Positions 1 to 64,000 of a DNA stretch of 64,000 nt are shown here, piece by piece. This stretch comes from an uncultured delta proteobacterium (lineage in GTDB: Bacteria > Desulfobacterota > RBG-13-43-22), in NCBI GenBank assembly GCA_963843145.1, contig CAWJJC010000010.1:64001-128000 (forward strand), given 5' to 3'. The notes below the pieces were generated by a model. That model was not told where the DNA came from and did not search any database. It saw only the letters and a program-made list of their open reading frames with translations. Each line of letters begins with the position of its first letter. Positions within the stretch are counted from its first letter, which is position 1. The translations under genes and the position numbers were made by a program.

Positions 1-87
1 TTGGTCAGAGGAAAAGACGAAGGGTAGACGGGACAAGGGACTGGAAGCCAAAGGGAACGAATTTTAGAATTATAGAAAGTTGAGCGT

Positions 88-840
88 ATGGCCGAAGAAG
101 TTATCCTCAGAGTGAAGGAATTATTCAAAGCCTTTGGCGGGCTTTTGGCCACCAACAATGTTAATTTTGAGATTAAAGCCGGAGAAATGTCCGCCATTAT
201 CGGCCCGAACGGTGCAGGAAAAAGTACTTTATTTAACCTCTTAACCGGATATCATGCCGTCGACCAGGGGCAGGTGTTCTATAAAGAAAAGAATATTACC
301 AATTGGCCAGCTTATAAGATTGCCCGTCTGGGGATAGCCCGTGCCTTTCAGGTCAGTAATATTTATCCCAAACTGACCACCTATGAGAATGTCCGCCAAG
401 CGATTCTAACTCAGCAAAAAAGAACCCTTAACTTCTTTACCCCCGCCAGGCGGCTGGCCCAAAAGGAGACCCAGGACATCATTCAAATCACCGGGCTAAC
501 CGAAAACACCCAGATGGTCGCCGGCAACCTTTCCCAGGGAGACAAGAAACGACTGGAACTGGCTATTGCCCTGGGGAGTAAGCCTGATCTGCTTTTTCTG
601 GATGAGCCCACCGCCGGCATGTCCGGGGAAGAAACCCACGAAACGATGGAATTGGTGGCTCGGCTCAACCGGGAAATGGGGTTGACCATTCTTTTTACGG
701 AGCATGATATGCCGGTGGTCTTTGGGTATGCCCGCAGACTATCGGTTTTGCATGCGGGGACCATTATTGCTGAAGGGACGCCGGAAGAGATCAGGGCCAA
801 CGAAAATGCGCAAAGGGTCTATCTCGGGGAGGAAACATGA
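88..840 (+). CDS. livG: Branched-chain amino acid-type ABC transporter ATP-binding protein (LivG-like)
   Basis: Walker [19 protein letters not shown] Walker B, C-terminal VYLGE typical of LivG. Confidence 0.9.
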
Positions 841-1545
841 TTCTGGAGGTCAAAGACGTCCAAACCTATTACGGAACCAGCCATATCCTTTTTGGTGTTT
901 CCCTCTCTGTAGATCGGGGTAAAATCGTCTGCCTCCTAGGAAGAAACGGGGCAGGCAAGACCACCACTATGCGGAGCGTATGGGGTCTCACTCCTCCTCA
1001 ATCCGGCAGTATCCAATTTAATGGTGAGGAAATGAGCGGAAAGCCTCCTTATTATATTGCCCGGAAAGGGATGGGCTATGTGCCGGATAACCGGCTGATT
1101 TTCCCTGATCTTACAGTAAGGGAAAATTTGGAGCTGGCCATTGAAGATGCCCAAGGGCTTTAGCGGGTAGCCTTGGACCCGTAGACCGAATTTACGAACT
1201 TTTTCCTCCCCTGATAAAACTGGACAAAAACTTGGGGGGTTATCTGAGTGGTGGTGAGCAACAAATGTTGACGGTCGGCAGAACCCTGATGGGGAATCCC
1301 GGCTGATTCTTCTGGACGAACCGGTAGAAGGGCTGGCCCCCCTGGTGGTGCGGGCCCTGGGAGAACAAATCCTGAAATTGAGGGAGATGGGAGAGACCAT
1401 CTTTTTTTCAGAACAAAATGTCAAATTCGCTACCATGATAGCCGACCGGGCCTTTGTAATTGATAAAGGCAAAATTCGGTACGAAGGCAGCATGGAGGAA
1501 TTGAAAGAGAATGAAGAGATTCGAAAGAAATATCTAATGATCTAA
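837..1545 (+). CDS. livF: LivF-like ABC ATP-binding protein, frameshifted (probable sequencing indels)
   Basis: GRNGAGKTT in 837-1163; LSGGEQQML and LDEP in other frames; C-terminal part in 1345-1545. Confidence 0.8.
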
Positions 1546-1620
1546 TGAAAACCCCTTAGCCTGTTGGGCCGTCTTCCGCACCCTCAATAGTATTAAAAGG
1601 CCTTTTCCAAGGAATTTATT

Positions 1621-3150
1621 ATGAATATCGGCACCCTCTTGCCTCGACATGCCCACTTTCGTCCTGATCATACCGCGGTTATTTTTGGAGAGTACTCGGC
1701 CTGAACTATCGCCAGTTCAATAAGAGCGTCAACCGTCTGGCCAATGCCTTTCTGGATCAAGGGATTACTAAGGGAGATAAGGTTGCCGCCATCCTTCCCA
1801 ACTCGCTGGAGCTACTAGAGGTTTATTGGGCGGTGGCCCAAATCGGGGCCGTGGTGGTCCCCTTAAGCCCCCTGCTTCGGGGAACTGGACTGATAACGCT
1901 ACTGAAGGATTCCGATACGGAGATGGTCATCACCAATGTGGACTTTGTCGAAATTTTGAACCCCATCAAACCGGCACTCTCTGCCATTAAGGCTGATCGC
2001 TACTGGCTGATCGACAGCAGCGCTACTGAAGGCTACCAGAGCTATCAGCTCCTGAAGGCCCGGGCCAACGACCAGGATCCCCAAAGGATCGAATTAGGCG
2101 ATCAGGACCCTTACAACATAATCTACAGCAGCGGCACCACTGGCTTCCCCAAAGGAATCATCCATACCCATTATGTCCGGGCCATGTACTGTACCCTTTT
2201 TGCTGCCGCCTATCGGATTTCCCCGGAAAGTATTGTTCTCCATACCGGTTCCATTGTCTTTAACGGGGCTTTCCTGACCCTCATGCCGACTATGTACCTT
2301 GGGGCTACCTACATCCTTCACCCCCAGTTTGATGCCGAAGCCATGATCAGGACCATCAAAGAAGAAAGAGTCACCCACATTGATGTGGTTCCCGCCCAGG
2401 TAATTGCCCTCTTGAATTCCCCCAATTTCGCCCTAAAGAATTTGGGATCTTTGGAAATGTTTCATTGCTATCGGGGCGCCCCTTCATAAAGAATATAAAG
2501 AAGAATTAAACCGCCGCCTGCCCGGACGCTTCTACGAGCTGTACGGCCTGACCGAGGGCTTCGTGACCATACTCGACAAAACCGATTTCCCCCGCAAACT
2601 TTCTTCGGTGGGTTGCTGCCCGCCCTTTTTTGAAATGAAGATTCTGAACGAGCAGCGGCAGGAAGTGCCGGTGGGCGAAGTGGGCGAGATCGTCGGCCGC
2701 GGGCCGATTCTGATGCCCGGCTACTACAAGCGTCCGGACCTGACCGAAAAAGCGATCATCGACGGCTGGCTCTATTCCGGGGACCTCGGTTTCGTGGACG
2801 AGGAAGGTTATCTGACCCTGGTGGACCGCAAAAAAGATATGATCATCTCCGGCGGCATCAACGTCTATCCCAAGGACATTGAAGAGATCCTGGTCCAGCA
2901 CCCGGCGGTCCGCGAGGCGGCGGTCTTCGGCCTGCCCCATGAGAAATGGGGCGAAACGCCGGTGGCCGCGGTGATCCTCAAGCAGCCCGGGCAAGCCACC
3001 GCCGAGGAACTGAAGACCTGGGCCAACGACCGGGTCGGCGCCAAGTACCAGCGCCTGGACCGGGTGATCCTCATGGAGGAATTTCCCCGCAGCACCGCCG
3101 GCAAGACCTTGAAACGGGTGATGCGGGAGGAACTGCAGAAGGGGATTTGA
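1621..3150 (+). CDS. Acyl-CoA synthetase (AMP-binding), frameshifted near 1695 and 2465
   Basis: [33 protein letters not shown] and GKTLKR motifs across frames; ATG at 1621. Confidence 0.85.
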
Positions 3151-3166
3151 TTCAGAGATTTTTCCC

Positions 3167-3266
3167 GTCATGCCGGACCTGATCCGGTATCCAGGTTACC
3201 CGGGACCTTCCCGACCTTTGGCAATCCGGATCTCGTCACACCTCCGCAGTCCTCATCCGGAATGAC
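3167..3266. repeat. GTCAT...ATGAC palindromic intergenic element (copy A)
   Basis: gtcatgccggacctgatccggtatccag ... ccggaatgac; related to the copy at 46140-46226. Confidence 0.7.
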
Positions 3267-3353
3267 AACTCTTTGCCGGGCTAATCCTTTTCTTCATGCT
3301 TCGCGGGTACTCCCGTCCTTCCCACCTTCTGACCGCCTCACTATCCTTTTCAC

Positions 3354-3382
3354 TTGCGTTGGAGCTAAAATGGTTCTACAAT
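3354..3382 (+). promoter_or_regulatory. Putative sigma70 promoter of first vapBC operon
   Basis: TTGCGT-17 nt-TACAAT upstream of GAGGAG RBS and ATG 3411. Confidence 0.5.
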
Positions 3383-3410
3383 AGATCTAACTTTTTTGAG
3401 GAGAATTGAC

Positions 3411-3656
3411 ATGCCGGTAAATCTATCCATAAAAAATGTGCCGGATGAAGTAGCCGAAGCCCTCCGCCAAAGAGCGGCCGGGCATCATCGCTCGCTTCAG
3501 GGGGAGCTCATGATCATTTTGGAGGAGAGCCTGGGTCAGAAACCTTCCCTGACGCCATTCGAACTTTTATCCAAATTGCGTGAGAATGGACTGAAATCAC
3601 CCGACGAATCTCTGCGCTTTGTACGGGAAGACCGTCGTGGGCATTCTCGTCGTTGA
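3411..3656 (+). CDS. FitA/Arc-like ribbon-helix-helix antitoxin
   Basis: NLSIKNVPDEVAEALRQRAAGHHRSLQGEL; overlaps the downstream PIN gene. Confidence 0.85.
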   Translation: MPVNLSIKNVPDEVAEALRQRAAGHHRSLQGELMIILEESLGQKPSLTPFELLSKLRENGLKSPDESLRFVREDRRGHSRR

Positions 3657-4008
3657 CGCATCTGCTTTAGGTGCCCTGATTTTCGGGGAACCCCAAGCGG
3701 AAGAGATGGCCTCCCGGATGGAGGGGGGAACCCTGGTTGCACCAACTTTGCTTTGGTTTGAGTTGGCCAGCATCTGCCTGAAAAAGATCAAGGCCCATCC
3801 CAGGCAGAAGGAGGAATTGCTCCAGGCTTTGGGTTTTGTCGAACGACTCCCGATTCAGCCGATCGAGGTTGATCAACCGGAGGTGGTCCGGTTGGCTTGG
3901 CAAACGGGACTGACTACGTATGATGCCAGTTATCTGTGGTTGGTCCAGCGATTGCGCGGAGAACTGGTAACCCTGGATGAAGGATTAATGGGGAAGATTA
4001 ATAAATGA
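3637..4008 (+). CDS. vapC: VapC PIN-domain toxin
   Basis: LVVDASAL...TTYDASYL...LVTLD PIN signature. Confidence 0.85.
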   Translation: MGILVVDASALGALIFGEPQAEEMASRMEGGTLVAPTLLWFELASICLKKIKAHPRQKEELLQALGFVERLPIQPIEVDQPEVVRLAWQTGLTTYDASYLWLVQRLRGELVTLDEGLMGKINK

Positions 4009-4012
4009 TGCC

Positions 4013-4040
4013 TCGACATCATTTTATCTGATGTTATAAT
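4013..4040 (+). promoter_or_regulatory. Promoter with overlapping operator for second vapBC
   Basis: TCGACA-16 nt-TATAAT with extended TG; ACATCA-N7-TGATGT inverted repeat at 4016-4034. Confidence 0.6.
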
Positions 4041-4046
4041 GTTTTC

Positions 4047-4292
4047 ATGAGAACCACCCTGATTATTGACGACGACGTATTGGATAGGGCCCGGACCCTG
4101 GCGACCAAGAGCAAAATCCCTTTTCGGACGGTGGTTAACGAGGCCTTGCGCGCCGGGTTGTCCATGGTGGAGGCTCCGGCGAAACAAAAAAAATACCGGA
4201 CCACCCCTCGCCCTTTGGGTCTTCGAGCCGGCAGGAATCTGGACAACGTTCAGGAATTGCTAGCCCAGGTCGAGGGGGAACACCGGCGGTGA
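4047..4292 (+). CDS. vapB: VapB-type antitoxin
   Basis: MRTTLIIDDDVL...VVNEALRAGL; GTGA overlap with PIN gene. Confidence 0.85.
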   Translation: MRTTLIIDDDVLDRARTLATKSKIPFRTVVNEALRAGLSMVEAPAKQKKYRTTPRPLGLRAGRNLDNVQELLAQVEGEHRR

Positions 4293-4741
4293 TCCTGGTC
4301 GATGCCGATATCCTCCTTTACGCCGAAGACAGCCTGAGCCCTCGCCACCGCCATGCCCGAACCTGGTGGGATGAAAAGCTTTCCGGATCCGACCCGGTTT
4401 GCCTCTGCTGGCCGGTCATCGATGCCTTTATCCGTATCGGGACCAATCCACATGTTTTCGAACATCCCCTGCTGATCGGACAAGCCCTGGCCCGGGTGCA
4501 AAGCTGGCTTGACCAGCCCCCTACCCGTTTGATCCACCCTACCCAACGGCACTGGGTTATCTTTCAGGAGATGTTGACCGCGGGACAGACCTCAGCCAAT
4601 CTGGTCCCCAATGCCCACCCGGCCGCCCTGGCCCTGGAACACGGGTGCGAGCTCTACTCCAGCGATTCCGATTTCTCCCGCTTCCCGCGTTTAAAGTGGA
4701 GAAATCCACTGGCCAAAGATTGTTTGACGCCTGTTCATTGA
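4289..4741 (+). CDS. vapC: VapC PIN-domain toxin (mycobacterial-like subfamily)
   Basis: MILVDADILLYA...AALALEHG...SSDSDFSRFPRLKWRNPL. Confidence 0.85.
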   Translation: MILVDADILLYAEDSLSPRHRHARTWWDEKLSGSDPVCLCWPVIDAFIRIGTNPHVFEHPLLIGQALARVQSWLDQPPTRLIHPTQRHWVIFQEMLTAGQTSANLVPNAHPAALALEHGCELYSSDSDFSRFPRLKWRNPLAKDCLTPVH

Positions 4742-4781
4742 GTGCTATAATCCGCTCATCGCAATTTCAACAATGTAAGCA

Positions 4782-5855
4782 TTGTCTTTCGAGATCGATT
4801 ATCGGGAGGACAGGCTGATGAAGCAGAGAAGCAGCAGAAACCGATTTAAACAGGGCGTTTATTATGACGACAACCTTCCCGACCGCGTTCTCAATGTCTT
4901 CAAAAGTGTCAATCTTCTAGGCGGCTGGGATGGCGCGTCGTCTGGAGCGCCATTTCGGAGACCCGACACCTACCAATCCATACTGGATGGAAAAAATCTA
5001 CGACGGGTTGTTTACATTAACGGCCAGGTTACACCGCTGATTGACGGCTTTACCATCAAAAACGGCAACGCCTCGGGCTGGGCCACCAATTGCAGCGGAA
5101 GCAACGCCAATGGTTGCGGGGGAGGAATTTTCGTTTACCAGGCCGACGCTCGAATCATCAACAACAAAATACTCGACAACACCGCCAATAACTTTGCCAA
5201 CCAGTCCGGCTACGGCGGAGGCATCCATCTGGAGGCGACCTCTGGTGCCGTGATACGCGACAACCTCATCCAGGGAAATCGGGCCAATAATCCGGTGGAT
5301 GGAGGGGGCGGGGGAGGAGGATTGTCCATTTACGGAGCCGCTCAGGATTTTCCCCGGGTTAACAACAACCTCTTTATTAATAATTATGGTTTGATGGCGG
5401 GAGGACTCTTATCCGTTCTCCAACCCAACCCGGTCATTTATAATAACACTTTCGACAATAACAGCGCCTCGGGGGCCGCTGCCCTGGGCGTCTTTGGGGA
5501 AGGCACGATCACCAAAAATCGTTTCCAGAATCATCAAGGTACGGAAACGGTTTATCTGGGCACATTTTCGGGAACCTTCGAAGAAAATACCCTGATTGGC
5601 AACAATGCGAGTATAGGGGTACATTTGACTTACGAAAGCCCTCCTTTCCCTCCAGGGATTGAACACCAATTTAGTAAATTCCCTGGTCGGCGATCCGGGT
5701 TTCAAGGACCCCGCGGCCAGGACCTGGTGAGCATCGAGTCCATGAAGATGGAGAGCTTCGTGGCCTCCCCTTGCGACGGAATAGTGGCGGACGTCAAGGT
5801 CCAACCCGGCCAGGCGGTGGAGTCCGGGGATGTCCTAGTAACCTTCCAAACTTAG
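4782..5855 (+). CDS. Chimeric ORF: right-handed beta-helix fragment fused to a C-terminal biotinyl-carrier domain (possibly pseudogene debris)
   Basis: IDGFTIKNG and GGGI/N-rich beta-helix repeats, then IESMKMESFVASPCDGIVADVKVQPGQAVESGDVLV (MKM biotinylation motif). Confidence 0.55.
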   Translation: MSFEIDYREDRLMKQRSSRNRFKQGVYYDDNLPDRVLNVFKSVNLLGGWDGASSGAPFRRPDTYQSILDGKNLRRVVYINGQVTPLIDGFTIKNGNASGWATNCSGSNANGCGGGIFVYQADARIINNKILDNTANNFANQSGYGGGIHLEATSGAVIRDNLIQGNRANNPVDGGGGGGGLSIYGAAQDFPRVNNNLFINNYGLMAGGLLSVLQPNPVIYNNTFDNNSASGAAALGVFGEGTITKNRFQNHQGTETVYLGTFSGTFEENTLIGNNASIGVHLTYESPPFPPGIEHQFSKFPGRRSGFQGPRGQDLVSIESMKMESFVASPCDGIVADVKVQPGQAVESGDVLVTFQT

Positions 5856-5962
5856 CTGCCGGAGTTTCCCGATGAAAAAAGAAACGCTCCTTGCCTAATA
5901 GCTTAGAACTTGATAAAATGTTCTTCAGAAGGGATTTGATAATATTTCTTTAGAAGTCGGCG

Positions 5963-6262
5963 ATGAAGAAAAAACCTAAAAAGGTTGCGTTATTGACGAT
6001 GGTTGTTGCCCTCTCCCTGTTTCTGGGGATTTCAACCTACCTCAATTATTATGGTCTATCGGAAGCCGATATCCTGGCCACCAACCTATCCTTTGAAAAC
6101 CCTGATTTGGAAAATCTGTTCGTCGATCACAAAAATCAACTGAACCTGATCCCGCCTTACGCCTCCGAGAATACCCCGGCAGGAACTTTTTCAGAAAAGT
6201 TTTTTTGCTACTTCTTTCCCAGAACCTCTCACGATAAAAAGAATCCCGTCCTTCGTTGCTGA
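5963..6262 (+). CDS. Small hypothetical protein with N-terminal signal/anchor
   Basis: Basic N-terminus plus hydrophobic stretch; upstream TTGCCT-17-TAAAAT promoter-like site. Confidence 0.55.
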   Translation: MKKKPKKVALLTMVVALSLFLGISTYLNYYGLSEADILATNLSFENPDLENLFVDHKNQLNLIPPYASENTPAGTFSEKFFCYFFPRTSHDKKNPVLRC

Positions 6263-6356
6263 GTCCGGCCCCGGCGTTCATATCCTTTAATGGGGTAGCT
6301 CCCACTTTTCAGGTTTTTTTACTAAAAGCAGAGTAACAGTTTGGGAGGGAGGACTT

Positions 6357-6548
6357 ATGTTAGGCATCAATCAAGACATGCTGGTAATCCTGGTAATTGC
6401 CGCTTTTATTTTTGGGGCTAAGAAATTGCCTGAAATTGGCAAGGGATTAGGTAAGGGGATACAGGAATTTAAGAATGGAATAACCGGCCAGGACGAGGAG
6501 GAGAATCCCGCCAAACCTAAAGCTGTTGAAAAGCAGGAGACCAAGTAA
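6357..6548 (+). CDS. tatA: Twin-arginine translocase TatA/TatE
   Basis: [28 protein letters not shown]. Confidence 0.9.
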
Positions 6549-6585
6549 AATTAGAGCGGGGGGGAGTGCGGTCGTGGTGATCAAA

Positions 6586-7152
6586 TCATTTTCCCCGGAG
6601 GCGGTGGACTGTCCAAAAGATGAAGCCGACCAGGGAAATTCCAATAATGATTTCCAGTTCATAATGCCTGAGGTCAGCCAACAGAATCTGGAGGGCCGCA
6701 CCGAATAGATATCCCCCCAAAGCGATGACCACGGACCAGAGCAGGGCCCCCAGGCTATTTAGAATCAGAAATCGGCCGACCTTGAACTGTTTATCCAACC
6801 CCAGGACAAAGGGGGTGAGGATACGTATGCCGTAAACAAAACGAAAACCCAAGACGATCAGGTTATGATAACGTTCCATGGCTCTATGGACCTTATCCAC
6901 CCGAGTCTGGAGTTTGGGATACCGGCTTAACAACGTAACCCCTTTATAGCGTCCAACGAAAAAGAAGAGCTGGTCCCCGGAAAAGGCGCCTAAAAAGGCA
7001 TAAAACATGACCCAGGGCAGCTTAAGATATCCTAAATGCGCGGTGAGCCCGCCTAAAATCAGGACGGTTTCCCCTTCAAAAAAAGTACCTAAGAAAACAC
7101 CCAGGTACCCATAGGTCCTGAGCAAGTAATCAAAAGTCATGCTTGACACCAC
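6586..7152 (-). CDS. DedA family membrane protein
   Basis: FFEGETVLILGG, GDQLFFFVGR, FRFVYGIR. Confidence 0.9.
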   Translation of the reverse strand: MVSSMTFDYLLRTYGYLGVFLGTFFEGETVLILGGLTAHLGYLKLPWVMFYAFLGAFSGDQLFFFVGRYKGVTLLSRYPKLQTRVDKVHRAMERYHNLIVLGFRFVYGIRILTPFVLGLDKQFKVGRFLILNSLGALLWSVVIALGGYLFGAALQILLADLRHYELEIIIGISLVGFIFWTVHRLRGK

Positions 7153-7448
7153 TCCTTAGGGTGTTTTTCACGCCGGGAGAAGACGACCTTAGCGCGGAAG
7201 ATTCTACCCTTCATTCTTTACTATCGTTTACCGGGGAGGTTTCCAGTTGAGGTGAGTTTTTATGATAGCATAGATCCCACTGGAAGGGAAAAATATTGTA
7301 ATCTGCCCAACTGGCCCGGTTGAACGGTGCCACGGAGGACGAGATCGAAAACGCTTTTCGGGGACCCGAACGGTACCTGGAGGAAAAAAAGCTGCTGTTC
7401 TCGCCGGATTGTTAACGATCTCAAGATAGGAACAAAACATCACCGCGC

Positions 7449-7531
7449 GTCATTCCCATAGCGTTTCTGAGCGGGAATCCAGGCTGTTCCCAGAGAAAAC
7501 TGGATCCCCGATAAAGACATTCGGGGATGAC
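7449..7531. repeat. GTCATTCCC...GGGGATGAC palindromic element (copy B)
   Basis: Closely similar to 60630-60712 (shared ctggatccccgataaagacattcggggatgac). Confidence 0.8.
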
Positions 7532-7583
7532 GAGAAATAGGCTGCAACGACAATAAAGAGACCCTTTATAGGTGCCGAAGGGA

Positions 7584-9068
7584 TTACGGATTCCTCCGGG
7601 GGACTTGCTTAAAATCAATAAACCCCCGATCGACGTCTGTATGGATCAATTCGACGCGAATCCGGTCGCCCACATCAACGCCTTCAAATCCCTGGACCAG
7701 CCTTCCCTCCAAAGGCGGATTAAGGAGACGCGCCCAGGTTCCCTTGGGGGCTGCCCCGGTAACTATAGCCTCAAATCGCTCCCCGATCCTCGCTTCGAGG
7801 AGCAGGGCGGCGGCCGATTTCCCAACTTGACGCTCTACCTTCCGGGCGGCATCTTCCTCCTCAGTGCAGTGCCTGGCCAATTCCTCCAGTTCGCCCCCGC
7901 TATAAGGACAAGGGACCCCCTCCAGGGCCGCCTTAAGCAATCGCTGGGTGATCAAATCGGGATAACGACGGTTAGGGGCGGTGGAATGGGCATAGTCTTT
8001 TACCGCCAGCCCGAAATGGCCCGGAGCGTTCTCACCGGGGAGCTCGGAAACGTATTCCCCGGCCCCCAACAGTTTAATAATGGAAAGCGAGAGGTCGGGG
8101 AAACGAACCGGATCATCGGCTTTGGCCTTCAGCAGAAATCCTTCCAGGGCTTTTGAATCCGGCTCCTCCGGGAGCCTGAATCCCTGCTCCCGGGCAAGGG
8201 AGACAATCCGGTCCCATCGTTTAGGAGTGCGGACCACACGCCGGATGGAAGGGAATTTTTTTTCAAAGAGAAACTTGGCCGACACCCCATTGGCCGCGAT
8301 CATGAAGTCTTCGATGAGGCTCCGGGCGCGGTTCTTTTTTTCCACGGATAATTCGCTGACCCGGTCGCCATCGAATATGGGACGCGCCTCAACGGTCTCG
8401 AAATTCAGGGCCCCGTGTAGATGCCGCAAGCGCTTCAGGCTCTGGGCCACCCGATCCTGGAGGCGGAGGTTTTCATCCAGCCCGCGAACAGCGGCAATCC
8501 CTTCCGGCTGAGGTCCGCTCCCCTCCAGCCAGGCGGCCACACTGTTGTAAGCCAGTTTGGCCTGACTGCGGACTAGTGCCCGGGAGATTCCCCATGCCTG
8601 GAGAGATCCCTCACGGTCGATGACCATTTCGATGACCAGGGCCAAGCGATCTTCCCGGTCATTGAGGGAAGTGAAGTCGGTAGACAGTTTTTCAGGCAGC
8701 ATCGGGAATATCGTCGCGGCCGTGTAGACCGAGGTGGTATTGTGCCCGGCCTGACGGTCCAGGGCCGAACCTTTCAAGACCAAGACATCCACGTCGGCTA
8801 CCGCTACCAGTAGTTTGCATTCGCCATTAGGCCGGGCCTCGGCCACCGACAATTGATCCAGATCCCGGGAATCATCATTGTCTATGGAAGCCCAAAGGAG
8901 GGCCCGCAGGTCGCGGATCTGGCCCGAGCTGGCCGTGGCGGGGGAATGAATTCGCTCCAGTTCCGCCAGTGATTCGGCGGAAAAATCCGGCAAAAGTCCT
9001 CTTTCAAGCATCGCCCGCCGGGCAATCTGCTCCAGAATTGCGCGATGGTGTTTACCCCTGGTCATCAT
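7584..9068 (-). CDS. RNB-domain exoribonuclease (RNase II/R family)
   Basis: SIDNDDSRDLDQ catalytic motif; YAHSTAPNRRYPDL; C-terminal S1-like region. Confidence 0.9.
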   Translation of the reverse strand: MMTRGKHHRAILEQIARRAMLERGLLPDFSAESLAELERIHSPATASSGQIRDLRALLWASIDNDDSRDLDQLSVAEARPNGECKLLVAVADVDVLVLKGSALDRQAGHNTTSVYTAATIFPMLPEKLSTDFTSLNDREDRLALVIEMVIDREGSLQAWGISRALVRSQAKLAYNSVAAWLEGSGPQPEGIAAVRGLDENLRLQDRVAQSLKRLRHLHGALNFETVEARPIFDGDRVSELSVEKKNRARSLIEDFMIAANGVSAKFLFEKKFPSIRRVVRTPKRWDRIVSLAREQGFRLPEEPDSKALEGFLLKAKADDPVRFPDLSLSIIKLLGAGEYVSELPGENAPGHFGLAVKDYAHSTAPNRRYPDLITQRLLKAALEGVPCPYSGGELEELARHCTEEEDAARKVERQVGKSAAALLLEARIGERFEAIVTGAAPKGTWARLLNPPLEGRLVQGFEGVDVGDRIRVELIHTDVDRGFIDFKQVPRRNP

Positions 9069-9260
9069 CCGGCCCCCTTTAGCTAGTTCAATCAAAAATC
9101 ACTGTGGAAAAAAAACCTGTTTCCTGAACCCTGGTACTTTCAATATTTCTAATCCATTGCTTAATCATAACCATGTTACATATTAATTTTATTATCAAAA
9201 ATGTCACGTATCTCATGCATGAAAACAGGGGCTATTTATTGCCAATCCTCCTTCGGATGA

Positions 9261-9371
9261 GGTTAGCCGCATAAGAGCTACTTTTTACCCTTCCGGGTGG
9301 GCGCCCACCCCAATCTGGTGTGATTGTTGGGACCAGGCGGCCAAGGAGCCTGAACTCAGCCCAGGCTAACC
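9261..9371. ncRNA. Candidate structured non-coding element of unknown class
   Basis: Closing stem GGTTAGCC/GGCTAACC, internal 16-bp palindrome GGGTGGGCGCCCACCC, CTGGT/ACCAG stem; a GC island in an AT-rich spacer. Confidence 0.35.
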
Positions 9372-9684
9372 CCTGTGCCAGTAAGAAACAAAAAATAAAT
9401 AAAAACAAATAAGTTATAATGCAATAATTCGAAATTGTATAATGTATTTTGCCGATATAAAGTTGGGCCCGATCTTCTGGGAGCGCTTCTTTTGATCGGA
9501 CCAAAACCAACCGGAAAGTCCTTCAGCTTTCCCAAGTCGAGGGGGATCAATTCGAGCATAAAACCGGCGCCCGGCGTCCCCTATCCATTTTAGGATCATA
9601 CTTTTTTTGCTTTGCTGGTTTTAATATAGCGTCGATTAGTCTTGAGCTTTATAATGGATTAAACCCTAATCGAAGGAACACGGT

Positions 9685-10134
9685 TTGTTGTCTTCAAAAT
9701 TGAAACCTGCGGTTTCCAAATATTGGCTGGCCACGGCAGCGGGCTTGATGTGGACCGCCGTAGGTCTTATGCTCTGCGGGCTGGCCTATGAATGGCTCGC
9801 CGTCCTCCCTTTACGCGGGGCCGCCCCTTTAGGAGCGGTGGGTATCCTTTTGTCCCTGGCGGTTTATCGCTTTGGTTTTTCGAAAATCGCCCTGAAAAAC
9901 ATCGATCGGCTTCGCCAATTTCCGGATAGAGTCTGTTTTTTTGCCTTCCAGGCCTGGAAAAGCTACCTGCTCATCGCCCTGATGGTTATGCTCGGTTTTA
10001 TTCTTCGGCGCTCCACCATTCCCAAATACTACCTTTCCGTTCCTTATGCCGCCATCGGCGGGGCCTTGCTTTTGTCCAGCTTTCATTACTATGCCCATCT
10101 TTGGCGCCCGGCTAAAGAGCAGGAAACGAAGTAA
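9685..10134 (+). CDS. Hypothetical membrane protein (about 4 TM segments)
   Basis: Hydrophobic segments, AAGGA RBS. Confidence 0.7.
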   Translation: MLSSKLKPAVSKYWLATAAGLMWTAVGLMLCGLAYEWLAVLPLRGAAPLGAVGILLSLAVYRFGFSKIALKNIDRLRQFPDRVCFFAFQAWKSYLLIALMVMLGFILRRSTIPKYYLSVPYAAIGGALLLSSFHYYAHLWRPAKEQETK

Positions 10135-10138
10135 TGGG

Positions 10139-10260
10139 GATAACCTCGCAAGAAGTCCCGAGCCTTCATCCTGTGCCCTTCGCCTCCTGTCATCCCTCCC
10201 TTTGAACGACCGAAGGGAGTGAAGGACAGGCACTCTCTGACGGATTTTTTTGCAAAGACA
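10139..10260. mobile_element. Degenerate MITE with ends like the IS at 11377-13252
   Basis: gataacctcgcaagaagtc ... gatttttttgcaaagaca. Confidence 0.5.
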
Positions 10261-10333
10261 GTAGTTATAATCGTTATAGATCGTCTTACCTGCTTCGTAC
10301 GCTCGGCGCTATGCGCCCTGCGCTTTGCCTTTC

Positions 10334-11041
10334 CTACCGGTAAGTGATCAGGGACGGATCCCGCTGCAGTTCCAAATAGGCCACCGAATTAAACGAAGAG
10401 AGGGTGAAACGCTGTTCGGAGAATTTAAAGGTGGAGACCGAGGCGTTGCGTATCTGCCAGGCCAGGTCCACCGCGTCCAGATCCGGCAGGGAAAGGGCCT
10501 TCTGAAGCAGGGCGGCCAGGGGGCCGCCCGAGGTGACCAGGGCGACGGTCTTTCCCTTTCCGGATTCCCGGAGGATCCGGGCCAACCCCTTCCGCACCCG
10601 CCCGGTAAAAGCCGGCCAGGTTTCCACGCCCTCCAGGCCTTCCGGGTTGTTGATCCAACGGGAAATAGAGAGGTTCAGCACCCGGTAGAGGACATGGGGA
10701 TCGGTAAAAAGTTTTTCCAGCTCCGCCTCCAGGGACGGTTTTTCCCGAATTAACAGGGGAAGCTGCATATTGACCATCGTGGCCAGGTCAAATTCATTGA
10801 AATCGGACAAGAGGCGCGGAGACGGATCACCGGAAAATAAAGCCGGTTTTTGACTTAAAGCCGCGGCCGTATCCCGATGCCGTTTCATCTCACCGCAATA
10901 CAGGGCGTCAAACGTTCGGTCCGTCCGCTCGAAAAAGTCCGCCAGCAGTCGGGCCTGGGTTAAACCCATTTCCGACAGTTCATCGTAATCGGGCTTGCCG
11001 AATGAGGCCTGGGCGTGCCGAATGAGGTATAAATCTCCCAT
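10334..11041 (-). CDS. Histidine phosphatase (phosphoglycerate mutase family)
   Basis: LYLIRHAQASFG, FNEFD, VTSGGP; paralog at 48930-49637. Confidence 0.9.
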   Translation of the reverse strand: MGDLYLIRHAQASFGKPDYDELSEMGLTQARLLADFFERTDRTFDALYCGEMKRHRDTAAALSQKPALFSGDPSPRLLSDFNEFDLATMVNMQLPLLIREKPSLEAELEKLFTDPHVLYRVLNLSISRWINNPEGLEGVETWPAFTGRVRKGLARILRESGKGKTVALVTSGGPLAALLQKALSLPDLDAVDLAWQIRNASVSTFKFSEQRFTLSSFNSVAYLELQRDPSLITYR

Positions 11042-11218
11042 AGTCTTAACCTGTCTCATTGATTTTTAACATAATATTATCCCCTTCTATCCTACCAATG
11101 TCAATTTTCTTTCGGATTTCGCGTTTCGAATTTGGTTGCGGCCAGGCACTGCGCAGGATGTCCAGGGAAATGGTTTTTTTCTTGAAACCGACCCGCTTCT
11201 CTTTTACCATGGGGAGAA

Positions 11219-11375
11219 TGATGGGCTCGCCAGAAGTCCATCATCAACCCGAGCGCGATTAAGCGCCGGGCTGGGGTGAGGGGGGCACCGTTGGAATTCA
11301 CTTCCAATGGCGGGGGAGGGGGAACCCTTCCCCGCCGAGCAGAAAGTCGTCTTTTGACTTTTTGCGAGGTTATCA
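11219..11375. mobile_element. MITE sharing terminal IRs with the adjacent IS
   Basis: tgatgggctcgccagaagtc (11219-11238) ... gactttttgcgaggttatca (11356-11375). Confidence 0.65.
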
Positions 11376-11376
11376 A

Positions 11377-13252
11377 TGATGGTCTCGCAAAAAGTCTAAA
11401 ATAAGTTAATGAGCTGAAATAATTTAATAAAATATTATTTTTCCCTTGACAGTGCGGGTCAAATTGATTAGAATCATGTTTAAAAACAGACAGTTAAGGC
11501 ACAAGACATGATTCAGATCAAAGACCACAAAACGGGCTACATTTTCGATCTCTGGGACTATTTGGGCCCCAAACGGCGGAAGCTCATGGAGGAGTCCTGG
11601 GCTGGGATGTTTCGGCAAGAGATCCTCGACGAACTGCCGGTCACCGAGATCGCTTCCGCCTTTTCAAATCTTTTTGGTCGTCCAACCAAGGAACTCTATA
11701 TGGCCTTGGGGGTCCTGGTGCTGCAACAGATGCAGGACCTGACCGACGAAGAGACTTCGAAGCAGGTGGCCTTCAACCTGCAATGGCATTATGCCCTGGA
11801 TATCACCGAAGAGTCGGATGAGGCCAAGTATCTCTGCCCTCGGACCTTATGGCATTTACGGCAATTGGTCACCGAGAAAGATTTAGACACCCTATTATTC
11901 CAGAAGATCACGGCCAAACTGGCTCGGGTTTTCAAGGTGGATGCCAGTCAGCAACGTCTGGACTCGGTGCATATCCAATCCAATATGCGCCATTTGGGCC
12001 GCATCGGGATGGTGGTGCAGACCATCCATAAATTCCTGGTCAACTTGAAACGACAACGTCCCGACCTTTTAGGGACCCTCCCCGCGGAGTTGGTGGACCG
12101 TTACTTGTCGGAGAAGGCTTTGGGTTGTTTTTCCATGGTCAAACCCTCGGAGTCGGAACGGACCCTGAACCAGGTCTGCCAGGATCTGTTTACGCTGGTC
12201 CGGAAGATGAGCGCTTATCCGCAAGTGGCCTCCCTGAGCAGCTTTCAGTTGCTGCAACGGGTGTTGAAGGACCAAGGTCATATTCAGGAAGCCGAAGGGC
12301 AACCCGTGGCAGTCCTGGTTAAAGCGGCCAAGGAAGTATCTTCGGATTCCTTGCAAAATCCCTCGGACCCTGATGCGGGTATGACGCCCACAAAGGCAAA
12401 GGATATCAGGCCCAACTGCTGGAAACCTACAGTGAAACGAAAGAGCAGTTGTCCCTGATTACCGAAGTAAGAGTAGAATCGGCTTCGACCATGATGTTCA
12501 TGCTCTGATACTGGCTATTGAATCTGCGGTCGCCGGGGTTTGAACCCCACAGAGGTGCTGGCGGATGCGGCCTATGGGAGCGACGACAATCTGCAAGGCG
12601 CTCAGGAATTAGGGGTGGAAGTAATCGCCCCGGCCATGGGCGCCTATCGTTCGGATCGTCTGCCCTTGTCCCGGTTCGTCTTTTCCGATTCCGGAGCAGT
12701 GGTGCGTTGTCCCAGGGACAGGAACCGGAGAGAGTCCGCCGGAAACAGGATCACTATCGGGTGGCTTTTCCGCTGACTCCCTGTGCCGGTTGCCCGGTTC
12801 AGAACCAGTGCCCGACCCATCCGGGCAAGAAGTATCGCTACCTGCGCTACGATCACAAGGTCTTCCGGTTGGCGCAACGAAGACAAGTGGAGCAGACGGA
12901 AGCCTTTAAGCAGCGGTACCGGTTTCGAGCCGGGATCGAGGGGGCGTTTTCAGCCTGGGATCGCCGCACCGGAGTTAAACACCTGCGGGTCCGAGGGGGA
13001 CCAGCGGTTCGCTTCGCAGTGACTTTAAAGGCGGCGGCGATGAACATCTTGAGGGCTACGGCCTTCAAGGCCAAGGAAACCGATGGGTCCGGGACTCCCC
13101 TGGGTATTACTTACCTGGTCTATCGCCCGTTTTCTGTTTTCAAAGAGCTGATCGGAGGGTTATTAAACCTCCCCAACAACATGATAACTTTTTTTGCGGA
13201 TGATTGTCCTTGTCAGCTAAAATCCGCAGCCTGACTTTTTGCGAGGTTATCA
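11377..13252 (+). mobile_element. Insertion sequence (DDE; IS1182/ISNCY ISDol1-like, family tentative)
   Basis: Imperfect IRs tgatggtctcgcaaaaagtc / gactttttgcgaggttatca; internal TTGACA-17-TAGAAT promoter (11446-11474). Confidence 0.8.
11508..13234 (+). CDS. DDE transposase, multiply frameshifted
   Basis: QRLDSVHIQSNM, SLQNPSDPDA, LADAAYGS, CxxC-x4-C, YRFRAGIEGAFS spread over ORFs 11508, 12540 and 12518. Confidence 0.85.
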
Positions 13253-13254
13253 AA

Positions 13255-14055
13255 ATGAACGGCTCGCTAAAAATCCTGGTTTGCATCAAGCAGGTCCTAT
13301 CTCAGGATGGTCCGATCGAAATCGATCCCGCTGATCCCTCCGGGAGATCTCTTTTTGCCGGGAATCTTCCTTTGTTCGTCCTCAATCGTTTTGATGAATT
13401 TGCAATGGAGGAGGCCCTGCGGGTAAAAGACGCCTTTCCCGACACGAATCTTCACGCCCTGACCGTCGGCCCCGCCCGGGCCGAAGCGGTGATCCGCCGC
13501 GCCCTGGGCATGGGAGCCGATCACGGGGTCCATCTGCTCACCGAGGAGGGCGAAGAGCCGACGCCCTTTCAAATCTCCTCCTGGATAGCGGCCTTTTCCG
13601 ACGCCAGCGCTTACGACCTGATCTTAACCGGGATCATGGCCGAGGATGATCTGCAAGGGCTGGTGGGGCCCCTGATCGCCGAACGACTGGGTCTTCCCTG
13701 CGCTGCCTCCGTGGTGTCCTTCCGGGTTTCCCCGGAACAAAACCGGGTCGAAGCGGAGAAAGAGGTGGAGGGCGGCCGACGGGAAAAGTGGCGGCTGCTG
13801 CTCCCGGCGGTGCTGACGATTCAAAGCGGGATCAACAAGCCCCGCTATCCATCCCTCTCCCATGTACTTCGAGCCCGAAAGCAGGCCCTGGAAATCATTG
13901 CCGCCGCCTCCCTGCCGAACGACGAACCCCGGCAGTCCCTGGTGCGTTTTGTCCTCCCCGAAAAAGTCCGCACCGGCCGGGTGCTTACCGGGACTTCCGA
14001 AGAAAAGGCCGAAAGACTCACCGGGATCTTGGGCGAAAAAGGCCTCCTGCCCTGA
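13255..14055 (+). CDS. etfB: Electron transfer flavoprotein beta subunit
   Basis: KILVCIKQV, NRFDEFAMEEAL, ALGMGAD, INKPRYPSL. Confidence 0.9.
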   Translation: MNGSLKILVCIKQVLSQDGPIEIDPADPSGRSLFAGNLPLFVLNRFDEFAMEEALRVKDAFPDTNLHALTVGPARAEAVIRRALGMGADHGVHLLTEEGEEPTPFQISSWIAAFSDASAYDLILTGIMAEDDLQGLVGPLIAERLGLPCAASVVSFRVSPEQNRVEAEKEVEGGRREKWRLLLPAVLTIQSGINKPRYPSLSHVLRARKQALEIIAAASLPNDEPRQSLVRFVLPEKVRTGRVLTGTSEEKAERLTGILGEKGLLP

Positions 14056-15084
14056 ATGGCCCCCTTTGAGCCCACACTCTTCGTCCTGGGGGACCACGAC
14101 CAGGGTCAGATCAGCCCGTCCACCTGGGAGGGACTGGGCCTCGCCGAGGAGATTCGGCGTCACCAGCCCGCCCCGATCAAAATTATCCTGATGGGCGACG
14201 CCGTGGAGGGACCTGCGGCCCAGGCGGCCGAGGAGGCCCGGGTGGATGTCCTGGCCGTCAAGGTCCCTGGCCTGAAAAGCTTGCCGGGAGAAATCGCCCT
14301 GCAGGTCTTGCAGAAATTATTTTTCGAATCCCCGCCGGTTTGCCTGATCATGCCCCAAAATTCCCGCAGTTGGGAACTCGCCCCCCGAATCGCCCTGCGC
14401 CTGGGGTTGGCCTGCATTCCCGGGGTGACCAAAATCCTTCAGGAAAACAATCGTCTTCTTTTCAGGCGGTCCCTCTTCCAGGGTAAGCTCCTGGCCGACC
14501 TTGCCGTGGAAACCCGGGGAGTGGTCCTGACCTTCGAATCCGGCTATTTCAAATTTTCAGGATCGCCCCTTCAGGAAAACGGATTTTGGGAGCTGAAAAC
14601 CCTGTCCCCTTCCGAATCCCGGGCTGAACTGCTGGAATTCACACCGGCCGTGGAGATCGAAGCGGCCCTGCGCGAGGCGGAGGTGATCGTGGCCGCCGGC
14701 CGGGGCATCGGTTCGGAAAAAACCCTCGACCTGATCCATCGCCTGGCGGCCCTGTTTCCCCGATCGTCCGTGGCCGGGTCCCGTCCCGTATGCGACTTGG
14801 GCTGGTTACCCTACAACCGACAGGTAGGCCAGACCGGGTCCACTGTCCGCCCCCGGCTTTATTTGGCCTGCGGCATTTCCGGCGCCTATCAGCACATCGC
14901 CGGCATGAAGGATTCCGGTTTCATCGTCTCCATCAACCGGGATCCCCAGGCGGCCATCGGCCAATGGTCGGACTTGCGCGTTGAAGAGGATTTAAAAACT
15001 TTTTTACCTCTGCTCATCGAAGCGGTGCTAACATACCGGGAAGGCCGGGGTAGTTCGGAAGAATGTAACGGGAGGCTTAAGTGA
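14056..15084 (+). CDS. etfA: Electron transfer flavoprotein alpha subunit
   Basis: VAAGRGIG, QVGQTG, YLACGISGAYQHIAGM. Confidence 0.9.
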   Translation: MAPFEPTLFVLGDHDQGQISPSTWEGLGLAEEIRRHQPAPIKIILMGDAVEGPAAQAAEEARVDVLAVKVPGLKSLPGEIALQVLQKLFFESPPVCLIMPQNSRSWELAPRIALRLGLACIPGVTKILQENNRLLFRRSLFQGKLLADLAVETRGVVLTFESGYFKFSGSPLQENGFWELKTLSPSESRAELLEFTPAVEIEAALREAEVIVAAGRGIGSEKTLDLIHRLAALFPRSSVAGSRPVCDLGWLPYNRQVGQTGSTVRPRLYLACGISGAYQHIAGMKDSGFIVSINRDPQAAIGQWSDLRVEEDLKTFLPLLIEAVLTYREGRGSSEECNGRLK

Positions 15085-15995
15085 AAAAATCGAAACAGCT
15101 ATCCGGAAACCGGATCAAAGGATTAATCGCCGACTTCATCGCCACGTCTCCCGTCAATACTATGGGAACCAAAACCGGGGAGCCGGCCTGGGAGGACGCC
15201 TTGGTGGGCTTTGCCTCCGGCGCGGACCCGATTTGGCAGCAATACAAGGAATACATCGGGCCCTTCCACTGGACCCCCTGGGAGGTCTTTACCCAATACC
15301 ACCCGGAGGAAACCGCGCGCCCGGAGGAACTGACCGTGGTTTCGTGGGTCTTGCCTCAACGTCAAGCGGTGCGCCGGGCCAATCGCCGGGCCAAGAAGTA
15401 TCCCGCCGAGGAATGGGCCCGGATCAGAGTCTATGGGGAGGAGTTCAATGTGGCTTTGCGTCGCCACCTGGTTCAGCGCCTTGAACAGGCCGGCCACGCG
15501 GCCGTCGCCCCCATGCTGGTTCCCAACTGGACCGTTGTCAAGTCGCAACGGTTTTCCTATGCCTCTTCCTGGTCCGAGCGCCATGCGGCCCATGCGGCCG
15601 GCTTAGGCACATTTGGGCTCTGTGACGGACTGATCACCGCCAGAGGTAAAGCCCTGCGGGCCGGGTCGGTGGTGGTCCGGCTAGCCATTGAACCGACCCC
15701 CCGGCCCTATGCCCACCATCGGGCCTATTGCCTCTATTTCGCCGAGGGTACTTGCGGCCGATGCATCGACCGCTGCCCGGTCGGGGCGATTACCGAGGCC
15801 GGCCACGACAAGGAGAAGTGTCGGGAACATCTGGTCCGGACCAGGGCCTATGTCGAAAAAACCTATCAGTTCGTGGGCTATGGTTGTGGGCTGTGCCAGG
15901 TGGGCGTGCCCTGCGAGGCGGGCATCCCGGTCAAGGCCGCCCGGGAAGCCCTGGAGCGGGGCGAATTACCGCCCCCACCCCCGCCCTTGGCCTGA
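15081..15995 (+). CDS. Epoxyqueuosine reductase-like 4Fe-4S protein
   Basis: SERHAAHAAGLGTFG, CGRCIDRCP, CGLCQVGVPC. Confidence 0.75.
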   Translation: MKKSKQLSGNRIKGLIADFIATSPVNTMGTKTGEPAWEDALVGFASGADPIWQQYKEYIGPFHWTPWEVFTQYHPEETARPEELTVVSWVLPQRQAVRRANRRAKKYPAEEWARIRVYGEEFNVALRRHLVQRLEQAGHAAVAPMLVPNWTVVKSQRFSYASSWSERHAAHAAGLGTFGLCDGLITARGKALRAGSVVVRLAIEPTPRPYAHHRAYCLYFAEGTCGRCIDRCPVGAITEAGHDKEKCREHLVRTRAYVEKTYQFVGYGCGLCQVGVPCEAGIPVKAAREALERGELPPPPPPLA

Positions 15996-16027
15996 AGCCG
16001 CTCGGACGACGAGCCCAGGATAACCCT

Positions 16028-16471
16028 ATGCCTCATTTTGGATTGATGGATCCGGATGCCCTGGGAGCGGAAGCGGCGGCTCTGCAGCGCGCCAGGCTGC
16101 ATATCCGCGCGGGACGGAGGAGACTTCGCCAGGGAAAAATATCCGCCGGTCTGGGTACCCTCTACGACGCCCTCCTTTCCGCCCTGGAGTGGTATGCGGC
16201 TTCTCCCGATCGCCGAGAAAACTTACCGATAGGCGATGAAGATAATCTCGCCGATGATCGGACAGTATTCGCCCTGCTGGTCAAATCCGGGTTGATCGAC
16301 GCCCGGATCGACTATTCAGCCTTTAAACACCTCCTGGACACGGCGCCTCCCGAGTCTTCCACCTATGATTATGCGGAAGTTCTGAATCAAGTGGAGTTGG
16401 TCATGACCCGGCTCGGCGTTATGCCCTTCGAAGAGGGCGGATTGCCCCCCGAGGACCCCTCCACCTATTGA
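16028..16471 (+). CDS. Hypothetical protein
   Basis: MPHFGLMD...LPPEDPSTY with AGGA RBS. Confidence 0.6.
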   Translation: MPHFGLMDPDALGAEAAALQRARLHIRAGRRRLRQGKISAGLGTLYDALLSALEWYAASPDRRENLPIGDEDNLADDRTVFALLVKSGLIDARIDYSAFKHLLDTAPPESSTYDYAEVLNQVELVMTRLGVMPFEEGGLPPEDPSTY

Positions 16472-16519
16472 TGGGCTTGCATTTCCCATCATCCAGAGAT
16501 TATACTGTTTTTATAAAAA

Positions 16520-16610
16520 ATCGGGGAGCTGGGGGGTGCCCGGCTGAGAAGGCAAGCGATCCGTTGCCGACCCTTTAAACCTGCTCTGGGTAATGCCAGC
16601 GAAGGGAACG
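16520..16610 (+). promoter_or_regulatory. TPP riboswitch
   Basis: GGGGAGC...GCTGAGA...ACCC...AACCTG.TCTGGGTAATGCCAGCGAAGGGA consensus upstream of thiM. Confidence 0.92.
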
Positions 16611-16652
16611 CAAAATAAAAGCCGGCCCTTCGTTGGCCGGCTTTTATTTTGC
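16610..16652 (+). terminator. Intrinsic terminator (riboswitch expression platform)
   Basis: aaaataaaagccggcc-cttcgtt-ggccggcttttatttt. Confidence 0.8.
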
Positions 16653-16746
16653 GAAATCCGGATTAAGCCGGGAAGAGGAAAACAACCCAGACCTCCTTTT
16701 TGATGGAGGATACGACCACTCAGACGGCCAGGGAGATTTCCAACCT

Positions 16747-17550
16747 GTGGATGGAATAAAAAATAAAATCTCGGTTCTTTTAGACCGGGTCCGAACCAAA
16801 AGACCGGTGGTTCATGCCATCACCAACTGGGTGACCGGGGGGAATGTGGCCAATGCCCTGCAGGCCCTGGGGGCTAGGCCGGTGCTGGCCTTTTCGACGT
16901 CCGAGGTGGCCGAGATCACCACCCGGGCGGACGCGTTGTACCTGAATCTGGGAACCCCTACACCCGACCGGATTGCGGCCATGCTGCTCGCGGGACGCCG
17001 AGCCAATGAAATCGGTCTGCCCGTGGTTTTTGATCCGGTGGGGGCCGGTGCTTCCACTTTTCGGAAGGATGCCTGCCGCCAAATCCTTTCAGAATTAACC
17101 ATTGCTATTATTCGGGGAAATCCGGCCGAGATCGGCGCTCTAGCGGGACAGGGAGGCCAACTGCGGGGAATCGACAGCGTGTCCGGTCCGGAGGACATCC
17201 ACGAAGCGGTCCGGGTCCTTTCCGCGAGAACGGGGGCCGTGGTAATTGCCAGCGGGGAGCAGGACCTTATTTTCTATGAGAACCAAATGGTGATGGTCGG
17301 AAACGGCCATCCGCTGATGCTCCGGGTTACCGGTACCGGCTGTATGCTCTCGGCGGTCATTGCCGCCTTTGCCGCCGTGGGTCGCGCCCCCCTGGAAAGC
17401 GCCATCGCCGGGGTCTCCTGCTTCAAACTGGCCGGGGAACTGGCCGGACAGACGGCCGGCGGTCCGGGGGCATTTAGAATCGGCCTGATGGACTTTCTCT
17501 ATGCGCTCACTCCGGACGATCTTCAAAGATCCGCTGCCCTTCAAGGCTAA
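16747..17550 (+). CDS. thiM: Hydroxyethylthiazole kinase
   Basis: PVVHAITNWV, DPVGAGAS, RGNPAEI, VTGTGC; GTG start after GGGAG inferred. Confidence 0.9.
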   Translation: MDGIKNKISVLLDRVRTKRPVVHAITNWVTGGNVANALQALGARPVLAFSTSEVAEITTRADALYLNLGTPTPDRIAAMLLAGRRANEIGLPVVFDPVGAGASTFRKDACRQILSELTIAIIRGNPAEIGALAGQGGQLRGIDSVSGPEDIHEAVRVLSARTGAVVIASGEQDLIFYENQMVMVGNGHPLMLRVTGTGCMLSAVIAAFAAVGRAPLESAIAGVSCFKLAGELAGQTAGGPGAFRIGLMDFLYALTPDDLQRSAALQG

Positions 17551-17553
17551 TAA

Positions 17554-18123
17554 ATGGAACCAACCGGAACCAACTCTCGTACTGTGGCCCGGGCGATCAT
17601 TCTGGTAGCCATTGGGGTGGCCCTTTCCCCTTTCACCAGTATTCCCATAGGCATCGCCAAAATCAATCCGACCCAACATTTCGTGAACGTCGTCGCCGCC
17701 GTTTTGCTGGGACCCTGGTGGGCCGCCGGTGTCGCCGGGATCATTGGCCTGCTCCGAAACGCCCTGGGCACCGGGACGCTGCTGGCCTTTCCCGGCGGGA
17801 TGATCGGCGCCTTCCTGGCGGGGCTCTTGTTTCGGTTAACTCGGAACATTTATTTCGGGGCCCTGGGCGAAGTCCTCGGGACGGGAGTGCTGGGAGCCCT
17901 GGCCAGCGCCCTGATCGTGGCCCCGGCCCTGATGGGCAAATCCATGGCCTTGGGGGCCTTGATTATCGCCTTTTCGGGCAGCACCTTCGTTGGGGCCGTT
18001 TTAGGGATCCTGGGGTTGAAGCTATTGGAAAAAGCCGGCTATGCGACAATCAAAAGACCCAGACATGGACGAGTTAGCAAGAAGTCATCTCAAGGGATTT
18101 GCCCCTCAAAAAAGGCCCTATAA
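17554..18123 (+). CDS. thiW: ECF S component ThiW (thiazole)
   Basis: PTQHFVNVVAAVLLGPW, GTGTLLAFPGGMIGA, GEVLGTG. Confidence 0.88.
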   Translation: MEPTGTNSRTVARAIILVAIGVALSPFTSIPIGIAKINPTQHFVNVVAAVLLGPWWAAGVAGIIGLLRNALGTGTLLAFPGGMIGAFLAGLLFRLTRNIYFGALGEVLGTGVLGALASALIVAPALMGKSMALGALIIAFSGSTFVGAVLGILGLKLLEKAGYATIKRPRHGRVSKKSSQGICPSKKAL

Positions 18124-19763
18124 TTTGGTTCTGGCTTTCGAAAAGGTCTCCTATCGTTATGATGGAATGGAGGACTGGGCTCTCAGCGAGGTCGACCTGA
18201 CCGTAGCGGAAGGGGAATATGTGCTGGTAGCCGGGGCCAGCGGCAGCGGCAAATCCACCTTCTGTCGGCTGGCCACCGGGCTGGCCCCCCATTTCCACGG
18301 AGGCGATCTGAAAGGCCGGGTGCTGGTCGATGGGTTGGACACCCGGGAAGTTCCGGTCAGCCGACTTTTCGGTCACGTGGGCTTGGTCTTTCAAAACACC
18401 GATGCCCAGTTGTTCAACCGGACGGTGGAGGAAGAACTGAGGTTCGGCCTGGAAGGGCTCGGGCTGGAACCCAAAGAGATTGAAAAACGGCTGGAATGGG
18501 TGAGCGGGGTGCTGAAACTCGGCGGCCTCTTGGAACGCTCCCCCCACCAACTTTCCGGGGGCGAAAAACAGCGGGTGATACTGGGAGCCATTCTGGCCCT
18601 TCGTCCCCGCCTTCTGCTGTTGGATGAACCTTTTGCCCATCTCGATCCGGAAGGCAGCGAAGGGCTCCGATTGCTACTTAAAACCCTGCGCGGCGAAGGG
18701 CCGGCCGTGCTGGTGGTCGAACACCGCCTCCAGGAAGTGGTGGCGGATGTGGACCGGCTAGTACTATTTCATCAGGGCCGCCTGACCGCGGACGGTCCCC
18801 CGCGGCAGGTATTGGAACAGGAGCTGACGGGTTACGGGCTGAACCTTCCTCCGCTGGTTGGTCTTTTTCGCGCTTGGGGGCTGGACGGTCCTCCCCCACT
18901 TACCCCTCGGGAGGCGATACAACTTCTCGCTTCCGGACCTCCCCGGCGGTTTTCCCCAACCGAAATAAATAACTCTCGGGAAGGAGTACCTCCTTTTTCC
19001 CAGAATCGGGAGGCCGTCCCGGTGGTGGAAATCCAGGATCTCCGGTTCGGTTACCCCGACCAGGAAATCCTGGAAGGGGTTGAATTTCACCTTCGGCCGG
19101 GAGAATGCGTAGCGATTCTCGGCCGAAACGGCGCCGGTAAGACCACGCTGATCAAGCACCTGAATGGACTACTGCAGCCTTCCCGCGGCACGGTACTGGT
19201 CCTGGGCCGGGACACCCGGGTGACTAAAACCCACGAACTGGCGCGAGGGGTCGGATTCGCCTGGCAAAATCCGAACGACCAGCTTTTTCAGACCTCGGTG
19301 CGGGAGGAAGTGCTGATCGGCCCCCGTATTCTGAAAGGCCTACGATCCCCCCTGGTGCGAACGGCTTTTTGAACGGTTCGGACTCGGTCCCCTCCTGGAA
19401 CGATCCCCCTTCCGGCTGAGCGAGGGAGAAAAAAAAAGAGTGGCTTTCGCCACGGCTCTGGCCGCCCGGCCGGAAATCGTCATTCTCGATGAACCGACCG
19501 CCGGTCAGGATGAACCCTTTCGCCGGGAACTGGGCGGACTGATTCGGGAGTTGCGGGAAGAAGGCAAGACCGTGCTGCTGGTGACCCACGACCTGGAATT
19601 CGCCGCGGAACAGGCCCCGCGCTGGCTGGTCTTGTCCGGAGGAAAAATCATAGCCGATGGGTCCCCCGAGACGATCATGGGCGACCGCCGGACCATGACC
19701 GCAGCCGGTCTACGGCCCACACAGCGGTTTGAATTGGCTCAGTTACTGGGAAACGTGGCATGA
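18041..19763 (+). CDS. ECF transporter ATPase with two fused ABC domains, frameshifted near 19340-19435
   Basis: GASGSGKST...LSGGEKQR...LDEP and GRNGAGKTT...LDEPTAG. Confidence 0.85.
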
Positions 19764-20431
19764 AATCATCGATTCCGGATCCCCGCGCCAAGCTGGTCCT
19801 GGCCTTCACCGCCGCCGTGATCTTGGTGTCGCTCGATCAATGGCTGACCCTGCTGGTTGCCGCCGCCGTAATCTGGGGAATGACTCTCCCCCTGAACCTG
19901 GTGCCCACCTGGTTCAAATTTTTTAGGGGGTTGGGCCCGGCGGTCTTCGGTTTCTTCGCCATCGCCTGGCTGGCCTTCGATCTTTCCACGGCCCTGATAT
20001 CCGGCCTGCGTTTGCTGGCCCTCGGCACGGTTTTCTTTCTTTTTTTTCAGACCACTTCCCCTAAAAACCTTTCCCAAGCCTTGGTCCGGATGGGGATGCC
20101 TTACGCTTTCAGTTTTGTACTGACCGTCTCCATGGAATTCATCCCGGTCCTGACCCGACGGGCGGCCAACATCCGGGACGCGCAACGGGCCCGGGGGATC
20201 CCCCTTCAGGGCGGCCTGCGAACACTCCGCCACCTGCCGGCCCTGCTGGGGCCTTTGCTTATTCAATCCTTCAAATTGGCGGACGAGATGGCCGAAGCCC
20301 TGGAGGCCCGGGGGTTCGGAGCCGCTGCCCGCCACACCCGTCAGGAATTACCCCTCCGGGCAATGGATTGGGGGATTATCTCGTTAAGCCTTGTCGGCCT
20401 TGCCGCCTTACTATTTTTCAAATATAGCTGA
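19760..20431 (+). CDS. ecfT: ECF transmembrane T component
   Basis: DPRAKL, AQRARG, EALEARGF motifs. Confidence 0.9.
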   Translation: MKSSIPDPRAKLVLAFTAAVILVSLDQWLTLLVAAAVIWGMTLPLNLVPTWFKFFRGLGPAVFGFFAIAWLAFDLSTALISGLRLLALGTVFFLFFQTTSPKNLSQALVRMGMPYAFSFVLTVSMEFIPVLTRRAANIRDAQRARGIPLQGGLRTLRHLPALLGPLLIQSFKLADEMAEALEARGFGAAARHTRQELPLRAMDWGIISLSLVGLAALLFFKYS

Positions 20432-20468
20432 AAAATTTGCTTTCCTGCTTTTCTACTCGAATTATTTT

Positions 20469-20623
20469 TGATAAACTACAAAGTGTTCCCAGGGCTGTCA
20501 TTGCGAGGAGTGGAGCGACGAAGCAATCCCTAATAATCAGCTACTTACCAAGGTGGGGATTGCTTCCCCCGGATCAGGTCCGGGATCGTGATGACGGTTT
20601 TTTCGACTTTTTACGAAACCATC
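20469..20623. mobile_element. MITE (IS-type ends) carrying a nested GTCATTGCGAG...ATGAC palindromic element
   Basis: Right IR gactttttacgaaaccatc (20605-20623); degenerate left IR; inner element 20497-20595. Confidence 0.6.
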
Positions 20624-20670
20624 GTTAGTACCGCGTCATGCCCCATGGATTATCACTAAGGATCAAAATC

Positions 20671-21009
20671 ATGGATAGCAGAAAGCTGTTGGATCCCATC
20701 ACTCCAGGAGAAATTTTGAAAGAAGATTTTTTGGAGCCTTTGAAGATCAGCCTCAACCAACTGGCCCGTAACATTGGGGTACCCCCCAACCGTATCAGCG
20801 AAATCGTCAACGGGAAGCGAATGATTACCGCCGACACCGCCCTGCGGTTACAGAGGTTTTTCGGAGTGGAGGCTCAGTTCTGGCTCAACCTTCAGTTGGA
20901 GTATGATCTTCGGTTAGCCAAACGGCAACGATGGACGGATATTGAAAAACAGATAATCCCGATTCAGGCTGCTCTCAAAATTATTCCGGAAGATTCGAGG
21001 CCAATATAG
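20671..21009 (+). CDS. higA: HigA antitoxin (orphan)
   Basis: PITPGEILKEDFL...RISEIVNGKRMITADTALRL...FWLNLQ. Confidence 0.9.
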   Translation: MDSRKLLDPITPGEILKEDFLEPLKISLNQLARNIGVPPNRISEIVNGKRMITADTALRLQRFFGVEAQFWLNLQLEYDLRLAKRQRWTDIEKQIIPIQAALKIIPEDSRPI

Positions 21010-21353
21010 AAATTGGATTCTATTTCGGTGGCAGGGACTTGGCGTAGGCCAGGCCAAGGTCCAGCCACTTTCTTGTAATCTTCGGTCCCGGCTAGTCTGG
21101 CCTTGGGGATCATCACCCACCCTTTCATGGCCTTTCCGGTGATGTCGAAGGCCAGCGCCCGTCCGGATTGGATTTCCTGGTGCGCCCGCTCCGGGAAACC
21201 GAGACGAACGATTAGATTGTCTTTGTAAATCCCGAAGGCCATGTTCCCGCCAACCAAATAACACACCCCGCCGAACATGCTCTTGGCTATCAGCCCCTGT
21301 TCCCCGACATAGAGTTCTTTGATGATCGCTTCGATTGCTTTGTCATAGGCCAC
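20964..21353 (-). CDS. TfoX N-terminal domain protein (3' end probably frameshifted)
   Basis: KSMFGGVCYLVGGNMAFG, MKGWV. Confidence 0.8.
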   Translation of the reverse strand: MAYDKAIEAIIKELYVGEQGLIAKSMFGGVCYLVGGNMAFGIYKDNLIVRLGFPERAHQEIQSGRALAFDITGKAMKGWVMIPKARLAGTEDYKKVAGPWPGLRQVPATEIESNFYIGLESSGIILRAA

Positions 21354-21378
21354 GGTATAATCTCCTTCCTCTTAAAAG

Positions 21379-21436
21379 GTGGAACAGACGTCCTCGCCTG
21401 TTACCGACCAACCCCAGCCGGGGGCGGCTGGGCTAC
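21379..21436. repeat. REPIN-like pair of GT(A/G)G REPs
   Basis: gtggaacagacgtcctcgcctgtt ... cccagccgggggcggctgggctac. Confidence 0.6.
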
Positions 21437-21452
21437 AAAAAGACCTTTGCAA

Positions 21453-22395
21453 TTATTTCTTTCTGCGAAAGACCAAAACGGTACTTTCCAGTTCCGGGGG
21501 TAGCACGAAACCGCTCAATCGAGGATCCGCCTGCCATTCAAACCGCTGTTGGCTGGTGTAGACTTCCCAGTTGCCGCCGGCAAACCGGTAACGGCTACCG
21601 ATGACCACATAGAGATCGACTCTGGGGGTTGAAAAAACCTCCTTTTCAAAGGAGTTCCCCGGAGGCGGCCAGGAGCAGAGAACGACTTGGGGTTTGTATT
21701 TTTCCAGGGCCTCTTTAGCGCCCAGTTTTTCCACCCGGTCCGGGTATTGAATGGCGTGCGTCCAACTGAAGTTGTCGGTGGCCGTGACCGGGACACCGGC
21801 CTCGATCAGCAGCGAGGCCAGCGTGCCGTCCCCGGCGGCGATCTCCAGGCAGGAACGCCGGTCGATCAGGCCGGCCAAGGCCTCAATCAGAGCGGTTGAG
21901 TAAAAGCAGTAAATACCCCGGGACTGTACCAGCGGCATCAGGAAACGCTTCTGGGAGATCAACGGCCACCAGAACCTGAACCACCCCAGGGAGACCGGTT
22001 TGCGCTCCAGGCCTTTTCTGAACAGAAGCCGCTGGATAATCAATCCGTTGACCAGATTGAAGCGGATCTTCCCCGAGGCTTTTCCGCTGGCGGCGGCCAG
22101 GTAGCACTTTTCCAGCCCCTGCAGGAGCATCCGGCTTTTAATCAGGTGCGGCAGGGCGCTGGCGATGACCTGGGGATTCTGGCCGCTCTTTTCAATGCGC
22201 CGGGTCCAGAGATCCAGGTCCGACCGGGCTGTTCGTGGCGGCCTCCTCCGTGGTCAGCGCCTTGGAGTTTTCCAGCGCGGCCACCAGCTTTCTACCCGCC
22301 TCCTCCCACTCGCCGGGATAACGATCCATGAGTTCCTGGAGGGGAGGATTGCTGTTCAACCACCTCAGAGAGGCTTTCGCCTCGGAGTGCTTCAT
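21453..22395 (-). CDS. Putative class I SAM-dependent methyltransferase-like protein, frameshifted
   Basis: LEIAAGDG motif I and CSWPPPG; N-terminal part in ORF 22192-22395. Confidence 0.6.
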
Positions 22396-22865
22396 CGATT
22401 CCCTTTTTTCAAAAGCCGCCGGTCAAACTCAAGATCTTTGACTTCTAAAATGGTCACCCGGACTATATCCGAATGCCCCGGGTTGATCAGGATATTATGC
22501 TCCTGCTCGACGACTGCCGACGGCACCCGCAGCAGGAGGCTGCGTTTGGAATGGATCCATTCGGTCCCCAGGTCGGCCAGTTTGCGAGAGGCGGGGTAAT
22601 GTCGCCAGTCCTTAGGCAGATCCACGGCTGAGAGGCTCTCCGGTTGAATCTCGTTGGTTAACTCGAGGGTCGCGATGCCCAGGTCGCTGGGGGCCTGCAT
22701 CCAGGAAACGTGGACCAGAAACTCGACCATAGCCAAAGATCGGGTTTCCGAGGTATAGAGTATTGCGGTTCCCCGGTGATTCCAACGGCCCCCATAGGTT
22801 TTCGCGCCGATACCGGTCAGATCGTTCAAATGCCTTTTCCTGGCGATCCGGTAGACGAGCATCAA
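22392..22865 (-). CDS. RES-domain toxin (MbcT/ParT-like)
   Basis: GGRWN, YTSE..SLAMVE, LRVPSAVV...NILINP. Confidence 0.9.
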   Translation of the reverse strand: MMLVYRIARKRHLNDLTGIGAKTYGGRWNHRGTAILYTSETRSLAMVEFLVHVSWMQAPSDLGIATLELTNEIQPESLSAVDLPKDWRHYPASRKLADLGTEWIHSKRSLLLRVPSAVVEQEHNILINPGHSDIVRVTILEVKDLEFDRRLLKKGNR

Positions 22866-23293
22866 GAGAAGATTCCGTGTTCGATTCGCCCCAGCTCTTC
22901 CAGGACTATTTCGTTCCCGAACCGCGAATTCAGAAGCGACGCCGGCGTTCTGTTCCTCAAGGCCGGAGAAGGCGTCCTCAACCAGGAACTAAACCGCTCG
23001 CGGTCCCCAAAGACCTCTTCTCCCCGGACCACAACCTCGGCGATCTGCAGGATGTGTTCGGAAACGATCCTGTTAAAGCGGTGGTTGCGGCGGTAGCGCT
23101 GAATCGTCCGCTCGGTCACCGGCAGCATTTCGGCCATCTGAGCGAGCGACAAGTGCAAATGCTTGGCCAGATGAAGCAGGGCTTCCTTGGTCAGTCCCTT
23201 ATCGCTGAGATCCAGGAGGTCGAGACGGCTGGCGATCACGCCCTCGAAAGCCTTTTTCCCTCCCAAGACCCCGGAGATTTCCGATAATTCCAT
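22862..23293 (-). CDS. Xre/MbcA/ParS-like antitoxin
   Basis: HTH then VFGDRERFSSWLRTPSPALRNRTPASLL...LGRIEHG; ATG 23293 after AGGAG. Confidence 0.9.
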   Translation of the reverse strand: MELSEISGVLGGKKAFEGVIASRLDLLDLSDKGLTKEALLHLAKHLHLSLAQMAEMLPVTERTIQRYRRNHRFNRIVSEHILQIAEVVVRGEEVFGDRERFSSWLRTPSPALRNRTPASLLNSRFGNEIVLEELGRIEHGIFS

Positions 23294-23316
23294 ATCTGGA
23301 CTCCTTTCCCGAATAA

Positions 23317-23359
23317 CGACATTTGTCGATATAATAGCGTCTTTTGTCGTAATTGTCAA
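23317..23359 (-). promoter_or_regulatory. Promoter/operator of Xre-RES operon
   Basis: TTGACA-17-TATTAT on minus strand; CGACA-TT-TGTCG palindrome downstream. Confidence 0.6.
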
Positions 23360-23374
23360 AGAAATGTAGAAAAG

Positions 23375-23405
23375 GTAGATTGGGTAGAGCGAAGCGAAAC
23401 CCAAC
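23375..23405. repeat. GTAG-type REP
   Basis: gtagattgggtagagcgaagcgaaacccaac; related to 50994-51075. Confidence 0.6.
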
Positions 23406-23510
23406 AAAGGAGGAAGTAGCGAATCCCGTCGACTTGATTTTAATTGACTCCGAGCGGTTGTCAGCCATACCATAGGCGATACGATAGAAGGTGACCAGGA
23501 TAAGCGAAAA

Positions 23511-23846
23511 ATGATGCAACTTTTAATCAAAGTTTCGCTCAGCGTGGCTATTATTCTTCTGGCCACCTTTACCGCCAAGCGATTCCCCTCCATTGCCGGT
23601 TTGATCGGCGTCATGCCTTTGACCGGGGCCTTGGTTTTGGGTTGGGTGTATTTGGAAAACCGCGGCGACCCAAAGATCATGACGGCTTTTACCAAGGGGG
23701 CCGTCTGGGGCATGTTGCCCAGCATCTTGTTCTACCTCGTCGCCTTGTTCTGCCTCAAAAAGGGATTTCCCCTGACGATCGTTCTCGGTTCGAGCTTCGC
23801 GGCCTGGTTCCTGGCGGCCGCCGTTCACCAATGGGCGTTGAAATAG
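23511..23846 (+). CDS. DUF3147-like small membrane protein
   Basis: AKRFPSIAGLIGVMPLTG. Confidence 0.75.
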   Translation: MMQLLIKVSLSVAIILLATFTAKRFPSIAGLIGVMPLTGALVLGWVYLENRGDPKIMTAFTKGAVWGMLPSILFYLVALFCLKKGFPLTIVLGSSFAAWFLAAAVHQWALK

Positions 23847-23861
23847 AAAGGCTCTTATTTT

Positions 23862-23990
23862 ATTGACGACCTGCGAAATGCCATCGGCCTCCTGAAACTG
23901 ATTTCCCAGGGAGAAGAAGATATCAAAAACGGGAAGTCAAAGTCACAGGAAGAGGTATTCGCCGGCATCGACCAGAAGCTTAAAGAATGA
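23862..23990 (+). pseudogene. C-terminal remnant of Phd/YefM-type antitoxin
   Basis: Own translation: NAIGLLKLISQGEEDIKNGKSKSQEEVF; no start codon. Confidence 0.55.
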
Positions 23991-24142
23991 CTATGGAAGA
24001 AATACATTATACCCCGGTGCATCCTGGGGAGGTCTTGCGGGATAAATTGGAAAAAATCCGTTTGACCCAATCAGCTTTAGCCAAGCATATCGGCATCCTC
24101 CCCAAGACCATCAATGAAATCTGCCGACTTTATAGAAATTAA
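23987..24142 (+). pseudogene. Truncated HigA antitoxin
   Basis: Own translation: PVHPGEVLRDKLEKIRLTQSALAKHIGILPKTINEICR, then early stop. Confidence 0.7.
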
Positions 24143-24173
24143 ACCCATCGCCGCCTAAGAAGATGCACACGGC

Positions 24174-24476
24174 ATGAAAAAACCCAGGCGAAAACTTTCT
24201 GCGGCCGAGAAGGCGGGAAAGAGACGGCGCCGGAAGGAATATATGACCATCTTCATCAATGGGAAACAGAAGCGGGTCAAACGTCCGCCGACCGTCGAGG
24301 GTCTGGAGGTCGATGAATTCATCCGTAGAAACGCAGACCCTATCTGGTTGCATCAGAATGAAATGTGGGAGTATATGATTGAAGAAGAGGCCTCCCTTGA
24401 AACAAGGGGTCAAAAGGTCATCGAAGTCTCACCAGACATAACGCCGGTGGTTGGTGAGCTAACCGCCAGGCACTAA
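24174..24476 (+). CDS. Hypothetical protein
   Basis: Basic N-terminus; FINGKQKRVKRPPTVEGLEVDEFIRRNADPIWLHQNE. Confidence 0.55.
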   Translation: MKKPRRKLSAAEKAGKRRRRKEYMTIFINGKQKRVKRPPTVEGLEVDEFIRRNADPIWLHQNEMWEYMIEEEASLETRGQKVIEVSPDITPVVGELTARH

Positions 24477-24872
24477 GCTGCCCGACGACACCTTCCAACC
24501 AGATACACCGATATCCCCCGGGGATGAAATCGGCCCAAAAATGAGAGGCATCAACGTCGACATGGCCATGAAGCTTCCCGTGCTTTGAAGCTCCGCTCCA
24601 GCAAGCCGGCTCCGAGGGGGTCCACCCTCATCTCTTTTGTCGCTTAGTGCGAAGTACACCTACTAATCCTCCATCCTTGTAGCCCCGAAAGTTAAGGATT
24701 ACAGATAAAAGTATTCTATGGGGAATGCCCCGATTGAGACCCCATAGATCTATTGTGATCCTTCCCTATCGGTTCCGTTCTTCATGCGTAAATCCAAAAT
24801 TGCTCCCAAGGCTTCGAATAGCTGCATTTTTTTCTCTTAAGCAACTTTGAATTGATGCTTATTCGAAATGTG

Positions 24873-25043
24873 CTATAAAATTAAAAAACGGGCGCTGTCC
24901 CTAAATATTACCCATGGCAGATACGAACCATCAGGGCGAACTGAATCGACTTTCATTGCCTTGTTTGAAACTTCCCGTCGTCTCCCGCGATTCGTCACTT
25001 GATACCAGGCGCCCGGATATTCTATTTTCAAAGGTCGGGACAT
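24873..25043 (-). pseudogene. N-terminal remnant of REP-associated tyrosine (HUH) transposase
   Basis: MSRPLKIEYPGAWYQVTNRGRRRE, a typical RAYT/Y1 N-terminus; truncated. Confidence 0.75.
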
Positions 25044-25302
25044 AACCAACCATATACCACAAATCCTTCTTAAGAGCCAAAAGCGAAATTGACCTCTTTT
25101 ATCATGTCGGTTATCCTTCTTGGCGCAGTAAACCACCTTGACCTCATCAAAAAAATAAGGGGTCCGCATCAAAAGAATACTATTTTTACCCCATTCCATT
25201 CTTCCGAAAATATTAGTATTTTCAATTTTGGGGGCAAGTCCTTCAACCCTAACCCAAAATGCTTTGCCTTAAGTTAACAGGTCCTTGCGGAGGAGTGATT
25301 TT

Positions 25303-27600
25303 ATGAATACTCGTAGATATCGTGACCCGAATAGTCTGTTTATAATTCTGCCTCTGATCTGGGGGACCATCTTGGGGTTGTGGACCACCCCTGGTTCGGC
25401 TTCGCCAATCGAAAATTCAAGGGATGTTAAATTATCCCGCCCACCACTGCGATTTGAGATTAACGAGGGACAAACCCACCCGCAGGTTCAATTCACCGCG
25501 AGGGATCGCGACGGAATCGCCTTCTTGACTCCCGGCGAAACGGTATTGCAGATCTCCAGGAGAATGGATCGGCCGGATTCCGGCCCCGAATGGGAAAGGC
25601 GGCCGGTCCATCGGTGGGGCCGACCTTTGAATCCTTTTATATTCGTTTAAAAATAGAGGGCGCGAACCCGAACTCCAAGGTAACTGGAATAGAGCGGTTG
25701 CCGGGGGTGACCAATTACCTAATCGGCGATAACCGGCAGAACTGGCGGACCCAGGTTTCCGGCTATGCCAAAGTCAAATACGAGGAGGTTTATCCCGGGA
25801 TCAATCTGGTCTACTACGGAAACTATGAGGGCCGCCTGGAGTATGACTTTATCGTGGCGCCGGGCGCGGATCCCAACCGGATAATTCTTTCCGTCGAAGG
25901 CGCACGGGACGTAGCCATTGACCCGTCGGGTGATCTGGTCATGAGCACCGACCTCGGAACGATACGCCAGCAGGCCCCCAGGGTCTATCAGGAGATAAAC
26001 GGGAGGCGGAAGGAGGTGGACGGGGGATATAAGATAATTGAGGGAGTAGAGTCTGCCGGACGCAAGATTTTGGCCTTCGCGCTGGGGAATTACGACCGAA
26101 ACCGGCCGCTGGTGATAGATCCCGAGATCGTCTATGCCACCTACCTCGGCGGGTCGTCGACCAGCACTGTGGCCAACGAAGGCGCCCGCGGGGTGGCCGT
26201 GGACAGCCAGGGGGAAGCTTACATCGTGGGGGTAACCATATCGGCGGATTTCCCGACCCTGAACCCGGCCCAGGGCACGCTGCGGGGGTTCAGCAACGCC
26301 TTCATCACCAAACTGGACGCCAACGGCCAATGGTCATTCGACCTACCTGGGAGGCAGCGGTTTTGACGAGGGCACCGTCATTAAAGTCGACGCCACCGGC
26401 GCGGCCTATGTGGGGGGGAGCACCTGTTCTACGGAATTTCCCTACAGTCAATGCGCAGCAGGGGACCTACGGGCTCAATTGCGACGCCTTTGTTGCCAAG
26501 TGAGCCAAACGGGTCCCAGCTCGTTTATTCCACCTACCTGGGAGGGGCTGACCGGGAAAGCGTGGCGGACTGGCATTGGATACGGACAATAATCTGTATG
26601 TGGTGGGCAACATCTCCCCGGCAGCGGGGATATCGGCCAACGATTTTCCGACCGTCAACCCCATCCAGGCCACCTATGGCGGAGGTTCCCGGGATGGTTT
26701 CCTGTCGGTTGTCAACTCCGCCGGTTCCAGCCTGCTTTTTTCAACCTACCTGGGAGGGAATGGCGATGATTTTTTTCAGTCGCTTAAACTTGAGGCAGGC
26801 AATGGCGATGTGTATTTGAGTTACTTCAGTGATTCCGACAACTTTTCAAATAGCCTCTCATCTCCGACGCCTTCCCTGGAAGTAACCTTCAAGAAGAAGG
26901 GGAAGATTAAGTTGCGGGATATCGGAGAGAAAGTATTTTTTATTTTTAAGCTGGTGGAAGAAATCGTCAACGACCCATCGGTAGACCCTTTCTTCAAAAT
27001 GGTAATCGAAGAAGCCACTGGTATTTTTATACGCGTGCTCGCTGAAAACACAACCGGCGGCATTACCTTGAACCACGTACAAGCTGATTCAGTTCCAGCC
27101 CTGCAACCCCAGGCCTTGGGTGGTCTAGATGTAAAATTAAGCTCCTTCGACCAGAATTTGAACGTGATCCGACGGTCTTCTTCGGCGGCAGAGGCGAAGA
27201 GACGGTAAGCGCAATGGCGGTCGATCGTCAGGGCGCCGTTTACGTCATCGGTAGCACCATGTCGACCGATCTGCCGACCGTCAATCCCATCCAGGCCGCC
27301 CATTCGGGGGGCGATGCCTCCGACGGTTTCCTGGCCGTCTTCCACCCCCAGACCATGTCGCCCATATTCGCCACCTACCTGGGCGGCACCGGGGTGGAGT
27401 TTCTAACGGCATCACCGTCGATGCCCAGGGCTATATGTACATCGTCGGTGAAACCTGGGCGGCTTCCCGACCCCCACAGCCAACGCCTATCAGAACCAGT
27501 TTCGCGGGCGCACCGACGCCTTCCTCATCAAGATCTCGCCGGTCACCATCCCGCCGATCCTTCGGCTTTTTCTTCCTTTGATCCAGAAATAGCGCATTAA
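25303..27600 (+). CDS. Secreted SBBP-repeat (beta-propeller) protein, multiply frameshifted
   Basis: Signal peptide; FEINEGQ, YPGINLVYYG, LEYDFIVAPGADP, LVIDP; repeated YSTYLGG / DFPTVNP. Confidence 0.8.
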
Positions 27601-27746
27601 GGAGACAAGCTGCCTTCCTCGATATCGCCTTTGAAGACCCGTGCATAGGAATAAATTGCCACCTACCGAGAGTTGAGACGGTTCCCGATTGGCGTTTGTT
27701 TAATTGACAGGCGGAAAACTGGGTCGGACCCCAATCCCTCATGCAA

Positions 27747-28640
27747 TTACCTCAGAATAAGCGGTAGATAAATATTCTTTCTAATTGGGGCAAAGGCCAA
27801 ATCGTAGCTGATGTTATTCTGGGCTATCAGTGTCGCGATCCCTGTGCTTTTATCCAACACATAAAAACCACCAGTGCTGCCGAAAGCAGCATAGAGAGTA
27901 CCATCGCTAGGATCAATCGCCAACCCGCCAAAACCACCTATTGTTACCCCGGGGTTTCCTATGGAGGTATAGGAGCCAGTGGCAGGACTCACTGTGCCCA
28001 GAGAGTTGCCAATAGCATCAAGCGCATAGAATTTTTGACCATCAAAAGCCAGCCCATTCAGGTCGCGGTTTTCACCTGGGACTGGTCCCAGTACCGTGGC
28101 GATACCTGTGGTGGGGTTGATCGTGAACATCGCAGCGTTACCAGCATTCCCTTGATTTACTCCGAACAATTGCCCTGACGCATCAAATGCTAGTCCGCCT
28201 TCGAAAACGAAGAATCCTAATGGCCCAACTGCAGTGGCAACCCCATTGGTTGTATTGATCGTGTACAACCTTGCGCCCGAACCGATACTAGTGCCGTATA
28301 GAGTCCCGTTACCGTGGAAGGCTAAAGCTCCTATTGCGATCTCAACTGGTCCGTGGGGACCAATCAGGGCGGCGCTTCCGGTGGTTTTGTCGATCATAAA
28401 TAAATTCAGACCATCTGTAGCATACAAACCTCCTGAGACCGGAGTTTGTAACACTGCGGCAGGAGCAGATGTGAAATCTTTATGAAGTCCATCTTCGCTA
28501 TTGGTGGAATAGCCGAGCACACCGGTCAAAGGCGATATAACTCGTGGCACCACTTTCATTGCCGGAGCAGCCGCTGCCCAAGTTTCCAAAAAACCCAACC
28601 CGATGGTCAACACGAATGCGATAATAAGTCGAAATTTCAT
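27747..28640 (-). CDS. Secreted beta-propeller-like repeat protein with C-terminal YLPLILR tail
   Basis: Signal peptide; repeats GLAFD..G.LY / IDxxTGxAT; ends NIYLPLILR. Confidence 0.75.
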   Translation of the reverse strand: MKFRLIIAFVLTIGLGFLETWAAAAPAMKVVPRVISPLTGVLGYSTNSEDGLHKDFTSAPAAVLQTPVSGGLYATDGLNLFMIDKTTGSAALIGPHGPVEIAIGALAFHGNGTLYGTSIGSGARLYTINTTNGVATAVGPLGFFVFEGGLAFDASGQLFGVNQGNAGNAAMFTINPTTGIATVLGPVPGENRDLNGLAFDGQKFYALDAIGNSLGTVSPATGSYTSIGNPGVTIGGFGGLAIDPSDGTLYAAFGSTGGFYVLDKSTGIATLIAQNNISYDLAFAPIRKNIYLPLILR

Positions 28641-29112
28641 TCTATTTCTCCTTTAGGTTGTTTGCAAATGTTTTATGCCTAATATGTCATTAAAAAGTAC
28701 TGTGATCTCCATTACAAAGATATGATCTTAAGTTTACCGTAAGCGTTTGATCCCGCCTCACCTCATCAAACCACAACCCCCACCTCTTGGTTGAGAAATG
28801 GGGTTTCCTAAATTCCTCCATTTTCTTGCCCTCTTTTAGGGTTGAGTGGCGTTGCTGGAAAACGGGTTATCTTACTGTTTTGGGTCTTAAATGAATCCCA
28901 TTATATACAATTTTTGAAATAGTAAATAGGAGGTTCTTCATCGGGCAGGTACCCTTAATTTGGGCAGGTCCTTCAACAATTTCCGTTTGAAATCTTCTCA
29001 AAAGGGCAATCCGTCAAAAACAATTCAGGAAGCTATACGTACTAAAATCTGATTTTCTTATTGAAGTTAATGGGTTAGGTGTTGTTTAAAATCTCATAGT
29101 TTTGTTTTTTCG

Positions 29113-30006
29113 TCAAGGATTATTTGGGTGGCCAGCCGTTTGTTGCCTGATCACCTCCATGGCTTTGAAGTAGTCTCTCTGCACCTTAAGGTTTGATATC
29201 CGGCAGTACCGTTGTGTGGTTTTCACATGGCTATGACCCAAGAGATCTTGAATGGTGGAGAGATCGGCATCGGCATTGAGCAGCTGGGTGGCCATGGTAT
29301 GCCGAAGATGATGACAGGACACCTTGAGCTTGGCCTGGCGGGCATAAGTTTCCATGCGCCGCTGAATGCCGCGGATGGAGATGGGCTGCCCCTGGCAAGG
29401 CTTCTTTTCCGCCAGGAAGATCTTTCTGGATCTGGATGGAGGCCTCACCCTCAAATAGGCGGCCAGGGCCTGAAGGGCATCATGGCTCATATAGACGACC
29501 CGATCTTTTCCGCCCTTACCGTCTTCAACCAGGATAGTCCTGCGTTTGACGTCTATGACCCCGATCGTTAGCTGGGCGACTTCTTCCACCCGTAACCCGC
29601 AACGGAGCATGAGCATGAACATGGCCCGGTCACGGACGCCCTTGATGGCCTTGAAGAAGGTCTCCACCTGATCATCTCTCAGGTGCCGGGGAAGGGGCTG
29701 GGACATCTTCTGGAGATGAGTCTTCTTGATGGGATTGGTGATAATCACCCCTTCCTCATCCCGCAGGTAATGGTAGAACTGGCGAATACCGTTCAAGTGG
29801 CAGTTGACCGTCTTGGGCGCCAGCCTCTTCCTCATGAGATGCTCGATGTAGCGTGACACGGTTGCGTGGGTCACGGCCTCCACCGGCACATCCAGCCAGA
29901 GGATAAAGTGTTTAATGAGGTTCAGATAGTTCTTCACGGCATGGGGCGAACAGTTCCGCCGCTTTAAAAATCTCTGCCAGTTCAGGATCGCATCGGTCAT
30001 CGCCAT
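29113..30006 (-). CDS. Tyrosine recombinase (XerC/D-like), second gene
   Basis: GLRVEE, GKGGKDR, HHLRH, LGH, QRY: complete R-K-H-R-H-Y set. Confidence 0.92.
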   Translation of the reverse strand: MAMTDAILNWQRFLKRRNCSPHAVKNYLNLIKHFILWLDVPVEAVTHATVSRYIEHLMRKRLAPKTVNCHLNGIRQFYHYLRDEEGVIITNPIKKTHLQKMSQPLPRHLRDDQVETFFKAIKGVRDRAMFMLMLRCGLRVEEVAQLTIGVIDVKRRTILVEDGKGGKDRVVYMSHDALQALAAYLRVRPPSRSRKIFLAEKKPCQGQPISIRGIQRRMETYARQAKLKVSCHHLRHTMATQLLNADADLSTIQDLLGHSHVKTTQRYCRISNLKVQRDYFKAMEVIRQQTAGHPNNP

Positions 30007-31051
30007 TACTGTCCCTCCTCTCTATTTTCGACATGGCTCTAAAATACTCTTCCTCGCGGGTCTTATCGGTCAACTGGGCATAACGCCGGGTCTCCTCGAT
30101 ACTCCGGTGACCCAGCAAAACCTGGAGACACTCCAGACGCATACCGGCGTTGAGAAACTCCGTGGCAAAGGTGTGGCGAAGGGTATGCAGGGAATATCCC
30201 TTGTCCGCCAATCCCGCCTTCGCCAGATATCGTATAAAGATGGTCCGGGCGGTGCTGTAGGACATCGTCTCTGTCCGGGTATAGATCAGGTACTCCTCAC
30301 CGGGATTCCTCTTCTTCAACCACCTCCGCAGAGCCAGGGCCGCATCGTCACTGAGATAGACCACCCTCCCCAGGCGGTTCTTCTCCCCTTCGTAAATCTC
30401 TATCCTCCGCTCCTTGAGATGGACGTCGGCCATCTTGGTATTAAGCAGTTCACCGATCCGCAGACCCGTCCTCAACAAGACCAGGATCATGGCCCGGTCA
30501 CGAATATCTTCAATGACCGAAAGCAGCTTCCGCAGATCGTCAGGATCCATGGCCCGCGGCAGCCGCTCCGGTAATTGCAACCGTATCCTTCTGCTGAATA
30601 GTTCCGCAGAAACGATCCCTTCTTCTAACAGGTAACGGAGAAAGGCTTGCACACTCACCAGCCTGGTCCTGATCGTTGTAATCTTAATCCCCCGGTCCTG
30701 CTCCTGCTCAATGAACGCCTCCACATCCCTTCGGGTAATGGCTTCCAGGGATGCCCTGCCGCTCTCCCGTATCAGGCCAAGAAAAAGAATGATCGCCCCA
30801 AAACGACTGTATAAGGTCCTCGGTCTGCGGTTGCGAAGAGTCAGGTGACGAAGATAGGCTTCCACCTGATCCTTCCCCGGAAGGTCCATCCGGACCAGCC
30901 GTTTCAAAATCTTGCCAAGCGCTTCTAAACAGCCTTCAGGATGTATTTTAAATCGTAATCGCGTTTGATAATAACGGGGAGCGTTATCGGCGGGAATCTT
31001 AAAATCAGAAGATATACTCGTCTGCTGTAGATCACTATGTCCGTTCGTCAT
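29912..31051 (-). CDS. Tyrosine recombinase (XerC/D-like) with N-terminal extension, first gene
   Basis: GLRIGEL, GEKNRLGR, HTLRH, LGH, RRY: complete catalytic set; GGAGG RBS. Confidence 0.92.
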   Translation of the reverse strand: MTNGHSDLQQTSISSDFKIPADNAPRYYQTRLRFKIHPEGCLEALGKILKRLVRMDLPGKDQVEAYLRHLTLRNRRPRTLYSRFGAIILFLGLIRESGRASLEAITRRDVEAFIEQEQDRGIKITTIRTRLVSVQAFLRYLLEEGIVSAELFSRRIRLQLPERLPRAMDPDDLRKLLSVIEDIRDRAMILVLLRTGLRIGELLNTKMADVHLKERRIEIYEGEKNRLGRVVYLSDDAALALRRWLKKRNPGEEYLIYTRTETMSYSTARTIFIRYLAKAGLADKGYSLHTLRHTFATEFLNAGMRLECLQVLLGHRSIEETRRYAQLTDKTREEEYFRAMSKIERRDSNGDDRCDPELAEIFKAAELFAPCREELSEPH

Positions 31052-31213
31052 CTCTGCCTCCTTTTCTTAAATCAATAAGAAAATCAGACAGATGATGACT
31101 AATAAACACTTATCTGTCAAACATCAGCTTGGTACGTATAGCAGGAAGAAAGGCACAAAGCGCTCATCCTGGTTACCGGACCAGGCATGCCCATCCGGTA
31201 ACCAGCATGGAAT

Positions 31214-33017
31214 TTATTCAAACAGGTCCGCTTTCATCTCCACCGTCAACCCATCCCCTTCCATCAGCCGCCGGGCCAATCCCTCGATTTTGGGTAGCTC
31301 GTAATGGAAGAAATAGGCAAACGTCTGGATACTTCCCCTGGTAAAAATTATTTTCTTCTTCGGACAATTCCTTTTCCAGGGCCTTCCGGATGACCAGGGC
31401 CTGGACCAGCCACTGCCAGGCCACGGCAATGATGCCGAAGAATTCCAGGTAGAGGGTGGCGTCGGCCAGGAAGTATTCGGGGCCTTTCTCCTGGGAAATT
31501 TGGACCAGGCGGGCCGTGACCTCCTTCAATTTTCCCAGGGCCTCCTGCAGGCGCACGGCGTAAGGGGCCAGTGAGGAGACCTCCCGGGCCTGGGTGATGG
31601 TTTGCTCCACCTCCCGGAGATAAAGCTGGGCCGCCTTCCCGCCCTTCATGACCATTTTTCTTCCCAGCAGATCCAGGCCGTGGATCCCGGTGGTCCCTTC
31701 GTGGATGGGGTGGATGCGGGCGTCGCGGTAGAACAGTTCCAGGGGGAATTCGTCGCAGTAGCCGTACCCGCCCAGGATCTGCAGGCCTTGACTGACCGAA
31801 AGGAGGCCCATTTCCGAGGGATAGGTCTTGGCGACCGGTGTGAGCAGATCCAGCAGCAGTTCGTTCCGCTCTTTATCTTCCCCGGTGAGAACCCGGGCCC
31901 GGTCCGCATAGAGGCTGCATTGCAGCAGCAGGGAAAAAGACCCCTCGACTACGGCTCGCTGGAAAAGGAGCATGCGCTTTACGTCCGCGTGTTCGATGAT
32001 GTTGACCTGAGGCAGCGTGGGGTCCTTGGCCGCCAGCCGGCGACCCTGGGGCCGTTCCCGGGCGTATTGCAGCGAGGCATAGTAGGCCGCCGAGGCGATG
32101 GCCGTAGCGCTCATCCCCACGTCGATCCGGGCTTCGTTCATCATCTGGAACATGTAGGCCAGGCCTTTGTGGGGTTCGCCTACCAGGTAGCCGCGGCAGT
32201 CATTGTTCTCCCCCAGGCTCAACTGGCAGATGGGCGATCCCCGGTAGCCCAGCTTATGGAAGCTGCCGGCCACCTGGATGTCGTTGCGCGCCAAAGAGCC
32301 GTCTGCTTCGGGGCGAAACTTAGGCACCACGAACAGGGAGATCCCCTTGACCCCCGGCGGGGCCCCCTTGATCCGGGCCAGCAACAGGTTGACGATATTG
32401 TCCACCCCGTCATGGTCGCTGGCCGAAATGAAGATTTTCTGGCCCCGCAGCAGATAATAGTCCTGATCGGTGGGTTCGGCCAGGGTGCTGAGGTCGGACA
32501 GGGAGCTGCCGGCCTGGGGTTCGGTCAGGGCCATGGTGCCCTGCCACTCGCCGGCGTACATCCGGGGAATGTAGGTTTCCTTAAGCGTCTGGGAACCGAA
32601 GGACTCGATCAGATGGGCCGCCCCGGCGGTCAACAGGGGGTAGACGCTGGCCGAGTAATTGGCGGCCGAAAGAATAAAACGGACCACGGCCCCGATCAAG
32701 AGGGGCAGTTGCTGGCCGCCGTATTCGTAGGGGGCCAGTGCGGAGATCCAGCCGCCCTCCCCGCAGGTCCGCATCCACTCCCGGACCATGGGATGGACTT
32801 TGACCTCCCCGTCGATGAATCGGGGGGGATTTTGATCCATCTCCCGGAGCAGCGGCTGCAGGATGTCCCGTCCCAGTTTGAGGGCCGTATCCAGGACCAG
32901 ATCGAAGATTTCCCGGCCGTGTTCGGCGTAGGTATCATATTGGGTCAAGGCTTCGGCATCGAAGACCTCGTAGAGCATGAACTTTACATTTCGTTCGCTG
33001 ATGAATTTCTCGGCCAC
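31214..33017 (-). CDS. Acyl-CoA dehydrogenase (long type), frameshift near 3' end
   Basis: GTMALTEPQAGS, KIFIS, MFQMMNEARI, GGYGY, IHEGTTGIH. Confidence 0.92.
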
Positions 33018-33181
33018 TCCGAAGACCTCCCTATCGATACAAAGCCCCGGCGTTAAGCGATTCCACGTCCTTTTCCGATAAATTCTTGGGATTAGGGAAG
33101 AACAGCCGGGCTTGCCTCCTTCCGCCTTCTACCGGTCTGGGGAGATCCGACTTCGAGGTCCCGTCCGAATTTGTCAAAAGA

Positions 33182-34830
33182 TTAACCTCCAAGGGTCTTC
33201 CTAATCACTTTTTTATCCAGTTTCCCCACACTGGTTTTGGGAATGGTATCGATAAAAATATAACGATCCGGAACACCATACTTGGGCAATTTCCCTTCAT
33301 CGGCAAATCGCCTCATGAATTGTTTTAAATCTTCTGCAGAGACTTTGTCCCGATATTCCGGTTTAAGGGTGACGACCATCAAAGGCCTTTCACCCCATTT
33401 TGGATCCGGAACCCCAATGGCCGCCGATTCCAGGACGGCTTCATGCCCACTGAGCATGTTTTCCAAATCCAAGGAAGAAACCCATTCTCCGCCGGTCTTG
33501 ATTACATCTTTGATACGATCGGTAATCTGCAGATACCCGTCCGGATCAATAAAACCCACGTCACCGCTGTGCAGCCAGCCGCTTCGCCACAGATCTGCCG
33601 TCTTATCCGGGGCCTTAAAATAGCCTTGGGTCAGCCAGGGGGATCGCATCACCACTTCACCTTTGGATACACCATCATGGGGCAAGATTCGGTCGTCCGG
33701 ATCCACCACTTCAATCTCCGCCAAAGGAATGGGCCTACCGGTTTTGATGACCGTGTCTAACAAATCATCCTTAGAGCATTCCAACTGGTCTTCCGGCACA
33801 GAGGCTACGGTCATGACCGGGCAGGTTTCAGACATCCCATAACCAGCCTCAATCTCAATACCGCGCTCTTGGGCTTCTTTAGCCAGTCCTCGCGGTAATC
33901 GGGCCCCGCCGATAAGCACTTTCCAGTGCGACAAATCCACCTCGTTTATGGCCGGACTATTTAACAACATTTGCAGAATCGTGGGCACACAGTGGGAAAG
34001 GGTTACCTTTTCCCGTTGAATCAGCCGCAACAGCTTTTCCGGCTCATATGGACCCGGATAAACCTGCTTGGCCCCAAGCAAGGTGGCCACGTAAGGAAAA
34101 CCCCAAGCATGAACATGAAACATAGGGGTCAGGGGCATATAAACGTCATTGGATCTAAACCGGCCTAACGTATGATAACTTCCCTTTAATACCGCTACGG
34201 AAAAGGTATGCAGCACCAATTGTCGATGGGTAAAGTATACCCCTTTGGGATGGCCGGTTGTCCCGGTGGTATAGAACGTGGTGGCTTTGGTATTTTCATC
34301 CAGGTCGGCAAAAGGATAAAGGGCATCTTCCGCTTGAACCAACTGCTCATATTCTGCGTCGGCTTTCAATATTTCGTCTCGGTCCGGCTTTCATCCTCCA
34401 CAATAACCACCAAGGTCTTGACCGAGATAAGATCCTTCCATAATTTTTCCAGGATGGGTAGAAAGGCTGTATTGGTGATGATCATTTTGGCTTCGGCGTG
34501 ATTAAGCGTGTACAATATTTGCTCAACCGACAAACGCCAATTGACCGTTTGGAGCACCGCCCCCATCATAGGGACAGCAAAGAAACATTCCAGGTAGCGA
34601 GGACTGTCATAATCCAAAACCGCCACCGTATCACCCATCTTGATGCCCAGGCGGTTGAGTCCGTTGGCCAACCGGTGGATGCGATCATGGAGTGTTTTGT
34701 AGTTATATCGACTTTTATCGGCATAGACAATTTCTCGATCCGGAGAATAGATCAACGGGGTATTCAGCAGTTTTTTGATAATTAACGGATACTGATAATA
34801 TTCTCCGGGATGATAGTTCTTAGCGGTCAT
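33182..34830 (-). CDS. Fatty-acid-CoA ligase (DmdB/AlkK-like), frameshift near 34370
   Basis: YTTGTTGHPKG, GYGMSET, DRIKDVIKTGGEW, KTSVGK. Confidence 0.9.
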
Positions 34831-34844
34831 AAAAAACCCTCCCT

Positions 34845-35541
34845 TTATACTTCCAGCCATTCTTTTCGAATGGAAAGATCGTTTTTTAAATCTTCCGGCG
34901 TGCCTTCAAAAACAATCCGCCCATGGCCCATGATGTACAGGCGCTTGGAGATCTTCAAGGCGATACTCAACTTCTGCTCCACCAGGAGCACCGCGATTTC
35001 CCGCTGGGCAATTTGTTCGATCAATTGGCCCATGATTTCAACCAGCATGGGGGCTAAACCCTCGGTGGGCTCGTCGATCATGATAAAATCCGGATCTCCC
35101 ATCAGTGTCGCGGCAGATGGTCAGCATCTGCTTTTCGCCGCCGGAAATCAACCCGCCGGCCACGTTGTGGCGTTCACGGAGGTTGGGAAACATTTCAAAC
35201 ACCTGGTCAATGGTCCAGCGGCCTTTTTGTTTTCGGCTCTTCAAACCCAACTGAAGATTCTGCAGCACCGTCAGGTCGGGAAAAATCCAGCGGTCCTCGG
35301 GGACAAATCCGATTCCTTTGCGGGCGATGATGTGCGGCCTAAGCCCGATGATCTCCTGATCCTGGTAGAGGATCGATCCCTGGGCCGGAACGAGCCCCAT
35401 GATCGATTTGCAGGTGGTGGAACGCCCGACGCCGTTGCGGCCCAGCAAACCGACGATCTCCCCTTTTCCGACCTGCAGGCACACCCCTTGAAGTATGTGG
35501 CTGCGGCCGTAATAGGCGTGCAGGTCATTTATCTCCAGCAT
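34845..35541 (-). CDS. livF: LivF-like ABC ATPase, frameshifted near 35105
   Basis: GRNGVGRST, SGGEKQML, IDEPTEGL. Confidence 0.85.
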
Positions 35542-36297
35542 TTAGGCCAGCTCCTTTCCCAGATAGGCTTCCTGAACCCGGGCGTTGCTGCGAATGTTAG
35601 CGGGGGTATCCGTGGCCATCAGCTCCCCATAGACCAGCACGGAAATGCGATCAGCCAGGTCAAAAACGACGCTCATGTCGTGCTCGACCATGATCAGTGT
35701 CTTGTCGTTCGTAACGCTGCGTATCAATTCGACGGCCCGTTCGGTCTCGCTTTTACTCATCCCGGCCGTCGGCTCGTCCAGCAGGATGACCTCGGCATCT
35801 CCGGCGATGGTGATCCCGATTTCCAGGGCCCGCTGTTCGGCATAGGCCAGCAGACCGGCCGGAATGTCCCTTCGGTCGGCCATGTTTATTTTCTCTAAAA
35901 GCTCCTCGGCTTTTTCATTTACCTTTTTAAGTCGTCCGCAGAGATGCCAGAAGGAATATCGATAGCCCATAGGCCACAGCAGGGCGCAGCGAATATTCTC
36001 GAAAACGCTCATACGGGGGAAAATGTTGGTCACCTGAAAACTTCGGGAAAGGCCGCAGCGATTGATCTGATGGGAGGGCAGGCCGGTGATGTCACGCCCT
36101 TTCAGTTCAATGCGGCCCGAATTGACGGGATAAAAGCCGCTGATCAGATTAAAGAGGGTGGATTTGCCGGCCCCGTTGGGCCCGATGATGGCGTGTCGTT
36201 CCCCACTGAGAACTTCCAGGGTGACTCTGTTGATGATTTTGCTGCTGCCGAAGCTTTTATTAATATCGATCAGTTTGAGGGCGGTGGCGGTCATCAC
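35542..36297 (-). CDS. livG: LivG-like ABC ATPase
   Basis: [22 protein letters not shown]. Confidence 0.9.
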   Translation of the reverse strand: MMTATALKLIDINKSFGSSKIINRVTLEVLSGERHAIIGPNGAGKSTLFNLISGFYPVNSGRIELKGRDITGLPSHQINRCGLSRSFQVTNIFPRMSVFENIRCALLWPMGYRYSFWHLCGRLKKVNEKAEELLEKINMADRRDIPAGLLAYAEQRALEIGITIAGDAEVILLDEPTAGMSKSETERAVELIRSVTNDKTLIMVEHDMSVVFDLADRISVLVYGELMATDTPANIRSNARVQEAYLGKELA

Positions 36298-37574
36298 GAA
36301 GCCCCCTTCTTCATTTCAGAGGATACCTCTTGCCAGCACTGGCTGACCCTCCTAGCCGCCCGGCGAAAAAACAAAAAACCGATAAGGATCAGTCCGATCG
36401 CCACCGCCCAGGGGAGGGGGGACTGGGCACTGAAGCTGATTTTAAACAATTTCATGGGGGCGGTCGGATCGATACTCAGGGAAAGGTGGTAATTGATTTC
36501 AATCAGGATCATGGCCCCGAAGAACAACACCAGGCCCGGCAGGACGGCCCGGACATAAGCAGGAAGGAGCCGCCGCATCAGCCCGGCCTTCCAGACCGGC
36601 TCATGGATCATGATGATGCCGGCCAAACCGTTGGGAGCCCAAATCACCATCCCCATAAAGAGAAGACCGAAATAAAGCAGCCAGGCATGGGTGATATTGG
36701 CCAGAGAGAGCTGCATAAAGGTGACCAGCACGGCGCCCAGAATGGGTCCGAAAAAATGGCCTACCCCCCCGATATAGGTCATCATCAAAACATTGGCGGA
36801 AGGAATTTGTCCGACCGTCTCGGCGGTGACCAGCTCGTAGTTGATGGCATACAGTCCGCCGGCAATACCGGCAAAAAAGGAAGCCAGGGTATACTGCAGA
36901 GTCCGCACCCGATGGGGATCGTAACCGACGAAAGGGGCCCGCTCCGGGTTGTCCCGGACGGCGTTGGCCAAACGTCCCAGGGGTGTCTGGGTCAGCAGAT
37001 ACATGAGGATGGCGCTGGTCATGGTCCAGAAGGCAATCAGATAATAGACCGCGATTTGTCTTCCGAAGTGGATTCCCGTAATAGCCAGGATGGAGGTGCG
37101 GTTCCCGGAAATCCCCTGCTCCCCCCCGAAAAAACTGGGCAGCATCAGGGCGCTGGAGGCGATCAATTCCCCGATGCCCAGGGTAATCAGGGCAAAAGTT
37201 GTCCCGGCCCGCTTGGTGGCCAGCCAGCCGAAGATCAGACCGAAGACAACCGACCCCACTCCCCCGACCAGGGGCATCAGCTCCAGGGGTATGGGCAGAA
37301 CCCCTCCACTGACCAGGTTGAGGACATGGATCGAAATGAACCCGCCCAGCCCATAGAATACCGCATGTCCGAAAGACAACAATCCCCCTTCCCCGAGCAG
37401 CATGTTATAGGAGAGGGCGAAGATGATGGCGATGCCCATCTGGCTGAGCATGGACCGGGAGAAACTGGAGCGGAAGATCAACGGCAGAAGACAGGCCAGG
37501 ATGGCCGCCCCGATCCAAAATCCGTAGCGGCGCCAAAAATAAAGAAACTTCGATTTTTCTTCAATGGGGCTCAT
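36294..37574 (-). CDS. livM: LivM-like ABC permease
   Basis: LSFGHAVFYGLG, AVRDNPERA, IGGVGHFFGPILG. Confidence 0.88.
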   Translation of the reverse strand: MSPIEEKSKFLYFWRRYGFWIGAAILACLLPLIFRSSFSRSMLSQMGIAIIFALSYNMLLGEGGLLSFGHAVFYGLGGFISIHVLNLVSGGVLPIPLELMPLVGGVGSVVFGLIFGWLATKRAGTTFALITLGIGELIASSALMLPSFFGGEQGISGNRTSILAITGIHFGRQIAVYYLIAFWTMTSAILMYLLTQTPLGRLANAVRDNPERAPFVGYDPHRVRTLQYTLASFFAGIAGGLYAINYELVTAETVGQIPSANVLMMTYIGGVGHFFGPILGAVLVTFMQLSLANITHAWLLYFGLLFMGMVIWAPNGLAGIIMIHEPVWKAGLMRRLLPAYVRAVLPGLVLFFGAMILIEINYHLSLSIDPTAPMKLFKISFSAQSPLPWAVAIGLILIGFLFFRRAARRVSQCWQEVSSEMKKGAS

Positions 37575-38521
37575 GATTCCCTTTTTCCCATCAAGCCTTT
37601 CGGACGGAATATGAGCATCAAGACCATAAACAGATAGGGCAGGATAGGACCGGTATGGGATATCTGGATTCGCAAGAAATCCTTTAACAGACCGTTGGAC
37701 ATAAGATGGATGCCGAAGAAGCCCAATACATCGTTCAACGAAACCTGGATTCCGACCGCGAAGGTTTGAATGGCGCCCAGGAGTAGAGAGGCGACAAAGG
37801 CCCCGGTCAGAGATCCCATACCGCCGACGACAATGACCACAAAAACGATAGGGCCAAGGTGGGTGGCCATGGAAGGTTCGGTGACCAGATAATTGCCACC
37901 GATCACCCCGGCCAGACCGGCCAGGGCCGAACCGCCGCCGAAGACCGCCATAAAGACCCCGGGCACGTTATGGCCCAGGGTGCTGACCCCGTCCGGATGG
38001 GTTAGGGCCGCCTGGATGATCAATCCGATGCGGGTGCGGGTCAGGACCAGAAAAAGGAGGACGAACATGCCCACGGAAATGACCAGCATAAAGGCCCGGT
38101 AGGCTGAAAAATCCGTTCCAAAAACGGTAACCAGGGGAAAATTCAGCCTGGGCGGGATTTGATAGGGCACCGCACTCCGCCCCCAGATGAGATTGACGAG
38201 CTCCTCGATGAGATAGGCCAATCCCACGGTAAACAACAGTTCGGCCGCATGGCCGTACTTGTGAACGGACCTCAGCCCATAGCGCTCCACCACCACCCCC
38301 AGCAGACCAACCAGCAGGGGCGCCACCACCAGCCCGGGCCAGAACCCGACGAAGGCGCTGATCTGAAAGGCAAAGTAGGCCCCCAACATGAAGAAGCTGG
38401 CGTGGGCGAAATTGAGGACCCCCATCATGCCGAAAATCAGAGTAAGCCCGCTGGAAAGCATGAACAACAGCAGTCCATAAAGAAGACTGTTTATGGAGGA
38501 AACGACGATATATTCAAGCAT
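37571..38521 (-). CDS. livH: LivH-like ABC permease
   Basis: GLTLIFGMMGVLNFAH, VVGGMGS, FRPKGLMG. Confidence 0.88.
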   Translation of the reverse strand: MLEYIVVSSINSLLYGLLLFMLSSGLTLIFGMMGVLNFAHASFFMLGAYFAFQISAFVGFWPGLVVAPLLVGLLGVVVERYGLRSVHKYGHAAELLFTVGLAYLIEELVNLIWGRSAVPYQIPPRLNFPLVTVFGTDFSAYRAFMLVISVGMFVLLFLVLTRTRIGLIIQAALTHPDGVSTLGHNVPGVFMAVFGGGSALAGLAGVIGGNYLVTEPSMATHLGPIVFVVIVVGGMGSLTGAFVASLLLGAIQTFAVGIQVSLNDVLGFFGIHLMSNGLLKDFLRIQISHTGPILPYLFMVLMLIFRPKGLMGKRES

Positions 38522-38616
38522 GAGTTTCTATTATCTATTAAAGGATTCCGGCAATCGCGGTTTATACTCTATTTCCTCCCGAAAAAGGCGGCCATGACTC
38601 GCCACGGAAGAGGTCA

Positions 38617-38679
38617 AGGATTCATGGGTCAATGGGGAAGGTGTTGATATCAACACCTTCCCCATGACCCATGAATCCT
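38617..38679. repeat. Long near-perfect palindrome downstream of the substrate-binding gene
   Basis: aggattcatgggtca(a)tggggaaggtgttgat|atcaacaccttccccatgacccatgaatcct. Confidence 0.8.
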
Positions 38680-38701
38680 CGAATCCATATTTTCAAATTA
38701 C

Positions 38702-39976
38702 CTACTTGGCAGGTCTCTTCATTTTACAGGTCGTCGGCATGGCCGTAGCGGCCGCCTCAATACGGGCATCCGTCTTCCAGCCTTCCCCAGAATTTTCAAA
38801 ATCGTATTTGACACCATGGGTACCCACCTTGGTTAGTGTGGAGATGTACAGAGGCTGAATCAACTGATGGTCTTCAGCTCGCATGGTCACCATCCCGTCC
38901 GGGGTTTGATACTGCATCCCTTCCAGGGCAAAGGCCACGGCCTTGGCCTCGGTGCTCTTGGCCTTGTCAATGGCCCTGGCCAACATTTCCATCTCTGTCC
39001 GGATACGGCCATAAGCCCAAGGCATCTTGCCGCCATCGGAGTATTTCTTGTTATAGTCCAGGAAAAATTTGCAGTCCTCCGGTTTTTTCTCCTCCACACA
39101 GAGGTTATTATGCCACTCGGTTACCTGATTGACCAGTTCATCACCAGCGGCCCCAATGGCGGACACTGCCCCACCCAAACCGGCATAAAAAGTGAAGTAT
39201 TTGACATTGAGACCAGCCTCCTTGCTGGCCTTGACCAGAAGAGTCAAGTCATTCCCCCAGTTGCCGGTAATGACCGTATCGGCACCGGAGGCCTTGATCA
39301 TGGCTACGTAGGGGGCGAAATCCTTGACCTTTCCAAGAGGAATCAGGGTGCTGCCTACGATCTGGATGTCCGGACGCTTGGCCTTCAGCATTGCCAGGGA
39401 GGCGTCCCGCACCGAATGACCGAAGACATAGTCTTGGTTGATCAAATAGACTTTTTTGATGTTCTTCTGACTTTTAATATAATCGGTAATGGCAGCGATC
39501 TTCATGTCCACATGGGCATCGAAGCGGAAGTGCCAGAAGCTGCAGCCTTCGTTGGTGAAGGCCGGGGTGATCGCCGCGTAATTAAAGAAGACCACCTGCT
39601 TGTCCGGATTGCGTTCATTATGCTTGTTGATGGCATCGATCAAGGCCCCGGCCACACTGGAACCGTTGCCCTGGGTAATAAAGCGGATTCCCTGATCGAT
39701 GGCGCTATTCAGTTGAACCAGGCTGTCGTTGGCGCTTAATTTGCCATCGAAGCCTATGACCTCAAGTTTCTTTCCGCCCAGAACCCCTCCTCGGGCGTTG
39801 ATCTGTTCGGCCATGTATTTAAAATGTTTAAGTCCGGCATCGCCTATATTGGCAAAGGCCCCGGAAAGGGGGTCGATATAGGCGATTTTAATAGTCTCGG
39901 CCGCCATACCAGACCCGCAAACCATGATGATAAGTCCTAAACCAACCAAAACCGCAACCATTCTTTTTAGTCCCAT
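38702..39976 (-). CDS. Liv-type ABC substrate-binding protein
   Basis: Signal peptide, IKIAYIDPLSG, MRAEDHQ. Confidence 0.9.
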   Translation of the reverse strand: MGLKRMVAVLVGLGLIIMVCGSGMAAETIKIAYIDPLSGAFANIGDAGLKHFKYMAEQINARGGVLGGKKLEVIGFDGKLSANDSLVQLNSAIDQGIRFITQGNGSSVAGALIDAINKHNERNPDKQVVFFNYAAITPAFTNEGCSFWHFRFDAHVDMKIAAITDYIKSQKNIKKVYLINQDYVFGHSVRDASLAMLKAKRPDIQIVGSTLIPLGKVKDFAPYVAMIKASGADTVITGNWGNDLTLLVKASKEAGLNVKYFTFYAGLGGAVSAIGAAGDELVNQVTEWHNNLCVEEKKPEDCKFFLDYNKKYSDGGKMPWAYGRIRTEMEMLARAIDKAKSTEAKAVAFALEGMQYQTPDGMVTMRAEDHQLIQPLYISTLTKVGTHGVKYDFENSGEGWKTDARIEAAATAMPTTCKMKRPAK

Positions 39977-40068
39977 AATAATCTCCTTTCAGGGGTTAAG
40001 TATTTTCTATTTTTGATAGAATTTTCTCTTCGCTGGAAAAAGTATCATTTATCAAGCCGTCCTTGCCG

Positions 40069-40768
40069 TTAGAGGGGATGCTGGTTAAATTGAATCCTTT
40101 TACCCCGGGGGTTCTCCTTCCCCATGATCAGCAGGCTTTGGATACAACTCATCAGCAGATCAACCGCCTGATCCCTGGGGTAATTCTTCAAACTCCAGCG
40201 TCGCAGGGAAAGGAAGGATAATAAATAGACCACCAGGTTGGCAAAAAAGTACGTATCTTCGATCCGGGCTAAACCCTTCTTGTTGGCTTCATCCAATAAG
40301 TTCTTCAACATGATAATATAGCGGGTTTCCTGTTCCAGAATGGACTGCAACATTTCCTTGCTCAGGGAGCCGGACTCACGATAAAGCAGGGTGATTTCTT
40401 CTTGAAAATTATAGGTTTTCTCCAAGGCATTCCGGATGATAGCGGCTAATTCCCCGGAACGGATACTCGAATTCGTCTTCCTGGATGTCAAAAAGGGTGC
40501 GATACACCTGATGGATCATATCCTGATGCACCAGATAAATATCCTCCTTCGTCCGGATATAATCATACAGGTTTCCCATGCTGAAGGAGGTGGCTTTGGC
40601 AATATCGCGAATGCTGGTCTGGTGATAACCCTTCTCAATAAATATCTTGGTCGCCGCGCTGATTAGTTGCCGTCTTCGGCGTTCGACCAAGCCTGTATTC
40701 TTGATCTGGGTGGAAACCGTGACCGGCCCCCGCGTTGCTGCTCCAACAGTTTTCGCTTTTCCCTTCAT
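40069..40768 (-). CDS. TetR family regulator, frameshifted
   Basis: FIEKGYHQTSIRDIAK...GNLYDYIRTKED. Confidence 0.85.
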
Positions 40769-40786
40769 CGGGCCTTCCGAGATTTC

Positions 40787-40830
40787 CGAGCGAATGCTCG
40801 CTATCATACTAATTTAAGGAAATCTGTCAA
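40787..40830 (-). promoter_or_regulatory. TetR promoter and candidate operator
   Basis: TTGACA-16-TATGAT (minus strand); CGAGC-N4-GCTCG at 40787-40800. Confidence 0.55.
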
Positions 40831-40908
40831 GGATTTTTTAGCATCCTTTGAATCTCTTTCGGATTTCGATTGCGAAACCATCCACAGGCGAAGTGCATCG
40901 CTTGGAAG

Positions 40909-42510
40909 TTAGCTGGCCCGGCTGAAGTAATCGGGGGATATTCCCGGCCAGGGGTTGTCGACCTGCTCCATCTGAACCAAGTCAGGCTCGGCCAGCCGGG
41001 TGAAATCCGACAGGTCCTTGGCTGCCCAGATCAACCGCTGAAACCGCTGATGGTGGTGGTGAAATCGTTGGTTGGCGTATTCCTTGGCCTGGGTGGTAAA
41101 CAACAGGAAAGGCCAGTCGCTTCCCTCCATGAGAAGGAGTTCCCGGGCCAGTTGGCGCAATATCCGGTTTCCCCGTTCATCCATATCCCGGCCCGATAAA
41201 GTGACTTGTTCCAAAACTTTTTCCAGCTCGCGGCCGCAGCCGTTGATATAAGGCCAGATCCACCCGTGCTCCGGGTTCAGCCAGACGGTGAAGTCGCTGT
41301 TCATCCCCCAGGTGCTCACCCCCAAATTGATCCTGGAAAAGTCTTCCTTTCGTCGATCTACGAAGTCGCCCAGGCTACCCGTCTTTACCTCCTCTTCTCC
41401 GGCCAGGCGGCGGAAGACCCGGTCGATCCAATCCACCCCTTCATGCCACCAGTGGCCGAAGAGCTCGCCGTCATAAGGACTGACGATAAGCGGTCCCTGG
41501 TTGGAGGTTTCTCGCTCCAGCCGGAAGGCCTCCTCCCGGAGCAAGGAGACAAAATGATCGGCCTGGCTTTCCACCCGCTCCCGGGCCATCTCCGGATCAT
41601 AGCGGGCCTTCTCCGGGCCGCCTGTCACCCGGCAATAATGAAGACCGGATTCGGAATCCTTGGCATGAAATTCCAGGTACCAGGGATCGCCCGGGTAGCC
41701 TGTCTCCGCCGACCAGACCTGGCGGCCGGTGGCTTCATTGCGTCCGAAAACCGCCACCCCGGAGGGCAGCCGGTATCCCCGGCCGGTGCCGGGCCGGCTT
41801 TCCTCATACTTGTTTTCCAGGAAGCCGGCCCGGGTCAGCCCGACCCCCTCCACAAAGAAATAGGCCAGACCCTCGTCGGCCAGCCACTGGTCGATTCCCT
41901 TCCGTTCGCGCTTTTCCGCCTCCACCCACTGGGCCGGGCGGTAGGCGCACTCCGGCAGCCAGAAACCCCGCGGTTGCCGGCCAAAATATTTCCGGTACGT
42001 TTCCACCCCGAGGCGGATTTGAGAGAAGACGCTCGAGTCCCGTTCCAAGAGGGGCAGGAAGCCGTGAGTGGCCGCCGAAGTCAGGACCTCGATCACCCCT
42101 TCTTCCTGGAGCCATTTCAGGGTTCCCAAGATATCCCGGTAGAAGTCATGAACGTAGGCCTGAAAATGGCCTTGGAAGCGCTCCCGCCAGTATTCGGCAA
42201 TCCGCCGGTTCTCGGGATTGCCCTGGAATCTGCGGCAATCCTCCTCGGCCCGGCGGATCTTATCTTCCAGGTACTCGATGAACCTTTGGTTCATATAAGG
42301 ATCGGCCAGTTGCTCGGCCAGAATGGGAACCACGCCGATCATAATCCCCGGGCGGAGCCCATCCATCTGAAATCCGCGCAGTACCCGCAGTAGCGGGATA
42401 TAGGTTTCATTCATGGCCTCGAAGAGCCATTCCTCCCCTGCCGGCCAGACCCCGGACTTACGGCAATAGGGTATGTGGCAATGGAGCATTAGGGCAAAAA
42501 GTCCAGGCAT
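40909..42510 (-). CDS. GH57 1,4-alpha-glucan branching enzyme-like protein
   Basis: LHCHIPY, ETYIPLL, GFWLPECAY, PYDGELFGHWW, SDWPF. Confidence 0.88.
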   Translation of the reverse strand: MPGLFALMLHCHIPYCRKSGVWPAGEEWLFEAMNETYIPLLRVLRGFQMDGLRPGIMIGVVPILAEQLADPYMNQRFIEYLEDKIRRAEEDCRRFQGNPENRRIAEYWRERFQGHFQAYVHDFYRDILGTLKWLQEEGVIEVLTSAATHGFLPLLERDSSVFSQIRLGVETYRKYFGRQPRGFWLPECAYRPAQWVEAEKRERKGIDQWLADEGLAYFFVEGVGLTRAGFLENKYEESRPGTGRGYRLPSGVAVFGRNEATGRQVWSAETGYPGDPWYLEFHAKDSESGLHYCRVTGGPEKARYDPEMARERVESQADHFVSLLREEAFRLERETSNQGPLIVSPYDGELFGHWWHEGVDWIDRVFRRLAGEEEVKTGSLGDFVDRRKEDFSRINLGVSTWGMNSDFTVWLNPEHGWIWPYINGCGRELEKVLEQVTLSGRDMDERGNRILRQLARELLLMEGSDWPFLLFTTQAKEYANQRFHHHHQRFQRLIWAAKDLSDFTRLAEPDLVQMEQVDNPWPGISPDYFSRAS

Positions 42511-42616
42511 ACCTTTTTCCTAACCGATCACTTTACGCATAGCGCAGAGCGTAAAGCGCCAAACGCGCCTTCCGTTTTTTCTTCCCTCTTCCTTCTTCCA
42601 TCTTCCCTCTACGCCT

Positions 42617-43795
42617 TTACCCCTCGTTCCGCACGATCAACGCCACTCCCTGCCCCCCTCCCAGACACATGGTGGCCAGGCCCAGTTCTTTCCCGGAACG
42701 GCGCAGCTCGTAGATGAGCTTGGTCAGGATGACCCCGCCGGTACCGCTGATGGGATGGCCCAGGGCAATGGCCCCGCCGTTGACGTTGACCCTTTCCGGG
42801 TCCAATCCTAATTCGCGGATACAGGCCAGCGCCTGAGAGGCAAAGGCCTCGTTCAGTTCCACCAGGTCGATCGCCGCCAGGGACAGGCCGGTCTTTTTCA
42901 GGACCAAGCGAGTGGCCTCAATCGGTCCAATGCCCATCAAGGAGGGTTCCACCCCGACCGAGGCATAACCGACGATGGACACCAGCGGTTTTAACCCCAG
43001 ATCGCGGGCCTTGTCCCGAGAGGCCACCACCAGGGCGGAGGCCCCATCGTTCATACCGCTGGAGTTGCCCGCCGTCACCGTACCCCCGGAGCGGAATACG
43101 GGCTTCAATTTGGCCAAATCCTCCAATGTGGTCTCCGGCCGCGGATGTTCGTCCTGTTTGAAAAGAAGGACCTTTCCCTTGGATTGCGGCACGGGGACAG
43201 GCACGATCTGCTCTTCAAACAGCCCCAGCTTCAAGGCCTGGGCCGCCTTCTTCTGGCTCTCCAGGGCAAAGGCATCCTGATCGGCCCGGTTGATCTGATA
43301 TTTTTCGGCCACATTTTCGGCCGTTTCCCCCATGGTGTTGCCGCTGATGGGATCGAACAGGACCAACTGGTCCATGAGCTGCCCATGCCCCAGCCGGTAT
43401 CCCCAACGGGCTTTGGTCAGGAGATAACCGGCGTTACTCATGTGTTCCAGCCCTCCGGCCACCAGGACCTGGGCGTCACCGGCCTTGATCGCCTGGGCCG
43501 CCAGAAAAACCGATTTCAGCGATCCGCCGCAGGCCTTGGCCACGGTAAAATTAGGCACCGGGATGGGGATCCCGGCGTCCACGGATATGGGCCGCGCCAT
43601 ATTGGGCGGCAGGTCCCCGGTCCGGTATTGCTGGGCAAAAACAACTTCCTCCACCTGGCCCGGCTCCAGGCCGGCCCTTTCCATGGCGGCTTTAATCACC
43701 AAAGCCCCCAGGGCCCGGTCGGTGACCCCTTTCAGGGTCCCGCCAAACCGTCCCACCGCCGTTCGCACGGCACTGACGATCACAGGTTCATTCAT
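42617..43795 (-). CDS. Acetyl-CoA acetyltransferase (thiolase)
   Basis: [26 protein letters not shown]. Confidence 0.92.
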
Positions 43796-43980
43796 AGTAT
43801 TTTCCCTTATTTTAAAAAGTTTTATTAGACAGGATTAACAGGATATTCCCTCCGTTTTAGACCAAGGATAGATTGCGATCCCCATAAAGCCCGCCCTTGT
43901 TTTTTTTCTTTTTTGCTTCCTTCTTCCCTCTTCGATCTTCCCTCTCCACTCAAGGCGGACCATCCGCCTTGGCGCCTCAA

Positions 43981-44865
43981 TCAGGCCTTCGTCGGTCCCA
44001 ACCGGCTCCCGTCCGGGCCGTATTCGTACCAGCCGCGGCCGGTCTTGCGGCCCAGCCATCCGGCCTGGACCCTCCGCCGCAGCACGGCCGGCGGATACCA
44101 GCGGGGGTCTTTGGTCTCCTCGTAAATCGCCAGCAGGGCCCCGTGGGTCACGTCCAGGCCCACCAGGTCTCCGGTTTCAAAGATGCCCATCTTGCGTCCG
44201 GAAGCCAGCCGCAACCCCTTGTCCACATCCTCGATGCCGGCCACGCCCATCTCCACCAGGCGCATGGCTTCCAACGCTGCCGGAAAATTGATACGATTGA
44301 TCAGGAAGCCGGGTACGTCCTTGTGAACCAGGATCGGCTCTTTTTTGACCTGAAGGACAAACCGTCGTCCGGCCTCAAAGGCCTCGTCGCTGGTGAATTG
44401 ACCGCGGACGACCTCCACGGCTTCCATCATGGGGGCCGGGCTGAAGAAGTGCAGACCCAGGACCTTATCGGGTCGTCGGGTCCCGGCCGCCAGGGTACTG
44501 ATGCTGATGGCGCTGGTATTGGAGGCCAGCAGGGCCTCCGGCCGGGCCGCGGTGTCAAACCGGGCAAATATCTCCTGTTTGACTTCCAATTTTTCGAAGA
44601 CGGCCTCGAGACATAGATCGGCCTCCGCCGTCCGGGTGAAATCCGTGGTAGTGGCAATGCGGCCCATCACGGCCTCCAACGGCCCGACCGCCTTTCCTTT
44701 TTCAATCAGCTTCCCGGCGCTCCAGGCAATATTCTTAGTTGCCTTTTCCAGCACCTCCGGCCCGATATCGCCGAGGATTACTTCCAGCCCGGCCTGGGCG
44801 CAGACCTGCGCGATGCCCGACCCCATAAGCCCGGCACCGGCTATAAAGACTTTGTTAATTTCCAT
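43981..44865 (-). CDS. 3-hydroxyacyl-CoA (3-hydroxybutyryl-CoA) dehydrogenase
   Basis: GAGLMGSGIAQ, SNTS, GLHFF, GRKTGRG. Confidence 0.92.
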   Translation of the reverse strand: MEINKVFIAGAGLMGSGIAQVCAQAGLEVILGDIGPEVLEKATKNIAWSAGKLIEKGKAVGPLEAVMGRIATTTDFTRTAEADLCLEAVFEKLEVKQEIFARFDTAARPEALLASNTSAISISTLAAGTRRPDKVLGLHFFSPAPMMEAVEVVRGQFTSDEAFEAGRRFVLQVKKEPILVHKDVPGFLINRINFPAALEAMRLVEMGVAGIEDVDKGLRLASGRKMGIFETGDLVGLDVTHGALLAIYEETKDPRWYPPAVLRRRVQAGWLGRKTGRGWYEYGPDGSRLGPTKA

Positions 44866-44910
44866 ATACTGTTTTCCTTTGCGTTCTTCGCGTCTTTGCG
44901 GTGATGAAAT

Positions 44911-46065
44911 TTATTTTGCTGTTACGCTTTCCGGCAGCCGTCGGGTGAGTATATCCACGGTTTCTTCGACCATCTCCTCCAGGACCTGACGGGCGGGTTT
45001 GATCTCCTTGATCAATCCGGAGATCTGGCCGGCGAGGCCCCCCACATATTCGTCCTGGTTGGCCTCCACAAAGGCCCCTAACAGCGCGGAAGAAATCAAC
45101 ACCTGGGAAGGAAACGGCAGGGGCTCCAGGCCGGATTGATCCCAGAGATCATGGTACCGGTTGTAACTGGCCCGCAAGGTCTTGCCCGAATAAGCCCGGC
45201 TAACCCGGGTATCCTCATCGGTGGATTCGATGATCCGACGCTTGTTCACATCCAGGGCCCCGCCCTCGTTGGTGGCCAGGAACCGGGTTCCCACCCAGAC
45301 CCCGATGCAGCCCATGGCCAGGGCCGCGGCCACACCCCGACCGTCGCCGATGCCGCCGGCGGCCAGCACGGGAACCGGGAAGGCGGCATCCATGGCCTGA
45401 GGTAGCAAGGCCATGGTCCCGATCCGACCGGTGTGTCCTCCGCCCTCGTGCCCCTGGGCCACCAGGAGGTCGATACCGGACTGAGCCATCCGCCTAGCAT
45501 TTTTGGCGTTTCCCGTAATGCCCAGCACTTTGATGCCCAGGGCATGGGCCTCCTCCACCATAAAGCCCGGGTTCCCCAATCCGGCGCAGAACAGGGGGAC
45601 TCTCTCTTCGAGGCAGACCTTCACCGCCTCCAGGGGGCGCATGGTAGTGGTATTCATGCGGACCATGATCTCCGCCTCAGGTAGGACCATCTCCCGCCGG
45701 ATTTTTTCGACCCAGTCCCGATGGGCCTGCGGAATGGACTGCAAGACCAGGCTGAGAGGTATCTTATCCGCCCCCGCCTGGCCGAGTCCGCCGCCCATAT
45801 CCAGCTTCTGCGGCAGAAGGAGGTCCACCCCAAAGGGTTTATCAGTCAGCGTCTTGATCTGCCGGATGGCCTCTCGCAATTCATCCACCGTGTAGCCGCT
45901 GCCGCCCAGGACTCCCAGGCCGCCGGCCTCCGAAACGGCCACCACCAGCTCCACGGGCGCGCCGGTCCGCTCGCCGATCAGCGTCGGCCCCATACCGGCG
46001 CTGAGAATAGGATATTCAATCCCAAGAAGATCACAAAGTTTTGTTCGAAGCACTCGTTTGGCCAT
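44911..46065 (-). CDS. Nitronate monooxygenase/FabK-like flavoprotein
   Basis: AQGHEGGGHTG, AAGGIGDG, VGTRFLAT. Confidence 0.85.
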   Translation of the reverse strand: MAKRVLRTKLCDLLGIEYPILSAGMGPTLIGERTGAPVELVVAVSEAGGLGVLGGSGYTVDELREAIRQIKTLTDKPFGVDLLLPQKLDMGGGLGQAGADKIPLSLVLQSIPQAHRDWVEKIRREMVLPEAEIMVRMNTTTMRPLEAVKVCLEERVPLFCAGLGNPGFMVEEAHALGIKVLGITGNAKNARRMAQSGIDLLVAQGHEGGGHTGRIGTMALLPQAMDAAFPVPVLAAGGIGDGRGVAAALAMGCIGVWVGTRFLATNEGGALDVNKRRIIESTDEDTRVSRAYSGKTLRASYNRYHDLWDQSGLEPLPFPSQVLISSALLGAFVEANQDEYVGGLAGQISGLIKEIKPARQVLEEMVEETVDILTRRLPESVTAK

Positions 46066-46139
46066 AGTTCCTCCTAAATTTGCCTTTCTATTATTACGAA
46101 AATATAGTCGACCTTCTCTTTCAGGTCTTGGTTTTGGCC

Positions 46140-46226
46140 GTCATGCCGGACCCGATCCGGCATCCAGGGCATTTAAAGCCTAAACGGCGCTGGATTCCGG
46201 ATCTCGCTTCGCTCCCCCGGAATGAC
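46140..46226. repeat. GTCAT...ATGAC palindromic element (copy D)
   Basis: gtcatgccggacccgatccggcatccag...ctggattccgg...ccggaatgac. Confidence 0.75.
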
Positions 46227-46297
46227 GCCTCTTTCCCGCTATTCTTTTTTGTTCAGCCGCGTCGACTCTCTAGACTAATGACTGGCTCCAATCTTGG

Positions 46298-47368
46298 CTA
46301 ACCCGCCTGTTCGACTATCTGTTGCGCGGTTTTTTCCAGTACCCGGACGCCGTGGATCAAAGCGGCAAAGCGCTCATCTTTGGTCTGGCCATGAAAATAA
46401 CGGTAATAGATTTGCTGAGCGATTACTGCCAGCCGAAAAACGCCGAAGCAGTAATAAAAATCGAAACAGGCGGTGTCCCGCCCGGTTTTTTCGCCATACC
46501 GGCTGATCAGTTCCTTCCGGGTCAGGGCCCCGTCAATATGGGTGGGCATGTTCCGCAGCAGGTGGGCCTCAGGAGGATCGTCTTTCTCGACCCAGTAGGC
46601 CAGCGTGTTGCCCAGGTCCATGAGAGGGTCTCCGATGGTGGCCATCTCCCAGTCCAGGACCCCGATGATCCGGAAAGGGTCCCGGGCCTCGATCACCAGG
46701 TTGTCGAGCCGGTAATCGTTGTGGACCAGGGTCGGCCGATCGGTATCCGCCGGCATCTGCCCGGCAATCCAGGCCATGATCCCTTCAAAATCGGGGGCGT
46801 CGGGCGTTCGGGCCGCCCGGTATCTTTTGCTCCAGCCTTCCACCTGCCGTCGCACATAGCCTTCCGGCTTGCCGAAATTTTCCAGCCCGATTTTTCTATA
46901 GTCAATGGAGTGAAGTTCCACCAATACGTCCAGGAACCTTTCAAAAAGATTTCGGGCCTGTTCGGGGGTAATCACCAAACCCGGGGGAAGATCTTTTCGC
47001 AGGATCAGTCCATCGATCCGGGCCATGACATAGAACGGGCTGCCGATCACGGATTCATCTTCGGTATAGACTAGGGGTTCCGGACAATACGAATAGACCG
47101 ACCGCAGGGCCTTAAGTATCCGGTATTCCCGGCCCATATCATGGGCGGTTTTGGCCTTGGTCCCGAAAGGCGGCCGACGAAGAACCAGATCCCGGTTTTT
47201 AAAAGAAAGCAAATAGGTCAGATTGGAAAACCCTCGGGGAAACTGCCGAACGGACAAGGGTCCCTCCAACCCGGGGACCGAAGCCTGCAAAAAAGCTTCG
47301 ACCCGAGCCGGATCCAGTTCCTCTCCCACTCGAATCGCAGTGGCCTGGTCAGTGTAATTCATTCCCAA
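46298..47368 (-). CDS. APH-family phosphotransferase (ACAD10/11 kinase domain/LvaA-like)
   Basis: GFSNLTY, LRRPP, AHDMGRE, HNDYRLDN, LDWEMATIGDP. Confidence 0.88.
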   Translation of the reverse strand: MGMNYTDQATAIRVGEELDPARVEAFLQASVPGLEGPLSVRQFPRGFSNLTYLLSFKNRDLVLRRPPFGTKAKTAHDMGREYRILKALRSVYSYCPEPLVYTEDESVIGSPFYVMARIDGLILRKDLPPGLVITPEQARNLFERFLDVLVELHSIDYRKIGLENFGKPEGYVRRQVEGWSKRYRAARTPDAPDFEGIMAWIAGQMPADTDRPTLVHNDYRLDNLVIEARDPFRIIGVLDWEMATIGDPLMDLGNTLAYWVEKDDPPEAHLLRNMPTHIDGALTRKELISRYGEKTGRDTACFDFYYCFGVFRLAVIAQQIYYRYFHGQTKDERFAALIHGVRVLEKTAQQIVEQAG

Positions 47369-47382
47369 CCTCCCTAAAACTT

Positions 47383-47569
47383 AAATTCAAAATCCGAAAT
47401 CCGAAACAAATTCAAATGATCAAATTTCAAAATTTGAAACAAGGATTCTTTCTAAACCCGCCAGAGCTTTTGTTTTGATCATTTGGATTTTGGACCTTCG
47501 TTTGCTTGAGGATTTCGGCGTTCGGTCGACGCTCAGCCGAGTCGATTTCGTGCTTCGAATTTCGGATTT
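47383..47569. repeat. Heptamer-based (AAATCCG) inverted repeat element
   Basis: aaatccgaaatccgaaacaaattc ... ttcgaatttcggattt. Confidence 0.7.
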
Positions 47570-47602
47570 AAGGATCGCAACTGTAAACCTATAGTGTAAG
47601 GA

Positions 47603-48808
47603 TTACCGTATATTCTTCCCTTCATATTCCCGCAGAATCCGACGCGCCACGGTAACTTTGTGTACCTCGTCCACACCGTCATAGATTCGGGCGGCCCGTT
47701 CGTGACGGAAGTAGAAGGCAATGATGGTGTCGTCGGTCATGCCCAACCCGCCGTGCACCTGCAGGGCCCGGTCTATGACTTTTTGCATGACCCCGGCCAC
47801 ATAAAATTTTATCAGAGAAATTTCCTCCCGGGCCTCTTTTTGTCCCTGATGCTCCATCTTCCAGGCAGCGTGGAGGACCATCAGCCGGGCCGCCTGGATT
47901 TCTGCCGCGCACTCGGCAATCCAGGTCTGGATGATCTGACGGGTAGCCAGGGTCTTTCCGGGGGCGATCTCCCGCTTCAAAGCCCGGGCGCACATCAGGG
48001 AAAAGATGCGGTTGCAGATCCCGATCCAGCGCATGCAGTGGTGGATCCGCCCCGGTCCTAACCGCTCCTGGGCCATGACAAAGCCGGCCCCCTCGGGGCC
48101 GAGCAGGTTTTTTTGGGGAACCCGGCAGGACTGGTAAAGAATTTCGGCATGACTGGCCCAGCCGGAGCCCTCGTGCCCCATGACGGGGATATTTCGGATC
48201 CGGTTGAAACCGGGCGTATCGGTGGGTACGATGATCATGCTGGCCCGCAAGTAGGGAGAGGCCTCCGGGTTGGTTACCGCCATGACGATGGCAAAGGCCG
48301 CCCCATCGGCGCTGGAGGTATACCATTTGTGGCCGTTGATGACGTAATGGTCTCCGTCTTTTACGGCGGTGGTGTCGAGCATCACGGGGTTGGAACCCGC
48401 TAGTTCTACTTCGGTCATGGAAAAGCAGCTTCGAATCTTCCCTTCCACCAGGGGCTGGAGGTAGCGGGCTTTTTGATCCTCCGTGCCGTGCAGGTGCAGT
48501 ATTTCAATGTTACCGGCATCGGGGGCCTGGGCCCCGAAGACAAAATGCCCCAGGGGCGACCTTCCCAGGGCTTCCGACACCAGGCCGAACTCCACCAGAT
48601 CGAGCCCCAGGCCGCCGTATTCCTTGGGGTGCTGGGGGGCCCAGAGTTCCATCTGCTTCACCAGTCGCCGCTTTTCTTCCAACTCCGGCAGAAGCTCCAC
48701 AAAATTTTTCTTCAAATATTCCGGTTCCAGGGGAATGAGTTCCTTGTCCACGAACTCATTCATCATTTCGAGAATAGCCTGCATCTTTTCCGATATTTCA
48801 AAATCCAT
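47603..48808 (-). CDS. Acyl-CoA dehydrogenase (ACAD10/11 or LvaC-like)
   Basis: APDAGNIEIL, RSCFSMTE, RLGPGRIHHCMR, RIYDGVDEVH. Confidence 0.9.
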   Translation of the reverse strand: MDFEISEKMQAILEMMNEFVDKELIPLEPEYLKKNFVELLPELEEKRRLVKQMELWAPQHPKEYGGLGLDLVEFGLVSEALGRSPLGHFVFGAQAPDAGNIEILHLHGTEDQKARYLQPLVEGKIRSCFSMTEVELAGSNPVMLDTTAVKDGDHYVINGHKWYTSSADGAAFAIVMAVTNPEASPYLRASMIIVPTDTPGFNRIRNIPVMGHEGSGWASHAEILYQSCRVPQKNLLGPEGAGFVMAQERLGPGRIHHCMRWIGICNRIFSLMCARALKREIAPGKTLATRQIIQTWIAECAAEIQAARLMVLHAAWKMEHQGQKEAREEISLIKFYVAGVMQKVIDRALQVHGGLGMTDDTIIAFYFRHERAARIYDGVDEVHKVTVARRILREYEGKNIR

Positions 48809-48929
48809 TTATTACTCCCATTCCTATAGAGGTTGTTTTTCTCTCATCTGTCTGTCTTCTCTATTCTGTCCGCTGTCTTATGTTTTTTCTTCCATCTTCT
48901 ATCTTCCCTCTTCCATCAAAACCCACCGG

Positions 48930-49637
48930 CTACCTATACGTGAGTAGTTCCGGTTCCCGGTTTATCTCCAGGTGGGCCACGTTGTTGAAGGAAGACAAAG
49001 TCAAACGGTCGCGGTTATATTTGAAAGTGGAGACGGAGGCGTTTCGAACCTGCCAGGATAATTGAACCGTCTCTCGATCCGACAGAGACAAGGCCATTTT
49101 TAAGATGGCCGACAACGGCCCTCCCGAAGTGACCAGGGCCACGGTCTTTCCCGGGCCGCTTGCCGACAGGATGCGCATGATTCCTTCCCGGACTCGCCGG
49201 TTAAAGTCCAACCAGGATTCCAGATCCCCGGCTTCTGGCGATTCGGCCATCCAGCGGGAAAGAGACCGGTCCAGAATCCGCTGCAGGGCTCGACGATCGG
49301 TCTGGAGGCGAGGGAGATCCCGTTCCAGGGAGGGGTCCTCCCGGATCAGGTGCGGAAGCTGTGTCCGGATCACGGCCGAGGAATCGTACTCATTGAACTC
49401 CGGCAGGATGGACAATTCCGATTGAGGGACGTCAGGACCGAAGCAGGACCGAAGCGGTTCGGCCGTAGCCACCTGTCGTTTCAGGGAGCCGGAATAGATG
49501 GCCTCAAACCGCGTGCCGATCCGGTTAAAAAAAGCCTCGAGCAGGCGGGCCTGCCGGATCCCCAGTTCGGAGAGTTGATCATAGTCGTTCTGGCCGAAAG
49601 AGGCCTGGGCATGCCGGATAACGTAAAGATCTCCCAA
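48930..49637 (-). CDS. Histidine phosphatase
   Basis: LYVIRHAQASFG; paralog of 10334-11041. Confidence 0.9.
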   Translation of the reverse strand: MGDLYVIRHAQASFGQNDYDQLSELGIRQARLLEAFFNRIGTRFEAIYSGSLKRQVATAEPLRSCFGPDVPQSELSILPEFNEYDSSAVIRTQLPHLIREDPSLERDLPRLQTDRRALQRILDRSLSRWMAESPEAGDLESWLDFNRRVREGIMRILSASGPGKTVALVTSGGPLSAILKMALSLSDRETVQLSWQVRNASVSTFKYNRDRLTLSSFNNVAHLEINREPELLTYR

Positions 49638-50960
49638 TTAACTCACCGTGAAAAAAGCTTCCTCAAACTCCGGACGGCCGGCGTAACGCTTCAAGTAAAA
49701 ACCCGGGGCCAGATCGATATCCTCAAAGAATTTTTCATTGACCTCGATTCCGGACTGCTGCAGGGCCTGGACCAATTCATTCCTGGATGGAGGGCAGCCT
49801 TTAACCGGGATCATTTCCCGAATATCGGGATGGTCTTTATTGGCCTGAACCATGCATTTCCCCAGGAGGATAGTCTTCTTCATGCCGGGGGTGGGTTTCA
49901 TGGCCTTGCCGGTAAGGATTTCCACTTCATCCCAGGGGCTTCCCTTCCAGGCCTTGGCGATGGCCATGAGGATTACCCGGGTCAGCCCGGAACAATAAGT
50001 ACACATGGTCAAATCGTATTTTTTGTAGGACAGGCCCTGGATGCCCATTTCGGCCATGGGTCGGGGCAGGGTGCCGGCTTCGTTATAGGGAAAGAAATAT
50101 TCATGGCGGGCCGCCACCGCCTCAATATTTTCCCCGACCACCTCTATCCCGGACAGGTCCGGTTGCCGGCCCTGGATGCCGGCGGCGTGAACCAGATGGG
50201 GGACCTCGGCCGGTTCATACCCCAAGACCTTGGCGCCTACAAAATCGGCTGATAAGATATCCGCCGAGGCAATCAGGAGATTGCTGCGTCGAATCGTCCC
50301 ATCAAACCCGGGACCCCGCTCATTGGTGTAAATCCCGTCCAGCACGGTCAGACAGGGAGGAACGGCCTTAGCCAGGCGGCCGACCATATAATGCAGATCT
50401 TTTTGGGGATCGGCCCCATGACATTTTTTCCGGGAGTTGATATTGATCAGTCCCTTCAGGTTTTTGATCCCCAGGGAGACAACGGCCTGGGCATGGGTTT
50501 TCAGCACCGGCAGATCGACCAGGAAGTCGCTTTCCAGAAAATCGACGTTGAAGTGCAGGGCCACTCCGTCCCCGAGATCCACTTTTTTAAAAGGACGTTC
50601 CAGAACGTTGACCACCCGGACCCCATACCTTTTTTTCAGCCGGTTATAACCAAGCGTTTCAAAGGCATGAGCCGGGGTTTCAGGGTCCTTGACCGTACGG
50701 GTGACCATTCCTTCCCCGATGGTAATGTCCCCGATCCCTCTTTCTTGCAGCAGGTGGACCAGGTCTTCTACCACCCGGGAAGTGGTGATCACCCCCCATT
50801 TGGGAAAAGGGGTGAAGCGGGTCCAGAAAACAATATTCGGTTTGATAAACACACGGGCCTGGGAGGGGAGGTGATCCAAGCCGCGGCATTGCTCGACGGC
50901 CCGGCGCACCGATTCCAGGGGTTTTTCATAGCGGACGATGGAAACCAAGGAGGGATTCAT
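49638..50960 (-). CDS. DUF362-domain Fe-S protein
   Basis: FIKPN, LPVLKTH, SLGIKNLKG; C-terminal CxxC...C...GCPP. Confidence 0.8.
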   Translation of the reverse strand: MNPSLVSIVRYEKPLESVRRAVEQCRGLDHLPSQARVFIKPNIVFWTRFTPFPKWGVITTSRVVEDLVHLLQERGIGDITIGEGMVTRTVKDPETPAHAFETLGYNRLKKRYGVRVVNVLERPFKKVDLGDGVALHFNVDFLESDFLVDLPVLKTHAQAVVSLGIKNLKGLININSRKKCHGADPQKDLHYMVGRLAKAVPPCLTVLDGIYTNERGPGFDGTIRRSNLLIASADILSADFVGAKVLGYEPAEVPHLVHAAGIQGRQPDLSGIEVVGENIEAVAARHEYFFPYNEAGTLPRPMAEMGIQGLSYKKYDLTMCTYCSGLTRVILMAIAKAWKGSPWDEVEILTGKAMKPTPGMKKTILLGKCMVQANKDHPDIREMIPVKGCPPSRNELVQALQQSGIEVNEKFFEDIDLAPGFYLKRYAGRPEFEEAFFTVS

Positions 50961-50993
50961 AGGACCTCTATTTATCATTTCGAAATACAAACC

Positions 50994-51075
50994 GCAGGAT
51001 AGGTAGAGGGAACGAAACCCAACAGTACAGCAGGCTCCCTACCCGTTGGATTTCGCCTTGTTTTCCCTAACCTAC
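50994..51075. repeat. REPIN-like element
   Basis: ggtagagggaacgaaacccaac ... gttggatttcg...aacctac. Confidence 0.55.
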
Positions 51076-51157
51076 CAAATTCACAATTTTCAACAATCAA
51101 TTGTCAATTAACAATTAAGAATTGATTATTGATTATTAAGTTTTCCCCTGGTTTTTT

Positions 51158-52369
51158 TTACCAGTCATAGACTTCCTTCTCGATAACTGTCGCTACTCCC
51201 TGGCCGCCGCCTACGCAGGCATTGGCCAGGCCGTAGCGGCCGCCTTTGACGTTCAGGGTCCGGGCCAGGGTTCCCACCAAACGGATACCGGTGGCCCCCA
51301 GCGCGTGGCCGATAGCCGTACCGCCGCCCATGGCATTCACCTTTTCCGGGTCGAGGCCCAGTTCCTTGATACAGTTCAGGACCACGATACAGAAGGCTTC
51401 ATTGATTTCCCAAAAATCGATGTCCGAGGCCTTCAATCCCGCCTTTTCCAGGGCCATCTTGCTGGCCGGAACCGGTCCCGCCCCCATGATGGTCGGGTCC
51501 ACCCCGGCAATGCCCATGGACCGGATGGTCGCCAGGGGCTTGATCCCTTTCTTCTTGGCCGTATCTTTGGACATGAGCACCATACTGCTGGCGGCGGCGT
51601 TGAGGGGGGAGGAATTTCCCGGAGTGATGACCCCGTCTTTCTTGAAAGCCGGCCGCAGACCGGCCAGCCCTTCCAGGGTTGTGTCGCCCCGGACGGCCTG
51701 ATCCTTATCGACCGTCAGGATCGTTCCGTCGGCTTGTTCGGCCTCTACGGGCAGGATCTCCCCCGCCAGGAAGCCGTCGGCCTGGGACTGGGCCGCCCTT
51801 TGATGGGAGCGGACGCCCCATTGATCCAGATCTTCCTTGGTAAGGCCGGACTGAGCGAACAGCTTTTCCGCCGTCAGCCCCATGTTGGTGGACGTCATCA
51901 TGTCCCAGTGCAGGTAGGCCGGGTCCGTATAAAGCGCCATGTTCGGGACGATATGTCCCCGGTCGATGGTGGCCAGGCCCATGGGCACCCGGGTCATATT
52001 CTCATAGCCTCCGGTCAGGACGATATCGCAGAATCCCTGGGCGATCTCCATAAACCCGACATGAATGGCCGCCATGGAAGATCCGCACTGCTGGTCCACA
52101 AACTTGGCCGGTATCGTTTCCGGGAAATTGGCCAAAAAGATGGGGTTACGCCCACCATAGGCCCACTGCTCGCCCACGGCCGTGGCGCAGCCGACGACAA
52201 AGTCATCGATTTCTTTGGGGTCCAATCCGGTCCTTTTGACGACCTCGGGAAGGAGTTTGGCCAGGAGCTCGTCTCCCCGCATCTTGCAAAACACGTCCCG
52301 GGCCGGGTCATTGGGCCGGGATCGGGACTGGGCTGTTCTTAAATATCCGGCAATCACTACTTCTTTCAT
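51158..52369 (-). CDS. Acetyl-CoA acyltransferase (thiolase, FadA-like)
   Basis: QQCGSS, NEAF, GHALG, CVGGGQG. Confidence 0.92.
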   Translation of the reverse strand: MKEVVIAGYLRTAQSRSRPNDPARDVFCKMRGDELLAKLLPEVVKRTGLDPKEIDDFVVGCATAVGEQWAYGGRNPIFLANFPETIPAKFVDQQCGSSMAAIHVGFMEIAQGFCDIVLTGGYENMTRVPMGLATIDRGHIVPNMALYTDPAYLHWDMMTSTNMGLTAEKLFAQSGLTKEDLDQWGVRSHQRAAQSQADGFLAGEILPVEAEQADGTILTVDKDQAVRGDTTLEGLAGLRPAFKKDGVITPGNSSPLNAAASSMVLMSKDTAKKKGIKPLATIRSMGIAGVDPTIMGAGPVPASKMALEKAGLKASDIDFWEINEAFCIVVLNCIKELGLDPEKVNAMGGGTAIGHALGATGIRLVGTLARTLNVKGGRYGLANACVGGGQGVATVIEKEVYDW

Positions 52370-52390
52370 AATGTTCCTCCTGTTTTGATT

Positions 52391-52492
52391 CACCGCAAAG
52401 ACGCCAAGAACGCAAAGGAATTCTTTTAGTCGCCGGCTGAGCCGGCAATAAAAAATATTTCTTTCTCTTTGCGCACTTTGCGTCTTTCCAGT
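52391..52492. repeat. 9-mer (CGCAAAG-type) inverted repeat element
   Basis: caccgcaaagacgccaagaacgcaaag ... ctttgcgcactttgcgtcttt; similar at 62714-62890; half copy at 44877-44904. Confidence 0.7.
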
Positions 52493-52508
52493 GAATATTT
52501 TTGTGTTT

Positions 52509-54653
52509 TCAATCCTTATAAAAAGTCTTATTGGCCTCGGCCATTTCTTTCAAAAGCTTGGCCGGCCGGAAGCGAAAACCGTATTGCTTCTCCAGGGCCA
52601 GCAGCTTTTCATAGACGTTTTTGACACCCCATTTATCGGCATAACGCAGGATCCCGCCCCGATAGGGTGGAAATCCGGTGCCGTAGATCATGGCCAGATC
52701 CATATCCCAGGGCCGATCACAGATCCCTTCCTCGATCATCAGGGCTGCCTCGTTGATGGCCTGGGCCAGCATCGTGTCCACGACTTCCTGATAGCTTATC
52801 TTCTTAGGGGAGACCGCATTTTCCTTCCAATACTGTTGAACCACTTCGGCGATTTTCGGGTTAGGGGTTACGGTCTTGCCCTGGTAAATGAAATAACCCG
52901 ACCCGGTTTTACGGCCATAGCAGCCGGTCTGATAAATCCGCTCCGTGAGAGGGTGAATTTTGTAGCGTTCACCCAGCCGCTGCTCAAAAGTTTTGTTGAC
53001 GTGGTAGTTGATATCGATCCCGGTCAGGTCGGCCAGGGTGGCCGGGCCCATGGGCATACCGAAATCCATCATCGCCTCTTCGATGATCCGGCCCTCTACC
53101 CCGTCGGCCACCAGGAACACGGACCCGCCCATCAGGCCGCCGAGCTGCCGGGAGACATAGAAACCCGGCCCGTCGTTGACCACGATAGGTATTTTCTTGA
53201 TATTCCGGCCGAAGGCCACACTGCTGGCCAGGGTCTGGTCCGAGGTCTGCTGGGCGCAGATGATTTCCAGAAGCTGCATCCGGTGGGCCGGGTTGAAGAA
53301 ATGCAGGCCGATCATCCGGCCGGGGTCCTTGAGGACCGAGGCCATTTCAGTGATCGGCAGGGCGCTGGTATTCGTCCCGAAAATGACCTCCGGACGGCAG
53401 ATCCCTTCCAGTTTCAACCAGATGTCCTGCTTGACCTTCATGTTCTCCAACACCGCCTCGATCACCAGGTCCACGTCCTTCAAATCCTCCAGGGCGGTGG
53501 TGGTGGTCAGCCGGGCCTGAATCATTTTTTCCAGGTCGGCCGGGATCAGCTTCTTCTTCTTGATCGGGTAGTCGAAAGTTTTCCGGATAGCGGCCACCCC
53601 CTTCTCGAGAGCGCTGTCGTTGATATCCCAGAGGACCGCTTCGAAGCCGTTGGCCAGCAGGAGGTTGACGATTCCGGACCCCATGACCCCGCCGCCCAGC
53701 ATGGCCACTTTTTTGATTTTGGCCGGCTCCAGGCCCTTGATCCGGGGCAGCCGCCCGGCCGCCCGGGTGTTCAGGAAGATGCCGATCAGGTTCTTGCACA
53801 CATCGGTTAAGGCGCATTCGCTGAAGAGCTCCACTTCACGTTCGATATCCGCCTCGATGTCGAAGCCCAACCCCTTTTCCACGGCCTCGATGGCTTTGAA
53901 GGGCGCGATATATCCCTTGGCCTTGTTCATAGTCATCATTTTGACGTAATTCAGGAAGGGCTTTTTCTCCGCGGCGCTGGGCAACCGGTCGATCTTGTTC
54001 CGGGTCCGGCGCAGGTCCAGCCGGGGCCGCCCGGAGAGAAACCGTCCGGCCGCCTTTAAGGCGGCCTCGATCAGCTTTTCCGCAGGGACGACTTCATCCA
54101 CCAGACCCCGCTGCAGGGCCTTTTCGGCCTTGATCGGAGCGCCGGTGGTGATCATCTCGATGGCGTTGGGCAGGCCGATCAGTCGGGGCAGCCGCTGGGT
54201 ACCGCCGGCTCCCGGAATCAGGCCGATTTGGACCTCGGGCTGACCCAGGTTGACCCCCGGCGTGGCCACCCGGTAATGGCAGGCCATGGCCGTCTCCAAC
54301 CCTCCGCCCAGGCAGTTCCCGTTAATGGCGGCGATGACCGGCTTGGGGGCCATCTCGATCCAGTTCAGGAAGCGGGCCGCCTCCAGGGCCGGGCCAAAAA
54401 TATCTTCCCTCTTTTTAACCAGTTGCAGCCGGGTGATATCCGCTCCGGCAATGAAATTCTTTCCGGTGCCGGTCAGGACGATGGCCTTGACGTCCCCATC
54501 CTGCATGGCCTCACGGATGGCCGCCCCGAAGTCCTGCATCAATTGAGGCGACATCTGGTTCACCGGGGGGTTGTCTAGTGTTAGAATCGCCACCCCGTCT
54601 TGCAGTGTCACTTTTACAGTTTGGTAGTCTGTTTTCATAAGCGATAACTCCAA
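52509..54653 (-). CDS. fadB: Multifunctional enoyl-CoA hydratase/3-hydroxyacyl-CoA dehydrogenase
   Basis: AGADI, GGGLE, PEVQIGLIPGAGGTQRLPRL, GGGVMG, HFFNP. Confidence 0.9.
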   Translation of the reverse strand: MELSLMKTDYQTVKVTLQDGVAILTLDNPPVNQMSPQLMQDFGAAIREAMQDGDVKAIVLTGTGKNFIAGADITRLQLVKKREDIFGPALEAARFLNWIEMAPKPVIAAINGNCLGGGLETAMACHYRVATPGVNLGQPEVQIGLIPGAGGTQRLPRLIGLPNAIEMITTGAPIKAEKALQRGLVDEVVPAEKLIEAALKAAGRFLSGRPRLDLRRTRNKIDRLPSAAEKKPFLNYVKMMTMNKAKGYIAPFKAIEAVEKGLGFDIEADIEREVELFSECALTDVCKNLIGIFLNTRAAGRLPRIKGLEPAKIKKVAMLGGGVMGSGIVNLLLANGFEAVLWDINDSALEKGVAAIRKTFDYPIKKKKLIPADLEKMIQARLTTTTALEDLKDVDLVIEAVLENMKVKQDIWLKLEGICRPEVIFGTNTSALPITEMASVLKDPGRMIGLHFFNPAHRMQLLEIICAQQTSDQTLASSVAFGRNIKKIPIVVNDGPGFYVSRQLGGLMGGSVFLVADGVEGRIIEEAMMDFGMPMGPATLADLTGIDINYHVNKTFEQRLGERYKIHPLTERIYQTGCYGRKTGSGYFIYQGKTVTPNPKIAEVVQQYWKENAVSPKKISYQEVVDTMLAQAINEAALMIEEGICDRPWDMDLAMIYGTGFPPYRGGILRYADKWGVKNVYEKLLALEKQYGFRFRPAKLLKEMAEANKTFYKD

Positions 54654-54672
54654 TGTGATTTGGTGGATGTTT

Positions 54673-54912
54673 AAATTCGAAATCCGAAATCCGAAATCCG
54701 AAACAAATTCAAATTTTCAAAATTCGAATGACCAAAAGATCTCCCCCTCCCTTGACGGGAGGGGGTTGGGGGGTGGGTGAGTTTCTGAACCACCGCCTTA
54801 TCCTTTTCGTTTCCTTGTCACCCCTACCCCGTCAGGGGAGAAAAAACGTTTCAAATTTTTTTATTCGGTCATTTGAATTTGTTTCGGATTTCGGATTTCG
54901 AGTTTCGGATTT
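54673..54912. repeat. Heptamer inverted repeat element with a nested CCCTCCC...GGGAGGG element
   Basis: (aaatccg)n ... (cggattt)n enclosing ccctcccttgacgggaggggg...cccctaccccgtcaggggag. Confidence 0.75.
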
Positions 54913-56576
54913 ATTTTTTTATTTTGGCTTCTTCTTCAGCCCGCAGGACCTTCCGCAGGATCTTCCCGACTGCCGATTTGGGCAGGCCCTCCCGGAATTC
55001 CACCTGTTTGGGCACCTTGTAGGCGGCCAAATGCTCTTTACAGAAACCGACGATCTCTTCGGGTGTGGCTGTTACTCCCTCCTTCAAGACCACATAGGCC
55101 TTGACTGTCTCCCCCCGGTACTGATCGGCCAAGCCTACACAAACGGCCTCCTGGATCTTGGGGTGCTGGAAGAGCACTTCATCGATCTCCCGGGGATAGA
55201 TATTGAAGCCCCCGGCGATGATCATGTCTTTCTTGCGGTCCACGATGTACAGGTAGTCATCCTCGTCCCAAACGGCGATGTCCCCCGTATGCAGCCAACC
55301 GTCCCGGAGCTGTCCCTGGGTTTCCTCCGGGTTGTTCCAGTAGCCCTGCATGACCAGAGGGCTTCGAATGAGGATTTCCCCCGGTTCTCCCCGGGGCACA
55401 TCCTCTCTTCCGTCGACCACGTCCACCAGCCTGACATCCGTATCCGGCCAGGGGATGCCGATACTGCCGGGTTTGCGTAGGCCAAACACCGGGTTGCTGA
55501 TGCCCAGGGAGGTGGTCTCGCTCATGCCCCAGCCCTCGGAATACGAAATGCCCAGGTCCTTGACCTGCTCGATCAATTCCAGGGGCATGGGGGCGGCCCC
55601 GGAGTTGAGCATCTTGATCTTTCGGTCCAGGTTCAGCTCCTCCGCCTTGGGATGCTTGAGCAGGGCGTTGATCAGGGTGGGCACAGCCGGAAAAAAAGTG
55701 ATTTCCTTGAACCCGGCCAAGCAGGCCCATAAATTCTTCGATTTCAAAGCGGGGGACCAGGTACTGGGTGGCGCCGTTGATGATGGCCCAACCCTGGCAG
55801 ACGATCGTCCCGTAGACATGGAAATAAGGCAACACGGCGAGGACCGACCGCCGCTCCGGCGGAACCAATCCGGTGGTCATTTTGCCCCAGACGGCCACCT
55901 GGACCGTGGCGGCCACGATATTCCCGTGGGTCAGGACAGCCCCCTTGGGAATGCCGGTCGTCCCGCCGGTGAATTGGATCAGGGCCGGATCTTCGGGCAG
56001 GATGGCTACCCGCGGCACCCGGGTTTGGGTGCAGTTTTCAATCAACTGCGAGAAATGGTGCCAGCCTGCCGGCAGGCCCAATTCGGCCGGCGTGCTCTGA
56101 GGCATCCCCTGGATATAGTCCGTGACCCGGGTCACGACCACCCGCGTAATAGGAACCGCCTCGGTGACCAAGACGATATTGGGCAGAACCATATCGAAGG
56201 TGAATAGCGTGGAAAGGCCCGTGTCAGTCACGATCCGCTTCAGTTCGTCCGGGGTATACATGGGGTTGAGATTGACGCCGACGGCCCCCAGGGAAAGCAC
56301 GGCATGATAGGCGATCACGTATTGCGGGCAAGTGGGCAGATGGAGCCCCACCCGGTCCCCTTTCCGGACGCCCAGTTCCCCCAGGGCATTAGCCAGTCGC
56401 AACACCTGCCGACGCAGGTCGTAGTAGGAAATCTCGCTGCCGTAGAAATGCGTGGCCGCCTTGTCCGGGAACCCGTTGGCCGTATAATGCAAAAAATCCT
56501 GGACCGGGATGCGGGGGTAACGCAGGGTAAGCGGGACTTCATAGTCGTAGTGGCGTTGCCAGGGTCTGGGTTCCAT
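54911..56576 (-). CDS. Long-chain fatty-acid-CoA ligase, frameshift near 55720
   Basis: [34 protein letters not shown]. Confidence 0.9.
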
Positions 56577-56593
56577 GAAAAGCCTTCCTCAAT

Positions 56594-57286
56594 TCAAATT
56601 GTTTTCTGGGATTTTTCGGAAGAAGGTCGTCTTCCGGTGGCCTTTTTCTTTTCCGCACCCAGGTTGACCTGAAACTGCCAGGCCTTTTCCTCCTCCGGGG
56701 CCTTGATCCCCCCGATGATCAGATCGGTTAAGGGATCCACCATGTCGATCAGGTTCTCCGGTTTTCCAAGAAGCACCTGCCTGATAACCAGATGTTCAAT
56801 GGCTCCCAGGATGGTCGACCGCACCAGATAGGGATTGATGTCGGACTTGAATTCACCCTTGGCTATTCCTTCTTTGATTATCCGAATCATAATCCGGGAA
56901 AGTTCCTGGACATCCTGATAAGCCTGCATCTCCAAAAATTTCCGGTTCTGTTTGAGAATCAGCATGGCCACGGAGGCATAATCCGGGTTATTCTGGTAAA
57001 AATATAGATGGTGATATACGAAGGCTCTGACCTTGTCCGCCGTCCCCCGGATAAACTGAAGGATGTACTCCAGATTTTCTCTTCCCCGGCGGGCTGTTTC
57101 CCCGGGGAGAGAAAAAAGAAGTTCCTCTTTGGAGGGGAAATATTCGTAGATAGTGGCGTCCGAGACCTTGGCCTCCCGGGCCACGTCCGAGATGGTAGCC
57201 TCCTGGTATCCTTTCTGCGCAAAGGTCCGCTCGGCCGCCAGCAAAATCTGCTCTTTTCGGGTCTGCATTTTTTTTTGAATAGCCAA
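56594..57286 (-). CDS. TetR family regulator
   Basis: FAQKGYQEATISDVAR...TIYEYFPSKEEL. Confidence 0.9.
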   Translation of the reverse strand: MAIQKKMQTRKEQILLAAERTFAQKGYQEATISDVAREAKVSDATIYEYFPSKEELLFSLPGETARRGRENLEYILQFIRGTADKVRAFVYHHLYFYQNNPDYASVAMLILKQNRKFLEMQAYQDVQELSRIMIRIIKEGIAKGEFKSDINPYLVRSTILGAIEHLVIRQVLLGKPENLIDMVDPLTDLIIGGIKAPEEEKAWQFQVNLGAEKKKATGRRPSSEKSQKTI

Positions 57287-57304
57287 GACTTTTCTCCTTT
57301 TCGG

Positions 57305-58633
57305 TCAACTGACCCGAAAAAAAGTTTCATCGAATTCGGGCCGCCCCTGATAACGCTGCAGGAAGAATCCCGGCAGTTGATCGAAGTTTTCAAAAAGCCC
57401 GGGATTGGCCTCGATACCCGCCTGATGGAGTGCCTTGACCAGGTCATCCATTTTGGGAGGACAGCCCTTGATGGCGATCATTTCTTGTATATTCGGGTCA
57501 TTTTTATTGGCCTCGTAAATGCACTGGCCGACCAAGATAGTTTTTTTCTTCCCCGGCGTGGGCTTCATCATCTTACCGGTCAAGACCTCCACCTCGTCCC
57601 AGGGTTGGCCTTTCCAGGCGTGACGGATAGCGGTCAACATCAGCCCGTTGATCCCGGAACAGTAGGTGCACATGGACAAGTCGTATTTATGGTACGTCAA
57701 GCCCTTGAGGCCCTCTTTGGCCAGGGGGACCGGTAGGGTCCCGCTTTCATTCGACACGTAAGCAAAATCGTATTCGTGGCGGGAGGCGACCCCTTCCAGG
57801 GGCTCCCCGACCAAATCAATGTCCGAGAGATCCAGGGGCCGGCCCTGGTTTCGGGCGGCGTGGACCAGATGGGGAACCTCGGCCGGTTCGTATCCCAAAA
57901 CCCTGGCCCCCACCAGATCGGCGGTCAGCAGATCGGCCGAGGCGACCAGGATATTGCTGCGGCGAATCTTGCCGTCGAAACTGGGTCCCCGCTCGTTGGT
58001 ATAGATCCCGTCCAACAGAGCAAAGACCGGGGGGAGCTTCTCCGGAAGCCGGGCGATCATATAATTGAGATCTTTTTCCGGATCGGCGCTGTGGCACTTC
58101 TTCCGGGAAGGAATATTGAGAACTCCCTTCAAATTCTTGATGCCCAGGCTGACCACGGCCTGATTGTGGGTCTTGAGCACAGGCACATCCACGATAAAAT
58201 CGCTGTCCAGGAAATCGGCGCTGAATTGCAGCACGATCCCTTCCCCCAGATCGACTTTCTTAAAGTGCCCCTCGAAGACATTGAGGCACTTCACCCCGTA
58301 GCGTTTTTCCAGCGCCCGATAGCCCAGGGTCTCGAAGGCGTGGGCCGGGGTTTCCGTGTCTTTGGGGTTCATGGTAACCGTGCCTTCGCCAATGGTGATG
58401 TCGTCAATCCCCCTTTCCTTGAGCAGGATCACCAGATCCTCCACCACCCTTGAAGTGGTAATGACCCCCCACTTGGGGAAAGGCACCACTCGGGTCCAGA
58501 AGACAATATTAGGTTTGATAAAGACCCTGGCCCGAGCGGGAAGCCGGTCCAGTCCCCGGGAAAGAGCAACGGCCCTTCTCACCGATTCTCCGGGAGTTTC
58601 ATATCGGACAATAGCAGCGGTAAAGCGATTCAT
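57305..58633 (-). CDS. DUF362-domain Fe-S protein (paralog of 49638-50960)
   Basis: FIKPNIVFW, PVLKTH, CTYCSG, KGCPP. Confidence 0.8.
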   Translation of the reverse strand: MNRFTAAIVRYETPGESVRRAVALSRGLDRLPARARVFIKPNIVFWTRVVPFPKWGVITTSRVVEDLVILLKERGIDDITIGEGTVTMNPKDTETPAHAFETLGYRALEKRYGVKCLNVFEGHFKKVDLGEGIVLQFSADFLDSDFIVDVPVLKTHNQAVVSLGIKNLKGVLNIPSRKKCHSADPEKDLNYMIARLPEKLPPVFALLDGIYTNERGPSFDGKIRRSNILVASADLLTADLVGARVLGYEPAEVPHLVHAARNQGRPLDLSDIDLVGEPLEGVASRHEYDFAYVSNESGTLPVPLAKEGLKGLTYHKYDLSMCTYCSGINGLMLTAIRHAWKGQPWDEVEVLTGKMMKPTPGKKKTILVGQCIYEANKNDPNIQEMIAIKGCPPKMDDLVKALHQAGIEANPGLFENFDQLPGFFLQRYQGRPEFDETFFRVS

Positions 58634-59160
58634 GGTTTTTCTCCCCCCTTTTTGATGGTCCACTCTGGCTCATGCCCCGGAGGATCCGGGGTTGAGGAAA
58701 GGCCAGCGTTGAATCGGTTTTGCTCTCCGGGAACAGATCCGATTAGTAGAGACTCAGTTTGATTTAGTTCTATTTTTTTTAGAAGAGGCTTTTTATTTTT
58801 CTATTTTTGAAAAAGTGTATAGAAAAAGTCAAGAAAAAAAATAGTTACTATAAAGTAAATTGATAAATAATACTTGACTTTTAAAAAAGGGGTTGATAAA
58901 TAATTCAGGATTGATGAATATCATTCGCATCCTGTAATGTAATAAAATGCCTTTTTCGTTCCAGACCATCTTGAATCAGTTGTTATCGCTCCCGACATGG
59001 GAGTTAAAAGGAAATATCTTTTCAACCTTAACTAACTGGCTTTAAGCATGACCATGGGTAAAGGTGTCCCCCCAACCGCATTTCATTTCCTCAGGTTGTT
59101 TTGGTGTATTCCCTGCCATTTCTGTCCCATAATCCCAATCATCAAAAGGAGGAGGAACGT

Positions 59161-60480
59161 ATGATGAAGAAACGAACAGTTGGATGGACTTTTTTTCTGG
59201 TCGTCAGTTTGGTCGTACTGGCGCTATCCTTCACGGTGGAGGCCAGGACCATTAAGATCGGGGTCATCGGCCCGATGAATTTCGTCCAGGGCAAGGGCCA
59301 CTGGAACGGGGCCCTCATGGCGGCCGATGAGATCAATGCCAAGGGCGGCGTGCAGGTAGGCAAGGAGAAGATGAAAATCGAACTGGTCAAGGCCGATTCC
59401 AACGAATTCTTGAATGTGACCGATGCCACCAATGCCATGGAGCGCTTGCTCACCAGCGACAAGGTGGATTTCGTGGTCGGTGGTTTCCGGACTGAAGCCG
59501 TGCTGGCCATGCAGGATATTGTCGCCGATTATAAAAAAATATTCATCGGCTGCGGCGCCGCCCACCCGGAACTCTGCACCCGGGTAGCCAAGGACTATAA
59601 AAGGTATAAATATTTCTTCCGGGGCACGCCCTTCAATTCCTCTTTTCTGGGACGGACCTGTTTTATCCAGATGGCCACGGTCGGGGCTATCCTGAAAAAA
59701 ACCCTGAACTTGCCCAAGATCAAGGTCGCCGTGGTGGCGGAAAAAGCCGTCTGGGTGGACCCCATGGTGGAAGCCGCCAAAGCCCAGATCCCCAAGATGG
59801 GCATGGAGCTGGTCGGCGTCTGGCAGCCCTCGCAGACGGCCACCGACGTAACGGCCGAACTCACGGCCATTCAGAAATCCGGTGCGCAATTGATCTTCAC
59901 CGCTTTTTCGGCTTCGGTGGGCATCACCTTTGCCCGACAGGCCGGCGAGTTGAAAATACCGGCCGTCCAGGTGGGCATCAATGTGGAAGCCCAGAAAGAC
60001 GGATTCTGGGAAGCCACCAAGGGCATGGGAAATTATGTCACCACCCTGGACACCTATATAATGAGCGTGGAATATAACGAGCTGACCCGGCCTTTTTTGG
60101 ATACCTATCATAAGAAATTTAATGAGGTGCCCACCTACACGGCCGACACCTATGCGGCCATCGTCCATGGGCTGGTCCCGTCCATCGAAGCCGTGGGATC
60201 TCTGGATACAGACAAAATCATCGCCAGTCTGGAGAACCGGGAGTACCTGGTACCCGCTGGGAAAGTGAAGTACATGAAAGACGCTGAGGGTAAACCGCTC
60301 CACGACTTGACCTGGGGACCGGGGTACCTGACCAGTCTGGGGGTCCAGTGGCAGGACGGCAAACAGGCCGGAATCTGGCCCAATAAGTGGAAGGCGGCCG
60401 AAGGCGCCCCGGAAGTTACCTACAAGGGTATCGTAGCTTACAAGATTCCACCCTGGATGATTCAGAAGTATAAAAAATAA
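59161..60480 (+). CDS. Liv-type ABC substrate-binding protein
   Basis: Signal peptide, IKIGVIGP, GGFRTE; GGAGG RBS. Confidence 0.88.
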   Translation: MMKKRTVGWTFFLVVSLVVLALSFTVEARTIKIGVIGPMNFVQGKGHWNGALMAADEINAKGGVQVGKEKMKIELVKADSNEFLNVTDATNAMERLLTSDKVDFVVGGFRTEAVLAMQDIVADYKKIFIGCGAAHPELCTRVAKDYKRYKYFFRGTPFNSSFLGRTCFIQMATVGAILKKTLNLPKIKVAVVAEKAVWVDPMVEAAKAQIPKMGMELVGVWQPSQTATDVTAELTAIQKSGAQLIFTAFSASVGITFARQAGELKIPAVQVGINVEAQKDGFWEATKGMGNYVTTLDTYIMSVEYNELTRPFLDTYHKKFNEVPTYTADTYAAIVHGLVPSIEAVGSLDTDKIIASLENREYLVPAGKVKYMKDAEGKPLHDLTWGPGYLTSLGVQWQDGKQAGIWPNKWKAAEGAPEVTYKGIVAYKIPPWMIQKYKK

Positions 60481-60629
60481 ATTTATCATTAGCCTCACGC
60501 TCCCTCGCCCTTGATCCCGCCTACGGCGGGAGAGGGGCTGGGGGGGGTGATGCCGTTTGGGATGATGATCGAGAATTCACCCATATCAAAATATGAATGG
60601 CCTCAACATAAGTACCAACATCGTAGAGC

Positions 60630-60712
60630 GTCATTCCCGCAGCGCTTCTGAGCGGGAAGCTAGGTTTTTCTCAGGAAACTCTGGATCCCCGATAAAGACA
60701 TTCGGGGATGAC
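60630..60712. repeat. GTCATTCCC...GGGGATGAC palindromic element (copy E)
   Basis: Closely similar to 7449-7531. Confidence 0.8.
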
Positions 60713-60800
60713 AAGAAATTAGATGTAAAAAGAACAAAGAGACAATTATTGAAGCAACCATACGCCCTTAACTGACCGGGTCTCCTAAGGAGAATATTTT

Positions 60801-61664
60801 TTGGACATCATCATCAGCGGCCTCATCAGCGGCAGCATGTACGCCCTGCTGGCTATCGGCTTTTCCCTGATCTTCGGGGTAGCCCGCATCGTCAACATCG
60901 CCCACACCGCCTTCTACATGGTGGCCTCCTACTGCATTTACTTCGTGGGACGCAAATTCGGCCTCAACCCCGTATTGTCCATGCTGACGGGAATACTGGT
61001 GGTTACCCTCTTCGGTCTGATCGCCTACAAACTGTTCATCGACCCCATTCGGGAACACGAGGCCGCCGTCTTGATCGCCACCATAGCCCTGGCCATCATT
61101 TTTCAGGAAGTCATGCTCCTGATATTCACCGGAGACTTCCTGAGTGTTTCGGCCCTGATCGGGGGATTCGTTAAAATTTTCGGCATCAAGGTTTTTTACC
61201 AACAGATCCTTACCTTTGTCGCCGTCATCGTGATGATGGCCGTCCTCTGGTTCCTGCTGATGAAGACCAAGCTGGGATTGGCCATCCGCTCCACCGCCGA
61301 AGACCGCGAAGTAGCCAACTTGATGGGCATGAATGAGAGCCGCCTGGCCTTGATCACGTTATGCATCTCAGTCGGATTGGCAGGGTTTACCGGGGCGGTG
61401 ATCGTCCCCTTGACGATTTTGAACCCCTATATGTGGATGGAGCCTTTAATCATGATGATGGCCGTGGTGGTCCTGGGCGGACTGGGCAGCATCAAAGGGA
61501 GCGTAGTGGCGGCCTATATCCTCGGGTTTGCAGAAGCTCTGGTGGTCTTCCTGATACCCAAAGGGGCCTTTCTGAAGGGTTCGGTCGCCCTATCCATTAT
61601 GATCCTGGTGCTGCTGATCCGGCCGGAAGGTCTGTTCGGGGTCGCCTTTGAGGAAGAGCGTTAA
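60801..61664 (+). CDS. livH: LivH-like permease
   Basis: GFSLIFGVARIVNIAH, LGGLGS, IRPEGLFG. Confidence 0.88.
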   Translation: MDIIISGLISGSMYALLAIGFSLIFGVARIVNIAHTAFYMVASYCIYFVGRKFGLNPVLSMLTGILVVTLFGLIAYKLFIDPIREHEAAVLIATIALAIIFQEVMLLIFTGDFLSVSALIGGFVKIFGIKVFYQQILTFVAVIVMMAVLWFLLMKTKLGLAIRSTAEDREVANLMGMNESRLALITLCISVGLAGFTGAVIVPLTILNPYMWMEPLIMMMAVVVLGGLGSIKGSVVAAYILGFAEALVVFLIPKGAFLKGSVALSIMILVLLIRPEGLFGVAFEEER

Positions 61665-61666
61665 CC

Positions 61667-62707
61667 ATGGGTTCCCTGGCCTATTATCTAAAAAAACCGC
61701 TGACCATTGTCCGGACGGAAGTACTGGTGCTGCCCAGTCGGGTGGTGGTGGTCCTTTTCTTTCTGACCCTGCTGAGCCTGCCACTGCTCACCCATGATCC
61801 CTACCTGCTGCGCATCCTGATCTTGACCAGCATCTTTGCCATCCTGGCCTCAAGTTGGGACCTTCTTTCCGGCTTCACCGGCCAGATGAATTTCGGCCAT
61901 GCCCTGTTCTTCGGCGTGGGCGCCTACACCACCGCCCTCTTGAATATGCAGGCCCACATCCCCCCCTGGGGCAGCATTCCCCTGGGTGCGATAGCGGCCG
62001 TTCTGGCCGGGTTGGTCATTGGCATTCCCTGCCTCCGCTTAAGAGGAACCTACCTGGCTCTGACCACCCTGGCCTTTCCGATCATTTTGCTGGGCATCGT
62101 CACCGCCATCCCCAGCGTGACGGGGGGCGAATTGGGAATTTCCGGTATTTCGCGTCTCTCCGGCTCCCGGCTCAGCGACTACTACATTACGGTGGTACTC
62201 ATGCTCGGGTTATGCACCATCATGTGGAAGATCACCGATTCCAATACCGGTATTATTTTTCACGCCATCCGGGAGGATGAACTGGCTGTCCGGGCTTCGG
62301 GGATCAACACCACCCGCTATAAATTATTGGCCTTTTCGCTGAGTGGTTTTTTTGCCGGCATTTCCGGAGGGCTTTATGCCCACTTCATGCGCATCGCCGG
62401 CCCCTCCACCCTGGAGGTCTCCTTGTCGTTTACGGTGGTCATCTGGGCGGTTTTCGGAGGAATCGCCACCATCTACGGGCCCGTCGCGTCGGTTTTCATC
62501 TTGTTTCCCCTGCTGGAATTTTTTCGCTTCTGGCCCGAGTACCGGACCTTAATGTTCGCCATTATTATCCTTTTGATCCTGCTCTTCATGCCGGAGGGTC
62601 TGATCCACTGGGTCCGGGATAAAATTGAAAAGGAGTGCCCGCGGTGCAAGTTACGAAACGTGGCGACGCGCAAAACCTGCCGCGTCTGCACTGCACAATT
62701 AGATTGA
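61667..62707 (+). CDS. livM: LivM-like permease with C-terminal CxxC...CxxC
   Basis: GQMNFGHALFFG, AIREDE, PEGL. Confidence 0.88.
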   Translation: MGSLAYYLKKPLTIVRTEVLVLPSRVVVVLFFLTLLSLPLLTHDPYLLRILILTSIFAILASSWDLLSGFTGQMNFGHALFFGVGAYTTALLNMQAHIPPWGSIPLGAIAAVLAGLVIGIPCLRLRGTYLALTTLAFPIILLGIVTAIPSVTGGELGISGISRLSGSRLSDYYITVVLMLGLCTIMWKITDSNTGIIFHAIREDELAVRASGINTTRYKLLAFSLSGFFAGISGGLYAHFMRIAGPSTLEVSLSFTVVIWAVFGGIATIYGPVASVFILFPLLEFFRFWPEYRTLMFAIIILLILLFMPEGLIHWVRDKIEKECPRCKLRNVATRKTCRVCTAQLD

Positions 62708-62713
62708 AGGTTT

Positions 62714-62890
62714 CACCGCCAAGGCGCAAAGGGCGCAAAGGTATATATTTTAATTCGATCAATAACCGATCGAATTAAATTGAAATCAGAGTCTTAGAAA
62801 CGTATTAGCCGCAGGCCAAAGGCTTTTAAATTGGCCGCCCTCACGGCGGCCAATTTAAAAAATCTTTGCGGCCTTGGCGCCTTGGCGGCG
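62714..62890. repeat. 9-mer inverted repeat element
   Basis: caccgccaaggcgcaaagggcgcaaag ... ctttgcggccttggcgccttggcggcg. Confidence 0.7.
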
Positions 62891-62915
62891 AAAATTTTAC
62901 TCTAAGGAATTGGAT

Positions 62916-64000
62916 ATGGACCCTAAAGACGTATATCTTTCCAGACCCTGGCTGAAATTCTACCCCGAAGGGGTGCCGGCCGAACCCGTTGTTCCCGACA
63001 TTTCCGTCCCGGAGCTGTTCGACCGGATTGCCGACAAATATGCCTCCAAAACGGCCCTGGTCTTTTATGGCAAAAAAATAAGCTACGCCGAACTCAAGGA
63101 ACTGGCCAACCGCTTCGCCGTGGGCCTGGCCGGCCTGGGGGTCCAAAAGGGCGACACCGTGGCCCTGTATTTGCTGAACAGCCCCCAGTACGTCATCGCC
63201 TATTTTGCCGTCCTCAAGTTGGGGGCCAAGGTAACCCCGATCAGTCCGGTGTATACCAGCATCGAAGTGAAACATCAACTCACGGACAGCGAGGCCCGGA
63301 CCGTAATCTGCCAAGACCTGTTGTACGACAACCTGGAAAAGGCCGGGATGACCCCGGACCGAGTGATCCTGACCAGCATTGCCGAATACTTGCCGGCCAT
63401 GAAGAAATGGTTCGGCAAAAGCGCCCTGGCCAAGGCCTACGGCGGGATGGAACTGCCCTCGGCCGACAAAATCAAGAGGTTGGGGATTCGCCTGTTTCAA
63501 GAACCTGATCAAGGGGAACGCTCCCCAGCCCCCGATGGTCTCCATCGATCCGCATCAGGACCTGGCCGCCCTGCCCTACACCGGCGGTACCACCGGCCTG
63601 CCCAAGGCGGCCATGTTGACCCACTATAACATGGTTTCCCTCCAGGCCCAGATCTTGAGTTTCTGGCCCATCTTCGAGGAAGGGAAGGAAACGGTCATGG
63701 CCTTCCTGCCCTTTTTTCATATCTACGGCCAGGTGGTGGTCATGCTCGGCGGACTGGCCATGGGCGCCACCCTGGTGCTGTTTACCACCCCGGATATCGA
63801 AGAAATCCTCTCGGCCATGGAACGCTACCAGGCGTCAGGATTTTACGGGGTGCCGACCCTCTTTGAATACCTGAAGGAATATGAAAAAACCGACCGGGTC
63901 AATTGGAAAAAACTCAAAATGATCGCCTGCGGCGCCGACACTTTGCACGAGTCCACCATCGAAGGTTGGGAACGGCGGACCGGCTCCCGAATCTTCGAAG
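62916..64000 (+). CDS. Long-chain fatty-acid-CoA ligase (partial, frameshift near 63490)
   Basis: RPWLKFYPEGVP; YTGGTTGLPK in shifted frame; runs off the window. Confidence 0.85.

Follow-up and report, generated by a model that had tools for sequence, protein, structure and literature searches.

A compact mobile element with two Xer-like tyrosine recombinase genes and a lineage-constant 7-bp core in an uncultured delta proteobacterium and its relatives

The window analyzed here is a 64,000-nucleotide stretch of contig CAWJJC010000010.1 (assembly GCA_963843145.1, positions 64,001 to 128,000 of the forward strand) from an uncultured delta proteobacterium of the GTDB lineage RBG-13-43-22 (Desulfobacterota). 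Direct reading places an element of about 2.1 kb at positions 29033 to 31141, with CAGGAAG at either flank. Open reading frames, Pfam searches and structure alignment identify two genes on its minus strand, recA (29912 to 31051), encoding a Xer-like tyrosine recombinase of 379 amino acids, and recB (29113 to 30006), encoding one of 297 amino acids. The genes overlap by 95 nt, the C-terminal tail of recA covering the start of recB. Each protein matches Phage_integrase and a SAM-like N-terminal domain, and both align to the XerD and XerA structures with R, K, HxxR, H, and Y all in place. These catalytic residues are kept in 71 to 72 of 72 distinct homologues of RecA and in 63 to 64 of 64 for RecB, and the N-terminal ~40 residues of RecA are variable. 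We found no DDE or HUH protein within the element, and no third open reading frame was conserved across 49 unique elements. A sequence-only reading of the window had proposed a discrete mobile element the size of an insertion sequence, with two catalytically complete tyrosine recombinases in an overlapping, co-oriented gene pair and no DDE or HUH transposase. The open reading frames, the Pfam matches and the 49 elements bear this out, and the architecture recurs in every relative examined.

The element is bounded, on the plus strand, by a left, recB-side 7-bp core (CAGGAAG, 29026 to 29032), a left terminal inverted repeat (IRL, CTATACGTACTAA, 29033 to 29045), a right terminal inverted repeat (IRR, TTGGTACGTATAG, 31129 to 31141), and a right, recA-side core (CAGGAAG, 31142 to 31148). 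The cores were defined by direct reading and from the junctions of relatives, and the repeats by direct reading and a repeat search. As the sequence-only reading had it, the inverted ends are 13 bp long with 12 of 13 positions matching, next to a flanking 7-bp repeat; the repeat search returns 14 nt at 93%. With up to one mismatch, the 13-mer CTATACGTACYAA occurs twice in the window, both times as an element end, against 0 expected from 100 shuffles. The 9-mer CTATACGTA or its complement occurs six times in the 5.35-Mb genome, and five of these are element ends. CAGGAAG by itself is frequent (28 occurrences in the window against 10.9 expected, and 1,723 in the genome), and thus its weight comes only from its recurrence at the junctions of other copies. 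The inner hexamers of the ends resemble the inner ends of the loxP arms, a 6-nt string match that we take to carry no weight.

Inside the ends lies a perfect 17-nt inverted repeat that the earlier reading had missed. Its left box (TCTGATTTTCTTATTGA, 29048 to 29064, plus strand) is a candidate accessory recombinase-binding site, and the inverted copy (31072 to 31088, minus strand) sits just upstream of the recA ribosome-binding site; the motif CTGnTTTTCnTATTGA from this region is conserved across the element family. A promoter-like TTGACA-17-CATCAT (31092 to 31120, minus strand, 10 of 12 matches) lies within a conserved imperfect palindrome, GATGnTTGAC ... GTCATCATC, that is present at the right end only.

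We then compared the two proteins with known recombinase families. XerC, XerD, and XerA are the closest models and structures, and every Xer cut-off is missed: in the NCBIfam equivalog models, RecB scores 204.6 for XerC and 176.5 for XerD, and RecA scores 143.4 and 130.1, against cut-offs of 335 and 330, respectively. A housekeeping XerD (377 bits) and a XerC-like gene (317 bits) are located elsewhere in the genome. XerC/XerD-dif and Cre-loxP share with the element simple two-domain recombinases and, in the joint predicted below, palindromic arms around a 6- to 8-bp spacer. Unlike the single-copy housekeeping genes of XerC/XerD-dif, however, the genes here are linked and present in three copies with inverted ends. 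The proteins differ from integron integrases in scoring 110 and 72 bits with TIGR02249 (cut-off, 265) and in the lack of a cassette array.

The genome carries three copies of the element, with ~95% nucleotide identity, each bounded by inverted ends. In the genomes of relatives we found full-length copies in four and fragments in more. Among contigs from one genome per species, 186 stretches encode a relative, of which 77 loci were retained. These loci come from other species and share with the element both its gene pair and its CTATACGTA termini: a recB-like match of at least 52% identity adjoins recA in 72, and each of the remaining five is broken or interrupted or runs into a contig end. Unique insertions for which both junctions were available number 49; they are 2,042 to 2,479 bp long, and the IRL is conserved in all of them, an outcome that answers an earlier question about the conservation of the terminal repeats. 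Copies within other genomes are 99 to 100% identical, and their homology stops either right at the core or no more than ~10 nt from it; copy number reaches six or more per genome. The hosts belong to the Syntrophales, Nitrospirota, and Desulfobacterales, all represented by metagenome-assembled genomes. We found no relative on a sequenced plasmid, the best tblastn match there to RecA being 34% identical. Between close genomes, synteny is lost precisely where the recA-side junction lies, a break that may reflect recombination between copies or a mis-join at a repeat. The element is thus a discrete, cargo-less mobile unit consisting only of two Xer-like tyrosine recombinase genes, and it belongs to a large, apparently undescribed family in anaerobic sediment bacteria.

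The sequence-only reading had leaned toward a conventional transposon with loose target choice, in which the 7-bp repeat would be a target-site duplication. Inverted ends with a short direct repeat do have the look of an insertion sequence, and the reconstructed target flanks carry no arms like the element ends. The same reading had also set out how to decide the matter, by asking whether the repeat varies from copy to copy. It does not. The junction 7-mer is CAGGAAG at all five readable junctions of the three copies in this genome and in all 20 unique insertions of this lineage, one of which has CAGGAAA on the recA side. Across the family we counted 13 distinct core 7-mers, each constant within its lineage, including CAGGAAG, GTAGGTG, CACCTAC, and TGGCAAG; GTAGGTG and CACCTAC, found in different lineages, are the two orientations of a single core. 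Since the 7-mer changes only between lineages, it behaves as a homology-dependent core and not as a target-site duplication. Moreover, the repeat is imperfect in 10 of the 49 unique insertions, a result that fill-in duplication cannot yield, insertion is limited to ~1.5% of the CAGGAAG sites in the genome, and the element encodes no DDE or HUH protein. We therefore regard a conventional transposon as very hard to credit.

The imperfect repeats are themselves informative. Of the 49 insertions, 39 are flanked by perfect copies of the 7-mer; in the other 10, the two copies differ by one to three mismatches, confined to positions 3 to 7, with none at positions 1 and 2. In eight of the 10, for which a related copy shows the core (L048, L087, L088, L096, L103, L107, L109, and L115), the 7-mer beside recB is identical to the lineage core, and it is the one beside recA that deviates; the reverse was seen in none. 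The other two (L064 and L104) have no sibling copy and thus fall outside this polarized set. Two insertions, L112 and L115, are 100% identical over 2,077 bp and differ in the recA-side 7-mer, indicating that the target, rather than later mutation, is the source of the difference. One further locus, L081, has a left junction (TACCTAC), the only one known for it, that departs at position 1 from the core of its lineage. The overall pattern fits a homology-guided crossover core that is carried by the element and an ordered strand exchange that tolerates mismatches.

Nor is the sequence beside the left core arbitrary. The core next to recB forms the upstream edge of an intergenic, promoter- or leader-like module of ~300 bp (28740 to 29025, minus strand), which reads toward a gene outside the element (27747 to 28640, minus strand). 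This gene encodes a protein of 297 amino acids with a signal-peptide-like N terminus and Pfam matches to DUF4394 and DUF6923. The module consensus includes a TGTATAAT box and a terminator-like hairpin. Using nhmmer, we found the module throughout this genome, and it is abundant in relatives too. Neither the module (E ≤ 1) nor the wider interval from 28500 to 31400 has an Rfam match at E ≤ 1, and no tRNA lies there, indicating that the insertion target is not a known RNA gene. In the close lineage, every one of the nine left flanks scores as the module, despite the 1,723 CAGGAAG sites in the genome. Together with the constancy of the 7-mer within lineages, this contradicts the earlier view that integration is transposon-like rather than att-site specific. 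Of the 32 module matches with E ≤ 1.5, 24 have an exact CAGGAAG after them. Among the 25 modules with the exact core, 13 continue into DNA that is not part of the element and have the look of unoccupied sites. A second unit, with a single recombinase, is located at the same core. We considered and rejected a larger element that takes in the left module, because near-identical copies stop at the core and most modules have no element.

The order of a recombinase pair, a promoter-like segment of ~300 bp, and a gene for a secreted protein recalls fimB-fimE-fimS-fimA. Invertases of the FimB/FimE type are short recombinases that work on a neighboring invertible segment lying between inverted repeats. 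By analogy, the pair might be a host-domesticated, FimB/FimE-like switch that inverts, deletes, or swaps the promoter module controlling the downstream surface-protein gene, and it would then not be selfish. That the genes behind the module encode mostly surface or secreted proteins, that the module is multi-copy, and that the single-recombinase unit shares its core would suit such a switch. However, the module has a single orientation relative to the gene at the 10 sites with a listed adjacent gene, and its consensus has no inverted core copy at the far end. The recombinase pair with inverted ends is present at just 2 to 3 of at least 25 modules, elements in other phyla occupy sites without this module, and copies are bounded by the inverted ends and core, not by the module. 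The proteins also score 53 and 46 bits with models of tyrosine-type DNA invertases, far below the cut-offs of 221 to 222. A domesticated switch is accordingly a very improbable explanation.

The reading we favor, with a probability of roughly 0.7, is an autonomous, cargo-less element with one 7-bp core that integrates by homology-guided, site-specific recombination driven by RecA and RecB. In this model, the two ends would recombine across their 7-bp cores, freeing a circle whose joint (IRR-core-IRL) would have palindromic arms and a 7-bp overlap. The circle would then enter a chromosomal 7-mer that matches the element's own core, again by site-specific recombination. The first strand exchange would take place at the core edge beside IRR and would require identity at positions 1 and 2; identity at all seven positions would be preferred, and mismatches at positions 3 to 7 tolerated. 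In mismatched cases, the core of the element would end up on the recB side and the 7-mer of the target on the recA side, a side-specific outcome expected from one strand exchange followed by replication. Because the core would travel with the element, each lineage would keep its own target word. In the host family, CAGGAAG would be used only as the upstream edge of the multi-copy, promoter-like module, so that insertion would fall ~150 nt upstream of the module's −10 box and leave the module intact. A bolder version, to which we give somewhat less than an even chance, is that these are the first prokaryotic “insertion sequences” mobilized by a tyrosine recombinase pair alone. They would choose their target mainly through base pairing of the 7 bp they carry, and at imperfect sites a single ordered exchange would be followed by replication. 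A change of the core word would retarget such an element, as the 13 different cores of natural lineages suggest.

For the CAGGAAG lineage, a circle junction of the form arm-7 bp-arm is predicted. Neither this genome nor the fetched loci nor genomes G041 to G043 yielded such a joint. A 2,246-bp metagenome contig from a distant relative (L136) does contain a head-to-tail joint, reading recB, recA, IRR, ACAGGAA, and then IRL-type sequence, in the 1,554 of its 2,246 bases that were read; this could be a tandem pair instead of a circle. The joint in L136 was the only one among 24 stretches from a metagenome scan for arm-N7-arm, most of which are unrelated palindromes. Four loci (L123, L126, L130, and L131) are junctions whose target flank bears an arm-like 9- to 11-mer, and others are isolated arm-core-arm sites with no recombinase in the surrounding sequence examined (L139, and L124/L119, which are one sequence on two contigs). 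A search of sequencing runs covered Logan contigs only, with about a quarter of the sampled words. Four runs aligned to the locus, in short pieces only, and none of these joined back or jumped from 29033 to 31141; in run X10, two pieces stop at 29026 and 31148. The earlier reading had also called for empty-site alleles with one CAGGAAG, and no clean orthologous one was found for this lineage among the genomes compared. Genome G002 has the window's right flank without the element, preceded by ...CAAAAACAACATTTCTGGAAG, but its left flank is not orthologous and it is therefore not a clean empty site. Likewise, we found no contiguous element-free allele for the flanks of the other two copies or for copies in G018, G019, and G041.

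[quoted passage not shown] As described in the available portions of PMC10214605, SEs (SE-6283 and SE-6945) have four core genes (intA, tfp, intB, and srap), one large recombinase, and cargo, with a median length of 15.7 kb and one to two copies, and they are reported there only from Gammaproteobacteria. On that description, the element resembles SEs in its two tyrosine recombinases, short imperfect terminal inverted repeats, target specificity, lack of a DDE or HUH protein, and short spacer with fixed sides (6 bp in SEs, 7 bp here). It differs from SEs, as they appear in that text, in having two genes instead of four, a length of 2.1 kb, no cargo, a core that is constant per lineage, up to six or more copies per genome, and hosts other than Gammaproteobacteria. 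The eight polarized insertions place element and target 7-mers on fixed sides, as SEs do according to the same portions of PMC10214605, and in that respect the element works like an SE; this is not SE membership.

Obligate strand-biased copy-out/copy-in, as in SEs and perhaps Tn554, would exchange one strand, leave no empty donor, and raise the number of copies with each move. The side-specific fate of the 7-mers resembles the “footprint/fingerprint” rule set out for SEs in the accessible text (PMC10214605), several near-identical copies per genome are common, and the genomes compared yielded no empty site. Missing empty sites across species-level genomes are, however, weak evidence, and the tfp and srap genes required by SEs are absent, as is any conserved third open reading frame. 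The spacer of the SE circle comes from the previous target and is renewed with each move (PMC10214605, as far as its available portions describe), whereas the core here is constant per lineage. In addition, the asymmetry is confined to the 10 mismatched insertions, and ordinary two-step recombination at perfect sites would explain the other 39. We consider obligate copy-out/copy-in unlikely and retain homology-guided integration as the preferred reading.

Tn554 differs in its third gene (tnpC), in the much larger size of one recombinase, and in its resistance cargo, and it inserts mainly at one chromosomal site. The available parts of PMC10214605 and PMC3414803 describe a need for both TnpA and TnpB, site-specific insertion, and a junction sequence of ~6 bp. 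The likeness in these accounts lies in two tyrosine recombinases, site specificity, and no conventional target duplication; the element is set apart by description, with proteins of 379 and 297 amino acids and no tnpC-like third gene. RIT elements, in the portions available of PMC3414803 and PMC8138268, consist of three recombinase genes (ritA, ritB, and ritC) in ~3.5 kb, RitA having two core-binding domains and RitC an extra C-terminal helix; within its available text, PMC3414803 reports no repeats, direct or inverted, that would make convincing binding sites. So described, they share with our element a compact, multi-copy form of just overlapping or adjacent simple tyrosine recombinase genes with terminal inverted repeats, and differ in that all 49 elements here have only two recombinase genes, RecA and RecB having one core-binding domain each. 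For IntDOT, the available text of PMC2817482 requires identity only at the site of first cleavage. IntDOT and Tn916-type elements thereby resemble ours in a 7-bp overlap that may otherwise mismatch and that dictates orientation (PMC2817482, same portions). Theirs is one integrase with an arm-binding domain, together with Xis, host factors, large conjugative elements, and changing coupling sequences, whereas our element has a pair of Xer-like enzymes, lacks Xis, and keeps its core stable. BIM (bipartite module), from Betaproteobacteria, pairs one tyrosine recombinase with a conserved non-recombinase protein in the available account (PMC3414803), whereas both proteins here are recombinases. As the earlier reading had suspected, our comparisons turned up no named family to which the element could be assigned.

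Compact, cargo-less, multi-copy elements are normally based on DDE, DEDD, HUH, or serine recombinase enzymes. A widespread version with two tyrosine recombinases has apparently not been catalogued, which marks a gap in the mobile-DNA catalogue. Full-text literature searches, which covered papers but not their supplementary tables, returned no description of this two-recombinase element; the supplementary tables of PMC8138268 and PMC3414803 might list its proteins under some subgroup. The lineage cores and the 10 mismatched insertions together form a natural experiment on the part that overlap homology and ordered strand exchange play in setting target and orientation. A two-protein system of ~2 kb with its target word in the element is a possible recombination tool, should the core prove swappable, and targeting of the module edge would be an instance of mobile DNA matched to a set of related regulatory sequences in its host. 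The family also bears on annotation and assembly: its homologues carry the public labels “XerD” or “tyrosine-type recombinase,” and many of them lie on contigs of ~2.0 to 2.3 kb, the size of the element, as a repeat that breaks assemblies would give.

Direct reading of the element (window positions 29033 to 31141, about 2.1 kb) gave the junctions that the sequence-only reading had described, with CAGGAAG and inverted ends on both sides. CAGGAAG at 29026-32 is followed directly by the left terminal inverted repeat, CTATACGTACTAA (IRL, 29033-45), and the right repeat, TTGGTACGTATAG (IRR, 31129-41), is followed by a second CAGGAAG at 31142-48. A repeat search of the window reported the terminal inverted repeat as 14 nt at 93% and also returned a subterminal inverted repeat of 17 nt without mismatches, TCTGATTTTCTTATTGA (29048-64 and 31072-88), absent from that reading. 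The 13-mer end motif occurs in the window only at the two element ends (0.00 expected, 100 shuffles), and five of the six occurrences of the 9-mer end motif in the 5.35-Mb genome are element ends. CAGGAAG alone is frequent (28 in the window versus 10.9 expected; 1723 in the genome). Comparison across the family revealed that both ends start CTATACGTA(A/C). The box CTGnTTTTCnTATTGA lies within 3 to 4 nt of the left terminal arm; on the right, the arm and an inverted copy of the box are about 45 nt apart, and the recA ribosome-binding site comes after the box. These 45 nt form a conserved imperfect palindrome (GATGnTTGAC ... GTCATCATC) and double as a promoter-like TTGACA-17-CATCAT. The ends are related yet non-equivalent, and the element therefore has polarity.

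The element carries two Xer-like tyrosine recombinase genes, here termed recA (29912-31051, minus strand, 379 aa) and recB (29113-30006, minus strand, 297 aa), which overlap by 95 nt and are each preceded by a strong ribosome-binding site. Both products, which are 29% identical to each other, matched the Phage_integrase and SAM-like N-terminal domains; the top curated models were XerC, XerA, and XerD, with every score under the cut-off. When the proteins were aligned to solved XerD/XerA-type structures, the R, K, HxxR, H, and Y residues were all in place. Gene calls, domain matches, and structure alignments thus agree with the proposed architecture of two overlapping, co-oriented recombinase genes with full catalytic sets. 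The catalytic residues are retained in 71 to 72 of 72 distinct RecA proteins and in 63 to 64 of 64 distinct RecB proteins, indicating that both enzymes are under selection to cut DNA. Because the genome encodes XerD (377 bits, above cut-off) and an XerC-like protein (317 bits) away from the element, the recA/recB pair is not a dimer-resolution system. We rejected an integron integrase or invertase identity, since both proteins scored far under the cut-offs of those models.

The window's own genome (32 contigs) contains three copies with about 95% nucleotide identity, on the window's contig (C10), C28, and C13, the last of which ends at the contig end within the left inverted repeat. Four related genomes have full-length copies and further ones have fragments; of the 41 genomes searched, 14 gave a match, the window's own among them. 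Scanning one genome per species yielded 186 stretches encoding a RecA relative, from which 77 loci were retained, in Syntrophales/Smithellaceae, Nitrospirota/Thermodesulfovibrionales, Desulfobacterales, and a few other bins. At 72 of these loci, recA adjoined a recB-like match of at least 52% identity; the remaining five are broken or interrupted or run into a contig end. Of 8000 scored candidates from a large protein collection, 6341 reached an E value of ≤1e-30, and ordinary Xer proteins are probably among these 6341. The 120 best of the 8000 were all at least 70% identical and carried the names "integrase/recombinase XerD" or "tyrosine-type recombinase/integrase"; many of them came from contigs of about 2.0 to 2.3 kb. 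No close relative was found on sequenced plasmids, where the best match was 34% identical. Both junctions were readable in 54 of 91 RecA matches, corresponding to 49 unique insertions of 2042 to 2479 bp; these lacked both cargo and any conserved third ORF, and the positions of antisense ORFs were not conserved. Several genomes harbor copies that are 99 to 100% identical, and homology among them ends at the flanking 7-mer or no more than about 10 nt away at both ends, except in one genome, where similarity to the target module described below extends up to about 60 nt beyond the 7-mer on the recB side. We conclude that this is a genuine and widespread mobile element.

Some copies are incomplete. 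One related genome (G001) has a copy split by an insertion of about 3.5 kb (C13:109316-110133 and 113699-115008; loci L019 and L009), the two pieces of which share 5 nt (query 814-818), the pattern that a target duplication made by a different insertion sequence would leave. Three others (G015, G016, and G017) have nine places with short left-end-only fragments (query 1 to about 126-252) versus four with right-end-only fragments; some of these may be contig-end cuts in fragmented assemblies and others solo ends.

The flanking 7-mer is a fixed crossover core and not a target duplication. CAGGAAG was present at five of five readable junctions of the three copies in the window's genome and, at RecA identities as low as about 64%, in all 20 unique insertions of the window element's lineage; L048, among these 20, reads CAGGAAA on the recA side. 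Other lineages had different left-junction words, namely, CACCTAC (seven insertions), GTAGGTG (five), TGGCAAG and CACCCTG (three each), GTATTTG, ATAGCAG, and AGAGCAG (two each), and five more found once each. GTAGGTG is the reverse complement of CACCTAC, and thus one word serves both orientations relative to the element. The core repeat was perfect in 39 of the 49 unique insertions and had one to three mismatches in 10, none of them at positions 1 and 2, the two bases that adjoin IRR at the right junction. Eight of the 10 (L048, L087, L088, L096, L103, L107, L109, and L115) could be polarized by a related copy showing the lineage core. In all eight, the lineage core was on the recB side and the deviant 7-mer on the recA side; the reverse was never seen among them. 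L064 and L104 were mismatched and not polarizable, and at L081 the left 7-mer was changed at position 1, with the right junction unread. L112 and L115 share 2077 bp at 100% identity, yet their recA-side 7-mers differ; therefore, the deviation is target derived and not a later mutation. Target duplication was rejected, as fill-in duplication cannot yield imperfect repeats. The earlier proposal that integration is transposon-like rather than att-site specific thus fails, given a 7-mer that is fixed per lineage and imperfectly repeated at these insertions.

Tyrosine recombinases cut the two strands 6 to 8 bp apart and exchange them one pair at a time. We propose that the top strands would be exchanged at the core edge adjoining IRR and that the junction would then be finished by replication, without a second strand exchange. 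The resulting recombinant strand would read flank, element core, IRL ... IRR, target 7-mer, flank, which is the observed pattern. Identity would be essential only at positions 1 and 2, because the invading strand must pair there for ligation, and the lineage word would be retained because the reverse exchange would return the recB-side core to the circle and restore the target. We infer the circle, a heteromeric enzyme, and the order in which the strands are exchanged. The element resembles IntDOT in mismatch tolerance; IntDOT is reported to require identity only at the first-cleavage site, with the overlap setting the orientation (PMC2817482). In its working it is closest to SE and Tn554, with two recombinases and a short spacer with fixed sides, and in SEs the circle spacer and target spacer are likewise reported to go to fixed sides (PMC10214605). 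Perfect sites (39 of 49) may reflect an ordinary two-step exchange; the alternative, that the element always moves by strand-biased copy-out, as SEs do, is unlikely in our view.

By membership, the element fits none of RIT, Tn554, SE, BIM, or IntDOT. RIT elements require three recombinases, whereas this element has two; Tn554 requires tnpC and a large TnpB, and SE requires tfp and srap, all of which are lacking here; and BIM combines one recombinase with an unrelated protein, whereas both proteins here are recombinases. In its section on simple tyrosine recombinases, a survey lists fourteen "simple" subgroups, none defined by a two-gene element of this type (PMC8138268). Full-text literature searches returned no published description of such an element. 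The initial impression that no named family applies holds for RIT, Tn554, SE, and BIM. The most fitting description is a minimal, site-specific insertion element that has two tyrosine recombinases and carries its own 7-bp core.

An IRR-core-IRL joint was not found in the window's genome, any of the loci, or three multicopy genomes. Metagenome contigs contained 24 arm-N7-arm stretches. One 2246-bp contig (L136; 1554 bases read) carries recB, recA, and then an IRR-ACAGGAA-IRL-type sequence, an order expected of either a circle or a tandem pair; its recB and recA are 51% and 44% identical to those of the window. Four other stretches were junctions whose target flank opens with an arm-like 9- to 11-mer. 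Two solo arm-core-arm sites, L124/L119 (one sequence on two contigs) and L139, with cores CACCTGC and GTAGGTG, had no recombinase gene in up to 1.5 kb on each side and may be remnants or nonautonomous derivatives. The right side of L124 continues as genuine left-end sequence. Four sequencing runs, available as short contigs only, contained neither a back-joint nor a skip of the element, and comparing the flanks of copies across related genomes identified no clean orthologous empty site. In the related genome G002, the window's right flank is present without the element (94% over 1852 nt), preceded by ...CAAAAACAACATTTCTGGAAG, and the DNA to the left of this is unrelated to the window's left flank. 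In the close genome pairs G018/G019 and G000 (the window's genome)/G002, synteny spans the recB-side flank and the element and stops exactly at the recA-side junction. This break could reflect copy-copy recombination, recombinase-driven core exchange, or a metagenome repeat misjoin.

The left flank is nonrandom: it is a module of about 290 to 300 bp ending in TTCAGGAAG (window 28740-29025, minus strand) that is repeated through the genome in about 25 further copies (for example, C2:122296-122636 and C27:118501-118765; also loci L149-L177). Using a profile built without the core, we found exact CAGGAAG directly after 24 of 32 module hits at E ≤1.5; one weaker hit brought the total to 25, about 1.5% of the 1723 genomic CAGGAAG sites. 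In the close lineage (RecA identity of at least 80%), nine of nine left flanks scored as module. Thirteen of the 25 modules continue into nonelement DNA, often ...CAGGAAG-AAGCCC..ATATTGATATTTC, and look like unoccupied paralogous sites; at least one of these, on C8, has a broken recombinase remnant close by.

Toward the gene, the module consensus consists of the core, conserved blocks (TTGTTTTTGA and AGATTTCAAACGnAAATCGTTGA), and a promoter-like pair, TTTACT...TGTATAAT, with a terminator-like hairpin and T run about 130 nt past this pair. The leader of about 130 nt has an invariant ATGGAG, and the core lies 220 to 420 nt from the start codon. Downstream genes mostly encode secreted or surface proteins; those behind 10 of the modules comprised Lcl_C (two), Chlam_PMP/beta-helix (four), DUF4394 (one), nucleotide cyclase (two), and MaoC (one). 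The module had no Rfam match, and three related genomes had 24, 18, and 13 module matches; the module may represent a previously undescribed family, in the host's bacterial family, of promoters with leaders or of small RNAs. Insertion occurs at the far upstream edge of the module, leaving its promoter-like part intact, and the element genes are codirectional with the module's gene. A second module type, with core GTAGGTG, is also present in the window's genome, and GTAGGTG-type elements of two related genomes adjoin module-like flanks. Element flanks from other phyla had no module match and showed only a weak TT-core-AA preference.

At the C28 copy (L002, 1077-1451), a truncated ORF of 124 aa that resembles beta-carbonic anhydrase extends into the module, which is represented there by its promoter-proximal 130 nt or so only. 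A separate unit of about 1.1 to 1.2 kb, starting with CTATTCTTCGGATAG, abuts the same CAGGAAG core. It encodes a single tyrosine recombinase of 279 aa with 26% identity to RecB, has CACCTAC and an inverted GTAGGTG-type module on its far side, and is present in the window's genome in three copies, one decayed (C2:126200-127400, C20:538900-540114, and C2:117600-118768). The recA-side flank in G019 contains a repeat of about 130 nt (L040, about 3200-3330), 70 to 200 nt from the junction. The 3.0-Mb genome G018 gave 34 matches to this repeat, which may be the rightward half of an unoccupied intergenic unit or a MITE.
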